In this document: positions 1-64,000 of the stretch, one piece after another | How the letters are laid out: each line of letters begins with the position of its first letter | Position numbering within the stretch: position 1 is the stretch's first letter | Assembly: GCA_965226375.1 (NCBI GenBank) | Contig: CBDDCX010000008.1 | Coordinates: forward strand, 1,600,001-1,664,000 | Length of the DNA: 64,000 bases | Direction: 5' to 3' | Origin: Longimicrobiales bacterium | GTDB lineage: Bacteria; Gemmatimonadota; Gemmatimonadetes; Longimicrobiales; Gaopeijiaceae | Notes under the pieces: generated by a model | Seen by the model: the letters and a program-made list of their open reading frames with translations, nothing else | Told to the model about the DNA's origin: nothing | Databases searched by the model: none | Program-made: the position numbers and the translations under genes

Positions 1-1170
1 TTTGCGAACCTCCGCGAGACCGACCCCATACACTGGAACGAGCGGTTCCGGATCTGGGTGATCACGCGCTACGAAGACGTGGTGTGGATCCTCCGTCATC
101 AGGAATTGTTCTCTTCTGCCGTCATCGAGTCGACATCGCAACCTCCGTATCCTCCGGTCGATGCTGCGGACGTGCCCCTGTACGACGAGGTGCGTACGTT
201 TCGGGCCGATCAGCTGGTCGAGAAGGACAGGCCGGCCCATCTCGACATGCGCTCGGTGGTCCACAAGTACTTCACTCCGGGTGAGATGGAGGCCTGGCGC
301 CCCTTCGTCCGCGACGCCGTGGCAGAGTTGTTGGACGAGATCGAACCCCGAGGGCGCATGAACGTCCTCACCGACTTTGCGGCGGCCCTGCCGGTGCGTG
401 TCATCGCCGAGATGATGGGCGTCCCGTACCAGGATCGGGATCATCTACGGGAGCTGGCCGACAAGATCTTGTGGGCCAACCGCGGCGAGTCGTATCGGCT
501 CCAACCTCTCACCGACGGCATGAGAGGCCTGATCGAATACTGCGAGCCCCTGGTCGAAGCGCGAATGGCCGATCCGACCAACGACTTCATTTCGGTGTTG
601 GTGGAGGGTGAGAAGGCCGGCGTGTTCACACGGTATCAGGTGCTCGTCAACACGGCCCTGCTTCTCTTCGCGGGCCACGAGACGAGCATGAATCTGATCT
701 GCAACGGCCTGCTCGCCTTCATTCACCATCCCGATCAGTGGGATCGACTCAAAGCCGATCCGAGCGGGATGGCCCGACTGGCCACCGAAGAGTGCCTCCG
801 GTACGATCCGCCCGTTAAATCCACCCAGCGGGTCGCGGTTCAGGACGTGGAGATCGGCGGCAAAACCATCCGCAAGGGTGACCGTATCCGCTGGATCATG
901 GCGTCGGCGAATCGTGACCCTGATGTGTTTCCTGATCCCGACCGATTCGACATCGGCCGCCAGCCCAATCCGCATATCTCGTTCGGTTCCGGGATTCACT
1001 ACTGCTTGGGCTCCACGTTGGCTCGAATCGAGGGACAGGAAGTGTTCCGCGGTTTCGCCGAACGCTTCGACTCCTTCGTGGTGGAGACAGAAGGTCTCGA
1101 ATACCAACCGAGCCTCCAATTCCGGTCGCTCAAGTCACTGCCCGTGAGGTGGGGAAAGGAGCTCCAGTGA
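1..1170 (+). CDS. Cytochrome P450 (5' end runs off the window)
   Basis: Frame open from base 1. I-helix AGHET, K-helix EECLR, heme motif FGSGIHYCLG. Confidence 0.95.
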   Translation, partial: FANLRETDPIHWNERFRIWVITRYEDVVWILRHQELFSSAVIESTSQPPYPPVDAADVPLYDEVRTFRADQLVEKDRPAHLDMRSVVHKYFTPGEMEAWRPFVRDAVAELLDEIEPRGRMNVLTDFAAALPVRVIAEMMGVPYQDRDHLRELADKILWANRGESYRLQPLTDGMRGLIEYCEPLVEARMADPTNDFISVLVEGEKAGVFTRYQVLVNTALLLFAGHETSMNLICNGLLAFIHHPDQWDRLKADPSGMARLATEECLRYDPPVKSTQRVAVQDVEIGGKTIRKGDRIRWIMASANRDPDVFPDPDRFDIGRQPNPHISFGSGIHYCLGSTLARIEGQEVFRGFAERFDSFVVETEGLEYQPSLQFRSLKSLPVRWGKELQ

Positions 1171-1400
1171 CGCAGCGACTCCGGGTGTGGGTGGACCACA
1201 CTCGCTGTGTCGGCAACGCCATGTGTGTCGCCACGGCGCCGGGGGTCTTCGCACACAACGACGACCGACAGTCAGAGGTCGTCGACCCCGAGGGGGATAC
1301 TCGCGACGCCATCCTGGAGGCGGCCTCCAACTGTCCGACCGGCGCCATCCAGGTCGAAGACGCGGACACGGGCGCACCTATCCAGCCAGGATCTCATTGA
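1167..1400 (+). CDS. Ferredoxin, 3Fe-4S type (P450 partner)
   Basis: CVGNAMC...NCPTGAI motif. GTG at 1167 overlaps the P450 stop (GTGA). Confidence 0.9.
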   Translation: MTQRLRVWVDHTRCVGNAMCVATAPGVFAHNDDRQSEVVDPEGDTRDAILEAASNCPTGAIQVEDADTGAPIQPGSH

Positions 1401-2236
1401 TGCCCAAGACCATGGGATCGCCCAAGCCGTCCACGGAAGGACGCCCGATTTCGACCTTGGACTTCCTGGCCATGAAGGAACGTGGCGAGAAGATCGTGAT
1501 GACGACCGCCTACGATGCCCTGTTCGCATCCCTCGTCGACCGCGCCGGCGTGGACGCGATCCTGGTCGGCGATTCGGTGGCCACCGTCCTGGGTGGGCAC
1601 GAAACCACCTTGCCCGCGACCGTTGAGCAGATGATCTATCACGGACGCATGGTTCGTCGCGGTACTCACCGTGCGCTCGTCGTGGTCGACATGCCTTTCC
1701 TGAGCTACCAAGTGTCCGTCGAAGAGGCCCTGCGGAACGCCGGGACCGTGCTCAAGCAGACAGGAGCCGCAGCCGTAAAGCTGGAGGGTGGGCAAACGGT
1801 AGCCCCCACGATTCGCGCACTCGTCGACGCCGGCATACCGGTGATGGGTCACCTGGGCCTCACGCCTCAATCGGTTCACGCACTGGGCGGCTATCGCGTT
1901 CAAGGAAAAGAAGAGGCGGCCGCAGAACAGCTGATCGCCGACGCGAGGCGCCTCGAAGAGGCAGGCGTATTCTCTATCGTCTTGGAGCTGATCCCGGCGG
2001 CGGTGGCGGAGCGCGTTTCAGAGGCGGTGTCCGTGCCAACGATCGGGATTGGCGCCGGCCCCGGTTGCGATGGCCAGGTGTTGGTGCTGCACGACCTTTT
2101 GGGCTTCAATGAGGATTTCCAACCCAAATTTCTCAAGCGATACGCCGAGCTGGGTGTGGCCGTGCGCGAGGCGCTGACCGAATACGGTCGACAAGTGCGC
2201 TCGGGAGAGTACCCCGACGCGACGCACAGTCACTAG
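1400..2236 (+). CDS. panB: 3-methyl-2-oxobutanoate hydroxymethyltransferase
   Basis: TAYD, LVGDS, VKLEGG, MGHLGLTPQS and GIGAG..CDGQVLV motifs. ATG at 1400 overlaps the ferredoxin stop. Confidence 0.95.
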   Translation: MPKTMGSPKPSTEGRPISTLDFLAMKERGEKIVMTTAYDALFASLVDRAGVDAILVGDSVATVLGGHETTLPATVEQMIYHGRMVRRGTHRALVVVDMPFLSYQVSVEEALRNAGTVLKQTGAAAVKLEGGQTVAPTIRALVDAGIPVMGHLGLTPQSVHALGGYRVQGKEEAAAEQLIADARRLEEAGVFSIVLELIPAAVAERVSEAVSVPTIGIGAGPGCDGQVLVLHDLLGFNEDFQPKFLKRYAELGVAVREALTEYGRQVRSGEYPDATHSH

Positions 2237-2278
2237 GCGCGGCGTGACGAACTGCTGCCTCGACACTGACGGCCCCCA

Positions 2279-3592
2279 GTGAGACACGACCTGGGCGGTG
2301 AGCCGGCGACTCGTCCTTCGCCTTCGGTTGAACTTGGCCTGGGCGCGAATTGGCAGCAGTTCAGCCTCCTGGTGCTCATCAACGCCTTCGTGGGCGCCAT
2401 GGTCGGGCTCGAACGCACGGTGCTGCCCCTCTTGGCCGAAGAGGAGTTCGGCCTCGCGTCCACGACGGTGGTGCTCTCGTTCCTGGTCTCCTTCGGGCTG
2501 GTAAAGGCCGCGACGAATTTCTTCGCGGGGCGGCTGGGAGATCTGTACGGACGAAAGCCCATCCTGGTGCTCGGCTGGTGTGTGGGACTACCGGTGCCAC
2601 TGATGATCATGTGGGCGCCGTCGTGGGGTTGGGTGGTCGCGGCCAACGTGCTCCTCGGCATCAACCAAGGCCTCGCGTGGTCCACGACCGTCATCATGAA
2701 GATCGATCTGGCGGGGCCACGGCAGCGGGGCCTCGCCATGGGTCTCAACGAATTCGCCGGCTATGTGGCCGTGGCTCTGTCTGCGCTCGGTACCGGATAC
2801 ATCGCCGGGGCGTATGGGCTTCGGCCGGAGCCCTTCTACCTGGGGCTCGGATTCGCGGCGCTCGGCTTGGCGCTGTCCGTGGTCTTCGTGAAGGAGACGC
2901 GGGGCCACTCGGTGGTGGAGGCGGCTCAGGCGGCAAGCGGAGCCGGATCTGCCCCGACCGCCGCTATCCCGCCTCCCGACCCCGTCGCACCCAGCACTCG
3001 AGAGATCTTCGCGACCGTGAGTTGGAAGCACCCAGCACTGTCCAGCGCGAGTCATGCCGGGCTGGTCAACAACCTGAACGACGGGCTCGCTTGGGGGCTT
3101 TTTCCGCTCTTCTTCGCCGCCTCCGGATTGGATGTTGTAAGCATCGGTGTCCTGACGTTCGTGTATCCCTTCACGTGGGGGATCGTGCAGCTCTGGACTG
3201 GAGCGTTGTCGGACCGGGTCGGCCGCAAGGGTCTGATCGCCGGAGGCATGCTGGTCCAGGCGGCGGCGCTGGCGGCCCTTGCGATGCTGGACGGATTCGG
3301 AGTGTGGGCCGGTGCTTCCGCGTTACTCGGAATCGGCACGGCCATGGTGTATCCGACGCTTCTTGCCGCCATCGCGGACGTCGCTCATCCAAGCTGGCGC
3401 GGTTCGGCCGTCGGTGTGTACCGGCTCTGGCGCGATAGCGGCTACGCCGTGGGCGGGTTGCTGGCGGGCACGTTGGCCGACCTCTTCGGGATGCGGGCTG
3501 CGATCATGGCGGTAGCGGTCCTCACGGGGCTGACCGGGCTTGGCGTGGCGAAGCGAATGCCGGAGACCCTACAGCGGACCAACGACGGGTAG
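2279..3592 (+). CDS. MFS transporter
   Basis: About 12 hydrophobic segments. Motif A twice (GRLGDLYGRK, GALSDRVGRK). Confidence 0.9.
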   Translation: MRHDLGGEPATRPSPSVELGLGANWQQFSLLVLINAFVGAMVGLERTVLPLLAEEEFGLASTTVVLSFLVSFGLVKAATNFFAGRLGDLYGRKPILVLGWCVGLPVPLMIMWAPSWGWVVAANVLLGINQGLAWSTTVIMKIDLAGPRQRGLAMGLNEFAGYVAVALSALGTGYIAGAYGLRPEPFYLGLGFAALGLALSVVFVKETRGHSVVEAAQAASGAGSAPTAAIPPPDPVAPSTREIFATVSWKHPALSSASHAGLVNNLNDGLAWGLFPLFFAASGLDVVSIGVLTFVYPFTWGIVQLWTGALSDRVGRKGLIAGGMLVQAAALAALAMLDGFGVWAGASALLGIGTAMVYPTLLAAIADVAHPSWRGSAVGVYRLWRDSGYAVGGLLAGTLADLFGMRAAIMAVAVLTGLTGLGVAKRMPETLQRTNDG

Positions 3593-3743
3593 GGGAGCCG
3601 TTTTGTCCGGAGTCGGCATCCGGCTCGCGCGCTCCGGTCGCGGTAGGCATCTTGGTCGCGCAGCAACATCGCGAGACGAGCGGCGGCCTCCGCCTGATTG
3701 CTTCAGGCCTTGATCTGATCGATCCGTGTTTGGGGGGAACTTC

Positions 3744-5081
3744 TTGCAACCTGAGACTCACTACGCCAAGAGCGGGAACGTCAACATCGCCTACCAGGTC
3801 ACCGGGAGCGGCTCGCTCGACCTGGTGCTGGTGCCGGGTTGGGTGTCCCATGTGGAGCACGCCTGGGAGGAACCCTCCTTCTCGGGCTTTCTTCACCGCT
3901 TAGCATCGTTCTCACGTTTGATCTTCCTGGACCGCCGGGGAACGGGCCTCTCCGATCCAGTGGCTGGCTTGCCGACGCTGGAGGAGCGGATGGATGACGT
4001 CCGCGCCGTGATGGACGCCGCCGGCTCGGAGCGTGCGGCTCTCTTCGGCATCTCCGAAGGCGGTCCGATGTGCTCGCTGTTCGCTGCGACGTACCCCAAG
4101 AGAACCACCGCGCTGGTGCTGTACGGCACGATGGCCAGGGGTATGAGGGATGCCGACTACCCATGGGGAAGTGACGACGACCAGGCCATCCGGTTCCTCG
4201 ACAGAATCGAGCGCGAGTGGGGCAAAGGCATGACCGCGAAGCTCTTCGCCCCAAGCATCGCCCAGGATGAGCGGGAGGTTCGATCCTGGGCGAAGTTCGA
4301 GCGCCGGGCGGTCAGTCCCGGGGGGGCTCGGGTCCTGATTAAGATGGCGCTAGACACTGATGTGAGGGGTGTGCTGCCCACCATCCGGGTCCCCACTCTT
4401 GTCATGCACCGAGCCGGTGATCGCGCCACGCCGGTGGGCGGAGGCCGCTACATCGCGAGACAGATTCCCGGTGCCAAGTATGTCGAGTTCGACGGCATCG
4501 ATCACTTTCCCTGGGTCGGCGACTCGCACGCAGTCTTGGGCGAGCTGGAGGAGTTCCTCACCGGCGTGAGGCACGGACCGGAGCCCGATCGTGTGCTCGC
4601 CACCGTGATGTTCACTGACATCGTCGGCTCCACGGAGCATGCTGTGGCACTGGGGGATCGCCGGTGGCGAAATATGCTCGACCGCTACTACGCCGAGACA
4701 CGAAGGTACCTGAAGATCTTTCGTGGACGGGAAGTAGACACAGCAGGGGACGGATTCTTCGCTACCTTCGACGGGCCCGCACGTGGGGTTCGCTGTGCGT
4801 GTGCGATCCGTGACGCCGTCTCTGACTTGGGGATTGCGATTCGGGCGGGCCTGCACACCGGCGAATACGAGGTGGTGGATGACAGGGTGGTCGGAATCGC
4901 AGTACACGTCGGAGCCCGCGTCGCGGGCCGTGCGGAGGGGGATGAGGTTCTCGTCTCCACGACCGTCAAGGATCTCGTTGCCGGTTCCGGCCTCGGATTC
5001 GGTGACCGCGGAACGCATGTCCTGAAGGGCATACCAGGCGAGTGGCGTCTCTTCGCGGCGTCCGAAGGCGTTGCGGAGTGA
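3744..5081 (+). CDS. Alpha/beta hydrolase fused to class III adenylate/guanylate cyclase (LipJ/Rv1900c-like)
   Basis: DRRGTGLSD and GISEGG in the hydrolase part. FTDIVGST, GDG, IRAGLH and AVHVGAR in the cyclase part. Start is TTG 3744 or GTG 3726. Confidence 0.9.
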   Translation: MQPETHYAKSGNVNIAYQVTGSGSLDLVLVPGWVSHVEHAWEEPSFSGFLHRLASFSRLIFLDRRGTGLSDPVAGLPTLEERMDDVRAVMDAAGSERAALFGISEGGPMCSLFAATYPKRTTALVLYGTMARGMRDADYPWGSDDDQAIRFLDRIEREWGKGMTAKLFAPSIAQDEREVRSWAKFERRAVSPGGARVLIKMALDTDVRGVLPTIRVPTLVMHRAGDRATPVGGGRYIARQIPGAKYVEFDGIDHFPWVGDSHAVLGELEEFLTGVRHGPEPDRVLATVMFTDIVGSTEHAVALGDRRWRNMLDRYYAETRRYLKIFRGREVDTAGDGFFATFDGPARGVRCACAIRDAVSDLGIAIRAGLHTGEYEVVDDRVVGIAVHVGARVAGRAEGDEVLVSTTVKDLVAGSGLGFGDRGTHVLKGIPGEWRLFAASEGVAE

Positions 5082-6147
5082 AGATGGGCGCTAGTGTCCG
5101 GAGCGACTCGCCGTGCTTGCGCATGATGAGTACCGAGTCACCGAACTCGTGTGAGCGGTAGCCATCCTGCTCGAGCGCGCGACTCATGCGCTGTAGCACC
5201 ACGTCACTCGCGAACGCGGCCAGCAACTGGTAGTGGCTCTCACCGGGTTCGTGGGCTCCGCTGACGATGCCGTCGACCACAGCGAGTCGCGTTTGTGCGC
5301 CAATGCGTTGAGTAGCCAGGCCGGCTCCAGGTTGCAGCACACCTCCATCTAAAGCGGCATGCTCCAGGGCACGGGTCACTGTGGTGCCGAGCGCAATCAC
5401 GCGACCGCCTCCCGCTTTTGTCCGGGAGATCGCCCGCACGGTCGCCCGAGGCAGATGGTATGCCTCATCGAACGGCAACCTGGCGTCGAGTGCTGGATCG
5501 CCAGTCGACGAAATCCCGGCCGCAAGCGTCAGGGTCGCGAAGCCGACTCCGCGAGCCTTCAGCTCCGGCAGGAACGCCCAGTCGACTACGAAGCTCGCGG
5601 ATGGAGGCTCGAACGAGACGGGTAGCGCTGCGATCCGCGTCCAAGCGTCCCACATCACTAGCGGCCGATCGAGGTGCGAGTACTGGATCGGTGTACCGTG
5701 TCCTGCGATGCCGCCCCAGATCTCATCGGGGGTGCCGACGAAGCTCAGCTCTACTAGGCGCGGGTGGCCGAGAGACTTCGTCACGGTGGCCCTCAAGGGT
5801 CCCAGCCTCAGGGCGTCGCCGATGCGAAGTGTGGGGGGCGCCGCACGGTCTTCCGTGCGCGTTCGATAATCTCCTCTGCCGAAGACGATCGCGGTAAAGT
5901 CGTACACGTCGTCGACGGACAGAGACGGCCGACCGGCCAACCGAATTTCGATCGCAACTCCGCTGGGCTCATGGGATCCGCCGAGGCTCGCCGGTATCGT
6001 GGCGGCATCGTTCGCGACGACCAGATCGCCGGGGGCCACGAAGCGAGCCAGCTGCGTCCTCCCAACATGTTCGAACCTTCCGTCACCATGAACGACGAGC
6101 ATCCGGGGGCGGGGCCGACGCTGCAACGGTGTGGTGGCGGCCTTCAC
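4966..6147 (-). CDS. QueA-family (SAM:tRNA ribosyltransferase-isomerase-like) protein
   Basis: GDLVVAND, RVIALGTTVTRALE and YRSHEFGDSVLI motifs. Divergent paralogue type. C-terminal tail overlaps the convergent cyclase gene. Confidence 0.8.
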   Translation of the reverse strand: MKAATTPLQRRPRPRMLVVHGDGRFEHVGRTQLARFVAPGDLVVANDAATIPASLGGSHEPSGVAIEIRLAGRPSLSVDDVYDFTAIVFGRGDYRTRTEDRAAPPTLRIGDALRLGPLRATVTKSLGHPRLVELSFVGTPDEIWGGIAGHGTPIQYSHLDRPLVMWDAWTRIAALPVSFEPPSASFVVDWAFLPELKARGVGFATLTLAAGISSTGDPALDARLPFDEAYHLPRATVRAISRTKAGGGRVIALGTTVTRALEHAALDGGVLQPGAGLATQRIGAQTRLAVVDGIVSGAHEPGESHYQLLAAFASDVVLQRMSRALEQDGYRSHEFGDSVLIMRKHGESLRTLAPIFTPQRLRTPRRDATRLVCPSGHAFRGHRIRGRNRQRDP

Positions 6148-6860
6148 GTCTTGGCTCCGGCATGTTGGGCGAACGCTTCAATGGACGCGACAATTTCCAG
6201 AGCGGCGTCGCTCGGGTGCTTGAGGTCCGCCGGGTCGGCGTCGGGCACGGCCAAGGCGTGCAGGGGCGTGTCCATGTCGCCAGGATCGATCGACTCCACC
6301 CGCACTCCGTGAGGCTGAAGTTCCTCGTCCCAGATCCTGCTCATGTGCAGGAGTGCCGCCTTGCTCGCTCCATAAGCTCCCCAGCGTGCGTAAGGAGTGA
6401 CCGCAGCGTCGCTGCTGATGTTGACGACCAGCGCCGGCCGGCCATCGCGGGCGGATGCACCGAGAGCACCGAGTAGGGCCTTGGTCAGACGAAACGGACC
6501 GATCACGTTCGTGGCCAACGCCGCCTCCAGATCTTCACAATCCGTATCGGCCAGCAATGCGAGCGGTACCGGGCCGAGCGCCGATGCATTGTTGATGAGA
6601 ATATCGAGTCCGCCGAGCGACGCAGTGATCTGCATTGCCATAGGGTAGGTGGCGTCCTTCTGTGACACGTCGCCCGCAATGCCGTGGGTTCCCACGTGCT
6701 GTCGGGTCACGTCGCTCACCCGCCCTTGGTGCCGAGCCACGAACGCCACGGCCGCCCCCCGCGCGTGAAGCGCCCCTACGAGCGCGAGCCCAAGGCCCGA
6801 CGTGCCCCCGGTGACGGCGACACGTAGACCACTCAGTATGGAGGTATCGGTGGAGGTCAT
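6144..6860 (-). CDS. SDR family oxidoreductase
   Basis: TGGTSGLG, NNAS, YGASK. AAGGAG RBS before ATG 6860. ATGA overlap with the QueA-like gene. Confidence 0.92.
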   Translation of the reverse strand: MTSTDTSILSGLRVAVTGGTSGLGLALVGALHARGAAVAFVARHQGRVSDVTRQHVGTHGIAGDVSQKDATYPMAMQITASLGGLDILINNASALGPVPLALLADTDCEDLEAALATNVIGPFRLTKALLGALGASARDGRPALVVNISSDAAVTPYARWGAYGASKAALLHMSRIWDEELQPHGVRVESIDPGDMDTPLHALAVPDADPADLKHPSDAALEIVASIEAFAQHAGAKT

Positions 6861-6905
6861 GACTCGCTCCTTTCGCCTCAAGTCCGCGATCAATCGAATT
6901 CACCG

Positions 6906-6936
6906 AATCTACAAGTTCAAGTAAACTTGAGGTCAA
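6906..6936 (-). promoter_or_regulatory. MerR/SoxR-type promoter with 19-bp spacer and SoxR-box-like dyad
   Basis: Minus strand TTGACC-19 nt-TAGATT containing CCTCAAGTTTACTTGAAC, close to the SoxR box CCTCAAGTTAACTTGAGG. Confidence 0.8.
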
Positions 6937-7047
6937 GGCCTTCATCTATTCGGGGAGTTGCCTGGCGCCGACATCGGCGTCGGTGAAGATTGCGGTTCGG
7001 GTACGCGACGGCTGCTCGACCGCACCGCTGTAAGCGAGGAGTGACCC

Positions 7048-7476
7048 ATGCTGATTGCCAGGCTCGTGGCCCTCATCGAGGACCACGCTGACGAGTTGAC
7101 AGCTCGGTTGGTGCGGAGGCTCCGCGAAGATCCCCGCACGAGCGAGTACCGCCGGTTTGACGAAGCCGAGCTCGGTAGACGAGTTCACGATGTATACGCC
7201 GACCTGGGCGGCTGGTTGGAGCGGGCCTCCGAGGGCCGCGTGGAGGAGGAGTATTTTCGGCTGGGAAATACCCGCCGTACAGAGGGAATCGCACCATCTC
7301 AGGTGGTCAGCGCTCTCCTTCTGACACGTCGCAACCTCTGGGAATTCGTCGATTCGGTGGGCGGCGATACCGTCTTGGAGCTTCGCCAGCAGTTGGATCT
7401 CGAGTTGCTCGTCGTTCGGTTCTTCGACCGAGCGATTTACCATACGGTGAGGGGATACGAGTCTACAACCCAGTAG
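7048..7476 (+). CDS. Small all-helical protein, RsbRD N-terminal-like domain
   Basis: LG..RR.EGI...QVVSAL...R..LW and FFDRAIYHTVRGYE pattern, typical of RsbRD_N-like proteins. Confidence 0.6.
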   Translation: MLIARLVALIEDHADELTARLVRRLREDPRTSEYRRFDEAELGRRVHDVYADLGGWLERASEGRVEEEYFRLGNTRRTEGIAPSQVVSALLLTRRNLWEFVDSVGGDTVLELRQQLDLELLVVRFFDRAIYHTVRGYESTTQ

Positions 7477-7553
7477 AATCACGGATGTCCGCCGATCGGA
7501 CGGGAGGGGCCGAGGCGAGTCCGACTCAGTCCGCCCGAGCCGTTGTAGCCCCG

Positions 7554-7991
7554 CTACTCCCCCTGCTGCGTCGAGATCGTGAGCTTGAAACCATCCGGAT
7601 CGACCAGGGTGAACGCTCGGCCCCACGGGTTGTCCGTCGGCGGGGTCTCCAGCGTACCTCCCCGCTCTTCGATCCCCGCCGCGACGGCGTCCACGTCATC
7701 CGCCGTCGTCATGATGAGCCGGAACGCCTCGCCCTTCACGCGGTCGCGGCCTTTGGCCCAGTCGTCCTGGCCCAGGAAGAGGCTGGCGGTACCGGCCACG
7801 AGAGCGGCGCCGCCCAGCTTACCCTCGTGCTCCCAGGTTTCCTCCACATGGAATCCCACCACGTCTCGATACCACACGAGGCTCGCATCGATGTCTCCGA
7901 CGGTCAGCATGGGCGAAATGTTACGCAGGCGAAGAGTGTCGGGGGTGTCGTGGTCTCTCCGGTCTTCAGGCACATCGGATTCTGTGCTCAT
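7554..7991 (-). CDS. VOC/glyoxalase family protein
   Basis: PMLTVGDIDASLVWYRDVVGF and PWGRAFTLVDPDG. Confidence 0.88.
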   Translation of the reverse strand: MSTESDVPEDRRDHDTPDTLRLRNISPMLTVGDIDASLVWYRDVVGFHVEETWEHEGKLGGAALVAGTASLFLGQDDWAKGRDRVKGEAFRLIMTTADDVDAVAAGIEERGGTLETPPTDNPWGRAFTLVDPDGFKLTISTQQGE

Positions 7992-8254
7992 GGGGATGCT
8001 CCCTGGCGGCGGTGTGACTGGGGCGGACCATCAGCGGCGCCCCTGCTGGGCCACAAACTAGGTGCGCGAGTCGGATTTCGCTCGCCGGAGTGCTGACGTG
8101 ACGTCAACAGGACTCCAGAAACAACTAACGGGACCCGTCGTATTCATCATCGACGCCCGCAGTCAGGGCGTGCATTGAATGAGGCCGTCGGTATTTTCCC
8201 TTGGCGAGAAGCGACCGGCGGCCTCGCTTTGCGCCCACCAACCAGGTGTGGGGC

Positions 8255-9100
8255 TCAAGAATCCCCACTGCCTCCGCCGCCCTCGATCACCGAGTGCCGC
8301 TCAAGGAAGTCCTTCACGTCCGCGATGAACGCGTCCCAATCCGGAGGACAGTCGTTGTGGCCACAGTCCCACTCGATCAACTCGGCGTCGGGTCGGGCAT
8401 CGGCCAAGGCTCGCGCGTGAGTGAAGGGGATGATGTCATCGTTGAGACCGTGCATGAGTAGCAGCGGCCCATCGAAGGATCGAACGACCGTCTCGTTGTC
8501 GTAGGCGTCCCGGACGAGAAAGCGCGGCACCCTGTACGCTTCCCATGCCATCCTGGACAGCGAGCTGAACGTGGACTGGAGGATCAGCGCCCGCACCGGC
8601 CGGCTGGCCACCAGGTCGGTGGCGGCCCCTCCCCCGATCGAACGCCCCATGACCACGATGCGCTCGGGGTCGACATCGGGGCGCTCCACAAGCCAGTCGT
8701 AACCAGCGAGGAACGCCGCAGCGATCTCCGACCGGGACGTCTCGCCGGCCGAATGGCCATAGCCCGGGAACTCGACGAGCAGAACGCCCACTCCGAGCCG
8801 GGTCAGCTCCGCCAGGCCGGTCCAATCCTCGATGAGCTCCGCGTTGCCATGGGCAAAGACGAGTGCCGGCCCAGGGCGACCGACCGGTTCGGCCTCCATG
8901 TACCACGCCTCTACGAGCCCGGCATGCAGCTCCAACCGTACACGGTGCATCCCCGGTCCCAGATCCGACGACACACTCTTCTCGGGAACCCTTCCTCCTC
9001 CGGGAAACAACATCCGACGCTGGAGAAAGAACAGAACGACCGCGTACCCCAGGTAGGCCAGTGTCGCGACCTTGATTGCTGAAATCAGCAGTTCCCGCAC
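8255..9100 (-). CDS. Alpha/beta hydrolase (ABHD13/17-like), N-terminal membrane anchor
   Basis: HGNAE, PGYG, nucleophile GRSIG, HG..D..IP, GHND. Confidence 0.88.
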   Translation of the reverse strand: MRELLISAIKVATLAYLGYAVVLFFLQRRMLFPGGGRVPEKSVSSDLGPGMHRVRLELHAGLVEAWYMEAEPVGRPGPALVFAHGNAELIEDWTGLAELTRLGVGVLLVEFPGYGHSAGETSRSEIAAAFLAGYDWLVERPDVDPERIVVMGRSIGGGAATDLVASRPVRALILQSTFSSLSRMAWEAYRVPRFLVRDAYDNETVVRSFDGPLLLMHGLNDDIIPFTHARALADARPDAELIEWDCGHNDCPPDWDAFIADVKDFLERHSVIEGGGGSGDS

Positions 9101-9124
9101 CGGTCGGCTACCGCTTACGGGCTA

Positions 9125-10741
9125 CTAGAATCGGGACGCCCGAATCCAAGTGTCGGCGTGAGCCCATTCGGTCTCGAAGGCCCGCAGGGCCTCGTCGGCC
9201 TCAGCCGTGCGATCCTGAGCACGGAGCGCCTGCTCGAGCCCGAACAGTGACCATCCGTTATGAGGATGATCGGCTAGGGCGGCACGGTAGACCGTCTCGG
9301 CTTCGGCAGGCCGCTCGGCCTTGAGCAGGATCGCTCCCAGCCAGTGCCGCGCGGAAAAATTGAGGGGCTCCGGCTCGTCATACTGGAGTCCGTCCTCGAT
9401 CTCCACCGCCGTCTCTAGCACACCGATGGCCGCTGCGACATCTCCCTCTTCCCGCAGGATCTCAGCCTCGAGGATCCCCCCGACCACACCCATCAGGTCG
9501 GCCGCCGAGTGACCTCGGAAGGCGGCCTCCTGCTCCTCGCGTGCAACCGTCTGAACGGCGTCCAGATATCCTCTGGCTATCGCTACCTGGCCCATGCGGA
9601 GATGGGCATAGCCGACGCCGAAGTCCCCGAATCCCCTGAAGATCGGGTTGTCCGCATCGTTCTCCATCTCGAGGATTTCTTCGAAGCGACCGAAGCGCAG
9701 CTTGGTCAGCACCTCGTAGTACATCGCTCCGCCCGTGGATTTGGCGTAGTCCCGCCCGGCCTGAATGGCTACCGCCCCCTGGCCGCCCATCGAGGCCGCG
9801 AACAGGAGCATGTGCAGGTTGTGGCCGGGGTAGATGGCGAACCCTTCGCCGTACGCGGCCGCCTGATCGGAGTGGAAGGCCTGGATGTTGGAGCGCACGG
9901 CCTCTGCCCAACGCCCCACCCGATTATAGGTGTGAGACGGCATGTGGTTGATGTGGCTGGCGCCCGGAATCGAGTTTCCCAGATGGTCCGCGCAGGCCTC
10001 GGCCTTGTCGGGCCTGGTAGTCGATTCGGTGGCATGAATGTAGAGATGGCACACACCGGGATGGGTGATGTCCTGGGCGAGCGCGTCCTCCAGAATGCCA
10101 TGGATACGCTGGATCTCGGCCCGGTCACCGTCCCAGTTCCCCCTCCTCGGCTCCAGAAGCATGAGGCCCTCCCCATAGAGGAACCCTGCCTCCAGGTCGT
10201 TGGGGTGGTCGCTGTAGACCGCGGCCATGGCCTCGGCATAGGTCGTATCCACCGCGATCCGGGGGGTGCGATCGGTCCGGCCGATGTACCGGATGGCCAT
10301 GGTCTCGATCAGGTCCCGCTCTACCGCGCTGGCGTGGTCGGGAGCGTGCTCGAGAGCCTTTTCCATGGCCGCCTGCGCCCTGGGAAGTGACCCAGGCCCG
10401 ATGGCGCCGTTCATGAAGGGACCCCAGGCCCACGCCTCGCCCCAGTAGCACATCGCACACTCGGGGTCGAGGAGCTGCGCCTCGCGAAACGAGCGCGCGG
10501 CGTCTTCAGGCGTAAAGGAGTACATCAGCTGGATACCCTGGTCGAAGAACGCCTGGGCTTCGGGAGAGTCGGTGGTAACCGTCCGGGAGAACGGCCCCAG
10601 GCCCTTGGCGAAGAGTGGCATGGGCTCCTTGAAGCTCTCGGGCATCTCCAGATCGGAGTTCTCCTGGCCCGCCGCACTCCCCATGATGGTGACGAGGAGG
10701 AGGGCGGCGAGGGCCGAGGGGGCGGGTGATCTCCAAACCAT
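9125..10741 (-). CDS. Exported TPR-repeat protein
   Basis: Signal peptide after ATG 10741. AQAFFDQG..., HLYIHA.E, HMPSH.Y.RVG.W and TPR-like helices at the C-terminus. Confidence 0.75.
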   Translation of the reverse strand: MVWRSPAPSALAALLLVTIMGSAAGQENSDLEMPESFKEPMPLFAKGLGPFSRTVTTDSPEAQAFFDQGIQLMYSFTPEDAARSFREAQLLDPECAMCYWGEAWAWGPFMNGAIGPGSLPRAQAAMEKALEHAPDHASAVERDLIETMAIRYIGRTDRTPRIAVDTTYAEAMAAVYSDHPNDLEAGFLYGEGLMLLEPRRGNWDGDRAEIQRIHGILEDALAQDITHPGVCHLYIHATESTTRPDKAEACADHLGNSIPGASHINHMPSHTYNRVGRWAEAVRSNIQAFHSDQAAAYGEGFAIYPGHNLHMLLFAASMGGQGAVAIQAGRDYAKSTGGAMYYEVLTKLRFGRFEEILEMENDADNPIFRGFGDFGVGYAHLRMGQVAIARGYLDAVQTVAREEQEAAFRGHSAADLMGVVGGILEAEILREEGDVAAAIGVLETAVEIEDGLQYDEPEPLNFSARHWLGAILLKAERPAEAETVYRAALADHPHNGWSLFGLEQALRAQDRTAEADEALRAFETEWAHADTWIRASRF

Positions 10742-11104
10742 GGTGGTATCTCCTGAAAGGCGGTAGCGGGATAAGGGAGGTGGCTGTAAGACGGTGAATC
10801 CGTTGAGGATCAACTAACTGTATAGTAGGTATCGTTATCAAGGAAGCACCAAGATGACCCCGCCCCGCTGGCCCTGCAACGGGCAAACCGTCCCCAGAGA
10901 GGACGATCACGCAAGCTGCCGTGGCGGCGTCATCACCCTAACTTGGAGGGAGACAAGACGTTATAACTACCCCCTCGACTTGGCACGGGGGTTGCCGTCT
11001 GCCCCCCGAGGGAGCACCGCCCGCTGGTCTGCGCTCCCGGTACGGCAGAATCGGGGGCGTTCCTTCGTTCTCGTTTCAGGACTCAACTCTCAGGAGCAAA
11101 AGCA

Positions 11105-11545
11105 ATGCACCAGATGGGACGGGTGGCAGCAGCGCTGGGCCTGGTGATCGCAACGACAGGTTGTCACCAGCACACGTATACGGTCGGGCAGGGTGCACCG
11201 ACCGGTCCGGTGGTCTACGAGGAGTGGCAAAACCATTGGCTGGCTGGGCTCATCGGCGACAAGACGCTCGACGTGCCCCGGATCTGCCCCTCGGGCAACG
11301 CCACGATTCATGACGAGCAATCGTTTCTGAACGGCCTTGTGGCCACTTTGACATGGGGTATCTACTCGCCTACAACGGTCAAGATACGGTGCGACAGCGG
11401 CGATTCGGCCGCAGTAGCGCTCTCCGAGAGCCAGGTCATCGCCATCCTCACATCGCCGGCTTTCTTGGAGCGGGTCGAGACTGTGATGCCGGGACGGCTG
11501 GCCGAGGCGCAACTCGGAGTCCAAGCCCTGGAGCAGGACTTCTAG
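11105..11545 (+). CDS. Bor/Iss-family lipoprotein
   Basis: Lipobox TTGC, SFLNGLVA.LTWGIYSP..V...C pattern, AGGAG RBS. Confidence 0.75.
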   Translation: MHQMGRVAAALGLVIATTGCHQHTYTVGQGAPTGPVVYEEWQNHWLAGLIGDKTLDVPRICPSGNATIHDEQSFLNGLVATLTWGIYSPTTVKIRCDSGDSAAVALSESQVIAILTSPAFLERVETVMPGRLAEAQLGVQALEQDF

Positions 11546-11559
11546 GGAGCCGTCGAGGG

Positions 11560-14500
11560 TCAACCCGAGTGCCCGCGCTCCAGGAGATCGTTCTCGGTAA
11601 CATAGGCCGCCAGCTCACCTCTGGAGCCGAGCTCCAGCTTCCGATAGATGTTGGAGAGGTGTGTGCTGACGGTGCGCCGGGCGATATCCAGCTCCTTGGC
11701 CACGGCCTTGTCGGATCTGCCCATCCCCACGAGACGGGCGATCTCGAGCTCACGCTGGGTAAGGCCGCCCGCCCCCTCACCGGCCGATCGGCTGGGGGGG
11801 CGGACGTCCAACTCACGGAACATGTCCCTGGTTTTCTGTAGTTCACCCTCGGCCTTCATCTTCAAGAAGGCGCCGTGCACGTACCTGAGCTCACGTAGGG
11901 CGCCGTCCCGGTCCCCAAGATCGGCCAGCCGTCCGGCGAGTTGTCTGCGTACGCGAGCGGCGTCGAACACCATGGGGAGCGCCTCGAGCTCCTCCGCAGC
12001 TTCACGCAGGGGGCCTGTGGACGCCTGAATGTCTCCGCCGTGCCACACACTGATCCCCTTGAAGGCTTTGCCCCACGCCATGGCCAAACGGTTACCCAGA
12101 AGCTTGCCGTAGTCGTTCAGACGTTGTTCGATGTGTACCGCCCCTGGGGCGTCGTGGAGCTCGAGGTACGCTTCGGCGATCAGGGGAAGCAGGCGATGTA
12201 CCGCCCAGACGATGAAGCCGGAGTTCTCGGCGATGGCCAGGCCCTGCTCACCTACCCGGATCGCTTCCTCGTACTGACCCTCGGCCACCAGACACGCCAC
12301 TTTGCCAATGTGCGCCGGGACCACCAGGTGCACCCGGAGCGTTTCCCCACGCGCCGCGCCCGACAGCTCCCAGGCCTCGTCGACACACTCCTTGCCGCGC
12401 TCGATCTCGCCCCGGCCGAAATAGATCAACGACAGGACGACCAGCAGCCGGGGCAGCAAGGCGTCCTGCCCGAGCACGCGGGCCTTCGCAACGGCTCGCT
12501 CTCCGAGCGCGATCCCCGTGTCCCACCGACCCGAAGCCGCCGCATGCTCGATAAAGATCTCGGCCGTCCAAAGCTCGAGCACAGGTGACCGGAGTTCCTC
12601 CGCCAGCTCCTGGCAGCGGTGGATGTGCGCGTCCATCGTCTCCGCGTCGCCGAGGAGCCCTTCCTGGACCGCGAGCTGCCAGTACACCCAATAGGTGACG
12701 TGAGCGTCGCCGGCGGCCTGGGACAGCGGAATGGCTTCGCTTCCATGCTCGCGGACCCTCTCGGGCTCGCCCAGCCAGGTATGGAGGATCATCAATCCCC
12801 GGTGCACTCGAGCGAGCAGGCCCGGGTCCGACACCGACCCGGCCAACTCCAGCGCGGCTTCCATCTCCGTCTGGGCTTCCTCGGCCCGTCCTTCGGATTG
12901 CAGCGCATTTCCCGTATGGAGCCGTAAATGAGCTTCGACCACCGGATCCGACGCCGCCTCTGCCCGCTCCAGACCGAGCTCGTAGGCGGCCAGCGCATCG
13001 TCATAGCGACCCCTGAAGTAGGCACCCTGCCCGATGCGCCCATAGAGACGTGCGGCCCGAGCGTCCTCGCCACCCTCGAGCGCCAGGGCCAGCGCCGCCT
13101 GCCAATGCTCGGCCGCGGCGCCATAGTCCCCCGAGCGTTGGAGGGCCCGAGCCATATCCTCCTGCAGGGACAACAGGTCCAACTCCGCCCCGCCGTCATC
13201 GTCGGCCTGACCAGCACCGGCAACTCGGGAAAGGGCGTCCCTGAGAAAGGCAACGGCCTCACGGTCGGCTCGCCGGGACAACGCCTCTCGACCCGCCGCT
13301 GCGAGGTACTGGAGAACGCGAAGGTCGTTGGAGCCGGCCCGAGAGAAGTGGTAGGCCAGCTGGTGAGTTCGGTCATCCAGAGCGCCGCCCACCTCCCCCT
13401 CGAGCGCCTCACCGATCGCCCGATGAAGACCGCGGGCTCGGGCAAGGCCGATATTGTCGTAGATGACTTCTCCCACGAGCGAATGGGCGAAACGGTAGAC
13501 GATGGCCGCCCCTTCGGCCGACTCCTCCACGAGTTGCTTGGCACGGAGCTCGTCGATGCCACCCAGAAACGTGTCCTCAGCCAGTCCGGTGACCTCACGG
13601 AGCAACTCATAGGTCGCACTGGTTCCCGCCACGGCCACCACATGAGCAATCTGAGTCGCGGGGGGCGACAACTTGCCGACCCGGGCCGTAACGGCCTCGG
13701 TCACCGAGTCGGGTAACTGCAGGTCCTCAGCCTCCCAACCCAACCAGGTGCCGTCGCGCAGGTACAGACTCCCCGCGTCGACCATGGCCTTGAGGATCTC
13801 ACTGACAAAGTGAGGATTCCCGCCAGCGCGCGCGTGGACGCGCTCCGACAGGCCCTCGGAAACGCCGGGCTCCACATCGAACACACGCCGGACCAACTCA
13901 CCCGTGATCTCCGTCGAGAACGGCCGGACGTCCAGAGATGAAGCGTTCTGAACGGACAGGAGGGCACTCTCCATGGCCTCGAAGTCCGCGTTCTCGACCT
14001 TCTGCTCGACATTGTACGCGCACAGGAGCAGAACAGAGGATTCGGCGAGATGTCGGGTGATGAAGTGAAGCAGATCGAGACCGGAGGGGTCGCTCCAGTG
14101 GACGTCGTCTAGAACGACGAGGACCGGCTGCTTATCGCCCAGGCGGCGCAGGAACTCGGTGAAGTTCCAATGGATCCGCGTCTGCAACTCACCGGGCTCG
14201 CCGGTGTCCGAGACGGAACCCTCGCCGGTCCCGATTCCGGGGGCGGGCACGACGCGTGCGAGCTCCTCTTCCCCGCCGCGCGTAAGCACCGAGAGGGTAG
14301 AGGCGTCCATCTCTCGGAGCACCGGCAGAAAAGCATTCGACCAGAGACCGTAGGGGGCGCCCGTCTCCACCCTATAGGCCTGCCCCCGCACGATCCGAAA
14401 GCCGAGCCGGTTCGCCTCTTCGGCCGCGGCGACCGCTAGGCGGGATTTGCCTATGCCCGTGGTGCCCCTCAGAAAGACGGCCCCGCCGGCGCCAGACGCT

Positions 14501-14580
14501 GCGTTGGCGAGGGCAGATCCGAGAAGAGCCAGCTCCTCGGACCGTCCGATAAGGGGGAGGGCAGGAAGGATATTAGCCAT
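11560..14580 (-). CDS. AAA-ATPase/TPR/LuxR-HTH (MalT/LAL-like) transcriptional regulator
   Basis: LIGRSEEL, Walker A GTTGIGKS, Walker B VLDDVHW, GGNP, TPR region, C-terminal LTQRELEI..TVSTHLSNIYRKL. Confidence 0.9.
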   Translation of the reverse strand: MANILPALPLIGRSEELALLGSALANAASGAGGAVFLRGTTGIGKSRLAVAAAEEANRLGFRIVRGQAYRVETGAPYGLWSNAFLPVLREMDASTLSVLTRGGEEELARVVPAPGIGTGEGSVSDTGEPGELQTRIHWNFTEFLRRLGDKQPVLVVLDDVHWSDPSGLDLLHFITRHLAESSVLLLCAYNVEQKVENADFEAMESALLSVQNASSLDVRPFSTEITGELVRRVFDVEPGVSEGLSERVHARAGGNPHFVSEILKAMVDAGSLYLRDGTWLGWEAEDLQLPDSVTEAVTARVGKLSPPATQIAHVVAVAGTSATYELLREVTGLAEDTFLGGIDELRAKQLVEESAEGAAIVYRFAHSLVGEVIYDNIGLARARGLHRAIGEALEGEVGGALDDRTHQLAYHFSRAGSNDLRVLQYLAAAGREALSRRADREAVAFLRDALSRVAGAGQADDDGGAELDLLSLQEDMARALQRSGDYGAAAEHWQAALALALEGGEDARAARLYGRIGQGAYFRGRYDDALAAYELGLERAEAASDPVVEAHLRLHTGNALQSEGRAEEAQTEMEAALELAGSVSDPGLLARVHRGLMILHTWLGEPERVREHGSEAIPLSQAAGDAHVTYWVYWQLAVQEGLLGDAETMDAHIHRCQELAEELRSPVLELWTAEIFIEHAAASGRWDTGIALGERAVAKARVLGQDALLPRLLVVLSLIYFGRGEIERGKECVDEAWELSGAARGETLRVHLVVPAHIGKVACLVAEGQYEEAIRVGEQGLAIAENSGFIVWAVHRLLPLIAEAYLELHDAPGAVHIEQRLNDYGKLLGNRLAMAWGKAFKGISVWHGGDIQASTGPLREAAEELEALPMVFDAARVRRQLAGRLADLGDRDGALRELRYVHGAFLKMKAEGELQKTRDMFRELDVRPPSRSAGEGAGGLTQRELEIARLVGMGRSDKAVAKELDIARRTVSTHLSNIYRKLELGSRGELAAYVTENDLLERGHSG

Positions 14581-14865
14581 AAGAGATCCTACCCGAGACG
14601 AAGTCATGCATACTCCCGCATCCCACGCACGAGCACAAGCCCCGGATGCTAATAGCGACCGAGCGAACAGCCCGCCAGTCGGGCAACCCGATCGCGCGCA
14701 TAAGCGACTAATTCAGGAGCGCTGGACAAGCCAACGAGCGTTTCTTAGACTTCGCGCGGCTCGGCACGAACAGCGTCAGGCCACGGCCGCGTATGCGTGC
14801 TTAGGCGCCGACGCGGCTTCTCGTTGCTCATATGATGAACTCCATTGCCAGGAGAGACGGCTGGG

Positions 14866-15945
14866 ATGATAGCTGTTGAGGGAGTAACCAAGCGTTTTGG
14901 TGATCTCATTGCGGTTCGTGACCTCGACTTCGAGGTCGACCGGGGCGAGGTAGTGGGCTTTCTGGGGCCGAACGGGGCGGGAAAGACCACCACCATGAGA
15001 ATGCTCACGGGCACGCTGGAACCCGACGAGGGCCGGGTGCTGTTCGACGGCGTCCCCATCGGGAATGACCTTACGGGCGCCAAGGAGCGCGTCGGATATC
15101 TGCCCGAGGCGAACCCGCTGTACGACGAGATGCTCGTAGCGGAGTACCTCGAGTATGCGGCTCGGCTGAGGATGCTCGAGGGGGCCCCGGCTCGCTCTGC
15201 CATCTCCGACGCGGTCGACGAGACGGGCAGCACTGAGGTGTTCTTCCGTCCGATCTCGGAGCTCTCCAAGGGATACCGCCAGCGTGTAGGACTGGCCGCG
15301 GCCATCCTACACCATCCCGAGATCCTCGTCCTCGACGAGCCCACCGAGGGCCTCGATCCCAACCAGCGTGTGGACATTCGCAATCTCGTCAGCGCGCTGG
15401 GGCGTGAGCGTACCGTGCTCCTGAGCACCCACGTCATGCAGGAAGTGGAAGCGACCTGTACCCGCCTCATCATCATCAGTCGCGGACAGCTGGTGGCGAA
15501 CGGGGCGGTCAACGATCTGATCGCCGCCGGCCGAGGCCTGTCCACCTATGTGGTGGAGGCAGCCGGCCAAGGCGTGACCGACTCCTTGAGTCGGCTTCCC
15601 GGGGTCGATTCGCACACCTCTGAAGACCTGGAGGATCGCACGCGCGTGCGCCTCTCCGTGGCGGGCGAAGGAGAGCTTCGACCCGAGATTTTTCGCATGG
15701 CCACAGAAAAACAGTGGGTCCTTTGGGAGCTGCACCGGGAGAGGGCCACGCTGGAGCAGATCTTCCGCGAGCTGACGGCCGACTCGGGCACGACCGGCCT
15801 GGATCATGACGCGGAGACCGAGGGAGGCACCGCAGAGACTGCGGACAGTTCCACTGAGGGTTCACCCGCAGACGGGGAGGCCGGGCCAGCCGAAACGGGG
15901 GATCCCAGCCCCGCGGCTGCAGACGACAGCGAGGTGTCGTCATGA
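14866..15945 (+). CDS. ABC transporter ATP-binding protein (GldA-like)
   Basis: GPNGAGKT, LSKGYRQR, LVLDEPT, STH. Confidence 0.93.
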   Translation: MIAVEGVTKRFGDLIAVRDLDFEVDRGEVVGFLGPNGAGKTTTMRMLTGTLEPDEGRVLFDGVPIGNDLTGAKERVGYLPEANPLYDEMLVAEYLEYAARLRMLEGAPARSAISDAVDETGSTEVFFRPISELSKGYRQRVGLAAAILHHPEILVLDEPTEGLDPNQRVDIRNLVSALGRERTVLLSTHVMQEVEATCTRLIIISRGQLVANGAVNDLIAAGRGLSTYVVEAAGQGVTDSLSRLPGVDSHTSEDLEDRTRVRLSVAGEGELRPEIFRMATEKQWVLWELHRERATLEQIFRELTADSGTTGLDHDAETEGGTAETADSSTEGSPADGEAGPAETGDPSPAAADDSEVSS

Positions 15946-18179
15946 AGCGCACCTGGAACGTGGCACGACGAGAGGTCGGCACCTTTTTCGACCACCCCAC
16001 CGCGTACATCCTGGTCGTGGCGTTCCTGGGCCTGGGGCTCTTCCTGACCTTTCGCACGCTCTATGCGGCAGGGATCGCCACCATGCGCCCGTTCTTCGAC
16101 ATGCTGCCCTGGCTCTTTGCCGTCTTCATTCCCGCCATGACCATGCGCTCTCTGGCCGAGGAACGGAGGAGCGGCACCCTGGAATGGCTCCTGGCCCATC
16201 CCCTCGGCGAGGCCGAGGTGATCGCGGGCAAGTTCTTGGGCAATTGGATCTTCGCACTCATCGCCTTGGCGGGAAGCCTTCCTACGGCGATAGGACTTCT
16301 CATGGTATCCGAGGCCGACGCCGGCATCATGGCTGCCCAGTACATCGGAGCCGGACTGCTCGCGGGACAAGGGGTGGCGGTGGGTCTTTGGGCCTCGAGC
16401 CTTACCCGGAACCAGATCACGGCGTTCATGATCGCGGCGTCGCTGTCGTTCTTCCTGGTGCTGATCGGTACTCCCGTCGTGCTCATCGGACTTCCACCCA
16501 CGTTGGGAGCCGCCGTCTCGCGCCTGTCCGTGGTCGGGCACTTCAGCAACGTGGCCCGAGGTGTGGTGGACCTGCGTGACGTCATCTACTTCCTGTCAAC
16601 CACAGCTCTTTTCCTGTTCTTGGCCATAGGGCATATGAGCCGAGATCGCCTTTCACTCGGGCGCGGTGCGTACCGCCGTCTCCGGACGGGTACCGCGGCT
16701 CTGGTAGCGGCGGTCGTGGTGCTGAACCTCCTTGGCGGCAACATCCGGGGGCGTTTGGACCTGACCAGTGCCGGCCTCTACACGCTCGCCGACGGAACGC
16801 GGGAGATCCTGGCGGATCTGGACGACATCGTCACGCTCAAGTTGGTCATTTCGGATGAACTCCCGACCGAACTGATTCCTGCCCTCCGCGACGTACGAGA
16901 CCTGGTCTCCGACCTGCGCAGGGCCGCGGGGGGACAGCTCGTCGTGGAGAACATCAACCCGGACGACGACGAGGATCTGGCGGCGGAAGCGCGTGCGTTA
17001 GGCATCACACAGAACGAGTTCAACGTCCTCAGGGATGACGAGTTCGAGATACGCCGTGGATGGTTCGGACTCGCCCTTCTCTACGCCGATCAACGCGAAG
17101 TCATTCCGTACATCAACCGGACCGACGACCTGGAATTCCGCATTGTTTCGAGCGTCTCCACGATGACTACCGTTGTGAAACCCAAGGTGACGTTCCTTAC
17201 GGGGTTCGGGGCGGAAGGCGCCAACGTCTTCCCGTCTTTTCAGCGGAGCCTGGCCGAACGATACGAGATCGGCACCGCCGACCTGTCCGGCGACTCACTG
17301 CCCCAGCTCGACTCGGACACGACTGACATCGTGGTCCTGGCCGGCCCGGACCAACAGATGCCCGCCGAGGTGGTGCAACGTGTGCGCTCGTACGTCGAAG
17401 AGGGTGGGGCCGCGCTTTTGCTCATGGACATGAATCAGGTCTCGCAGGAGTCGCCGGTCACCGTCTCGGTCCGGACGGGGCTCGAGGGCTTTCTGGAAGA
17501 CAACGGGATCCGCCTAGACGCCGGGATGGCCCTGGACTACAGCTCGAACTCCAACATCTCCATGGGTAGGCAGGGAATCTTCAATGTGGTGCGCCCCTAC
17601 CCCCTGTGGCCCATCGCGCTGAGGGGAGATGACCACACGACCACCCGGGACTTGAGTAACCTGAGCATGGGCTGGGCCACAGCCATCACGGTCACGGACA
17701 GCTCAGCCGTGCAGAGGCTCTGGGTGACCAGCGAGGCCGGCGATATCCAGCCTCCCGGCGGGCTGATCATGCCCGATGCACTCGTCGAGCCCGATCCCGA
17801 CAATCTCCAGTCTGTGACACTCGCCGTTGCACTGGGAGCCGGTGCCGAAGGGGAGCAGGGCGAGTCGGCCACGACGGCCGGCCGCATGATCGTGGTCGGG
17901 GACGTGGACTTCTTGCAGGAGCAGTTCGTCCGATCCAACCCACAGAACCTGATCTTTGCCGCCAACGCCATAGACTGGCTCGCTCAAGACGAGGCGCTCA
18001 TCGACATCCGCTCCAAGACCAGAACGCCTCCGGCCATGGCGTTCACGTCGGACTTCCAGAAGATGGCCCTGAAGTGGGGGAATCTGGTCGGTGTGCCACT
18101 GTTGTTCGTGTTGGGGGGCACGGCGCGGGTCACGGGTCGGCGACGCAGGGCAGAGTCACGCTGGGAGGAGATGACCTGA
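15942..18179 (+). CDS. ABC-2 permease fused to GldG-like auxiliary domain (GldF-GldG-like)
   Basis: EERRSGTLEWLL permease motif, RLDLT...YTL..T and IVVGDVDF...N..F..N..DWL GldG motifs. ATGA overlap with the ATPase gene. Confidence 0.88.
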   Translation: MKRTWNVARREVGTFFDHPTAYILVVAFLGLGLFLTFRTLYAAGIATMRPFFDMLPWLFAVFIPAMTMRSLAEERRSGTLEWLLAHPLGEAEVIAGKFLGNWIFALIALAGSLPTAIGLLMVSEADAGIMAAQYIGAGLLAGQGVAVGLWASSLTRNQITAFMIAASLSFFLVLIGTPVVLIGLPPTLGAAVSRLSVVGHFSNVARGVVDLRDVIYFLSTTALFLFLAIGHMSRDRLSLGRGAYRRLRTGTAALVAAVVVLNLLGGNIRGRLDLTSAGLYTLADGTREILADLDDIVTLKLVISDELPTELIPALRDVRDLVSDLRRAAGGQLVVENINPDDDEDLAAEARALGITQNEFNVLRDDEFEIRRGWFGLALLYADQREVIPYINRTDDLEFRIVSSVSTMTTVVKPKVTFLTGFGAEGANVFPSFQRSLAERYEIGTADLSGDSLPQLDSDTTDIVVLAGPDQQMPAEVVQRVRSYVEEGGAALLLMDMNQVSQESPVTVSVRTGLEGFLEDNGIRLDAGMALDYSSNSNISMGRQGIFNVVRPYPLWPIALRGDDHTTTRDLSNLSMGWATAITVTDSSAVQRLWVTSEAGDIQPPGGLIMPDALVEPDPDNLQSVTLAVALGAGAEGEQGESATTAGRMIVVGDVDFLQEQFVRSNPQNLIFAANAIDWLAQDEALIDIRSKTRTPPAMAFTSDFQKMALKWGNLVGVPLLFVLGGTARVTGRRRRAESRWEEMT

Positions 18180-19102
18180 TGAGTGAACAAACTCTGAAGA
18201 AGATCCTGATCGCCCTCGCGGTACTCATCGGGCTCTGGGGCGTCTCTTCTCTCTTGTCCGGCCGGGGCGGCGGCGGGCCGTCCGTGACGAACGGTGGTGT
18301 GGCGGCGGCACTCGAGGGGTTGGACGGCACCAACGTGGAATCCGTCCACATCGAGGGACCCCTTGCCACATTGACGTTGGAGCGTGGCGGTGGCGGCTGG
18401 ACCGTCAACGGCTACGCGGCCGACTCGGCCGCGGTGGTCCGACTTTGGGACGCTTTGGCCGGCTCGGAAGTGGGTAGGGTGGTCGCGACCAATCCGGCCA
18501 ATCACGCACGCATGGGGGTGTCCGCGGACAGCGCCTGGTCGGTCGAGTTGACGCGATCGGGAGGCGCAGTTTCGAGCGTACTGATCGGCAAGAGTGGGCC
18601 CACGTACCCAAGCACGTATGCGCGTCTTCCGGGCCAGGACGACGTTGTGGTGGTCTCTGGCGACCTCAGGTCGGCGGTGGCCCGTGGTGTGGTGGCCTTG
18701 CGAGACAAGACCATCTTGCGCACGGACACGGCTTCTGTGGCCCGCGTGGTCATCGACACAGAGAGTGGCCCGTTCAGTCTGGAGCGGCCCGACAGCGTGT
18801 GGGTGCTGGACGGTGAAGTCGCCGCCGCCATCGCCGTGGGCAACCTCATGCGCGAACTCAACCGTCTGGTGGCGACCGGGTTCGTCGAGGATGGCCTGGC
18901 TGCCGAGGAGGATCCGAGGCGTGTAACCGCCCTTGACGCCTCCGGAGACACGTTGACGACGGTACTGATATCCGGAACGGAGAGCACCCGGCACGCCCGG
19001 GTGCCGGGTAGCGATGTGGTGTTCGAGATTCCTAGCTGGAGGGTCGATCGCATCGCCCCGAGCATGGAAACGCTAGTACCGACGGAGGACGGGGGCGGCT
19101 GA
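18179..19102 (+). CDS. DUF4340-like protein of Gld-type ABC operon
   Basis: N-terminal TM, W.VNG..AD and LIGK.....YAR pattern. Coupled to the upstream stop (TGATG). Confidence 0.72.
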   Translation: MSEQTLKKILIALAVLIGLWGVSSLLSGRGGGGPSVTNGGVAAALEGLDGTNVESVHIEGPLATLTLERGGGGWTVNGYAADSAAVVRLWDALAGSEVGRVVATNPANHARMGVSADSAWSVELTRSGGAVSSVLIGKSGPTYPSTYARLPGQDDVVVVSGDLRSAVARGVVALRDKTILRTDTASVARVVIDTESGPFSLERPDSVWVLDGEVAAAIAVGNLMRELNRLVATGFVEDGLAAEEDPRRVTALDASGDTLTTVLISGTESTRHARVPGSDVVFEIPSWRVDRIAPSMETLVPTEDGGG

Positions 19103-19305
19103 TCCCGGGCGCGCCCGTCGCACCTGGGTCAGGATCACGGCTGACTCGCGGGATCCGCTTGGGCGGATCCGTGTATTGCGTGAGTGTTCCGAGCGTATCA
19201 TCCCTTAACGGAGCCGTGTGCTCGGGGGTCTCTAGGTTACAGGGACAAACACTCCGGGTCGGCCACCGTCCATGCTCGGGAACCCGTCACCTCAGGAGAA
19301 CATCC

Positions 19306-21195
19306 GTGACACGCGCCACCACTCCACGCGGGGCTCTGGTCCTTTCCGCCATGCTCGTGGGACTCATTCTGGCTGCCCCTTCAAGTCTGTCCGGCCAAGA
19401 GGCGAATCCCGACTCCCTCGATCTCCTGGCCAAGGCCAAGGACGTCCAGGCGAGGTTCGAGCGGTACCGCGAGCAGCGGATTCCTCCCGAGCTGGCCACA
19501 TACGGCGGGCGCGGCTGCGACGATCTCGTGGGTCGTTTCTGCCTTCGTTTCGGGAACGGTGAAGACGACGACGAATGGATGGTGCCCGAAGAACCCGTGG
19601 AGTTCGGGATGGCGCGGGTACAGGTCCTCAGGGACCTGGCAGAGGTCGGAAAGGAGATCCCGGGCGACTCGTGGGTCTTGGGCCAGCGGGTCTACTACAT
19701 GGGTGAGGTAGGCAACTGGTCGGAGGCCGAAAACCTGATCCGTCGTTGCAGCGGCGAGCAATGGTGGTGCACGGCGCTCTTCGGCTACGTGAAGCACTCG
19801 CAGGGGGATTGGGTGTTCGCCGCAGAGATCTTCGACCGGGCGATCCAGCAGATGACGCCCGAAGAGGCGGAGCGGTTCCGCACCCCCACGTACCTGTTGG
19901 ATCCCGGAGCGATGGACGTCTACGAGGAGTACGAGGACAAGGAGGCCGCCGAGGAGCGGCTTTGGCTCCTGTCGGACCCGCTCTACATGATCGAGGGCAA
20001 CGACCGCAAGACCGAGCAGTACGCGCGGCAGGTGTTGATCCGGATGCGTGGAGAGGCGGAAAACGCTTATGGGGTTGAGTGGGGTGACGACATCGAGCAG
20101 CTCACGCTCCGCTACGGTGCGGAAAGGGCGTGGGAACGCGTAAAGTCAATCGGGAGGCAGGGTCTGCAGGACACGCGCACCATCGTGGGCCGGCATCATC
20201 CGAAGAGCAAGGAATTCCTTCCGCCCAAGGAAGGTCTGATGGATCCCGCTGAGGTGGCGGCGGGAGACTGGACCATCGGAGAGATTCGGCCGTGGACCGG
20301 GTACGCGCCTCCATATGCGCCCGACTTCGATCCACTCGAGACTCAGGTGGCCCGCTTCAGACGGGGTGACTCGCTCCTGGTGGTCGGGGCCTTCGCCCCG
20401 GCGGTCGAAGATGTACCGGTGGACGACAGGCGACAGACGAACCGAAATCCGAGGGTCGTCAACGCAGGCGCTCCCCGTAACGAGACTCGAAGCGACCGGC
20501 AGGCGAGGCTGAACCCCTTCGGACAACGCGTCGAGGTGCCGCAGCCGTTCATGCCTGTTGAACCCGAGCCCGAGGGGCCGGTCCGATCGGCACTTTTCCT
20601 GATCGAAACGGAAGGCGGCGATCGACACGAGGTCCTCGGTGAGGGTCCCGAGGGTGTGTTCCAGCTGCAGGTCGACAACGGGCGATACATCATCGGTGTC
20701 GAGGCGTTCAGCGAGAGCGCCAAACAAGCGTGGAGAGATCGGCACGGACTCTGGCAGGACGACATCGTTCCGGGCCTGGCCGCGGTCTCGGATCTGCTGA
20801 TTCTCAAGGGTGGCGGTGAGCTGCCCGAGACCCTGGATGAGGCGCTGCCGACGGTCATGGCGGCGACGCGCATTCGGGCCGGGGAGGCCTTCAAGATTGC
20901 TTGGGAGCTGTACGGGCTGCGTATCGGTGAGTCCGCGAGCGTGCGCATCGGCGTGGACCAGGGGGGACAGGGCCTCTTGCGTAGGCTCGGCGCCTTCTTG
21001 CGGGTTCTGGAGCCCGACGCGCCGGTGGTCATGACCTACGAAGATGCGGGCCCCGACGTGCTCGGCACTTTGTTCCGTGCGGTCCAGCTCAACTTGCCAG
21101 ACCTGGAGCCCGGAGAGTATACCCTCTCGGTGGAGATCGAGCTCGCCGGACGCGAGCCCATGGTCGTGGCACGGCCGATCATCATCGTTCCATGA
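19306..21195 (+). CDS. Exported GWxTD-like domain protein
   Basis: AGGAG RBS before GTG 19306, signal peptide, LW..SDPLY...NDR.TE..AR....WGDD....LRYG. Confidence 0.6.
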   Translation: MTRATTPRGALVLSAMLVGLILAAPSSLSGQEANPDSLDLLAKAKDVQARFERYREQRIPPELATYGGRGCDDLVGRFCLRFGNGEDDDEWMVPEEPVEFGMARVQVLRDLAEVGKEIPGDSWVLGQRVYYMGEVGNWSEAENLIRRCSGEQWWCTALFGYVKHSQGDWVFAAEIFDRAIQQMTPEEAERFRTPTYLLDPGAMDVYEEYEDKEAAEERLWLLSDPLYMIEGNDRKTEQYARQVLIRMRGEAENAYGVEWGDDIEQLTLRYGAERAWERVKSIGRQGLQDTRTIVGRHHPKSKEFLPPKEGLMDPAEVAAGDWTIGEIRPWTGYAPPYAPDFDPLETQVARFRRGDSLLVVGAFAPAVEDVPVDDRRQTNRNPRVVNAGAPRNETRSDRQARLNPFGQRVEVPQPFMPVEPEPEGPVRSALFLIETEGGDRHEVLGEGPEGVFQLQVDNGRYIIGVEAFSESAKQAWRDRHGLWQDDIVPGLAAVSDLLILKGGGELPETLDEALPTVMAATRIRAGEAFKIAWELYGLRIGESASVRIGVDQGGQGLLRRLGAFLRVLEPDAPVVMTYEDAGPDVLGTLFRAVQLNLPDLEPGEYTLSVEIELAGREPMVVARPIIIVP

Positions 21196-21201
21196 GGGTG
21201 C

Positions 21202-21765
21202 ATGAAAATACGGCTCTACGCTCAGCCCCCCGGGCGAGCCTCCATGCTCATCGAGGTGGACCTCCCGGAGGGTGACGAGACTGACCCGGTAAAGCTCAAG
21301 TGCTTCAGCCCGCCCCCCAACGATCAAGCCGAGATCGCTCAGTACGGTGGAGCCAAAGCCTGGGCCATCACCCTCACCGACGAAGACGTGGCGAGCCTGC
21401 AACGGCTGTCGTCGGACGTGCGGATCGTCCCATTCGGTGATGCGAAGCCGCGGGCTGGCGGCTGGCCGGTGGAACTCTCCTTCGCATCGGGGCAGGCCGA
21501 AGTACGGCTCAACTGGTGGATGCGGGCGCCCACGGAGTGGACCGTCGTCCAGGAGTTGATCACAGCCCTCATGAATCTGTCTGAGCGCGAGCGGTCTGGT
21601 GAATTGGATCCGCGCGAGCTCGACGGCGGTGTCGACGATGACGATGACCTGCAGGAGGCGGGGTCGGCTGCCGAGAGCGCGCGGGGAACCGGCGTGGGCA
21701 CGGGCACAGCCGGAGCGGCCCCCGGCCAGAAGAAGGGCTTCTTCGGACGGCTCTTAGGAGGATGA
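21202..21765 (+). CDS. Hypothetical protein with C-terminal amphipathic tail
   Basis: 187-aa ORF packed between neighbours, ending KKGFFGRLLGG. Confidence 0.6.
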   Translation: MKIRLYAQPPGRASMLIEVDLPEGDETDPVKLKCFSPPPNDQAEIAQYGGAKAWAITLTDEDVASLQRLSSDVRIVPFGDAKPRAGGWPVELSFASGQAEVRLNWWMRAPTEWTVVQELITALMNLSERERSGELDPRELDGGVDDDDDLQEAGSAAESARGTGVGTGTAGAAPGQKKGFFGRLLGG

Positions 21766-22190
21766 CCGGAACCGCGCTTATCACCGACCCCATGTCGGTG
21801 TTCGCCTTCCTGGCGGGCACGGTGGCGTTCATCTACTGGGTCTCCGGACTCCCCCGCTTCGAGAAGATCTTCGAGTATACGCCGCAGGTCATCTACGTGT
21901 ACTTCCTGCCCATGTTTGCCACGACCGTGGGCATCACTCCCTCGAGCTCACCGGCCTACGATTGGCTGACCCGGTACCTGCTGCCGTTCGCGTTGCTCCT
22001 CCTCATGATCTCCATCGACTTGAAGGCCATCTTGAAGCTCGGCCCGATCGCCCTGTTCATGGTACTGGCCGGAACGCTTGGGATCATCGTGGGCGGCCCC
22101 GTTTCATATGTCCTCTTCAAGGGATTCCTGCCGGCCGATGCGTGGACCGGATTCGCGGCACTCTCGGGAAGCTGGATCGGAGGGACGGCG
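21762..22190 (+). pseudogene. DUF819-family membrane protein, 3'-truncated
   Basis: Homology-like pattern (YLLPFALLLLMISIDL, ALSGSWIGGTA) stops at about 22190, after which the frame reads the antisense of another gene. Confidence 0.78.
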
Positions 22191-22510
22191 ACCCCGGTCC
22201 GTGCCACTCCGGCCTCATCCTCCGTGGCGACCTCCACACCTGCACCGATCTCGAAGTTTCGAAACAGGCCAGTTTCCAACTCGAAGAGCCCTCCGAATGC
22301 CTTGCGACCGGCTTCGGTCCATGCGCCCTCGAGGCCCACCTGGAACTCCCATTCCAGGTACTTCTTCGGGTACGCATCCGTGACGTGGAGAGGTCGATCG
22401 GGATCGAGCGATCGGAAGTCTTCCTGTGCCGCCCCATGGCGGGGTGACACCGTGAATACGGCACCGACCAGGAAAAACAACCAGGATCGGATCCTATGAG
22501 GGGGCCTCAT
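22190..22510 (-). pseudogene. Exported, probable outer-membrane beta-barrel protein, 3'-truncated
   Basis: ATG 22510 overlaps the upstream stop. Signal peptide (..HGAAQ), then EDFRSLDPDRPLHVTDAYP and beta-strand-like segments, broken at about 22190. Confidence 0.6.
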
Positions 22511-23634
22511 CTTCCACCCTCCGCCGGCCGCAAGGGCATCATGAGCTGGGTCATCGGGACCATTTGAGACTCGGGATGACCCTGCGGGAGCCACGACCCA
22601 TCCGGAAGTTCCGTGGGGACCCGCATCGCGCTCGGCGCCATGACGTGGTCTCCTCCCATCGGCAGCCCCGGCGCCACCACGAAGTCCTGAGTAGCATAGA
22701 GCTGATTCCGCAGCATCCGGTCGATCTCCGCCTCCTTTTGCTCCCGGCTGAGACGCTCGTCGACCATGATGTCGTTCGTGATGTCGTGCATCATGTGGAG
22801 GTTGTCGAAGATATGAGCGGCGGCCGGGAACATCTTCGAGAATCGGGGGGCCACCTCCGCGGTCAGCGGCATATAGTCGGGCGGGTCCACGAGCACCGAA
22901 TCGACGAAGAGTGTTATGACCCGGTCGAGCTCTCGGGCCTGTGCTTCGGGGGTGGGCTCCATGAGCGCCTCGTACACGGCGGCGTGATGCCAGTGATACG
23001 ACCACAGGATCCCGTTGATGCCGGGATACTTCCTGGGAAAGATCCCGGCCCACGCTCCTCCGCCCATCATCCAGCGATGACCGTATCCGCGCGTGGAGTA
23101 GGCTGCGTCGGGGGTCCCCAGGTAGTACGCGATGGCCCGCTCCCCCACCGCTCGCTTTTGCGTCACCTCCGGGTCGGTGAGGATATCGTAGAGTTGGCTG
23201 TGGAGGTGGTGGGTCCAATCCATGCTGCGGCCGGTCGGATACGCGATCTTGGTCCACTGGGGAGCGATGAGCTCGGCAGGCGGCCCGAACCTGGGGGGAT
23301 CGATGACCAACCGTCGAATACGCGCCTCCAACTCCGCGAACGCGTCTGTCGCGTCCTCGCCCATAGTGAGCGCCACTTCGTAGATCCCGAAGTGGGCCAC
23401 GTGAGCCGCGTAGAACGATCGCGCCGCGCTCGTGTGGGTGTCGTAGAACGCGAAGTTGTAACTAGCCGGGAGGTAAAACTGACCGTTGCGGGGGATCACA
23501 CCCGTGCATGAGGCCAACGTCACGGCCAGGAGAGCTGCCGCGGGGAGTCCCGACCTTTTGCGTAAGATACGCCGACATGGCGGATCTGCCGGGGTCTGAG
23601 AATCTAGAATTCTCAGGTGTTGTGGGTGCTGCAT
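22507..23634 (-). CDS. Uncharacterised His/Met-rich lipoprotein with four HxxH repeats (putative metal-binding)
   Basis: GAGGA RBS, LASC lipobox, motifs HVAH, HHLH, HWHH and HMMH, Met-rich C-terminus. Confidence 0.8.
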   Translation of the reverse strand: MQHPQHLRILDSQTPADPPCRRILRKRSGLPAAALLAVTLASCTGVIPRNGQFYLPASYNFAFYDTHTSAARSFYAAHVAHFGIYEVALTMGEDATDAFAELEARIRRLVIDPPRFGPPAELIAPQWTKIAYPTGRSMDWTHHLHSQLYDILTDPEVTQKRAVGERAIAYYLGTPDAAYSTRGYGHRWMMGGGAWAGIFPRKYPGINGILWSYHWHHAAVYEALMEPTPEAQARELDRVITLFVDSVLVDPPDYMPLTAEVAPRFSKMFPAAAHIFDNLHMMHDITNDIMVDERLSREQKEAEIDRMLRNQLYATQDFVVAPGLPMGGDHVMAPSAMRVPTELPDGSWLPQGHPESQMVPMTQLMMPLRPAEGGR

Positions 23635-23638
23635 GTGT

Positions 23639-23693
23639 TCCTCGTTCAGGCTTGGGCTCGAGAAAGTCGCTTCGAACTCAGCCCAAACGAGGA
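23639..23693 (-). promoter_or_regulatory. SD-sequestering RNA hairpin linking the leader ORF 3' end to the downstream RBS
   Basis: mRNA UCCUCGUU-UGGGCU (leader PRLG codons) is complementary to AGCCCA...AACGAGGA, which contains the SD 5 nt before ATG 23634. Confidence 0.75.
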
Positions 23694-24058
23694 GGGGGAG
23701 TCGCGGTCCCCGACTCGGGTGGCGTTATACCAACGAGGGACGTCACGGGAGTCGAGAAGACGGGCTTGACCTGCGCGACAAACCGGTCGGCCGTTGCCAC
23801 GACCGCCACTCCGCAGACCGCCATGGCGCACGTGTCCGCGTTCGGCCCCGGCGCGTCCGAGTGGTCACCATGATGGGGCGGACGTCCGTCGGATGCTGGC
23901 GACGTCGTCCCCGGTGCGCGGTGTCCCATGGCGGTCTGGTGATCCACGCTGATCTCTGACCGCGCCTCCGCGTCCACAGAGTGAACCTGGCAGAATGTCT
24001 GGCTGACCAAGAGGCCGACGTAGAACATCAGAGCCAATGAGGCCGTGTGTCTGACCAT
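23678..24058 (-). CDS. CutF/CruR-like leader protein (signal peptide, His-rich, CxxxxC, C-terminal PPPR)
   Basis: MVRHTASLALMFYVGLLVSQTFC..., PPHHGDH, CAMAVC, ending TPPESGTATPPPRLG*. Confidence 0.72.
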   Translation of the reverse strand: MVRHTASLALMFYVGLLVSQTFCQVHSVDAEARSEISVDHQTAMGHRAPGTTSPASDGRPPHHGDHSDAPGPNADTCAMAVCGVAVVATADRFVAQVKPVFSTPVTSLVGITPPESGTATPPPRLG

Positions 24059-24207
24059 CGTTGCGGTGTCGACCTCCAGACGGGTCGAGGGTATCGGCAG
24101 CGTGCGCGGGGCCTTTGACTCTGCCACACCTCACCATGCGCCGCCAAGCTCACGACCACAAGACCACCGGCGCAGACCCCGCCACTTCTCGACTCGACCG
24201 AGCAGGA

Positions 24208-24684
24208 CTAGTTCGCCGTCACGCCCATGACGTACGCGGTCCCTTCACCGCAGCCAGCCTCCGACGCCGGCCGCGACCGCTCCGTCACGAACCCCTCGGC
24301 CTCGTAGACCGCCTGGGCACGTTCGTTGAAATCGTAGACGTCGAGCCAGAGGTGGTTGGCTCCCAGATCTCCGAACGCCGCCTCTTTTACGAGGCGCATG
24401 GCGTCCTTACCGTAGCCCCGGCCCTTTTCGGAGATGGCGATGCGCTTGAGCTCGACGCTCTCCGAGCCCACGCTTCGGAGGATGACGAACCCCACGTTCG
24501 CGCTTCGCTCCGTGTCCTCCAGCACCCAGTGCGCCATGGCGGGATCGGCCAGAGCCGCCCGGTGTTCCTCGATGGGCCAAGGAGCGATAAAGGGCGCTGT
24601 ATCCGGATCGGCCTCGAGTGCGAGCACGTAGTCGAGGTCCGCTTCTTCGGTCGGTCGGAACCGCACCGGATTCTTCAGGTCCAT
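24208..24684 (-). CDS. GNAT family N-acetyltransferase
   Basis: KGRGYGK, LWLDV...NERA..VYE.EGF. Confidence 0.9.
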   Translation of the reverse strand: MDLKNPVRFRPTEEADLDYVLALEADPDTAPFIAPWPIEEHRAALADPAMAHWVLEDTERSANVGFVILRSVGSESVELKRIAISEKGRGYGKDAMRLVKEAAFGDLGANHLWLDVYDFNERAQAVYEAEGFVTERSRPASEAGCGEGTAYVMGVTAN

Positions 24685-24739
24685 CGGGCTTTCCCGATGC
24701 CGCTGCTCGCGGCCGTAAGGATGGTTACGGATCCGTCGC

Positions 24740-25443
24740 TCATGCCGTCACCTCCCTCTGCGGTTCGGCCTCGACGAGTGTCTGCCAATGTGAGACCACG
24801 CGAGCCGCCAGGACCTGTCCCCCATCGACCAACGGCAGAGGCGGTTCGCCGTCTACGAGGTAATTCAGGTCGGTGCAGGCGATGAGGCCGACGTTGGCGC
24901 CCTCACCACTCAGTTCCGCCAGGAGCGCACCCAACAGCGCCCGCGGCTCGGCAAGGTCGGAGACGCCTCGAGGGCCCGTTGGTACAGACCTGAGTCACGA
25001 GTCGATCGCGTGGCCAGCAGTGCCACCGGCCCGGCGGCGCTCGGAACCGCATCCACGGCCGCTTCGACCATGTTGATCAGGGGCACCGTCACCCGGTCGA
25101 CCAAACCCTCGTAGTAGACGTGAGCCGAGTTACACGGCATGGCGATGAAGTCGACCCCCGTGCTCTCGAGCCACTCCAGTCCTCGGCCGATGGTCTCCTG
25201 AATTTCGGCGTGGTCCAACTCTCGATCGAAGTAGTAGGGAATGGGCCACGAGAAGACGACCATGGGCGGGTAGTCGGCTTCGTGCCGCGCGCCCAGCTGC
25301 TGCTGACACGCGTCCACCACGAAGTCCAGGAACGGCCCCGTGGAGCGAGCCCCCATACCCGCCAAGAGACCGATCGTGGGACGCCCCGACGGGTGCCGCT
25401 GAACCGCCGTGTGCGAAGGTTGTCCGTTCACAGCAGCATTCAT
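24740..25443 (-). pseudogene. Aspartate/glutamate racemase family, internal deletion with frameshift
   Basis: IGLLAGMG and MPCNSAH in one frame, second catalytic motif IACTDL in another frame (24740-24934). Junction near 24960. Confidence 0.8.
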
Positions 25444-25472
25444 TCGCACCCCTCCGTCCATTCTCAGAATGC

Positions 25473-27914
25473 TCAATCATCACGCAGGGCCACGGTCGGA
25501 CTCACCCGCGTGGCCCGTCTCGCCGGAAGATATGTGGCCAGGAGCACCACGGCAGCCAGCAGGCTGGAGACTGCACCGTAGACCAGCGGATCAAACGGCT
25601 CCACGGCGAGAAAGACGTCCGAGAGGAGGCTCGTGAGCGCTACCGAGGCCGACAGACCCAACCCGACCCCGGTCACGGCCAGGACAAAGGCCCCCCGGAG
25701 CACGCCGTGGATGATCTCGATGCCCTGAGCACCCAGCGCCATCCTCAATCCGAACTCCCGGGTGCGCCGTCCCACTGAATACACGGTCACGCCGTACACT
25801 CCGGTGGCGGCCAACAACAAACCGACGCCGGCGAAGATCAGCAGTACGAGTCCGTTGAACTGCACCCGGCCCAGCGACCGCGAGACGATGCTCTCACCGG
25901 TCGTCGTGCGGTAGGTGGTGGCCGACGGGCCGACTGCCGTAACGACCCGGCGAACGGCCGGGATCAGAGACTCGGCTGGGACCGAACCGCGGACTCCGAC
26001 TGCCATGACCGACACATAAGCGCCATCCGTCTGACTCATCGGATAATAAACCGCTGGCCGGATATCTTCCTCAAGGCCGCCGCTCCGCACGTCGTCGACG
26101 ACCCCCACGATCTCTAGCCAGGGCCGGTCCCGGCCGTACGAGCCCCGCTTGATCCGTCGGCCCAAGGCGGAACCGGCGGGCCAGAAGCGTTCCTCGAAAG
26201 CGCGACTCACGACAGCGACCCCGGGAGCGTCGAGCGCGTCCGTCTCCAAAAAGGTACGCCCCCCCAGAAGTGGTATGCCGGCGGCGCGGAAGAATCCGTG
26301 CGTGACGATCCTCCCGATGGCCGAGTGCGCCTGGTTCGGATCGGCGGGTGGCTCGTCCTCCACGGAATAGGCGTATCCCCAGTCCTCGTCGTCCAGGGGA
26401 AAGATATGGGCGCCCCCGGCGGCCTCCACCCCCGGCAAAGCCTCCATCCGTGCCAACACCTCGGTAAAGAACGCCACCCTGCCCTCATGGGTGCCCGCCA
26501 CCGAGCCGGGGGCCGACACACGCACCACAGCAAATCCGTCGGGCCTGAATCCAGGGTCGACGCTCTGCAGCTCCCGGAAGCCTCTCACCATGAGTCCGGC
26601 TCCGACGAGCAAGACCAGGCTCACGGCGACCTGCCCCATGACGAACGCGTCTCGGATACGGCGCTCGCGGCGACCCGCACTCGGGCTCCGTCCGCCCCTC
26701 CCAACGGCCTCGACGGCGGTGGTCCGGCCGCGCACCGCCGGGACGACGGAGAGCATCAACGCCACCGCAAAGGCCAGACCCACCGTCAATGCGAGCGAAC
26801 GTCCGGAGAACTCCACGCTGTCGAACGCGGCGCTGTCGACGGGGGCCAGAGTGAGGAGGGCCATCACACCCCAACCCGCGAGTGCCGTGCCCAAGACGGC
26901 TCCCAGGCCCGCAAGAATGACGTTCTCCGACAGGGACTGCCGGAACAAAGACGCCCGGGAAGCACCCAAAGCCGTCCGCACGGCCCTCTCCCAAGACTCT
27001 TCCTGCGCCCGCGCCAGGAGGAGGTTGGCCACATTGGCCACTGCGATGAGAAGCACGAACACCGAGGCGCCCAGGAGCGCCTGAAGCGGCGTCTGAAACG
27101 CCCCGACCTGGGCCTCCTGGAGGGTCACGGCTTCGATTCCGTTGTCGCCGAGGATCATCGGCTCGCGCTCGGCCAACCTTGCGGACACACGCCCGAACTC
27201 GGCCGCCAGGTCCGCCCGGCTCGCCCGATCTGCCAGCTTACCCACCATGATCAAGCTGCCCCAGGAAACCCACTCCCCCTCAGCGTAGTCGCGCCGCAGC
27301 AGGTTCACCCACACTTCGGCCCGCCCTGGAATACGCTGGCCCTGGGGAATCACCCCGACAATGGAAGCGGATTCGCCGGACACATCGAGCGACCGCCCCA
27401 GAACGGACCGGTCGCCACCATAACGCTGCCGCCAGACCGCCTCGCTGATCAACGCCACCCGATTATTCCCCTCAACCTCTTCTTGGGTGAAGGTAGGACC
27501 CAGGACCGGCTGAATCCCCAGAGCCGCAAAGCTGCCCGGCATCACCCGAGCGCCACTCATGCGCTGGGCGACTCCGTCCTCGAGCACGTCGAAATCTGTG
27601 GCGAAAAAGCCTGCCACAGACTCGAGCGCCTCGCTCTCCTCCGCGACGGCCATATAGGTGACGGGTGCCACCCAGAATCGTCGGTCAGGATCCTGACGGT
27701 CGAGGTTGAAACTGAAGATCTGGACCAAACGCTCTGCGTCTTCGAACGGCATCGCGTCCACGAGAACCGAACGAACCACCGAGTAGACCCCGGACGTCGC
27801 GCCGATCCCCGCCCCCAGGCACGCTATGATCACGATCGAGACCGCAGGCCGACGCGTGATCCTGCGGACCGCCAAACGGATATCGCTCCACACTTCATCG
27901 ATCCACTTCGTCAT
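25473..27914 (-). CDS. ADOP-type duplicated ABC permease (MacB/FtsX repeats)
   Basis: LGAGIGA, ANVANLLLAR, R.ALGASR, QVAVSLVLLVGAGL, RTREFGLRMALGA, PARRATRVSP. Confidence 0.92.
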   Translation of the reverse strand: MTKWIDEVWSDIRLAVRRITRRPAVSIVIIACLGAGIGATSGVYSVVRSVLVDAMPFEDAERLVQIFSFNLDRQDPDRRFWVAPVTYMAVAEESEALESVAGFFATDFDVLEDGVAQRMSGARVMPGSFAALGIQPVLGPTFTQEEVEGNNRVALISEAVWRQRYGGDRSVLGRSLDVSGESASIVGVIPQGQRIPGRAEVWVNLLRRDYAEGEWVSWGSLIMVGKLADRASRADLAAEFGRVSARLAEREPMILGDNGIEAVTLQEAQVGAFQTPLQALLGASVFVLLIAVANVANLLLARAQEESWERAVRTALGASRASLFRQSLSENVILAGLGAVLGTALAGWGVMALLTLAPVDSAAFDSVEFSGRSLALTVGLAFAVALMLSVVPAVRGRTTAVEAVGRGGRSPSAGRRERRIRDAFVMGQVAVSLVLLVGAGLMVRGFRELQSVDPGFRPDGFAVVRVSAPGSVAGTHEGRVAFFTEVLARMEALPGVEAAGGAHIFPLDDEDWGYAYSVEDEPPADPNQAHSAIGRIVTHGFFRAAGIPLLGGRTFLETDALDAPGVAVVSRAFEERFWPAGSALGRRIKRGSYGRDRPWLEIVGVVDDVRSGGLEEDIRPAVYYPMSQTDGAYVSVMAVGVRGSVPAESLIPAVRRVVTAVGPSATTYRTTTGESIVSRSLGRVQFNGLVLLIFAGVGLLLAATGVYGVTVYSVGRRTREFGLRMALGAQGIEIIHGVLRGAFVLAVTGVGLGLSASVALTSLLSDVFLAVEPFDPLVYGAVSSLLAAVVLLATYLPARRATRVSPTVALRDD

Positions 27915-27973
27915 CGTGTCCTCGCTTCACTTGGGATCACACGCCGGCCGCCCCCTGGCTGGCCGAACGCTCG

Positions 27974-29446
27974 TTACACACCCTGAAGAAGTCCCGACTC
28001 TTCCATGATCTCCTCACCGATCCGCACCGCCTCGCGAGCGAACAGGTCGAAGTCCTCTCGCCGGCTCCGGTGGTTGCAGATGCAAGCCCGGATGGTGAAC
28101 TGCCCTCTCACGTGGGTGGAGGAGGGCACCGCGATTCCCTGCTCCTGGATGCGCATCAGAAGCTCTCGATTCAGCTCCTCCAGCTCACCCGGATCGACTC
28201 CCGCCGGGGCGAATCGCAGCGCCACCACATTGAGCGCCACCGGAGCCATGAGCTCCAGTCCGGGATCTTCCTCCACCAGGCCTCCCAGGTAACGGGCCTG
28301 CTCCACGTTCTGCGCCACCAGCCGCCCAAACTTCTCGAACCCATGCTCCTTGAGCGTCATCCACACCTTCAGGGCCTTGAAGCCCCGTGAGAGTTGCGGG
28401 CTGCTGAGGTTGGTGGATTCGGGCTGCGCACCGGTCCCCCTGGGCAGCGGCTTGAGGTAGTCGGCGTGCACGGAGAACGTGGCTCGATGGGCTGATACGT
28501 CCCGGATCAAGATGCACCCCGCCTCGTACGGCACGTACATCCACTTGTGAAAGTCGAAGGCCAGCGAGTCGGCACGGTCCATGCCCGACACAAGGCCCCG
28601 CGTCTCGGGCGAGAGGGCCGCCATGGCACCGAAGGCACCGTCGAGGTGGAACCAGAGATCTTCGCGTGCGGCCACGTCGGCGATCGCATCAAGATCATCG
28701 ATGGACCCGGTATTGATCGTGCCGGCGGTGCCCACGACGGCAAAGGGCCTCATGCCCTGTGAACGGTCCCGGGCGATGGCGGCCTCGAGCTCGGGGATCA
28801 CCATCCGTAGTTCGTCGTCGACCGGGATGATCCGGGCCGCGTCCTTGCCGAGACCCAGCAGCTTGGCGGCCTTGAACATCGAGGAATGAGTCTCTGCAGA
28901 GACGTAGAAGACCAACTTGCCCCTCTCAGCCCCCACCCCGCGCTCCGACACGTCGTAGCCGGCTCGGGCGTCCCTTCCGACGGCCAGGCCGATCAGGTTG
29001 GCCACGGAGCCGCCGCTGGTGAACACCCCCGATGCGTCCTCGGGGAATCCCAGTGCCGCCTTCATCCAATTCACCACCTGCTTTTCTACTCGGGCAGCAC
29101 CATCGTTGAAGGGTCCGGGGACTGCGTTCATGCCGGCGGCGAGCATGTCCGCCATCATCCCCGTCGGAGAGCCGGTGCTACCGGCCCACCCCCAGAAGCG
29201 GGGATGATCGGTGCCCGTGGGATACGGGAGGACGAGCTCGAGAAAGTCCTCGTAGGTCGCCTCCACTCCCTGTCCTTCGATAGGACGTGCCTCCCCGAAA
29301 CGGGCATCGACGGCGTCGGGGACGGGGCGCCAAACAGGTCGCTCCCTCACATCGCGCTGAGCGTCGAGCATCTGGTCCACCATCCGGTAAGCAAGGGCCC
29401 GAAACGCCTCCCAGTCCTGAGGATCGAGGGTCTCTTCACTCATCAT
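27974..29446 (-). CDS. Group II PLP-dependent (aromatic amino acid-type) decarboxylase
   Basis: HPRFWGW, SGGSVAN, HSS..KA, HLDGAFG, DFHKW. Confidence 0.92.
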   Translation of the reverse strand: MMSEETLDPQDWEAFRALAYRMVDQMLDAQRDVRERPVWRPVPDAVDARFGEARPIEGQGVEATYEDFLELVLPYPTGTDHPRFWGWAGSTGSPTGMMADMLAAGMNAVPGPFNDGAARVEKQVVNWMKAALGFPEDASGVFTSGGSVANLIGLAVGRDARAGYDVSERGVGAERGKLVFYVSAETHSSMFKAAKLLGLGKDAARIIPVDDELRMVIPELEAAIARDRSQGMRPFAVVGTAGTINTGSIDDLDAIADVAAREDLWFHLDGAFGAMAALSPETRGLVSGMDRADSLAFDFHKWMYVPYEAGCILIRDVSAHRATFSVHADYLKPLPRGTGAQPESTNLSSPQLSRGFKALKVWMTLKEHGFEKFGRLVAQNVEQARYLGGLVEEDPGLELMAPVALNVVALRFAPAGVDPGELEELNRELLMRIQEQGIAVPSSTHVRGQFTIRACICNHRSRREDFDLFAREAVRIGEEIMEESGLLQGV

Positions 29447-29529
29447 CCCACCTCACATTATTCAACCACGATTGTTTGACGATTGTGTCGCCAGAGCGTG
29501 GCCCCGCCCCACATGCACAGCGATCTCGC

Positions 29530-30306
29530 AGGAAGAGGGCGGTGGCGGCCTTGGAGGCGGGCCACACGGCCAGTACGTGGGCCCACAACACGTAGCCGAC
29601 AGCCGCCGGAAAGAGTCCCAGATAGACCACCATGGCCGTGGCCCCGTTGGGAGCGAACCGCACCGCCTCGACGAGGCCTCCGGAAAAGAGCAGCAGCATC
29701 AACGTGCCCGCCCATATGGCATAGGAGGTGAACTCGAGGGGACTGTACTTTTTCATGTAGTGCTTCTGTAGCACGATAGTAGACGGCCCCACCGACCGCT
29801 GCGACCAGGATGAGGAACACCCTCGGGTCGATGCCCACCCCGTCACTGTCTCCCACGGCGATGAGCCCCACGCCAAACAGGCTCACCCCAATACCGAGCC
29901 ATCCGGCTGCCGGAAGTCTCTCGCCGAGGAACGCGGCCGCCATGATGGCCGTGAAGATCGGGATGGTGTTGATCACGAAGCTCCCGGCCCCAGCCGACAC
30001 GGAGAGCTCACCGATGTTCAGCAATAAATGGCATGCGGTGATCCCTGCGCCTCCCGCCAGAAAGATGGCCGGGAGGTCCTCGAGCGCTGGGAGCCGCATG
30101 CGGCTCGCGGCCGCGTAGATCGCCAGAGCCGCCGAGGCCACCAGGAAGCGCAACGCCGCGAGATGCTCCGGTGAGTAGGCGTCCAGTCCGACCCGGATAC
30201 CCGGATACGCCGACGCCCAGAGAAGGAGAGCGATTGCGAGGGGAAGAATCACCTTGGGCTCGAGCGCCGCCCGGCGGGCACCCTCGGCTTCTCGTCCTTG
30301 AGGCAT
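29530..30306 (-). pseudogene. EamA/DMT transporter, frameshifted and 3'-truncated
   Basis: LLWASAYP, LRFL and FLGERL motifs. One extra base at about 29778 shifts the frame. The last TM helices are missing after ASKAATALFL. Confidence 0.8.
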
Positions 30307-31269
30307 CGCGCTGCGGCCGCCTCGTGGATCGGCCGGACCGGCCTGGAGGCGCCGCCGGAGCGGATTATCGTCACCGCCGGCGGCCAGCACGCCATGACTG
30401 CACTCTTCTCCACCCTGCTGCGCCCGGGTGATACGATTCTGGCCGGCGAACTCACCTATCCTGGCATGAAGGCCCTCGCTCAGATGCTCGGGCTCCGCAT
30501 CCGCGGCGTGGCCCTGGACGATGAGGGCATTCGGCCCGACGCACTGGATGAGGCTTGTCAGGATGGCGGATCCAGCGCCCTCTACTGTGTCCCCACGCTC
30601 CAGAATCCGACCTGCGCGGTCATGTCCGAAGAGCGGCGGCGTCACATCGCTGAGGTGGCCAGACGGCACGACCTGTTGGTCGTCGAGGATCATGTCCATG
30701 CCTTCATGGTCGACGACGAACCCCCTCCCCTGGCCGTCTTCGCACCGGAGCGGACGATCCACTTGAGCACGATCTCCAAGTCGGTAACGTTCGGGCTCCG
30801 CATCGGCTTCCTCGTCGCTCCGGACCATCTGGTGGACCGCATCCGTGCGGGAGTGCGCTCCACCATCTGGATGCCCCCTCCTCTCATGACCGAGGTGGCG
30901 ACGCGCTGGCTGTCCGACGGCACGGCGGAGCACGTTGCAGCCGCGAAGAGAGCGGAACTCCAGGCCCGCACCGCCATTGTCCGCGAGGTCCTCGGCAGTC
31001 GTTATGAGGTGCGCGGTACGGATGCGTCCATTCACCACTGGATCCACCTTCCCGACCCCTGGCGAAGTGACGAGTGCGTGGCGCAAGCACGTCAGCGAGG
31101 GGTGCTGGTGGCCGGGGCCGAGGCGTTCGCCGTCGGGCGGCGGGACGTGCCCCACGCCGTGAGGGTGTGCGTCGGATTGGTCCCCGACCGAGAGGATCTC
31201 CGGCGCGGGCTCGAGACTCTCGGAGACGTGCTCGAGGGTTGCTGCGACCCCTGTGTCGATATCCTGTGA
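30304..31269 (+). pseudogene. MocR/GntR PLP-dependent regulator, N-terminal HTH region deleted
   Basis: HRAAAASW, T.GGQHA, PTLQNPT, SKS...GLRIG aminotransferase-like domain. No wHTH upstream, and it directly abuts the divergent EamA start. Confidence 0.8.
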
Positions 31270-31290
31270 TGCTAGCCCACGAGGAGTAGC

Positions 31291-31797
31291 ATGGAGATTC
31301 AAGACGTGGGCGAGTTCCTCAAGTATCTGTCGAGGGTGCGGCAACGCACATCGGGTGTCGTCTCGTGCATTACCGAGGCATCCCTCGAGTGGAGTCCCGG
31401 AGCGGGATTCTTTACCCCCGGGGATCTCGTGCGCCATATCGCGGGAGCCGAACGCTGGATGTGGGCCGAGAACGTCATGGGGCGACCGAGCCGATACCCC
31501 GGGCACGGGCCCGAGCTGGCGTCGGGCCTCGACGCCGTGGTCGAGTACATGCGGACGCTGCACGCCGAAGCTGTCGAGATCTTCCAAGGCCTCGAGCCCG
31601 AGCAACTCCAGGCCAAGTGCGTCACGGTGGGCGGCACCGAACTGATGATCTGGAGGTGGCTCCGGGCCATGGTGGAGCACGAAATCCATCATCGTGGGCA
31701 ACTCTACACCACGCTCAAACTCGCCGGGGTCGAGACTCCTTCCCTCTACGGCTTGACCGAGCCGCAGGTGCTGGAGCGTAGTCGACCGAGCGAATAA
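31291..31797 (+). CDS. DinB family protein
   Basis: DLVRHIAGAE and EHEIHHRGQL. GAGGAG RBS. Confidence 0.88.
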   Translation: MEIQDVGEFLKYLSRVRQRTSGVVSCITEASLEWSPGAGFFTPGDLVRHIAGAERWMWAENVMGRPSRYPGHGPELASGLDAVVEYMRTLHAEAVEIFQGLEPEQLQAKCVTVGGTELMIWRWLRAMVEHEIHHRGQLYTTLKLAGVETPSLYGLTEPQVLERSRPSE

Positions 31798-31879
31798 CTG
31801 AGACCCGAGCGAGTGATCACCGCGGTCGAAACGACCGAATGATTCGAGTCCAACGACTGATCAGCAGAGGAGAAGGTGG

Positions 31880-32410
31880 ATGACGACGATGATGAGGTGG
31901 TTTGATCGATCCTTTGCGCTCGGGCTCGGCAACGAGCTTCTGCCCATGATCCTGGAGCGTCTCCGGGGCACACCGCCGCGCCTGGAGCTTCTGGTCCGCT
32001 CGATCCCAGCGGAGGAATTGACGGCGTCCCACGACGGAACGTGGTCGATCCAGGCGAATGTGGGACATCTCTTCGACTTGGAGCCACTCTGGTACGGCCG
32101 GCTCGAGGATCTGATAGCCGGAGCCGAGGAGCTTCGTCCCGCCGACCTCACCAACCGGAAGACCCACGAGGCCGACCACGACGGGCGGCCCATCGAAGAC
32201 TTGTTGGCCGATTTTCGGGCCGAGAGGGATCGCCTGGTGGAGCGGGCCGAGACGCTGAGTCCCGAACAACGAGGGGGTACAGCGCTTCACCCGCGGCTCA
32301 AACAGTCCATGAGCATGGCCGATCTGTTCTTCTTCGTCGCCGAGCACGATGACCAACACCTGGCTCGCATCCGAGAGCTGGCGCGTCTCGGAGAGGGGGT
32401 CGCCTCATGA
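31880..32410 (+). CDS. DinB/YfiT family protein
   Basis: WSIQANVGHL.DLE and AEHDDQHL. Confidence 0.85.
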   Translation: MTTMMRWFDRSFALGLGNELLPMILERLRGTPPRLELLVRSIPAEELTASHDGTWSIQANVGHLFDLEPLWYGRLEDLIAGAEELRPADLTNRKTHEADHDGRPIEDLLADFRAERDRLVERAETLSPEQRGGTALHPRLKQSMSMADLFFFVAEHDDQHLARIRELARLGEGVAS

Positions 32411-33036
32411 GTATCGGCGGACCGAGAGAGAGCTGGATCGACCCTGTCGTTCTGGAAGGGGAGCTCGTCCGGCTGGTACCTCTTCGAGCCGACCACGCGG
32501 CGGACCTGTGGAAGGTGGGTCAGCACGAGGACCTGTGGCGCTGGATGCCCTGGACCCTGGACACGGAGAGGGACTTCGAAGAGCTGGTCGCCAGCATCGT
32601 CGCCTGGGCCGAGACCTGCTTCGGCCAGGGCTACGTGACCGAAGTCCGGGACGGTAAAGGAATCGTCGGGAGCACCACGTATCTCAACGCGGACCGGGCG
32701 AACCGACGGGTCGAGATCGGTGCGACATGGATCACTCCGGCCTGGCAGCGAACCGGCGTCAACACGGAGTGCAAGTTGCTTCTCATGCGCCATGCGTTCG
32801 AGGCACTCGGCGCGAACCGGGTGGAGCTCAAGACCGACTCCCTGAACATGCAGTCCCGTGCGGCCATCGCCAGAATCGGTGCCCGCGAAGAGGGGACGCT
32901 GCGCAATCACATGGTGCGAACAGACGGATCCCTGCGACACAGCACGTACTACAGCGTCACCGTGCAGGAGTGGCCAAGGGTCCAAGAGCATCTGCGGCGA
33001 CTGCTCAGAGCGTACGACAGTCCTCTGCCGGCATGA
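32407..33036 (+). CDS. RimJ/RimL-type GNAT N-acetyltransferase
   Basis: VEIGATW...WQRTGVNTECK, N.QSRAAI.RIGA.EEG.LR. Confidence 0.9.
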   Translation: MSIGGPRESWIDPVVLEGELVRLVPLRADHAADLWKVGQHEDLWRWMPWTLDTERDFEELVASIVAWAETCFGQGYVTEVRDGKGIVGSTTYLNADRANRRVEIGATWITPAWQRTGVNTECKLLLMRHAFEALGANRVELKTDSLNMQSRAAIARIGAREEGTLRNHMVRTDGSLRHSTYYSVTVQEWPRVQEHLRRLLRAYDSPLPA

Positions 33037-33042
33037 CCTGAA

Positions 33043-34539
33043 CTAGCGGGGCCAGGGTGCCTCTGGATCGTAGTCGAGCACATGTACGCTCGGGAGCGCA
33101 TCCCGATCGATGATGCGGCCCTCTTTGATCACCATGTTGATGCTTCTGAAGTTTGCGACGTCCGCCAGTGGATCGGCATCGAGCACCAGTAAATCGGCTA
33201 GTTTGCCGACCTCCACCGTTCCCAGGTCATCACCCAAGCCGTAGGCCTCGGCGCCGTTGCGTGTCGCGGCAATCAGGATGTCCATCGGCTCGGCGCCCAC
33301 ATCCTGCAGGCCGATCATTCTATCGAAGTGCATCCTGCCGAGGCGCCCCCAAACGACGGGCCCGAGGTCCTCTGCCTCAGGCCCCTGGTCGGTGGCAAGC
33401 GTGTATCGAACGCCGCCGTCCAACCAAACTTTGACACCGTCGACACGGTCTTCGAACGACGTTCCTGTCATTCCCTGCCGGCGACTTATCATGATTTCGT
33501 TCAGGTAGGGATCGTCGGGATGCTCGATCGGATCCCACTCCGCATAGATGCGCATCTGTTCTTTCTCAGGAATGCTCATGAGCCCGGCGAAGATGCCTTT
33601 GTCCGCGATCGTCTTGATCAGAGACCGAATGGCTTCCTGTTGCTGCGGCGATGCGCTGCGCCACGGTACGCTCATGACATTGGGATGAACGAGCAGATCC
33701 GGTTCGAGTTCGACGGCCAGTCGCAGGCTCTCGACGGTAAAGGTGTGGGTCGTAAACGGGATACCGGCTTCACGCGTTACTTCCCGCATGCTCCGTAGTA
33801 CCGATGGCGAGAACATGAGTGGCTCATGCCCGCCCAGGCCGTGCCCACTCACCCCGACTTTGATGAAATCCACGCCTTTCGCGATGTATCTCCGAAGGGT
33901 CTCCGCGGCTTCCTCAGCGGTCATGGAGAGCATCGCGGGACCGACTTCATCTTCCCAGAGGGCGTTGATGCGCGCCTGAACATCCGGGTGTACCCAACCA
34001 CCATACCGCAGCGAGAGACCGCGCAATGGCCAACCGCCCATGAAGTACGGACTGAAGGGGCCACCGGTGCCGATGATATTCCCCGCCACAAGCACTCGAC
34101 TGCCGACGAACTCGCCATTGTTGATGCGATCTCGTGCTTCCAACAGCGGCTCGAGCGGCCCCCACGTGTCGGGCATGGTCGTCAGACCGTACTTCAATCC
34201 GACCTGCGCGGACTGTATCGCGATGTCGGTCAATCGGTCTTCATACTTGACGTAAAACTCCGGGACGATCATCAGAATCAGGTGAATATTGGAATCGATC
34301 AGGCCCGGCGTAATCCATTTGCCCGTCACATCGATCGTCCGGTATCCGCCTGGAATGGCCACGGCACCCAGCGCACCGACCTGGACGATCCGTCCACCGT
34401 CGACCAACACCACGGCGTTCTCGATGGGCGGCTGGCCGGTAGCTGTGATCACCGTGCCCCCGGTCAGGGCCAACTGCTGAGGGGCTGTGTACGCCGCCGT
34501 GTTGATAACGACTGAAAGGGTCAGCAACAGGTGGCCCAT
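33043..34539 (-). CDS. Exported amidohydrolase family protein
   Basis: PGLIDSNIH, LATD, AATRNGA, G.VEVGKLADL. N-terminal signal-like segment. Confidence 0.88.
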   Translation of the reverse strand: MGHLLLTLSVVINTAAYTAPQQLALTGGTVITATGQPPIENAVVLVDGGRIVQVGALGAVAIPGGYRTIDVTGKWITPGLIDSNIHLILMIVPEFYVKYEDRLTDIAIQSAQVGLKYGLTTMPDTWGPLEPLLEARDRINNGEFVGSRVLVAGNIIGTGGPFSPYFMGGWPLRGLSLRYGGWVHPDVQARINALWEDEVGPAMLSMTAEEAAETLRRYIAKGVDFIKVGVSGHGLGGHEPLMFSPSVLRSMREVTREAGIPFTTHTFTVESLRLAVELEPDLLVHPNVMSVPWRSASPQQQEAIRSLIKTIADKGIFAGLMSIPEKEQMRIYAEWDPIEHPDDPYLNEIMISRRQGMTGTSFEDRVDGVKVWLDGGVRYTLATDQGPEAEDLGPVVWGRLGRMHFDRMIGLQDVGAEPMDILIAATRNGAEAYGLGDDLGTVEVGKLADLLVLDADPLADVANFRSINMVIKEGRIIDRDALPSVHVLDYDPEAPWPR

Positions 34540-34566
34540 ACTTACGATCCTCCCAGCAGGATCAGG

Positions 34567-35682
34567 CTACCAGGCCCCGACGATGGCGCGAATCCAGTCG
34601 GAGAGCACCACCACGTCCTTGAGGTCGATGACCTCGACCGGCGAGTGCGAGTAGCGAAGCGGCCAGCCGAACGGAATGTCCACGACGCCCCATGGGGCCC
34701 ACGCCGACCCGTCGTTGCCGCCATTGGTGGTGCCCACTTGGAGCGGCAGGCCACGTGCACGAACCACAGCCAGGAGCGAGTCGAGGACCGCCGGTGGGGT
34801 AACCGACGAGTTGTCCACGGCCCGAGCCACCGGCCCCATACCGATCGGCGCCACCGCGAAGTTCTGCGGATCGATAGGCGTGTCCGCAGAGACGAACGTG
34901 TCTACCGGATAGACACGATCGGCGTCGAAGCCCAGCGTGCGGGCGGCGTAGGCGCTGCCGACCAAGCCGATCTCCTCCTCGACAACCCACAGAAAGATGA
35001 ACTCGTGTTGCGCGGTGGCAGGGTCCAGCTCCTGGAGAGCCAGGATCTGCGCCGCCGTGCCTACGCGATCATCGAAAGACCGGCTCGTCGCCCGGGTCCC
35101 GGCCAATCGCACGAACTCCTTGGGGTTGGTCACCGTCTGCCCGACCTCGATTCCCATGGCTTCCGCTTCGGCCCGCGACCGAGCCCCTATGTCGACGTAC
35201 GTCGGCCCGGCAGGGGCGAAGCGGCGAGGCTTGCTGGTGTCTGCTCTGGGGACGAAGACGCCGTTGATGGGTGCGTCCTCCTGGTGCACGATAGCGGGCG
35301 TACCCTCCCATAGGGACGGCAAAAAGCCGCCCCGGCTCCGAACGGTGAGCAATCCGTCTTCACCGATCTCCGTGACCTGGAATCCCACCTCGTCCATGTG
35401 GGCCACAAACACCGAGACAGGCTCACCCTGACCCACCCGGACCCAGACGTTGCCTGCCGAATCCACCTCGGGGTCAGCCCAGTCCGGCAGGGCGTCGAGG
35501 ACTTCACCGCGGACCTCACCTTCGTCGCCAGAGACACCGTACGTCTCCACGAGATCTTCCAAGAGGCGAGCCGCATTCTCGATCCGCTGCTGGCTCACCT
35601 GGCCAAGGAGCGGTCCGGCCGACACGGCCAGGATGACTAGGGGGGCCCCCACCGCCCACCGCCTCATGGACACGCCTCTCAT
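34567..35682 (-). CDS. M42 (TET) family aminopeptidase with signal peptide
   Basis: AHMDE, FDDRVG, EEIG, VDT and RYSHSPVE metal-ligand motifs all intact. Confidence 0.9.
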   Translation of the reverse strand: MRGVSMRRWAVGAPLVILAVSAGPLLGQVSQQRIENAARLLEDLVETYGVSGDEGEVRGEVLDALPDWADPEVDSAGNVWVRVGQGEPVSVFVAHMDEVGFQVTEIGEDGLLTVRSRGGFLPSLWEGTPAIVHQEDAPINGVFVPRADTSKPRRFAPAGPTYVDIGARSRAEAEAMGIEVGQTVTNPKEFVRLAGTRATSRSFDDRVGTAAQILALQELDPATAQHEFIFLWVVEEEIGLVGSAYAARTLGFDADRVYPVDTFVSADTPIDPQNFAVAPIGMGPVARAVDNSSVTPPAVLDSLLAVVRARGLPLQVGTTNGGNDGSAWAPWGVVDIPFGWPLRYSHSPVEVIDLKDVVVLSDWIRAIVGAW

Positions 35683-36617
35683 CTCCCACCCCCGATCCAC
35701 GACTCGAGGCTTCGGGTCAGTGCCCTCACCTCTCGGAGGTCGATGGTCTCCACCGGCCAGCCCTCGTACCGGGTCTCCAGCCCCCGCGCCTCCACCGACC
35801 CGAACATGTCGGCAAGACTCCGTGGTGCCGGATAGTCGAGCAGGATCGTCTGCTCGAATGGGCCATGAGCGTTCGCCACGGTCATCAACCCTCGGTGACG
35901 GATGTGGCTCTCGACCACGAAGGCCGCCACCACGGTGCCCTGCGCATTGGGCCGGTTCATGACCGCCCTGGCGAGGGCCGCACACGCACCGCGTTGCCCG
36001 GACTCGGGGCCCGCCAACAGGCTGTCGCCGTATTCGACCGGGGCCTTGAGCATCGACACGGGGTTCACCATATCGATCCCGATGCCCCGGGCCTCGTCGC
36101 CGGTGGTGGCTCCCACGTCCACGTAGGCGTCGTCCACGGTAAACGCATCCATGGAAGAACTCCTGCCACGTGCCAGGTGGGTAGACCGCACTGCCATGAC
36201 TCCGGCAATAGGACCCTGATCGCCCCACACCGTAACGCGGTGCCCCTCATGAGACTGATCGAAGATCCAGGGGGCACCACCCCCTACCCTTCTGAGGGTC
36301 AGCCAGCCGTCGTCCCGAATCCCCCCGACCACGTATCCCCATTCGTCCATGGGGCACGCAACGAGGCGGCGGGGACTCCCCGAACCGAGGACCACAACCA
36401 CACTACCGGCCCGGTCACGCTCTGCCCCGGGCACCAGATCCTCGAGAACGAGGGCGAACGTGCCCTCGTATCCGCTGACGGCCGTGAGTCCCGTGAACCA
36501 GTTGGCGAGATCGGGCCCTTCACGGGCCGTCTGGGCCAGCGCCGGGGTGGCCGAAATCAGAACGGCGGCCACAGAGGCCGCCGTTCCCATCAACGAGGTA
36601 CCACGACACCCGGCCAT
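35679..36617 (-). CDS. M42 peptidase homologue with degenerate active site, signal peptide
   Basis: AVSGYE, CPMDEWG, YVDVGA, PVETID. His, DD and EE ligands are replaced. Confidence 0.8.
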   Translation of the reverse strand: MAGCRGTSLMGTAASVAAVLISATPALAQTAREGPDLANWFTGLTAVSGYEGTFALVLEDLVPGAERDRAGSVVVVLGSGSPRRLVACPMDEWGYVVGGIRDDGWLTLRRVGGGAPWIFDQSHEGHRVTVWGDQGPIAGVMAVRSTHLARGRSSSMDAFTVDDAYVDVGATTGDEARGIGIDMVNPVSMLKAPVEYGDSLLAGPESGQRGACAALARAVMNRPNAQGTVVAAFVVESHIRHRGLMTVANAHGPFEQTILLDYPAPRSLADMFGSVEARGLETRYEGWPVETIDLREVRALTRSLESWIGGGR

Positions 36618-36622
36618 CGCGG

Positions 36623-37765
36623 CTAAACCCAGCCCCGCGAGCGGAATGAACGCAACGTGTCCGACCAGCGCTCCATGTCCTCGGGAAGTCCGAAAGAGAT
36701 ACGTGCGTAGTCGACCATCGGCGGGAACAGGCGACCCACCGCGATGCCCTCCATGTGGAAGCGCTCGATGTAGGTCTCGGGATCACCGTTGATCTCGTGC
36801 ATCAGGAAGTTGGTGTAGCTGGGCAGATAGCCCAGGCCGAGCTCATCCAACGTGTCCTGCACGATCTGGCGCGACCGGTTGTTCATGGCCAGGGTGCGCT
36901 CGATGTGTCCCTCGTCCTTGAGGCTCGCGAGACCGGCCTGGATGCCCATCATGTTGCGGCTACCCTGTGCGATGAACGCCTTGATCCGGTCCACCGTGTC
37001 GGGGTGGGCGATACCGTATCCGAGACGCAGACCCGCCATCCCGTAGATCTTCGAGAACGTCCGGGTGACCAGCACATTGGGCCGCTCGTCGATCCACTTG
37101 ATGGCCGTCCAATACCCTGGCTCCTCCACCAACTCGAAATACGCCTCGTCGATGATGAAGAACACCGAGTCGGGAGCATCCTGGATCCACGCATCGACCT
37201 CGGAGCTGGGCGTGAGCGTTGCGGTGGGGTTGTTGGGATTGCAGATGTAGACCACGGAAGGCCGGCGGGCCCGCTCGGTAGCCTCCCTCATCCGCCCGAG
37301 ATCGTGGGCGTACCGGAAGTCCAGGGGAACCTTGATGAGGTTGTACGGATGGTTGTGCGAGTAATCGAGGGCGTCCTCGAACGTCGGTTCGGCCATGATC
37401 AACGGCATGTTGGGAGACGCCAGTGCCTGGATCGCCGCCTGCAGGACTTCGCTGGAGCCTCCGCCCGTAAAGACGTTCTCAGCCCGCACGCCTAACTTGG
37501 CCGCGATGGCCGGAAAGAGATCCGCCTCCCAGTTGTCCGTATAACGATTGGCCAACGAAATGGCCTCGACGACCGCCTCGCGAGCCACCTCGGACAGGCC
37601 CATGGGGTTCTCGTTCGCGTTCAAGCGAAGGGAGCCATCCGGGGCCAGGTGCGGTCGGGCCGACAAGAGCGCCGACAGGCGGTTCGTCTCGGCGGCCACA
37701 GGGCCTCCGGTAGCAGTGGCGACAGAAGCCAGCGCGCCGGCCCTCAGGAATCCTCTGCGATCCAT
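36623..37765 (-). CDS. Tat-exported HisC-like class I/II aminotransferase
   Basis: MDRRGFL Tat signal, NENP, CNPNNPT, DEAY, TFSKIYGMAGLRLG. Confidence 0.9.
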   Translation of the reverse strand: MDRRGFLRAGALASVATATGGPVAAETNRLSALLSARPHLAPDGSLRLNANENPMGLSEVAREAVVEAISLANRYTDNWEADLFPAIAAKLGVRAENVFTGGGSSEVLQAAIQALASPNMPLIMAEPTFEDALDYSHNHPYNLIKVPLDFRYAHDLGRMREATERARRPSVVYICNPNNPTATLTPSSEVDAWIQDAPDSVFFIIDEAYFELVEEPGYWTAIKWIDERPNVLVTRTFSKIYGMAGLRLGYGIAHPDTVDRIKAFIAQGSRNMMGIQAGLASLKDEGHIERTLAMNNRSRQIVQDTLDELGLGYLPSYTNFLMHEINGDPETYIERFHMEGIAVGRLFPPMVDYARISFGLPEDMERWSDTLRSFRSRGWV

Positions 37766-37869
37766 GGTGCAACTCCTCTGCAATGCGGTATGTCGAGGAC
37801 TGATAATTAGGGGATGGACGGCGGGTTTGCCAGTGTGGCGCGCATGGTCGGAATCGGTGGGGCGATCCG

Positions 37870-38346
37870 TCAGCCTCCGGCGTCCAACGCGGCCGCCCGT
37901 TCACGGGCCTGGCGCACGATCGGCTCGAGCACCGGATCGGCGTCGACCCACATGTCGGCCAGGCGCGTATATGCTCCGGCGGCGGCGGCGCGATTCCCCT
38001 CGGCCTCGTAGAGCCGGGCAAGCCGTTCGAGAGCAAGCGGGATGAGCGGCACCACTTCCCCGTCGGTCCCCAACGCATACCTCTCGAGGGTGCCCTCGAG
38101 CACTCGAATCGCCTCCTGGGTCCTTCCCGCCTCCGCAAGAGCCAGCCCGTGCTCCACACCAAATCGGCAGGAGGGCGCGCACGGCCAGATATCCTCGAAA
38201 AGGTGATCGAATCCGTCCGCAGCCTCGGCCCACCGGCCCGATCCGAAAGCCGCGCTCGCCATGACGACCTGCTCGATAGCCCTGAACTCCCGACCCTGTC
38301 GGGTAACGACGCTCCGCTCGTATCGAGCGAACGCTGAGTCAGCGAC
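37870..38346 (-). pseudogene. C-terminal fragment of a TPR protein (kinase-TPR type tail)
   Basis: LERLARLYEAEG...AY......W.DADP.L.P.V..AR C-terminal pattern. The 5' part is missing at the junction with the M14 gene. Confidence 0.65.
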
Positions 38347-39856
38347 ATCCGGCCACGTCGTAGGGTTGATCCGGCGGACCCTCCGGGAACTCCCGAAGGT
38401 CCGGATAGTCCTGCACGGAAAAAAGCTGTCGTACGAAGTTGGCGAACGGCTGGTCCATCGCGATGACCCAGGTGCCGGCAGGGTGCCGGATCCCGTCGAG
38501 TGTCACGTCGCTGTCGAGTTGCTGGACTTCGATGCCGTTGTACGCGAGGCGCCGCAGAAGTTCGACCGCAGCCACAGGATCGCGCTGACTCTGGGGAATG
38601 AAGTAACCGTACGGGGGCCCCTCGAGGTACTGCGCAATGATGTCTCGACCCGCCTGGTACCGGTTGTAGAGCAGATCCTCCTTGTACTTCGCGGCTACGT
38701 CCAGAACGGAGATGGAGGCCGTCAGCATGTAGTCCACGGCATCCCGTAGACGCCACCAACCGCCCTCCCACGGGCTCGAGTAGAGCGACTGGGGCTGAAG
38801 GCCCCGACTCTGCTCCGGGAAGTCGCCGATCGTATAGAAATGGGGCGTGGCGTACCGGTAGAGGCCCGTCTCGGTTAGGAATGACGCCACATTGTGGAAG
38901 TTGTTGGCGTGGTCCATGAAGCCCGGATACCAGTTGTCGCACCCCGTACCCATGTGCACGGCGCCCTTCTGGCCACGCTCCTCGAGCTCTGGAGCCATGG
39001 CCATGCCGATGAGGTTCACGGACCTCCACATGAGCGGGTGCACATAAGGGCTGATCGGCTCGGCAAAAGGCGGGATCCAGATCCGGGCTGGAAAGGGCGC
39101 CGTCTGGTGATGGTTGTAGAGAATGTTCGGCTCCCAATGCCGATCCACCCGAGTGACCAGCCGGGACTCGATCATGTTGATCATGTAGCCGTCCCGGTTG
39201 TTGTCGTGGCCCAGGTACTTCTGGTAGAGCCACGGCATCGAAGCCACCTCGAAGGGCGTGCCCACGTTGGACCGATACCAGTCGGCCACCAGCGTCTGGC
39301 CATCGGGGTTGATTGAAGGCCACAGCATGAGGATCACGTTGTCCAGGATGGCCAGGACCTCCGGATCGTCCTCCTCGGTGGCCAGGTCGTATGCCAACTG
39401 CATGGTGTGCTGGGCGTGGGCCACCTCTGAAGCGTGGAGCCCACCGTCGATGTGCACGATGGCCTTGCCTTCGCGGGACAGTTGTCGGGCCTCGTCGTCC
39501 GAGAGGCCCTCGGGGTGCGCCAACCGCAGCGAGATCTCCCGATACCGCTCTACGTTCCGGAGATTTTCAGGGGAGGAGATGAGTGCGATGACGGTGGAGC
39601 GGCCGAAAGAGGTTCGCCCTACCTCCACCAACTCCACACGATCGCTGGCCACCGCGAGTCGCCGGAAGTAGTCCAGGGACTCTTCGTACGTGGCCAGGAA
39701 GAAGTCCTCACCCACCGAATGGCCCAGCACCGACTCGGGAGTGGGGATAGCCTGCGCACGGGCCGTCGTCGTCAGAGTGACGAGCGCGACCGTGAGCGAC
39801 AGGACGACGGGCAGTGCGAGCGCGAACGATTTATCGGGATGTGTTCGGATGGCCAT
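38339..39856 (-). pseudogene. M14 family zinc carboxypeptidase, 3'-truncated
   Basis: Signal peptide, GLHASE, NPDG, HDNNRD, HHQ. Ends abruptly at PYDVAG(CR*), where this family usually continues (PYD..GW...). Confidence 0.78.
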
Positions 39857-40034
39857 TGTGCTGGTCCAGGTAGACGATGGCTTCGGGCTTCATGCCTCGA
39901 AGCGGCCGGTAAGATCGGCGTCACCGGAGTGGTCAGCAAGGAAGCAAGACATGCGAGGGACCACCGGTGGCATTCAAGCCTCCGAGCACCTTAACTTCGA
40001 CCCTCGACCACTCCCAGCTGATCCAGGAGATCCC

Positions 40035-41066
40035 ATGGAGATCCGCGTTCGTCCCCGCCCCATCTACGGGCTCACACTGGTCGCACTCATGGCCGCAGCC
40101 TGCGCTCCGGCTGGTGAAGAGCCTACGACCCCGGCTCGTGACCCAGTGCCCGTACCGGAATTTACACTCCCGGCCGAGAACACCCACGCACGATGGAGCC
40201 GTACGATTCCGCCCGTGCTGACGGTTCCGTCCGGAGCCGTCGTCGAGGTCTTCACTCAAGAGGCGACCGGTGGGCAGCTGTCGATGGAATCCGACCTGGA
40301 TGACCTGGCTGCCATGGACTTCGACCGTATCCATGCCCTGACCGGGCCGGTCTACGTCGAGGGAGCGGAGCCCGGTGATGTATTGGCCGTGACACTCCAC
40401 GAGATCGAGGTGGGGGATTGGGGATGGGCCGCCATCGTGCCGGGCTTCGGGTTCCTGGCCGATGTTTTCACCGAGCCCTACCTGAAGCTGTTCGAGCTGG
40501 GGCCCAAGGCCACACACGCCGTCTTCAATGACCGCATCCGGGTGCCCCTAGCGCCCTTTGCCGGAGTCATGGGAGTAGCGCCGGACACCGACTCACTCCT
40601 AGTCACCATTCTGCCCCGCGCCAATGGTGGGAACATGGACAACCGCCACATGACGGCAGGCACGACGGTGTTCTTCCCGATCTTCGTGGAGGGAGCGCTC
40701 TTTTCCATCGGTGACACTCATGCAGCCCAGGGTAACGGAGAAGTCTCGGGCACGGCCATCGAGGCGCCCATGCGTATCGTCTACGAGCTGAACGTGCTCA
40801 AGGGCGGACGGGAGTTGAGTGAGCCCGAGTACGAAACGAGCGACTACTACGCCGTGACCGGTTTTGGGACCACCATCGACGAGGCTGCGAGGAAGGCAAC
40901 CCTGTTCATGATCGACTATCTGGTGGCCGAGCACGGCATGGACCGAGCCGATGCGTATGTGCTGGCCTCCCTGGCGGGCGACCTGAAGATCTCAGAGACC
41001 GTCGACATGCCTCACTATCTGGTGAGCATGCACATGCCGAAGGAGGTGCTGGGAGTAGCCCGGTAG
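40035..41066 (+). CDS. Acetamidase/formamidase family lipoprotein
   Basis: Lipobox AAAC, H.LTGPVYVEGAEPGD, GGNMD, GD.HAAQG.GEV.GTAIE. AGGAG RBS. Confidence 0.9.
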   Translation: MEIRVRPRPIYGLTLVALMAAACAPAGEEPTTPARDPVPVPEFTLPAENTHARWSRTIPPVLTVPSGAVVEVFTQEATGGQLSMESDLDDLAAMDFDRIHALTGPVYVEGAEPGDVLAVTLHEIEVGDWGWAAIVPGFGFLADVFTEPYLKLFELGPKATHAVFNDRIRVPLAPFAGVMGVAPDTDSLLVTILPRANGGNMDNRHMTAGTTVFFPIFVEGALFSIGDTHAAQGNGEVSGTAIEAPMRIVYELNVLKGGRELSEPEYETSDYYAVTGFGTTIDEAARKATLFMIDYLVAEHGMDRADAYVLASLAGDLKISETVDMPHYLVSMHMPKEVLGVAR

Positions 41067-41090
41067 AACTCGGAGATCGAGAGAGTTCGC

Positions 41091-41528
41091 CTAGCGCGCC
41101 GGTCGCTCGAGCTCTCCGCCATGTAGCTCGTCGTAGAAGTCGAACATCTCACGGTCGTACTCCGCATCGCGAGCCTGCTCGAACGGCTCGATGATCCCGA
41201 AGAGCGTCCTGAGTCGTTGGGGCATGGTCAGGTGCTCACTTAGATCGTCGGCCTCCAGAAAGCCCCGGGTACAAAGTTGCTGGGCCTTTCGGAAGTACGA
41301 CTTGATCAGCCGCCGAGCGGCGTTGGTCTCTCGAACGATCTGTTGCTCATCGTCAGGCAGATCCGCGAGCGTGTCGAGCGCACTGAACAGCTCGGCGGCC
41401 CAGGTCGGCCCCCGCTCGTGCACCCACCGCCGCATATGCTCTGCGGCCCGGTAGTACTCGTCCGACCAGAACTGATCGTGCAGGTGAGAGATGAGCAGCC
41501 CGCGCTCATTGATCTCGGGAACGGACAC
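41091..41528 (-). CDS. Hypothetical helical protein coupled to the hybrid kinase
   Basis: 145-aa ORF whose GTG overlaps the kinase stop at 41528. Confidence 0.6.
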   Translation of the reverse strand: MSVPEINERGLLISHLHDQFWSDEYYRAAEHMRRWVHERGPTWAAELFSALDTLADLPDDEQQIVRETNAARRLIKSYFRKAQQLCTRGFLEADDLSEHLTMPQRLRTLFGIIEPFEQARDAEYDREMFDFYDELHGGELERPAR

Positions 41529-43099
41529 TACCCCGATGCCTCTAGGTCGGCATCCCGGAACGGGCCCGATTGAGCAATCGCCAAGGAGATGGCCTTCCGA
41601 AGAACGTCCGGCTCGACGGGCTTTGCCAGGAAGACACCCCTCTGCCGCAGGCCCTCGTGCCGGTCGAGCGCTCGCTCACCGAGTCGCGACGTAAAGATCA
41701 CCGGCAGAGAGGCGAGGTCGAACAACGCCTTCAGGCCGCCCTCGTCGAGACGGCCCACGTCGACGATGAGCAAATGGAAGGCGGGGTTAGGACCCTCGAG
41801 GGTGGGCAGCCATTCCGCCAACCGCTTGGCCACGACCACCGAATGTCCGTCGCGCACGAGAGACCGCTCGAGAACTCCGCCAGCCAGGGCATCGTCGTCG
41901 TCGATCAAGATGCGAAGGCGTCGCCTCGACCCCTTCGCCTCCGCCACAGGGGCCGCCTCTTCGACAGGTACCACGGCAACTCCTTCACACGGAAGGTAGA
42001 CGTGGAACGTGCAACCCTCGCCATCACCACTCTCAACGGTGAGCCCTCCACCACAGCTTTGTACGATTCGGTGCACAGTCCACAGGCCGAAGCCCGCTCC
42101 ACGATCCCGTTTCGTCGTGTAGTGCCGTTGGAACAATCGAGGTCGATCGTCTGTCGCAATCCCCGAGCCACCGTCCGCGACCACGAGGTGCACGTATCGC
42201 CCGGCTGGGAGCACCCCGCCTTCCACCGACATCGGAGAATAGAGCTCGGCGTTCATGGATCCGATCGTGACCTCTCCGCCCCGGGGCATGGCGTCCTTGG
42301 CATTCATGATCAGGTTGAAGATCACCTGTTCCACCTGGACGGGATCGCATTCGGCGAGCCAGAGATCCTCCTCTGAGCGGACATTGAGACGGATGCCCTT
42401 ACCGAGCACCCGGGCCAGAATAGGCTCGAGGCCCCGTGCCAACGTAGAAACATGCACCGCCCCGGCTGCTCCGCGTTGACGCGTCGAGAACTCGAGGATC
42501 TGCTTGACCAAGGCGGAACCACGAGCAGCGGCGCCCTCCACGATCCTGAGGTTCGCCCGGCTCACCCCCGACAGACCCTCCTCTTCCGCCACCAATGGGG
42601 CCGTTGCCAGAATCGTATTGAGCAGGTCACTGAAATCGGTCGCCACCTCGGCCAGGAGAACTCCCAGGGACTCCATCCGCTGGGCGCGCCATAGACGCTC
42701 CTCCAAGCGGGCTACCTCCTCACGGTTATCGGTGACGTCGTGCACCACGCCGAAGGACCGGATCGGAACTCCGGGAAGCACCGTGAGATCCTCCCGAAGC
42801 CAGCGGATGTCCCCGTTCGGGGCGACTACGCGATACTCGACGGATCGGGCATCGCCTTCCTCCAGCGACCCCAAGGCAGATGCCAGTGCCTCAGCGTCCT
42901 CCGGATGAACGCACCGTTGCCAGAGTCCCGGAGTTCGTTCAAACGAGAATTGGTCGAGGCCCGTGATGGCCTGCAGCGCCCCACCGACGAAGAGGACCCT
43001 GGGTTCCTCACCGAGACTCCGCAGCGTAACGACATATCCGTCACCCGGCAGGTGTGAAGAGACCAGCTTCAGAACTTGTTGAAAGCGGCTTGTCGGCAC
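41528..43099 (-). CDS. PAS-HisKA-HATPase-REC hybrid kinase-like protein lacking the phospho-acceptor His
   Basis: PAS_3 (VHPED, EYR..RW), H-box EVATDFSDLL, N-box NLIMNAKDAM, G boxes, C-terminal receiver (LLIVD, FLAKP). Confidence 0.85.
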   Translation of the reverse strand: MPTSRFQQVLKLVSSHLPGDGYVVTLRSLGEEPRVLFVGGALQAITGLDQFSFERTPGLWQRCVHPEDAEALASALGSLEEGDARSVEYRVVAPNGDIRWLREDLTVLPGVPIRSFGVVHDVTDNREEVARLEERLWRAQRMESLGVLLAEVATDFSDLLNTILATAPLVAEEEGLSGVSRANLRIVEGAAARGSALVKQILEFSTRQRGAAGAVHVSTLARGLEPILARVLGKGIRLNVRSEEDLWLAECDPVQVEQVIFNLIMNAKDAMPRGGEVTIGSMNAELYSPMSVEGGVLPAGRYVHLVVADGGSGIATDDRPRLFQRHYTTKRDRGAGFGLWTVHRIVQSCGGGLTVESGDGEGCTFHVYLPCEGVAVVPVEEAAPVAEAKGSRRRLRILIDDDDALAGGVLERSLVRDGHSVVVAKRLAEWLPTLEGPNPAFHLLIVDVGRLDEGGLKALFDLASLPVIFTSRLGERALDRHEGLRQRGVFLAKPVEPDVLRKAISLAIAQSGPFRDADLEASG

Positions 43100-43212
43100 G
43101 CTCGAAATCTCCCAGATATCCTGAACCGGCGCACCCTAGGGGGGGATGTCTAAGTTAGGAAGAGCCAAGGCGACCTCGCCAGGGTTTTGGCCGTCCCAAG
43201 CCACCAGCGGAC

Positions 43213-44961
43213 TCAGCGTGGCGTGAGTCTGCGCCCCAGGGCACGAGTGATGAAGCGGACTCGGTCACGCAGTGGCAGTCGATGTAGATTCGTCTGCACG
43301 ATGCCCCGAGTGAAGTGCGTCTTTTGCGAATAGTCGATCGCCACGTCGACGATGACGGCTCGGCCGGCCGACGCCCGATCACGGGCGTCGGCCACCGCGG
43401 CCTTCACTGCCTGATCGTCGGAGAGGGCAATGAAGTCCACGCCCATCCCGCGTGCGAGGCCTTCCAGGTCGTAGTCGGGCAGCTCGCTCGCGACTTTGCG
43501 GTTCATGGCGGTGGACTGGAACTGAGCGATCTGAGCCAACTCCCTGTCCCTGAGTACGAAGGCCATCACGCCGAGACCGAGTTGTGCCGCGGTCAACAAC
43601 TCGAGACCCGTCATCAGAAAAGCCCCGTCCCCCGCCAGTGCCACCACGGGGCATTCCGGGCGGGCCAGCTTGGCCCCTACGGCGGCAGGCACCGAGTAAC
43701 CCATGCACGAGTAGTCCACCGGAGCCAAGAACTTGCCGGGGCCGGGGAGGCGTAGTGCCTCCATGGCCAAGAACGTCCCGTTGCCGCTATCGGTCGTGAA
43801 GATCGTTTCAGGGCCCAGCACAGACTGGAGTGTGGTGAGGAGGTGCTGCGGATTGACTAGCCCGCCGTCGAGTCGCGCCTGCCATTCACGGCGGATATCA
43901 CCGTGCCCTTCTTCGATCTGATGCCGGAGATCAACCGCTCGAGGGCGCGCGACGCCCTTGAGCCCGGCCAGAATCGAATCGAGGTAGACGAGTGCGTCGG
44001 CAACGATGGGCAACTCTGCCGGGAAGTTCCGCCCGGGCACCTCGGGATCGATATCGACATGGATCAGCGGTCCGGGAACCGTCAGGCCGTAGCTTCCGGT
44101 GCCCACTTCACTGAAGCGGCATCCGACCGCGATCATCATGTCGCAGGCCGCCGCCACCTGCTGGGCGAACCGGGGGGCCGCGCGCCCGAATCCGGGCCAC
44201 AGGAAGAGCGGGTGGTCCTCGGGAAACACTCCTTTGCCCTGGATGGTGGTGGCCACGGGGGCCTCGAGCGCCTCCGCCAGTTTCAACACCTCGTCGGCGG
44301 CACCCGCAGCTCCAGCACCCACGTAGATCAGGGGGCACCTTGAGCCACGGATCAACTCGATGGATTGCACCACCTCTTCATGTGTGGGATGGGGCGGGGA
44401 CTCCATGGAAGGTTCCACCCAACGTTCGGGCGACCCGGCGTCGCCCACCTCCTGCTTTAGCAGGTACAGGTTGGCCGGCACCTCAACGAACACCGGACCC
44501 GGCACCCCAGACCGCGCTAGGCGACAGGCCTCTCGGATAGTCGGATATATCTCGTCTCCCGACATCGGGCGGAAGACGCCCTTGGTAACCGCGGAGACCA
44601 TGGCCGCCTGGTCCACGTCGTGGAGCTGATAAGCCTTGGCCATGCCTCTGCGGATTCCACAGCCGAGCACCAACATGGGAACGTTATCCAGAAACGCCTC
44701 TGCGATCCCCGACATCGCATGGGTCAGGCCGGCGCCGGGAACGACGTTGACGCAGGTCATCCGACCCGAAGCCCGCCAGGCCCCGTCTGCCATGAACGAG
44801 GCGCTCTGCTCGTCGGTAACCAGGATGGGCCGGACGGTATCCGAAGAGCCCAGGACATCGTAAAGCTCGATGTTGTGGGTCCCGGGAATGCCGAAGGCGA
44901 ACCCGATCTGCTCGTCCTCGAGAGCACGCACCACCATGGACGCACCGGTCCGCTTGCTCAT
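43213..44961 (-). CDS. Thiamine pyrophosphate-binding enzyme (acetolactate synthase-like)
   Basis: FGIPG, DEQSASFMADG, GPVFVEVP, MGYSVPAA.G, GDGAFLM. Confidence 0.92.
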   Translation of the reverse strand: MSKRTGASMVVRALEDEQIGFAFGIPGTHNIELYDVLGSSDTVRPILVTDEQSASFMADGAWRASGRMTCVNVVPGAGLTHAMSGIAEAFLDNVPMLVLGCGIRRGMAKAYQLHDVDQAAMVSAVTKGVFRPMSGDEIYPTIREACRLARSGVPGPVFVEVPANLYLLKQEVGDAGSPERWVEPSMESPPHPTHEEVVQSIELIRGSRCPLIYVGAGAAGAADEVLKLAEALEAPVATTIQGKGVFPEDHPLFLWPGFGRAAPRFAQQVAAACDMMIAVGCRFSEVGTGSYGLTVPGPLIHVDIDPEVPGRNFPAELPIVADALVYLDSILAGLKGVARPRAVDLRHQIEEGHGDIRREWQARLDGGLVNPQHLLTTLQSVLGPETIFTTDSGNGTFLAMEALRLPGPGKFLAPVDYSCMGYSVPAAVGAKLARPECPVVALAGDGAFLMTGLELLTAAQLGLGVMAFVLRDRELAQIAQFQSTAMNRKVASELPDYDLEGLARGMGVDFIALSDDQAVKAAVADARDRASAGRAVIVDVAIDYSQKTHFTRGIVQTNLHRLPLRDRVRFITRALGRRLTPR

Positions 44962-45905
44962 CCGATCCTCCGGTCTTGCAGTATTCCCTCGGCGACCCGG
45001 TCGGCGAGAGCCATCACCGTCAGGTATGGATTGATCTCCACCGAGTCGGGGAAGAGACTAGAATCCGCCACGCGGAGCCAGGGCATACCGTGCACGCGCC
45101 CCCACGAGTCGGTCACCGACTCCGACGCATTGCGGCCCATTCCGCATCCTCCCATGAGGTGTGCGGCGGCCACGGAGGTCTTGCCGAGAACGAAGTGACG
45201 AGGGTGGATACGTTCATCCAGGCGACCGGCGTCGGCCGCATCGATCAGGGGCGGATCAGCGGGAGGAGCGTGTACTCGCAGCGCACCCGCTCCAAAGAAG
45301 ATCCGTGCGGCTGCCCGCGTAGCACGCGTCATCCCCTCCACGACGGCGTCCGTAAAGCCGTAGTGCACGACCGCCTTTCCGTCGGTATCCACCGTGATTC
45401 GGTTCGCCTCCGTGGCCTTGTCGGCCGCCAGGACCAGGATCATCTGGAGCCTCGAAAACGCTCGCATGAACGCCGAGTGGTCGGCGCCGAAGCCCGTCAG
45501 GTTCTTCGCGGTGACGAACGGGAAGTACATACACGTCTCCAGGATCCACCCCTCTTCATGTGCTCGGTCGACGTAGTAGCTCTTGGGGTGACCGACATCG
45601 TTCGTAATGTCACGGGAGTGCTCCCCGACCAGAATGAAGGCCGGGTGGCACGTGAATCCGTGGCCCAACCGGGGAAGCACCGAACCGAAGCCCGACCTGA
45701 GCAGAAGGGCGCTCGAACCGATGGATCCTCCGGCGGCAACGATCGTGTTCGCCTCTACGCGGTACTCCCCCGGGGCCCACTCGGACGGTTGCCCCATGGC
45801 GCCGGAAGGCTTCTCCGAGACCCGGATCACCACCGAGCGCTCCTCTATTGAGAGCGCCTCTGCACGGGTCACGATCTCCACGCCTCCCCGCTCGGCGGCG
45901 GGCTC
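44958..45905 (-). pseudogene. GMC oxidoreductase, N-terminal FAD-binding part missing
   Basis: AAGGSIGSSALLLRS, AHLMGGC.MG and V.DSSLFP....NPYLT..ALA present. No GxGxxG N-terminus before the divergent kinase. Confidence 0.8.
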
Positions 45906-46060
45906 GAGGCCGCCTACGTCATCGACGTCGCACCGACTTCCTAGGGACCGGCGAGACGCCGGCGGGGGGTCGGTAACCACGACCCGCGGTGACCTCTTGC
46001 CCGCTCCGGCGTCCCATCGAATGTTTCCGTGACTCCGCCCCTTAATTCGAGCGAACTTTC

Positions 46061-48709
46061 GTGCCCGACCAGACGACCAGACTGAACGCCGCCCTCGAAG
46101 GGCGCTACAGCATAGTGCGTGAACTCGGTGAGGGCGGTATGGCGACCGTCTATCTGGCCGACGACCTAAAACATGAGCGAAAGGTCGCGCTCAAGGTTCT
46201 CAAACCAGAACTTGCCGCCGTCGTCGGAGCCGAACGATTCCTGGCTGAAATCAAGACGACCGCGAATCTCCAGCATCCGCACATCCTTCCGCTTTTCGAT
46301 TCGGGGGAGGCGGACTCATTCCTCTTCTATGTCATGCCGTATCACGAGGGGGAGACGCTCGCCGAGCGGATTGAACGAGACAAGCAGCTGCCGATCGACG
46401 AGGCCGTGGGCATCGCGACTTCCGTCGCGGCGGCGCTACAGCACGCACATGACCGAGGTGTGATCCACCGGGACATCAAGCCGGCGAACATCTTGCTTCA
46501 GGATGGCCAGCCGGTTGTCGCCGACTTCGGAATCGCGCTCGCTGTCGGAGCAGCGGGCGGGAGCCGACTCACCGAGACGGGCCTTTCGGTGGGCACGCCC
46601 TTCTACATGTCGCCCGAGCAAGCGACGGGGGACCAGGCGGTCGGGCCGGCCAGCGACACGTACTCTCTGGCCGCACTGCTCTATGAAATCCTGACCGGCG
46701 ACCCGCCCTACATCGGAAGCACGGCCCAGGCCGTTCTTGGAAAGATCATCCAGGGCGCGCCCGTTTCGGCAACGGCGATTCGTACGTCGATTCCCGCTAA
46801 CGTCGATGCGGCGCTTCGAAAGGCGCTGGAGAAGCTGCCCGCTGATCGATTCACCGGCGCCAACGAGTTCGCGCCTGCCCTCACCGACCCGAGCTTTCGA
46901 CACGGGGGCGAGCTCGTGTCGAGCGAGGTCGGCAAGAGGGCCAACCGACTCACCGCCGCGATGGCCGGGCTCGCCGCGGTCTTCGCCCTCATCTCCGCCT
47001 GGTCGCTCACCCGTCCCGAAGCGCCGGGGCCTGTTCGTCGCTACTCCCTGGCCGTGACCGAGGACCAGTTCCCCAGCGAGTGGATGAGCCTTTCGGCGGA
47101 TGGCTCGGCCATGGTCATGACCTACTTCGACGAGAGGAACCTGCCTCGGCTCTGGCTGCGCCGCTGGGCGGAACTGGCTTCCACAGCGGTGCAGGGTGCG
47201 GAGGGTTCGGCCGTAGACCCGATCATTTCCCCAGACGGCAGCGAAGTCGCGTTCATGGAGGGGGGGCAGCTCAAGGTCTCGCCGCTGGGCGGCGGAATCG
47301 TTCGGATTCTTGCCGAGGCCGCGGGGTGCTGCGCCCGGTGGGGATCGGATGGCTTTGTCTACTTCGCCGGGCCCGAGAACACGATCCAGCGCGTGCCGAT
47401 CGGGGGTGGGGAGGTAGAGGACATCACGACACGCCGTCCCGAGAATGACGACGAGCACGGTTACTTCCAGGTACTTCCCGACGGCGACTCGGGGGTGTTC
47501 TCTGTTTTTACGACGCCGCCACGTTTGGAGTCATATCGGATTTCGACGGGCGAGCGGAAGGTGATCACGACTGGACTACGAGGATACGTGACGTCTACCG
47601 GGCATCTGGTCTTCGGGACGCTGGAAGGTCAGATCCTGGCAGCTCCCTTCGACTCCGACGCCATGGAACTCACCGGCGACCCCGTCCCGCTCGTTCAAGG
47701 GGTGGGGGTCAGCTCGAGCCAGGACGTGATGTTCACGTTGTCCGACAACGGTACACTTCTCTACTGGTCCGCTCCGGCGAGCGCCGCTGAGAGCGAGATG
47801 ATCTGGGTGTCCCGATCTGGTGACGTAACGCCGGTGGATCCGGACTTCACCTTCAACCCGGGTGGTGACAATCATTGGTGGAGGCTGTCGCCGGACGGTG
47901 AAAGGGTAGCCTACCAGGACAATATCGCGTCGGGGGGTGATGTCTGGATCAAGACCCTGGACCGGGGCCCCGTTTCCCGGCTTACATTCCACGCTGGTCC
48001 GGACCGCGCGCCGATTTGGTCGCCGGACGGCCAGTCCGTGATCTTCCTGTCCAACCGCGACGGAGATGGTGCCGATGTGTGGACTCGACGTGCGGATGGT
48101 ATCGGAGAGCCGACGCTCCTGATGGCGCTGGACCGCAGTCCGGTGTCCTTGGCAATAACACCGGACGGGGAGCGACTTGTCTTTCGCACGACCGGATCGC
48201 CAAGCCGGGATATTCTCACCCAGAAGTCCGGGGAGGAGGAGGCCTTGCCTGTAGCGGCCTCGGCGAACTTCGCCGAGCTCGGGCCGGCGATCTCGCCCGA
48301 TGGCCGATGGATCGCATACTCGTCGAACGAAACCGGTGCGCCCCAGGTGTACGTCCGTCCCTTCCCCGACGTGGACGCGGGCCGCTGGCAAGTCTCCAAC
48401 GGTCAGGGCAGTGCACCGGTCTGGTCGAGAGATGGCAACGAGCTGTTCTTCTCGACGCAAGACGGGTTGACCGCGGCGCAGGTCGAGACGTCACCCAGCT
48501 TTCGAGTCATCGGGCATGAGCCCTTGTTCCGATTTCCTCCCGGGGTCAGGACGGGCGTCCCGCAAGGATGGTACGATGTTTCGCCGGACGGTCAGCGATT
48601 CTTGATGGCCCGTCCCACCCAGTTCGGAAACGACGGTGGCCAAGACAGCGTAGAGCTCATCCTGGTCGAGAACTTCTTCGAGGAGCTGAAGGCGCGGGTG
48701 CCCAACTAG
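46061..48709 (+). CDS. Ser/Thr protein kinase with TM and PD40/TolB-like beta-propeller
   Basis: GEGGMATVY, VALK, HRDIKPAN, DFG, YMSPEQ, then repeated SPDG motifs. Confidence 0.95.
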   Translation: MPDQTTRLNAALEGRYSIVRELGEGGMATVYLADDLKHERKVALKVLKPELAAVVGAERFLAEIKTTANLQHPHILPLFDSGEADSFLFYVMPYHEGETLAERIERDKQLPIDEAVGIATSVAAALQHAHDRGVIHRDIKPANILLQDGQPVVADFGIALAVGAAGGSRLTETGLSVGTPFYMSPEQATGDQAVGPASDTYSLAALLYEILTGDPPYIGSTAQAVLGKIIQGAPVSATAIRTSIPANVDAALRKALEKLPADRFTGANEFAPALTDPSFRHGGELVSSEVGKRANRLTAAMAGLAAVFALISAWSLTRPEAPGPVRRYSLAVTEDQFPSEWMSLSADGSAMVMTYFDERNLPRLWLRRWAELASTAVQGAEGSAVDPIISPDGSEVAFMEGGQLKVSPLGGGIVRILAEAAGCCARWGSDGFVYFAGPENTIQRVPIGGGEVEDITTRRPENDDEHGYFQVLPDGDSGVFSVFTTPPRLESYRISTGERKVITTGLRGYVTSTGHLVFGTLEGQILAAPFDSDAMELTGDPVPLVQGVGVSSSQDVMFTLSDNGTLLYWSAPASAAESEMIWVSRSGDVTPVDPDFTFNPGGDNHWWRLSPDGERVAYQDNIASGGDVWIKTLDRGPVSRLTFHAGPDRAPIWSPDGQSVIFLSNRDGDGADVWTRRADGIGEPTLLMALDRSPVSLAITPDGERLVFRTTGSPSRDILTQKSGEEEALPVAASANFAELGPAISPDGRWIAYSSNETGAPQVYVRPFPDVDAGRWQVSNGQGSAPVWSRDGNELFFSTQDGLTAAQVETSPSFRVIGHEPLFRFPPGVRTGVPQGWYDVSPDGQRFLMARPTQFGNDGGQDSVELILVENFFEELKARVPN

Positions 48710-48754
48710 AGGCGTGGGATTCCGACAAGCCCTACCTGCCCCAGTAGCGACTTC

Positions 48755-49786
48755 CTACCGCAGTAGCGACTTCGCGACCATCGCGTGCACTCCCACGTTT
48801 CCGTCCACCAACTCCGTGATCCGCAAATCGACCGCCATGGAGACCACCGAGTACGCCTCTCCGCTCGTGAGATCGAGTCGCTCCTGCAGGAACTCCACCG
48901 TCTCGCGAATCGCGATCTCGGTGGCATCCTCGAGGTCTGGAGCGAAGCCCATGAGGATGTGGTGGGTGGGAGTTTCAGCGCGGGGCCAATCGAGCGTCTG
49001 GTCCTTCAACACCGTGAACTGAAGCCTCCCGCGAAGTGACGTCTCGAGGCCGGTCTGGTCCACCTCCCCGTCACCCTGCGCGGCGTGTCCGTCGCCCACC
49101 TCGAAAAGCGCCCCGGCCACCCAAACCGGAATGAAAAGTGTGGTTCCGGCCACCAATTCCTTGTTGTCCATGTTGCCGGCATGGCGCCCAGGGGGATTAC
49201 TACTCACCCTGCCCGAGTCGGGTGGAGGGGCGACGCCCATGCTTCCGAAGAAGGGATGGAGCGCTACGGTCACTCCGGGAGCGATTTCGGCCCGACCCTG
49301 CTCGCGGTCGATCCGGATGAGGCGGGAACGACGGTCCTCGTCACAAAGTGAACGGACGAATCCGGAACATCCGTTGTACCCGTAGTCGATCGAGTAGTCG
49401 ACCGAAAGAATTCGCACCTCCAACACGTCTCCAGGCTCCGCGCCCGCCACATGGATCGGACCCGTCAGGATATGGCCCCCCGGCCCCCGGTCCGTAACTT
49501 GATCGTAGATCGCGGCAAGCTCAGGCTGCACTTCGGCGGCAGGCAGTCCCATGCGGACGAGGCGCGCCGGGCTGCTTGTGAGCATGGTCGTCACCTCGAC
49601 CACGTCACCGGATTGCACGGTGAGTACTCCGGGCTTGGTGGGGTCGTAGTGTCCGAACGCCACGGTGGTCGGGCCGGCGAGAAGCCGATGCTGGGCCGGC
49701 CGTGTCTGGGCGTGGCCTTGGGCGGGGGGCGCCAAGCACATCAGCGCGACGACGTGGGCCGAGATCACAGGCTTAGAGGAGAGCAT
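48755..49786 (-). CDS. Acetamidase/formamidase family protein, exported
   Basis: Signal peptide, HILTGPI.V.GAEPGD, GNMDNK, GDGHAAQGDGEV..T.LE. Confidence 0.9.
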   Translation of the reverse strand: MLSSKPVISAHVVALMCLAPPAQGHAQTRPAQHRLLAGPTTVAFGHYDPTKPGVLTVQSGDVVEVTTMLTSSPARLVRMGLPAAEVQPELAAIYDQVTDRGPGGHILTGPIHVAGAEPGDVLEVRILSVDYSIDYGYNGCSGFVRSLCDEDRRSRLIRIDREQGRAEIAPGVTVALHPFFGSMGVAPPPDSGRVSSNPPGRHAGNMDNKELVAGTTLFIPVWVAGALFEVGDGHAAQGDGEVDQTGLETSLRGRLQFTVLKDQTLDWPRAETPTHHILMGFAPDLEDATEIAIRETVEFLQERLDLTSGEAYSVVSMAVDLRITELVDGNVGVHAMVAKSLLR

Positions 49787-49990
49787 GGCTTTTCCTTCCG
49801 TCTGATCAGCGTCGGTGGGCCTTCCCCACCGGTCTCCGCTGGCAGCTTCATACAGGCTTGGAGGCCCAGTGACGATAGTCAAGCGACTCTTGGCCCTACG
49901 GGCCTTCGCCACCGAACTCCGCCACCGTCCGCGCCCCGCGTCGTCTCTGCGTACGAAACACTGGAGGCGTTCAGGCCGTAGAAGGAACGT

Positions 49991-50662
49991 ATGAAAGCTC
50001 AGACTAAACGTAAGCTCACGTTCCTGGGTGGTTTCGCCGTGTACTTCGGTGCGCTCTGGTTCCTGTGGGATACAGCCGCGATATATCCCTTGAAGGTCTT
50101 TGTCGTGTTGCTCCACGAGATCAGCCATGCCGTAGTGGCTGTTGCGACGGGCGGCACCATCGAACGCATCGTCCTGGACCCCAACCAGGGCGGGGCATGC
50201 TACTGCCCTGGCGGGAACGCCTTTGCGACCCTCTCCGCCGGGTACCTCGGCAGCCTGGCGTGGGGTGGCCTGCTCGTCACCGCCGCGCAGGCGAAACGCA
50301 TCAACAGCCGCTGGGTGGCGGGAGCCGCCGGGGTCTTGGTAGTCGCGCTCACCATCGCCTACGTCCGGAGCACGTTCGGGTTCGGGTTCGGGATCGCGTT
50401 TGGTCTGGCTCTGGTGATCGGGGCCGTAAAGCTATCGACGGCGGTCAATCAGGGAGTGCTGCTCACCCTTGGGCTGACCAGCTGTCTCTACGCCATCCTC
50501 GACATCAAGAGTGACATTCTGGACCGGCCGGAGCTCCAGTCCGACGCCGCGATGTTGGGCGACCTGACGGGGATACACACCGTGGTCTGGGGTAGCCTGT
50601 GGATTACGGTCGCAGTCCTGGCCAGCGCCTGGTTGTTCCACCGGTCGTATCGTAACGCCTGA
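49991..50662 (+). CDS. M50B family membrane metallopeptidase
   Basis: HEISH, AGYLG, SDA, multiple TM segments. Confidence 0.88.
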   Translation: MKAQTKRKLTFLGGFAVYFGALWFLWDTAAIYPLKVFVVLLHEISHAVVAVATGGTIERIVLDPNQGGACYCPGGNAFATLSAGYLGSLAWGGLLVTAAQAKRINSRWVAGAAGVLVVALTIAYVRSTFGFGFGIAFGLALVIGAVKLSTAVNQGVLLTLGLTSCLYAILDIKSDILDRPELQSDAAMLGDLTGIHTVVWGSLWITVAVLASAWLFHRSYRNA

Positions 50663-50717
50663 CCGACACCACATGTAGTGGTGTGACGGCGTGTTACACC
50701 CACCTGTCAGTTACTCG

Positions 50718-50746
50718 TTGATCTCACCGGCTCGGCCCCGTAGGTT
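50718..50746 (+). promoter_or_regulatory. Putative sigma70 promoter of the small intergenic transcript
   Basis: TTGATC-17 nt-TAGGTT. Confidence 0.55.
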
Positions 50747-50872
50747 GCCGTTGACCTATGGACGGTCTTGGGCCGCCCCAGAATCCCAGAGAGGGACAAC
50801 GGACGCGGACCGCGGGTCCTCGAGCCCGCCGGCGATAAGCCCACAGTCGAACTGAAATGAGGAGGTGATCAA

Positions 50873-50935
50873 TTGTCTAGTCCATGTAGCCTGTCCAGCC
50901 TGGCAAGGGCAAGCGATCGCCGCTTCGGTTTGTAG
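50873..50935 (+). CDS. Putative 20-aa small ORF (MSSPCSLSSLARASDRRFGL)
   Basis: TTG 7 nt after AGGAGG, within AGGAGGTGATC (50860-50870). Stop TAG at 50933-50935. Confidence 0.45.
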   Translation: MSSPCSLSSLARASDRRFGL

Positions 50936-50994
50936 GAAGCCGAATCGGCTTCAGCTGTTCGCGCCATCAGCGGCCATCGCGCCGGGTTGCGACA

Positions 50995-51044
50995 GAAAAA
51001 AACGCGCCGTCGGGAGTATGTGACCCGACGGCGCGTTTCTTTTC
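50995..51044. terminator. Bidirectional intrinsic terminator
   Basis: 15-bp perfect stem AAACGCGCCGTCGGG/CCCGACGGCGCGTTT flanked by an A tract and a T-rich tract. Confidence 0.88.
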
Positions 51045-51081
51045 ATCCAGCCGCCCCCGTGGGGCGGCTCAGGCCTGCGTG

Positions 51082-51660
51082 TCAGCCGAAGTAATCCGGA
51101 GCATTCCCCGGCTTCCATTTAATGTTGCAGCCGACGCTGGGGCGATGTTCTTCGGAAAGGGGCCTTCCCTCCAGAACGGCGTCAGCGGCCATCCTCAGAT
51201 CATTCCCGGTTACGGGCAGGCCGTTGCTCGGCCGGCTGTCGTCGAACTGCCCTCGGTAGACCAGCCGCCCATCTCCGTCGAAGAGAAAGAAGTCGGGCGT
51301 GCATGCTGCGCCGTAGGCTTTGGCCACCGATTGATCCTCGTCGAACAAATAAGGGAAGGTGTAGCCGACCTCCTCCACCTCACGAGCCATCATCTGAGGG
51401 CTGTCTGCCGGATAGGCTTCGACATCGTTCGCGTTGATCCCCACCACGGCGAGCCCCTGCTTCTGGTAGTCACGAGCGAACTCTGCAAGCTGAACTCGCA
51501 GGTGCTTCACAAACGGACAATGGTTGCAGAGGAAAGCCACCAGCAGACCCGGTGCGTCTATGAATTCGTCCCTCGAGACGGTCCGACCCTCGGTGTCGGG
51601 GAGCGAAAATGCCGGAGCCTCCATACCGATAGGGGCCATTGTCGATGCGGTCTTGACCAC
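51082..51660 (-). CDS. Thioredoxin-fold AhpC/TSA-like protein
   Basis: CNHCPFV, FPYLFDE.Q.VA..YGAACTPDFF, YRGQFD, GCNIKW. Confidence 0.9.
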   Translation of the reverse strand: MVKTASTMAPIGMEAPAFSLPDTEGRTVSRDEFIDAPGLLVAFLCNHCPFVKHLRVQLAEFARDYQKQGLAVVGINANDVEAYPADSPQMMAREVEEVGYTFPYLFDEDQSVAKAYGAACTPDFFLFDGDGRLVYRGQFDDSRPSNGLPVTGNDLRMAADAVLEGRPLSEEHRPSVGCNIKWKPGNAPDYFG

Positions 51661-51780
51661 GGGTCCTCCTGAGCCTCGATACCGGAACGGCGACGTGTCG
51701 CTCCACCGATCCGGTACCCAAGAGTGCCAGACGTGGGTCCGGACCCTCGGCTCAGTGAGGGTCGCCTACTACATCCACCT

Positions 51781-54627
51781 CTACTCGCTGCGCAGCGATT
51801 CCATGGGGTCGACCCGGGCCGCGCGGGTAGCGGGAAAATAGCAGGCCACATAGGCCACGGACGCCAGGACCAACGGCACGGGCACCAAAATCCAGAGATC
51901 GGTAGCCGACACGCCGAAGAGCAGGCCGGACACCAAACGCCCAACGGCAACGGCGGTAGGAACACCAATCGCGATCCCCGCCAGGATCAGGGTCAAGCCC
52001 TCGCGAAGGACCATGCTGCGAACCGTTGATCGCGCCGCGCCCAACGCCATGCGCACGCCGATCTCCCTCCTTCTCTGGCTCACCGAAAAAGCCATTACTC
52101 CCACCACCCCGATCATCGACAGGAGGAGTCCGACAACACCAAACGAAAGCAGCACGGCGCTTCGGAAGCGGGGCCCGGCGACGGAGCCCCGTAGGAGTTG
52201 CTGCCCGGTCTGGACGTTGTCGACGGGAATGGTCGAGTTAACGGACTGGATGGCGCTCCTGATCTGAGGCGCCAGGGACGCCGGGTCCATATCGGCCCTG
52301 ACCGCGAGCGTCATCCCTCGGGAGATGCCGTTCCACGGCTCTTGTACGGCTGGCAGATAGACGTGAGCCCGCGGCGGCTCTCCGGGACCGTAGTGGCGGA
52401 CGTCGCTCACGATCCCAACGACCTCCCATGTCTCACTGTGAATGCGAATGGGTGTTCCCACTACCCGCTCGTCCGGGGCCCAGAACATCTCCGCGGTGGA
52501 CTTGCTGACTACAGCCACACGGACGTCGTCCTTACCATCCGCACGCCCAAGCATCCTGCCCTGGAGAAGGCGCACGCCGAGTGCCGAGAAGGCGCCGGGC
52601 GTCACGGAGCGCACCTCGGCACACTCTCCCTCACCCGGGGCCGGTGGGGGAAGGTCTTCCCGCCTGGTACCGTCACACGAGTGGTTGTCGGACAGAGGCA
52701 GAATGTCGATGGCACCCACGGCCTGAACGCCCGGCACGGCGCCGACGGCACCGAACACTCCGTCGTACAACGCTTCGGCTTCATCTTCGTCGAGGTCCCA
52801 CCAGGCGGATCCGTGTAGGTCCATGGTCACCAAGGTCTCCGTTGATACTCCGACATCGACCGCACCCAGTAGCCACAGGCTCCGTACAAAGAGCCCCGCT
52901 CCGACGAGGAGCACGACCGTCAAGGACAACTCGGCCACTACCAACGCGCGCCGAAGACGTCCCCGGGCTCTTCCACCTGTGCCCTGCCGTTCGCTCGCGC
53001 CTATGGCGAAGCTGCCGGTGCCACGGGTCCCATGAACCGCTGGAATGATGCCGAAGAGGAGCCCCGTGAAGACGGATACTGCGGCCGTGAAGACGAGAAC
53101 CGCCGAGTCGATGCCGATCCCCTCGAGACGCGGCATGGCGCCCGCTGCCAATCCGACCACCACATCCAATCCGAGGTAGGCCAGCGCCACACCGACGACC
53201 CCTCCGAGCACGGCCAGGACCAGACTCTCGGACATGACCTGGGCTGCGAGACGACCGCGGCTGGCCCCCAGCGCACGACGCACGGCAACGTCGTGTTGAC
53301 GCTCCGCCGCCCGACCGAGAAGGAGATTGGCCACGTTGGCACAGGAGATCAGGAGCAGGAATCCGACGGCGCCGAAGAGCACCATGATCCCTCGCCGGAC
53401 ATCTCCCACAATCAATTCGCGAAGGGGTACGGCCACCATGCTCTGCTTCGCATTCTCCTCTGGATAGGCCTCGGCCAGCCTTGTCATGATCGTCGCCAGC
53501 TCCTCACCGGCCATCTCGACCGTGGCCCCAGCGGACAGACGAGCGACGCCCTTCCAGGACCGGCCCGAGCGGAACCAGTCTGGGGCCTCGAACCACGGAG
53601 TGCGCCAGACTTCGATCGACGAATTATCCATGCCTGACACCGGATCTTCGAACATGCGGGGGGTAACCCCCACGACCTCATACGCCTGATTATCAAGTTG
53701 TACGGTCTGCCCGACCACACTCAAATCGCCACCGAAGCGTGTCTGCCAGAGGCCGAAGTCCAACACGACCACCGGCCTGCGGCCCTCCCCCTCCTCTTCT
53801 TGGTCGAAGAAACGACCCAACACCGGCTCCACGCCGAGCACACCGAAGTAGTTCCACGATACGGTGAGACCCCGAACCACCGCGGCGTTGTCAGCCTCCG
53901 TGAACGCCGGCCTCCACGAGGACGCTCCCGCAACCGACTCGAGGGTGGTCGACTGAAGCGACACATCTCGAAGGTTGGGATAGGAGACGTTGCCGTGTTC
54001 GGGAGAAGCCTCGTTGATCCCTCGCAGGCCTACCAGAGCGGCGGGGTCACCGAGGACGAGCGGGCGGAGTAGAACGCCCTGAACGATGCTGAAGAGAGCC
54101 GTATTGGCCCCGATTCCCAACGCCAGCGTGAGTACGGCCACCACCGCAAAGCCCGGCCTCCTACGTAACCCCCGTACCGCCATCGCCAGGTCCTTACCAA
54201 ACCCATCCATCGTCACCCCTCCCGCCAACAAGTATGCAGCATCCGGAACCGCACCGGCGGCCCGCACCACGAACAGCCTCGATCCCACCTCTCCACCCGG
54301 CCAAGCGTGCCGGCGGCCTGTAACTCCGCCCTTCGATGCGACAACTACCGCCATCGCCAGGTCCTTACCAAACCCATCCATCGTCACCCCTCCCGCCAAC
54401 AAGTATGCAGCATCCGGAACCGCACCGGCGGCCCGCACCACGGGATCCCACCTCTCCACCCGGCCAAGCGTGCCGGCGGCCTGTAACTCCGCCCTTCGAT
54501 GCGACAACTCACCCAGCCATTCGCTCCGCCAATCCCGGCGCACCGATCGTGGGACGAAAAGACCCGCAGCCGAGATGATGGCCCCACACAGGGCGCTATC
54601 CCAGGGGAAGCTTGCCTTCAAGGGCAT
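51781..54627 (-). CDS. ADOP-type duplicated ABC permease with N-terminal prefix domain and internal duplication
   Basis: LALGIGANTALFS, CANVANLLL, RRREIGVRMALGA, ARVDP. The 5' region carries a tandem duplication. Confidence 0.9.
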   Translation of the reverse strand: MPLKASFPWDSALCGAIISAAGLFVPRSVRRDWRSEWLGELSHRRAELQAAGTLGRVERWDPVVRAAGAVPDAAYLLAGGVTMDGFGKDLAMAVVVASKGGVTGRRHAWPGGEVGSRLFVVRAAGAVPDAAYLLAGGVTMDGFGKDLAMAVRGLRRRPGFAVVAVLTLALGIGANTALFSIVQGVLLRPLVLGDPAALVGLRGINEASPEHGNVSYPNLRDVSLQSTTLESVAGASSWRPAFTEADNAAVVRGLTVSWNYFGVLGVEPVLGRFFDQEEEGEGRRPVVVLDFGLWQTRFGGDLSVVGQTVQLDNQAYEVVGVTPRMFEDPVSGMDNSSIEVWRTPWFEAPDWFRSGRSWKGVARLSAGATVEMAGEELATIMTRLAEAYPEENAKQSMVAVPLRELIVGDVRRGIMVLFGAVGFLLLISCANVANLLLGRAAERQHDVAVRRALGASRGRLAAQVMSESLVLAVLGGVVGVALAYLGLDVVVGLAAGAMPRLEGIGIDSAVLVFTAAVSVFTGLLFGIIPAVHGTRGTGSFAIGASERQGTGGRARGRLRRALVVAELSLTVVLLVGAGLFVRSLWLLGAVDVGVSTETLVTMDLHGSAWWDLDEDEAEALYDGVFGAVGAVPGVQAVGAIDILPLSDNHSCDGTRREDLPPPAPGEGECAEVRSVTPGAFSALGVRLLQGRMLGRADGKDDVRVAVVSKSTAEMFWAPDERVVGTPIRIHSETWEVVGIVSDVRHYGPGEPPRAHVYLPAVQEPWNGISRGMTLAVRADMDPASLAPQIRSAIQSVNSTIPVDNVQTGQQLLRGSVAGPRFRSAVLLSFGVVGLLLSMIGVVGVMAFSVSQRRREIGVRMALGAARSTVRSMVLREGLTLILAGIAIGVPTAVAVGRLVSGLLFGVSATDLWILVPVPLVLASVAYVACYFPATRAARVDPMESLRSE
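54176..54509. repeat. Tandem duplication (171-nt and 163-nt copies) inside the permease 5' region
   Basis: 54176-54346 and 54347-54509 are identical except GAACAGCCTC versus GG (net 8 nt). The protein repeats VVRAAGAVPDAAYLLAGGVTMDGFGKDLAMAV. Confidence 0.92.
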
Positions 54628-54631
54628 GGCA

Positions 54632-54949
54632 CTAGCCCGTCTGCCGCCCGAGAGGTCGATTCAATAGCGCCCGGGCGTCAGCCAGCCTCTGTTCCGCAAG
54701 AGGCAGCACCTCCGAGCCTAGGGCGGTGACCTCATAGAGTCTTCTCTTGGGCCGTCCTTCTTCAACCAGCACGGTCGGCTTCTCCCAACGCGCTCGGAGA
54801 TAACCGGCCCGCTCCAGCCGACGAAGCGCCGGGTAGATGGTGCCACTCGGTATTCCGGTGACGTCCATGATGTCGAAGCCGTACGTATAGCCGGCCACAA
54901 CGGCCTTGAGAATCAACGCGGTCGCGGGGGTGATTCGAACGGTTCCCAC
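54632..54949 (-). CDS. PadR family transcriptional regulator
   Basis: YGFDI, GTIYPALRRLE..G....WE, GRPKRRLY.VT..G. Confidence 0.92.
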   Translation of the reverse strand: MGTVRITPATALILKAVVAGYTYGFDIMDVTGIPSGTIYPALRRLERAGYLRARWEKPTVLVEEGRPKRRLYEVTALGSEVLPLAEQRLADARALLNRPLGRQTG

Positions 54950-54966
54950 GGTGCCCTCCTCCGAGG

Positions 54967-55016
54967 CTATTATGAACTCGACATAGCATAGTATGACGAA
55001 GTCTACATAGGGTCAA
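54967..55016 (-). promoter_or_regulatory. Sigma70 promoter with two overlapping 20-bp putative PadR operators
   Basis: TTGACC-17-TACTAT. Repeats CTATGTAGACTTCGTCATAC and CTATGTCGAGTTCATAATAG lie 24 bp apart. Confidence 0.7.
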
Positions 55017-55103
55017 GAGCACAGCTAACAGGGGATGCCTGTGAACAAGTGGACGGTGCTGATCCGGCGATGAGGAGGACGACTCAATACCGCCCTTGTA
55101 AGG

Positions 55104-55589
55104 TCAGCTTCCGTCGCCTTTGAGCTGCTCGGGCAGCGTGACGAGGTCAAGGATCTTGAAGCGCCGCTCCCCGACCGGAAGGTCGATCGTGACCTCTTCG
55201 GACTGGCGCGCTCCCATGAGCCCACGACCGATGGGCGAAGCCATGGAAACCTGCCCGCCATCGAGATCCATGAAGTCACCGGCCACGATGGTCAGCTGCT
55301 TTACCTCGTCCATGGCCAGATCGTGGATCTCGACCTTGGAACCAAAGCCGACACGATCGGCGGGCATGGCGTCGACATCGATCTTCGAGAGCTCAGACAT
55401 GCGGCTGCTGAGATGCCCCAGACGGGCCTGGACGAACTGCTGTCGCTCGAGCGCAGCCTTGTACTCGGAGTTCTCGCGCAGGTCGCCCAGCTCGACGGCC
55501 TTCTGAATGCGCTCGGGGAGCAGGACGTTGAGCTCTCGCGTCAACGCCACGATCTCCGCTTCGATCTTCTCCCGAATCTGATCCAACAT
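55104..55589 (-). CDS. greA: Transcription elongation factor GreA/GreB family
   Basis: GDLRENSEY.AA, V.FGSKV, SMASPIGRGL.G. Confidence 0.85.
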   Translation of the reverse strand: MLDQIREKIEAEIVALTRELNVLLPERIQKAVELGDLRENSEYKAALERQQFVQARLGHLSSRMSELSKIDVDAMPADRVGFGSKVEIHDLAMDEVKQLTIVAGDFMDLDGGQVSMASPIGRGLMGARQSEEVTIDLPVGERRFKILDLVTLPEQLKGDGS

Positions 55590-55637
55590 GAGGCTACGAT
55601 CCTGAGTGTATTGCTGAGAACATGGGCCTGGGACGCA

Positions 55638-55682
55638 TAAAACGAAGAGGGCCGCCCTCTCGGTCCGGACCGAGGAGCGGCC
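55638..55682 (-). terminator. Possible intrinsic terminator downstream of the amidinotransferase gene
   Basis: GC-rich hairpin (GGCCGC..CTCGGTC/GACCGAG..GCGGCC) followed on the minus strand by CTCTTCGTTTT. Confidence 0.5.
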
Positions 55683-55779
55683 AGCAAGCCTTAGTTTAGC
55701 GCCTCGGCCCGTGCGAACGAAAGGGACTCGGTGATCCCGGCACCCTATCGACGTCTTGGGAAGTCACACTGAGTGGGCT

Positions 55780-56691
55780 CTACCCCTCGCGCTCCAGCGT
55801 GCGCGTCAGGCAGGTAGGTCCACCCGACCCCTTGAGGCAGATCTCGGAACCGGCAAACAGGTGGACCTGTACGCCGGCGGCCTCCATCCGTCGGCGTGTC
55901 TCCGGGCTACCGTCGGCCGCGACACATACCCGCGGCGCGACCGTGAGCACGTTGCAGCCCAGGGTGTCGTACTCCTCTTCCGGCACTTCCAACAACTCGA
56001 TGCCTCGCGATCGAAGCATCTCCCGAAAGGGAACCGGCATGAGAGGAGAGTACACGACGGCCAGATCTTCATCGATGAGGCTGACGATGGACATGAGGTG
56101 GAAGACGTCCTCAGGGCCCCGAAAGTGGGGAAGCGGGACCGTCACGATCTCCACGTCTGGACCTACGAGCCTAGCGAGCTGCCCGATGCCCTCCGCATCG
56201 GTTCTGTATCCCCTCCCCACGGCCAACGTACCCCTATCCAGCCACACCACGTCTCCCCCCTCCAGCCGGCCCTCGCCGTCGATCCCCGAAAGCACTGGGA
56301 CACCCCAGTTGCGGTAGGCGAGATCCTGCGCCGAGGGCTCTCCTCGCCGGGCCTCCTTTCCCATGCTACAAAGGATGACGCCCGAGTCGGAGACTACGGC
56401 AGCATCTCGGGCGTAGATGGAGTCGAGGCCCACATCGTCCGCCGGGGGCAGGAAGAGCAACTCAGTTCCCAAGTCCTCGAGAAGTCTCGCGAACGCGTCG
56501 TATTCCCGTGCGGCGAGGAGAGGATCGGGGCGACCCAGGTAGCCCAAGGCCTTCCATTGGGCGTCGATGGCCTCGTCGCCACCAAGGGCATCACGCGGAT
56601 GCTTCACTACGGCCCGTAGCAGGCGGCCTACGTCGGATTGATACGTACTACCCATCCGCGGCATGCTCGGGGTCTCTCCAGTCGACGTCAA
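55780..56691 (-). CDS. Amidinotransferase/DDAH/arginine deiminase superfamily protein
   Basis: DSIYARD, RRGE, LEGGD, RT...G, FHLMS, GGPTCLT. Exact start uncertain. Confidence 0.9.
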   Translation of the reverse strand: MTSTGETPSMPRMGSTYQSDVGRLLRAVVKHPRDALGGDEAIDAQWKALGYLGRPDPLLAAREYDAFARLLEDLGTELLFLPPADDVGLDSIYARDAAVVSDSGVILCSMGKEARRGEPSAQDLAYRNWGVPVLSGIDGEGRLEGGDVVWLDRGTLAVGRGYRTDAEGIGQLARLVGPDVEIVTVPLPHFRGPEDVFHLMSIVSLIDEDLAVVYSPLMPVPFREMLRSRGIELLEVPEEEYDTLGCNVLTVAPRVCVAADGSPETRRRMEAAGVQVHLFAGSEICLKGSGGPTCLTRTLEREG

Positions 56692-57884
56692 GGACGCCCA
56701 GGGGCCGTCAAGGACGGGGAGTCGCTACTCCGTTCGCAACGCATCCACGGGGTTCACACGGCTGGCCCGTCGCGCGGGGACATAGGCGGCCACGAACGCC
56801 ACGCCGGCAAGCATCGTGGGAATGCCCACGAACGTGGCCACGTCCGTCGCCTCGATCCCGTACAGGTAGCTCGAGATGAGCCAGGTGACGGCACCGGCAA
56901 TGGCCAGGCCAATGACACTTCCCGCCGCGACGAGACGCATGCCATCACCGACGACCATGCGGATCACGGAGACCGCATCGGCCCCCAGCGACATCCGTAT
57001 CCCCACTTCGCGGGTCCGCCGGGCTACCGCGTAACTCACGAGCCCGTACAGGCCCACTGCGGAGAGCAGCAACGCTAGACCGCCGAACACGCTCAAGCGC
57101 AGAGCAGCCATCCTTGGCGGGAACAACATGAAAGCCAGGTGCTCGTTCATGGTCATGATGTCGAGTATCACCATGCCCGAACGAAGCTCGTTGATCGCCG
57201 CGCGCGACTGCGCGACCAACTGCGACGCGCTGCCTCCGCCGCGCACTACGTACATCAAGCCAGGATCATAGGACTGGCTCGCGCTAAAGTAGATGTACGG
57301 CCTCGAGTCCTCTCCCAGCGTTCTGACTTTGGTGTCGCGAGCCAAACCAACGACCTCGTAGGTCCTGTCGCGTGAGTCCACGGTCTTGCCGATGGGGTCG
57401 TCATTGGGCCAGAAACGCCGAGCGAAGGCCTCGCTCACCACAACCACCCTTGGCGACTCGGGGCTATCCACGGCCGAGAAGGCCCGGCCGCGAACGAGCG
57501 GAACGTCCATGGTCTCGAAGTAGTCGTCTCCTACACTGGTGGCGTCGATGTCGTAGCTGTCCCGATCGGGGAGCGGCTCCACACCCTCCGGTAACACATC
57601 CGTGAGCCGGATATTTGCTCCCAAGGGAATCCGGCTGGCCGTTCCGACCGCGGTGACCCCGGGAATGGCCCTCAGTCGGTCCTTGAGTTCGTCCTGGCAC
57701 ACGAACCCCTCTTCTTGCGAAAGGCCGCTCATTTCAAGGTTGGGCCATACGATCGCCGACGGCCCCGAGTAGAAGCCCAACTCGATGGCTTGGGCCTTCT
57801 GCAGGCTGCGTACGAAGAGTCCCGCCCCGATCAGGAGCACCAAGGAAAGCGCAACCTGAGCAACGACAAGTGAGTTGCGCAGGG

Positions 57885-59194
57885 GGTACAGCCTACCCTG
57901 ATCCTTTACACAATGGCCTACACTGATGGTTGACAGGTTCCTATCAACCAGGGTTCTGCAACAAGGAGAGCCCGATGGACTGGAACCGGTCGACCATGTA
58001 CGAGCAAAGAGTACGCTTCATCCTCGAAGTGCAACAACGGACGTTCAGTTTCGCCGAGTCCTGTAGGCGCTACGGTATCAGCAGGACCGCGGGATACACC
58101 TGGTGGAATCGCTTCCGCGCAGAGGGATTCGAGGGACTGCAAGAGCGATCGCGCCGACCCCATCACTGCCCGCACGCCGTGGAGGAGCCGATCGTCGAAC
58201 ACGTCGTCGACCTGCGTCAGCGCTACGGATGGGGATCACGCAAGATCCGTAAACTCACAGCTGAGAAGTTTGGCTCGGCCCCAGTTCGCAGGACGATCGA
58301 TCGCATCTTCGAGCGTCACGACCTGATCACGAAGAAGCGCAGACGCTCCGGCAAACCGGGCCACCCCGGCAAGCCGCTCACTGCGATGGATGAGCCCAAT
58401 GCGGTCTGGACCGTCGACTTCAAAGGGCAGTTCAAGATGCGCAACGGTCGCTACTGCTACCCCCTCACGATCCAGGACGGCTTCAGCCGGTTCCTGCTCG
58501 AGTGCACAGGGCTGTATTCCACGTCGATCGAGCTCGCCAAGCCTGTGTTCATCAGGACTTTCCGCGAGTTCGGTCTGCCCGCCGTCATCCGCTCCGACAA
58601 TGGTACGCCCTTCGCTTCCATCGGCCTCGCTCGCCTCACACGCCTGAGTGCCTGGTGGATCCGCCTCGGTATCCGTCCTGAGACCATCGAGCCGGGTAAG
58701 CCGCAGCAGAACGGCCGACACGAACGCATGCACAGGACCCTCAAGCGTGAAGCCACTCGCCCGCCCAAGGCCAACCTCAGTGCCCAGCAGCGCCACTTCA
58801 ACGACTTCCGCCACACATTCAATCACATCCGCCCCCACGAGGCGCTCGACGACGCTACTCCCCATTCCGTCTACCGATCGGCTCTTAGAGCCTACCCCGA
58901 CGTCCTTCCGCCCATCGAGTACCCTGAGCACTTCGAGGTCCGTAAGGTCTCTACAAACGGAGCCATCCGCTGGCACTCGCGTTGGATCAACATCAGTTCG
59001 GCTCTGGGCAACGAGTTCATCGGGCTCGAACCCATCGGCCCCGCTCTGTGGCAGGTCTACTTCGGTCCCACTACCCTCGGGTGGTTTGACGAAGAACTCT
59101 TCGTCATTTTCGACACCCACGGTAACACAGGACGTAACCCAATCTGTTAACCATCAGCTGGCACACTTGTGTTAACCATCAGGTGCGCTGTTCA
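57885..59194 (+). mobile_element. IS481-family insertion sequence
   Basis: Imperfect terminal IRs with tandem subterminal boxes: CTGATCCTTTACA/CTGATGGTTGACA left, TGTTAACCATCAG twice right, 25-bp period at both ends. Single DDE transposase. Confidence 0.88.
57975..59150 (+). CDS. IS481-family DDE transposase
   Basis: HTH (CRRYGISR.AGY.W), WTVDFKG, RSDNG.PF, PQQNGRHERMHRTLK, RPHEAL. AAGGAG RBS. Confidence 0.93.
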   Translation: MDWNRSTMYEQRVRFILEVQQRTFSFAESCRRYGISRTAGYTWWNRFRAEGFEGLQERSRRPHHCPHAVEEPIVEHVVDLRQRYGWGSRKIRKLTAEKFGSAPVRRTIDRIFERHDLITKKRRRSGKPGHPGKPLTAMDEPNAVWTVDFKGQFKMRNGRYCYPLTIQDGFSRFLLECTGLYSTSIELAKPVFIRTFREFGLPAVIRSDNGTPFASIGLARLTRLSAWWIRLGIRPETIEPGKPQQNGRHERMHRTLKREATRPPKANLSAQQRHFNDFRHTFNHIRPHEALDDATPHSVYRSALRAYPDVLPPIEYPEHFEVRKVSTNGAIRWHSRWINISSALGNEFIGLEPIGPALWQVYFGPTTLGWFDEELFVIFDTHGNTGRNPIC

Positions 59195-60769
59195 GGTTGA
59201 AGCGACCCCGGCTGCCCGTGGTCCGACCCTCATCCCTCAATGTGGGCGCTACGTCAGGCTTGGTGGACTGCAGCGCCGGTACCAGGCCGAAGAACACGCC
59301 CGCCAGTACGGAGATTCCCAGAGTGAAGAACAGAACCTGGCGGTCGATGGTGATATCCAAGTTGATCGGGATGGGGATGGGCGGCTGGAAAGAGAGCAGC
59401 GCGGAGATCGTCCACTGGGCGACAAGAATTCCCGCCGCACCTCCCAAGCCTGCGAGTAAGACGGTTTCGGTGAGCAGCTGCCTCACCAGTGTGCTTCTCC
59501 TGGCGCCCAGGGCCAGCCTCACCGCGATCTCTTTCTGCCGGTCCGCGGCTCGTGCCAGAAGGAAGCTTGCCAGGTTCGCACACGCGATCAGCAGCACGAG
59601 CCCTACAACCGTGAGCAGCAGCCCCGCCACCGGTACCAGAGCCTTGTCCACGAAAGGGTGGACCGAGACGTCCTCAGTAGCGAGGACCGTCATGAGCCGA
59701 CCCTCATTGGTGTCGGGGTACTCTTCCGCCAACGCCGTGGAGAAGGCCAATACGGCGGCGTCTGCCTGTTCAACCGACACTCCCGACCGCAGTCGACCCT
59801 TCGCGAACAGGTTGCGCGTGCCGCGTCGTTGGAATCGACTTCCCGATACGAACTCCAACACATCGGCCATCATCATGGGGACATAGAATTCCGGAACCAG
59901 CCCCGCATACATGCCCTTGAAGCTCTCGGGCGCCACACCCACGACGGTGAAGACGTGTCCGTTGAGCCGCACCGAGCTGCCGACGACACCCGGATCACCA
60001 CCGAAGTCGCTCTGCCAGTATTGGTGGCCAAGAACCATGACCGGATGCGTACCTGGTGTGGCGTCTTCTTCGGGAAGAAAGCCACGCCCCAGGACGGGAC
60101 GCACACCCAGCATCGAGAAGTAGTTACCGGTGACGACCTCCATCTGGCGGATCCGGGTCTCGCTGCCGTCGTCCCGATCCGTCATAGCCATGAAGAGGTA
60201 GTAGGCCACAACGTCACTGAAGACCTCATTGGAGTCCCTGAGATCAGCGAAGTCCGGATAGGACAATGTGAGGTAGGCGTAGTCGTCATCCGACTGGTAG
60301 ATCTCCACGAGCTCTTCGGGAGCCTCGACCGGGAGCCCGCGGAGAAGAAGGCTGTTCACGATGCTGAAGATCGCCGTGTTGGCCCCGATGCCGAGCGCCA
60401 GAGACAGCACCGCCACCATGGTGAATCCGGGGCTCCGCGCGAGGCGGCGGAGTGCATAGCGTAGGTCCTGGTTGAGAATGTCCATTTGATCTCTCTTGGG
60501 GTGCTCAGAGGAGCCGGAAGGACGGCCGAAGCCGAGGGCATTCACGGTACGTCCGAGCCCGTTCTTAGTTCGGTATGCGAAGCCGATCACGGCTCCGCGA
60601 AAGGCGGTCGCCCAAAGCCACGCGCGAGCGGCGCCGGGACCCTTCTCCGGAATGACGAAGTCTTCGTACTCTTCGAGGAGATCGCCCAGGAAGGCTTCGC
60701 GATGCCTGCGGGGGATCAAGAGCGCCAGAAGCCGAAGGGCGCGGGGAACCGGGAGAAGTGGGACGCGGC

Positions 60770-61111
60770 TCACGGCTTCACAACGGAGCCGGTCTCATGC
60801 CCCTCCCACATGGCCGCGATCATGTCGCGGGCGCGGTCCAGCATGGCCCGTCCCGAGGGCTCCAGGTGGAAGTAACGGCGGGACCGTCCACCTCGGGAGT
60901 TGGTCGGACGGCTCATGGCCGAGGTGACGTATCCGCGCTCCTCGAGACGATCCATCGTCGGGTAGATGGCACCCAAAGAGACGGGCCGGCCCGTGCGCTC
61001 CTCGATCTCCCTGCGGATGGTGACGCCGTATGCATCTTCACCAAGCCGCATGACCGCCAAGAGCAACAGGTGCTCGAACTCTCCCAGAGATTTCCAACGG
61101 CTCACGATCAT
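60770..61111 (-). CDS. PadR family transcriptional regulator
   Basis: LGEFE...LLA...L...AYGV.I, GAIY.T..RLE..GYV, GGRSRRYF. Overlaps the permease start. Exact start uncertain. Confidence 0.9.
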   Translation of the reverse strand: MIVSRWKSLGEFEHLLLLAVMRLGEDAYGVTIRREIEERTGRPVSLGAIYPTMDRLEERGYVTSAMSRPTNSRGGRSRRYFHLEPSGRAMLDRARDMIAAMWEGHETGSVVKP

Positions 61112-61132
61112 CCCCCCGTCGGTGCGTGACGT

Positions 61133-61161
61133 TGATTTGTCAGAACTCCTAGGACAAATCA
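61133..61161. promoter_or_regulatory. Inverted repeat, putative PadR operator
   Basis: TGATTTGTC-11 nt-GACAAATCA just upstream of padR. Confidence 0.6.
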
Positions 61162-61217
61162 TGCACGTCCGTACGGAAGGTGATCGATGGAGGTTTCAGC
61201 GGGCGCTGTGGGAGACG

Positions 61218-61763
61218 TTATCCGACACTGTGAGGAGAGTTGTCCGACGCTCGGAGGAGCCGCTCTCCCTCCCGCGGATCTCCTTCGTCCAGCACCTTCT
61301 GGGTACGCGCGGCGCGGTACTGTCTCACGGCGTCGCGGACCTCAGGGTACTTGTTCCCAAGTATCTCACCGGCCAGAAGCCCGGCGTTGGTCGCCCCGGC
61401 ATTACCGATGGCCAGGGTGCCCACGGGAATCCCTGCCGGCATCTGCACGATGGACAGGAGTGAGTCCAGACCGTCTAAGGCCCAGGCCTTCATCGGCACG
61501 CCCAGGACCGGGACCACGGTCTTGGCCGCCATCATCCCTCCGAGGTGCGCCGCACCGCCTGCACCGGTGATGATGACCTCCAGACCCCGCTCTTCAGCAG
61601 TCGCGGCATACTCGATGCAGAGGTCTGGTGTGCGGTGACCAGAGATGACCCGGACCTCGTGAGGGATCCCGAGGCTCTCCAGTGCGTCAGCGGCTCGGCT
61701 CATGGTTTCCCAGTCCGACCGGGAACCCATAATCACGCCTACGAGTGGCTTCGATTCGTCCAT
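61218..61763 (-). CDS. purE: N5-CAIR mutase
   Basis: [41 protein letters not shown]. Confidence 0.95.
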
Positions 61764-61855
61764 GGAAGAGAGGTTGTATCAGGTGTAGAGCCAGGTCAAG
61801 AGCCCATCGTGATGTCTCGACAGGCACAGCCCCACCACCTACCATCGACTGCACC

Positions 61856-64000
61856 ATGACCGACTCGTTTCAACCTCCCGCAGGCCCCCCGGTCTGGCCG
61901 GTCGCCCGCCCGGATCTGCTGGCATTCCTCCCCATGATCCAGATGGCCTGGAGCGACGGTGTTCTGACCCCCAGTGAGATGGAGGCCCTGTGTCAGGGGC
62001 TCGAGGATCAGGAGTGGTTGGATGATGAAGGACGGGAGATCCTGAGGAGTTGGCTCCGGCCGGAGTCGCCGCCGACCCCAGCGTCGGTGGCCGACCTTCG
62101 CGAGATCGCACGGAGCTGGTGGCCTGAGGACCGCAGCGTACCGAAATCACTCACGGGCCTCGGGCTCGAGTTGATTCGGGGGGCGGGGCTCACCACCGGT
62201 CCTTGGAGTCAGGATGGCGGACCCGATGCACTAGCGCGCGCGGAGGTGCGCCTCGGGATACCCGGGCCAGAAGCGGTGCTCGAGCTCCTGGGCCTGCCGG
62301 CCCCCGTTCACGCAGTGCGGCGTCAGTATTCGAAGTTCTGGATGCGCTCTCTTCACAGGTACCTGAACGGCACCCATCACGACTTGCGAGCCCGAGTCCT
62401 CGAACTCATGAAGTCGCCCGAGCTCGCCCTACCGTTGGGACTACCTCGAAGCGCGTACAGAGAACGGGTGATGGTGGCGCTCCAGATTCTGGCAAGGGAG
62501 GGCCTCGGCAGCCTCGGGTATCCCACGGCCTACGGAGGCCAGAACGATCCGGGCGCGGCCATCGCCGTCTTTGAGACGCTGGCCTACGGAGATCTCAGCG
62601 TGCTGGTCAAGTTCGGGGTACAGTTCGGTCTGTGGGGTGGAAGCATCCTGCAGCTGGGCACCGAACGCCACCATGAGGCCTACCTTGCGGCAATCGGCTC
62701 GCTGGAGCTTCCAGGCTGTTTCGGGATGACCGAAACGGGACACGGCTCGAACGTTCGTGACCTCCAGACCGTCGCACGCTACGACGCGACTTCGGGAGAG
62801 TTCGTCGTTCATACCCCCTCACCGGAGGCCCAAAAGGACTGGATCGGCAACGCGGGCCTCCACGGCCGTGTGGCCACGATCTTCGCTCAGTTGGAAGTGG
62901 ACGACACGCGGCACGGGGTGCACGGGTTCGTGGTGCCCATTCGGGATGATGATGGCCGGCCTCTTCCCGGGGTGACCATCACGGACCGGGGCGACAAGGT
63001 GGGCCTGAACGGGATCGACAACGGCACCCTGGCGTTCGACGAGGTACGCATCCCACGGGAAAACCTTCTCGACCGCTTCGGCGAGGTCACCCCCGAAGGT
63101 GTATACGCCAGCCCCATCCCGAGCTCCGGGCGGCGTTTTTTCACGATGCTGGGCACGCTCGTGGCCGGCCGTGTGAGCATCGCGGCAGCCTCGGTGAGCA
63201 CCGCCAAGACCGCGCTCACCATCGCGATCCGGTATGGTGACAGACGACGGCAATTCGGACCGGCGCATTCGGAAGAGGTGCGGATTCTCGACTACCGCGT
63301 ACACCAACGTCTCCTGCTCCCCCGCCTCGCCACCACATACGGGCTGCATTTCGCGGTGCGAGACCTGATCCGACGCTACACCGGGGATGCGGGAGGACCG
63401 GACGAAGCGGTAGAGGTCGACGCGGCGGGCCTCAAGGCTTATGCGTCCGCACATGCGCTGTCCACGATCCAGGCCTGCCGGGAGGCCTGTGGCGGCCAGG
63501 GGTATCTGGCGGCCAATCGCCTGGGCGCCCTCCGCGACGACGTCGACGTTTTCACCACGTTCGAGGGTGCCAACCCTGTGCTGCTCCAGCTCGTCGCCAA
63601 AGGACTTCTGTCAGGCTATCGAGATCAGATCGGAGACTTGAGGCTGTGGGGCATGGTCCGCCACGTAGCCGATCGGGCCAGCGTACGATTGACGGAGATG
63701 AACCCCGTCATCACGAGAAGAACGGACGAGGATCATCTACGGGATCCCGAGTTTCACTTGGCGGCGTTTCGCTACCGAGAGGATCGCCTCTTGGCATCCG
63801 CGGCCCGACGCCTCGGGGACCTTCTCGGAGACGGCGTGAGCTCCTTCGAGGCCATGAACATCACGCAGGACCATCTCGTCACTCTGGCGAACGCACACGT
63901 CGAGCGGATGATCATGGAGTGTTTCCACGATGCGGTGATGCGTGCACCAACGCCGGGGCTCTCAGAGGCCATGAGCGGGCTGGCGACGCTCTATGGCCTG
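61856..64000 (+). CDS. Acyl-CoA oxidase/dehydrogenase with N-terminal TerB-like domain (3' end runs off the window)
   Basis: Absent from the ORF track, translated by hand from ATG 61856: AWSDGVLTPSE, KFGVQFGLWGG, GCFGMTETGHGSNV, K.WIGNA, RRQFG, REACGGQG, TFEGAN.VL. Confidence 0.9.
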   Translation, partial: MTDSFQPPAGPPVWPVARPDLLAFLPMIQMAWSDGVLTPSEMEALCQGLEDQEWLDDEGREILRSWLRPESPPTPASVADLREIARSWWPEDRSVPKSLTGLGLELIRGAGLTTGPWSQDGGPDALARAEVRLGIPGPEAVLELLGLPAPVHAVRRQYSKFWMRSLHRYLNGTHHDLRARVLELMKSPELALPLGLPRSAYRERVMVALQILAREGLGSLGYPTAYGGQNDPGAAIAVFETLAYGDLSVLVKFGVQFGLWGGSILQLGTERHHEAYLAAIGSLELPGCFGMTETGHGSNVRDLQTVARYDATSGEFVVHTPSPEAQKDWIGNAGLHGRVATIFAQLEVDDTRHGVHGFVVPIRDDDGRPLPGVTITDRGDKVGLNGIDNGTLAFDEVRIPRENLLDRFGEVTPEGVYASPIPSSGRRFFTMLGTLVAGRVSIAAASVSTAKTALTIAIRYGDRRRQFGPAHSEEVRILDYRVHQRLLLPRLATTYGLHFAVRDLIRRYTGDAGGPDEAVEVDAAGLKAYASAHALSTIQACREACGGQGYLAANRLGALRDDVDVFTTFEGANPVLLQLVAKGLLSGYRDQIGDLRLWGMVRHVADRASVRLTEMNPVITRRTDEDHLRDPEFHLAAFRYREDRLLASAARRLGDLLGDGVSSFEAMNITQDHLVTLANAHVERMIMECFHDAVMRAPTPGLSEAMSGLATLYGL

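Follow-up and report, generated by a model that had tools for sequence, protein, structure and literature searches.

A 126-residue open reading frame in the 64,000-nt stretch of DNA analysed here (the window) is probably the leader of a CutF-type translational copper switch, which would control an undescribed two-part envelope module, a histidine-lined lipoprotein and an outer-membrane barrel. Leaders of the CutF/CruR type have been tested in few systems, mostly Proteobacterial. The present family extends the device to Gemmatimonadota, to another Cys motif and to pause codons that double as anti-Shine-Dalgarno (anti-SD) sequence. The novelty lies in the targets, as the lipoprotein-barrel pair is unstudied and the lipoprotein has no Pfam family or clear structural match. 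The features of the locus are listed in Table 1.

Table 1. Features of the leader-lipoprotein-barrel locus (positions in the window)
Feature	Position	Strand	Basis
Leader ORF, 126 aa, CutF/DUF2946-like	23678..24058	minus	sequence, conserved in relatives
CAMAVC Cys motif, putative periplasmic metal sensor	23813..23830	minus	sequence, spacing in relatives
Pro-Pro-Pro codons CCC CCT CCT, putative pause site	23690..23698	minus	sequence, fold
21-bp mRNA hairpin, without U tract	23639..23693	minus	fold, consensus fold in relatives
SD GAGGA of lipoprotein gene, within 3′ arm	23639..23643	minus	fold
375-aa His-lined helical lipoprotein	22507..23634	minus	sequence, AF2 model
5′ remnant (~107 codons) of 12-stranded COG4313/FapF-type (PF13557) barrel gene	22189..22510	minus	comparison with relatives, fold searches
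5′ remnant of convergent DUF819 gene	21762..22189	plus	Pfam positions 1-130 of 379

Translation of the leader confirmed the original prediction of a 126-residue protein with a hydrophobic N-terminus, PPHHGDH, CAMAVC and a PPPR end. Hydrophobic residues 8-22 are followed by C23, the PPHHGDH linker, C77-x4-C82, PPP at 121-123, RLG and the stop codon; the C-terminus reads TPPESGTATPPPRLG, and the last Pro lies 41 residues from C82. As the rule set for CutF-like leaders (PMC9973294) has it, the protein is shorter than 150 residues, PPP falls inside its last 15 residues and the next gene on the same strand begins within 1000 nt, 43 nt downstream. In relatives the N-terminal hydrophobic segment was demanded by the search filter; an A-x-A-like site before a Cys was seen by eye in many of their leaders. 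The Cys motif of the window leader is Cx4C, in place of the CxxxC of CutF, and relatives carry Cx4C, Cx5C or four-Cys variants (CxxC-x4-C-x5-C). No Pfam or NCBIfam family was reached at cut-off. Pfam DUF2946 (PF11162) did not match the window leader and gave sub-threshold matches to 6 of 44 relatives' leaders (best E 0.014), while CopL_fam (NCBIfam NF033807) matched the window leader at residues 15-122 with 16.3 bits (E 0.012; cut-off 40) and one of 44 leaders at E<=1. The closest ESM Atlas clusters of the window leader are DUF2946/CzcI-like (0.95-0.96). With the queries used, no paralogues of leader, lipoprotein or barrel were found elsewhere in the genome (90% complete), in which an EF-P gene is present.

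The 5′ side of the hairpin is made of the last leader codons, the stop codon and spacer, and its 3′ side of the 3′ part of the spacer and the SD; the anti-SD is supplied by the last two Pro codons. It folds with -30.4 kcal/mol (z -3.84), and none of 200 shuffles was equally stable. Burial of GAGGA by the leader's last codons across the 43-nt spacer was thus borne out on folding. The pairing differs in detail from that proposed, since the minimum free energy fold pairs GGGCU with AGCCU(G) and not with AGCCCA, and the stem runs through the stop codon. In most close relatives GAGGAGG stands at this position. A covarying anti-SD hairpin had been expected in homologues; a consensus fold was indeed obtained across 17 close relatives, although little covariation was seen among them, in 3 of 16 pairs, with a term of -0.24. 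Duplexes of leader tail and SD had -22.4 kcal/mol for cognate and -16.0 kcal/mol for swapped partners (within-clade permutation p 0.005, 1e-4 and <5e-5), in a set that included L095 with a wrongly chosen start codon, and replication in 17 new leaders gave -19.2 versus -14.6 kcal/mol (p 1e-5); these p-values are overstated, as the loci are kin. When a ribosome footprint is set on the last Pro in silico, the cost of opening the ribosome-binding site (RBS) drops by more than 3 kcal/mol at 27 of 40 leader loci, compared to 17 of 179 control gene pairs. In the window this cost falls from 12.5 to 3.2, the starting value by itself being unremarkable (equally high in 28% of the 179 control pairs). A stem-loop that shields the downstream SD and is opened, in silico, by a ribosome at PPP is therefore found here as in CutF. 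Loci with spacers longer than 110 nt mostly have little or no SD occlusion. An intrinsic terminator is ruled out (no U tract, 0 sites), and a search for a sigma-70-like promoter found none. A bias for CCT at the penultimate Pro, seen at first in 33 of 44 leaders, fell to 5 of 17 in new leaders (genome background 364/1791) and was rejected as a family-wide signature.

Conservation of an upstream Cys/PPP leader was a check set by the original prediction. Among 60 genome loci, 36 have such a leader at the head of the unit, as do 2 of 3000 random sites, and the remaining 24 loci are without a detectable leader. It was also found at 41 of 70 scorable named-genome loci, two of them Nitrospinaceae. 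Of the barrel-first loci, among which a few duplicates remain, 35 of 56 close and 16 of 28 distant ones have it, the random rate being 2 in 3000 positions. The three sets overlap, and L104 and L141 were not included in the HMM. When the lipoprotein and barrel genes swap order the leader stays first. The last Cys is 41-44 aa from the last Pro in 43 of 44 leaders, a distance also tallied in a histogram without a window, with a signal-to-Cys distance of 48-88 aa, and 42-43 aa from it in 15 of 17 new leaders. The Cys-to-Pro distance is constant across sequence that cannot be aligned, the N-terminal linker meanwhile differing over a range of 40 aa, and distant leaders keep their Pro runs with non-CCT codons.

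CutF heads the cutFOG operon of Rhodobacter capsulatus (PMC9973294; bioRxiv 10.1101/2025.02.05.636593, in the available text of both). Its stalling is Cu-induced and sensitive to EF-P, and it acts in cis. In the same portion of PMC9973294, CutF shares with the window leader a length below 150 aa, an N-terminal export signal (putative in the window leader), an extra Cys near the mature N-terminus, a short spacer and an SD-shielding stem-loop, and its Cys motif lies about 45 residues before the C-terminal PPP. It differs in that its stem-loop is intergenic according to the available figure legend, whereas the anti-SD arm here lies in the leader's last codons; in its targets, a Tat-exported multicopper oxidase and a chaperone as against a His-lined lipoprotein and a barrel; and in lineage, the window being from the phylum Gemmatimonadota. 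CruR (Bp2923, DUF2946/PF11162) of Bordetella pertussis, as the accessible part of PMC9426467 describes it, is likewise a first gene with an export signal (putative in the window leader), a Cys motif at a fixed distance from a near-terminal Pro motif, and an outer-membrane protein downstream; its conserved spacing, with 45 intervening residues, is somewhat longer than the 41-44 aa of the window family. The window leader carries Cx4C and TPPPR and neither CxxC nor RAPP, stays below the Pfam cut-off, has a spacer of 43 nt and not 162, and is associated with predicted SD occlusion, CruR acting by Rho termination; its barrel is not a TonB-dependent transporter. Its architecture, with a short spacer and an SD-occluding stem, is CutF-type rather than CruR-type. 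Of the CutF/CruR-like logic first proposed, the computational tests (conserved leader, cognate pairing, RBS opening) uphold the CutF part. CopL/CzcI-like proteins resemble the leader in their weak full-length profile match, as Atlas neighbours and by their position upstream of metal-handling genes, and differ in the CopL score, far below the cut-off, and in the downstream genes. Literature searches returned no publication combining Gemmatimonad and DUF2946, and nothing on the leader-lipoprotein-barrel module or on a copper tie of COG4313. No Gemmatimonad or PF13557 match was obtained in three supplements of PMC9973294; the leaders may still be in its 5,334-protein list.

The lipoprotein has a lipobox (LASC43), a two-fold internal repeat and a Met-rich tail, and its AF2 model has a pLDDT of 87.7. 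The four HxxH motifs noted at the outset are present in the window protein (78/81, 142/145, 214/217, 280/283) and in its close clade, but two of the eight His are replaced in a broad alignment of 40 sequences, where D prevails in place of H78 (23 sequences) and Q in place of H217 (26). H81, H142, H145, H214, H280 and H283 are conserved family-wide. No Pfam or NCBIfam family matched at cut-off, the PDB sequence search with the single protein gave 0 matches, and the profile gave two weak ones (E 0.094 and 2). Foldseek with the model found no match at E<=0.001, the best Z against 48,161 chains (VIA) was 4.5, and the ESM Atlas returned hypothetical clusters only; the absence of a fold match does not prove a new fold. 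Type-3 dicopper proteins (tyrosinase, haemocyanin), which have two 3-His sites in a four-helix bundle, were considered for comparison; the lipoprotein has 3+3 conserved His in a two-fold repeat, and the fold searches did not decide for or against such a fold. Members of the family occur in 108 of 401 Gemmatimonadota genomes, about a quarter of those sampled.

The partner is best seen in an intact relative, L129, whose barrel passes PF13557 (25.1 bits, cut-off 22) and is modelled with 12 strands (pLDDT 89.9). The model resembles FapF (Z 24.8, rmsd 2.2, 218 aligned) and 4rl8 (Z 22.4, rmsd 2.6, 218 aligned), both of the FapF/COG4313 type (PDB 5o65, 4rl8); the window family shares just 13-14% identity with these and differs in having an invariable His-protein partner and a copper setting. 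PcoB/CopB with PcoA, an outer-membrane barrel with a periplasmic His/Met-rich copper partner in one operon, is a functional analogue (PMC12509749, available text), although PcoB ranks 46th by fold (Z 13.7, rmsd 3.9, 185 aligned), well below FapF, and the lipoprotein partner is no multicopper oxidase. As foreseen, the targets include no multicopper oxidase and no TonB receptor. The barrel is found at 59 of the 60 loci, fused to the His protein at three (two distinct genomes), and such fusions also occur in several database proteins; R138-x-H140-x-N142, D19 and E29 are invariant. A model of the lipoprotein-barrel complex scored 0.80, the best of three controls 0.00, and 116 of 157 solved pairs attain the mark applied to such scores, as do 2 of 215 mismatched ones. 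Repeat runs share at least 77% of contacts, with partner pLDDT of at least 80. Contacts involve barrel turns 58-59, 94-97, 132-136, 166-171 and 200-204 and both termini, a face that reads as periplasmic from the strand list of the model. The modelling supports binding of the two proteins to each other.

Of the 60 genome loci, 12 have a co-oriented copper gene (a CPH-type Cu-ATPase in 6, DUF305/CopM-like in 4, CusA/CzcA in 2); the query set is small, and the other 48 loci gave no co-oriented match to it. The six directly downstream ATPases form one close group; those tested exceed the Cu-ATPase cut-off, and two that were inspected carry CPH and YN. CopI-like and CopC-CopD neighbours are also present at relatives' loci. 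Immediately upstream, 7 of the 24 leaderless loci and 1 of the 36 leader loci have a CsoR-family repressor or a divergent two-component system of heavy-metal type, with two-component queries drawn from leaderless loci; the best matches of these systems, TIGR01386/TIGR01387, stay below the cut-offs. Exporter genes, CopM-, CopI- and CopCD-type genes and CsoR-type or metal two-component genes are normally induced by metal excess. The copper-export neighbours, and the regulators found where a leader is lacking, point to induction by copper, and the lipoprotein and barrel probably handle copper together. The possibly undescribed metal-homeostasis system of the original prediction stands as an unannotated effector pair, with a putative metal link.

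We infer that ribosomes stall on the leader, that the metal is copper and that it induces. The leader would be exported co-translationally via Sec, and once PPP arrives in the catalytic centre of the ribosome, the Cys motif, which precedes it by 41-46 residues, would on its fixed spacing just have entered the periplasm. Copper binding may, as in CutF, lengthen the pause; the paused ribosome would then cover the 5′ arm of the hairpin, as simulated, and free the SD. The lipoprotein would be translated, followed by the barrel through ATGA coupling. The lipoprotein may cap the periplasmic face of the 12-stranded barrel, as the model suggests, and since it is proposed to bind copper through its six His, the pair could buffer periplasmic copper or pass it outward. 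If the pair does handle copper, it adds a route across the outer membrane, at a step still unsettled, through a channel of a class not linked to metals in the literature searched, with the lipoprotein as its predicted cap.

The opposite sign of regulation is an unlikely alternative that would have ribosomes pausing by default, metal relieving the pause and the hairpin closing, with the pair serving copper uptake or supply under scarcity. In CruR, by the accessible part of PMC9426467, the pause occurs in the absence of Cu, and the operon that it leads serves uptake. Fold relatives of the barrel are channels, NosR-like and ApbE genes lie divergently upstream at L051 (L073 has same-sized ORFs), and the hairpin fits either sign. 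PcoB is called an uptake facilitator in the title of PMC9210255. Against this stand the co-oriented exporters (CPH Cu-ATPases, CusA/CzcA), the CopM-like, CopI-like and CopC-CopD neighbours and the regulators of leaderless loci, and also the 43-nt spacer here, as CruR works through Rho and its longer, 162-nt spacer (PMC9973294, available text).

It is similarly unlikely that the leader responds not to copper but to a different metal (Zn, Ni, Co, Cd, Ag) or to the redox state of thiols in the periplasm. CzcI-like proteins are among its nearest Atlas clusters, TIGR00914 cannot tell CusA from CzcA, the ATPase of L167 scores higher as Cd/Zn type, and both the linker and the target are His-rich; for redox, competing disulfides are proposed for CutF in the accessible text of bioRxiv 10.1101/2025.02.05.636593, and the window leader has a third Cys, C23. 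The close grouping and Cu-ATPase scores of the downstream ATPases speak for copper instead, as do the copper-specific names of the CopM-, CopI- and CopCD-like neighbours and the Cys-motif leaders of PMC9973294, which in its available part mostly precede Cu genes. Very improbable is a leader that senses nothing, being a small periplasmic metal-binding protein whose termination is coupled to the next gene by the hairpin, with the Pro run as a by-product of the anti-SD. A terminating ribosome would also open the 5′ arm, CCU CC is itself anti-SD, and many loci lack a leader; the Cys-to-Pro distance, however, is held while the linker varies, CruR has a fixed ruler of the same kind that was put to a functional test (PMC9426467, available text), and Pro runs persist in distant leaders without CCT.

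Beyond the copper switch preferred here, we tentatively suggest a wider and more doubtful reading of the module. The helical lipoprotein, with its six His and two-fold symmetry, docked where a COG4313/FapF-type barrel opens to the periplasm, may be an outer-membrane copper machine of a new class. As a pump-independent port it would let copper out or capture it, and it might hold a dinuclear copper redox site within a new fold. This machine would be present in about a quarter of sampled Gemmatimonadota and some Nitrospina relatives, and be switched interchangeably by a stalling leader, CsoR or a two-component system.

The copy in the window is itself damaged. An ATGA overlap joins the lipoprotein gene to the third gene, as predicted, but the latter does not encode the intact beta-strand-rich exported protein envisaged: it keeps ~107 of about 278 codons, its match to the intact barrel of 278 aa is confined to residues 15-113, and its ORF continues into the antisense of the truncated DUF819 gene. 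The DUF819 and barrel remnants are joined tail-to-tail by a deletion at 22189. With the barrel gene broken off after some three strands, nothing but the switch and the lipoprotein can remain functional in this genome, and the deletion makes this copy a poor one for testing. Identity to the two nearest relatives ends at 22189, where X7 contigs depart from the window sequence on both sides. Misassembly as the only cause of the join was rejected, as it is crossed without differences by contigs of two runs, X1, which may be the source, and X5, from another study and with a depth of 2.

The window is part of contig C8 in a 4.2 Mb genome (G000, 90% complete), and the closest locus in a named genome is L189 of a Longimicrobiales MAG, at 90% identity. 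The leader, the 43-nt spacer, the 375-aa lipoprotein gene and its ATGA overlap with the following ORF were all found in the sequence as first described. A leader was scored at a homologous locus when an ORF had two or more Cys placed 33–70 residues before its end, a hydrophobic stretch upstream, and a final 16 residues containing PP and no fewer than three Pro. Applied to overlapping sets of loci, this filter detected leaders at 35 of 56 close ones and, where the barrel gene comes first, at 16 of 28 distant ones (a few duplicates remaining in these two sets). The fraction was 36 of 60 among genome loci and 41 of 70 among scorable loci of named genomes, two of these 41 being Nitrospinaceae. Only 2 of 3000 random positions passed, and the conserved upstream Cys/Pro ORF recurs among relatives of the lipoprotein. 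Loci of the close clade read leader-lipoprotein-barrel, and most distant loci read leader-barrel-His protein (the lipoprotein homologue). Since the two genes swap while the leader stays first, it marks the head of the unit rather than either gene, and is, by sequence comparison, a conserved positional element. The Nitrospinaceae leaders (L230:4585-4857 and L266:4598-4870; 90 aa, signal-like start, four Cys, YHPPK end) head the same pair outside Gemmatimonadota; their predicted hairpin sits in the spacer and not in the Pro codons. A longer unit of leader, barrel, His protein, DUF305/CopM-like protein and choice-of-anchor-B-like protein is seen at loci L146, L148, L155 and L164. Here the spacers exceed 125 nt where the start is placeable and SD occlusion is slight; these units may thus be regulated in another way.

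The last Cys and last Pro are 41–44 residues apart in 43 of 44 dereplicated leaders, a count made with a narrow window (the unwindowed histogram peaks at the same distance), while the signal-to-Cys distance varies from 48 to 88. Among 17 new leaders the spacing is 42–43 residues in 15. Constant Cys-Pro spacing is an established hallmark, tested in CruR (PMC9426467). The leader fits the size, PP and position rules for CutF-like leaders of PMC9973294, and in the ESM Atlas it falls among DUF2946/CzcI-like clusters (0.95–0.96). In profile searches it scored below the DUF2946 and CopL cut-offs, and its Cys motif is Cx4C. Taken together, these features suggest by analogy a leader that works like CutF yet is no Pfam member. 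As a device the switch is of a known type, and its sequence family is new.

The predicted hairpin, which starts in the last leader codons and buries the SD, was recovered as a stable fold at 23693–23639 (21 pairs, −30.4 kcal/mol, z −3.84). Its 5′ arm begins in the penultimate Pro codon and continues through the stop codon, and the 3′ arm ends at GAGGA. Leader tails pair with their own pre-start region at −22.4 kcal/mol vs −16.0 with swapped partners (within-clade p 0.005, 1e-4 and <5e-5; 1e-5 on repetition with 17 new leaders), all these p-values being inflated by kinship among loci. Of the expected covariation, the preference of tails for their own SD region was borne out, but classical covariation is weak (3 of 16 pairs in 17 close relatives). 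CCT occupies the penultimate Pro in 33/44 leaders of the first set and 5/17 of the second, against a background of 364/1791. Judged from these comparisons, conservation of the hairpin concerns its function more than its sequence. With a ribosome footprint masked at the last Pro, opening the RBS became cheaper by over 3 kcal/mol at 27 of 40 loci whose spacers are 35–100 nt long, and at 17 of 179 pairs of control genes; the window's own cost fell from 12.5 to 3.2. Without masking, 28% of control pairs are as occluded as the window, and most long-spacer loci show little SD occlusion. That a paused ribosome would open the RBS is supported by folding models.

For the lipoprotein, 548 homologues of comparable length were found, the named ones from Gemmatimonadota, and 108 of 401 genomes of the phylum contain a match (a tally including the unpublished G096 and G192, which enter no other result). 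C43 is retained in 53 of 59 close homologues and mostly absent from distant ones. AF2 predicts a helical fold (pLDDT 87.7), and the halves of the protein can be aligned with each other (probability 99.4%, E 6e-22). Of the four HxxH motifs described originally, H81, H142, H145, H214, H280 and H283, three per repeat, are kept in 36–39 of 40 broad homologues; H78 and H217 are clade-specific. Very distant relatives at L013, L014, L017 and L019 (26–28% identity across the C-terminal half) have neither barrel nor leader beside them, and those inspected have lost several His.

Where intact, the partner belongs to the 12-stranded COG4313/FapF-type barrels by profile, model and fold searches, and carries an invariant R-x-H-x-N in strand 7. 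Barrel and His protein occur together at 59 of 60 genome loci, and are fused at three loci (two distinct genomes) and in several database proteins. A complex model of the two proteins of homologous locus L129 scored 0.80 (best control 0.00); the complex-model mark is reached by 116/157 solved vs 2/215 mismatched pairs, counts that apply here only roughly since alignments were user-supplied. The runs have 77% or more of their contacts in common, with partner pLDDT of at least 80, and modelling thus supports barrel-lipoprotein binding. Contacts involve the short turns and termini of the barrel, a side read as the periplasmic face, in accord with the barrel-to-His-protein order of the fusions. 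Searches of published literature, which did not extend to File S1 of PMC9973294, found no account of the effector pair. What is of interest in the locus is this uncharacterised channel-lipoprotein pair; that the leader class is already known and that this genome has a broken barrel detract from it.

Of the 60 genome loci, 12 carry copper genes in the same orientation, namely a Cu-ATPase immediately downstream (6), a DUF305/CopM-like gene (4) or CusA/CzcA upstream (2). Tested neighbours pass TIGR01511 or TIGR00914, two inspected ATPases carry CPH, and single loci also have CopC-CopD and CopI-like cupredoxins. A CsoR-family repressor or divergent two-component system is just upstream at 7/24 leaderless vs 1/36 leader loci, a comparison biased by regulator queries taken from leaderless loci; the two-component systems match heavy-metal models best, below cut-off. 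Genes of the kinds neighbouring the unit, such as those for copper export and CsoR or two-component regulators, are usually switched on by excess metal, and copper induction is therefore the likeliest reading. A role in copper supply, as for CruR, is possible instead, as is a metal other than copper. On the reading of copper induction, the leader would be exported, copper would be sensed, the ribosome would pause and downstream expression would be induced, and the barrel-lipoprotein pair would buffer or export copper. Divergent genes precede the leader at L051:1876-5268 and L073:1933-5327, those identified at L051 being NosR-like (FMN_bind + Fer4_5) and ApbE; a link to nitrous-oxide reduction is possible from gene content.

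The third gene was described as encoding an exported, beta-strand-rich protein. The ATGA-coupled ORF exists, but the protein is cut at 22189, where nucleotide identity to loci L052 and L189 stops. Beyond it the barrel ORF is the antisense of a DUF819 gene, itself truncated at profile position 130/379. The join is spanned without change by contigs of sequencing runs X1, possibly from the source sample, and X5, at depth 2 from a different study; contigs of X7 diverge from the window on both sides of it, and those of X3 break there. The join is read as a real deletion, present in some strains. Racemase-like sequence (GLIACTDLN) goes on in another frame beyond the end of its ORF, and a short stretch preceding the GNAT gene resembles the start of a short-chain dehydrogenase. 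The frameshifted racemase, this fragment and the deletion together suggest local gene decay.

Features of the window at and around the leader-lipoprotein unit
Feature	Coordinates	Strand	Remark
Leader ORF, 126 aa	24058-23678	-	
Lipoprotein gene, 375 aa	23634-22507	-	
ORF, 245 aa	21762-22499	+	Chimera made by the 22189 deletion; tail not real coding
ORF, 184 aa	21956-22510	-	Chimera made by the 22189 deletion; overlaps antisense ORF 21762-22499 (+); tail not real coding
Region of the Asp/Glu racemase gene	24742-25476	-	Frameshifted near 24960; ORF ends at 24910

Within the same genome, window positions 21001–21191 match C8:85356-85539 at 79% nucleotide identity, at the 3′ end of a 678-aa gene.
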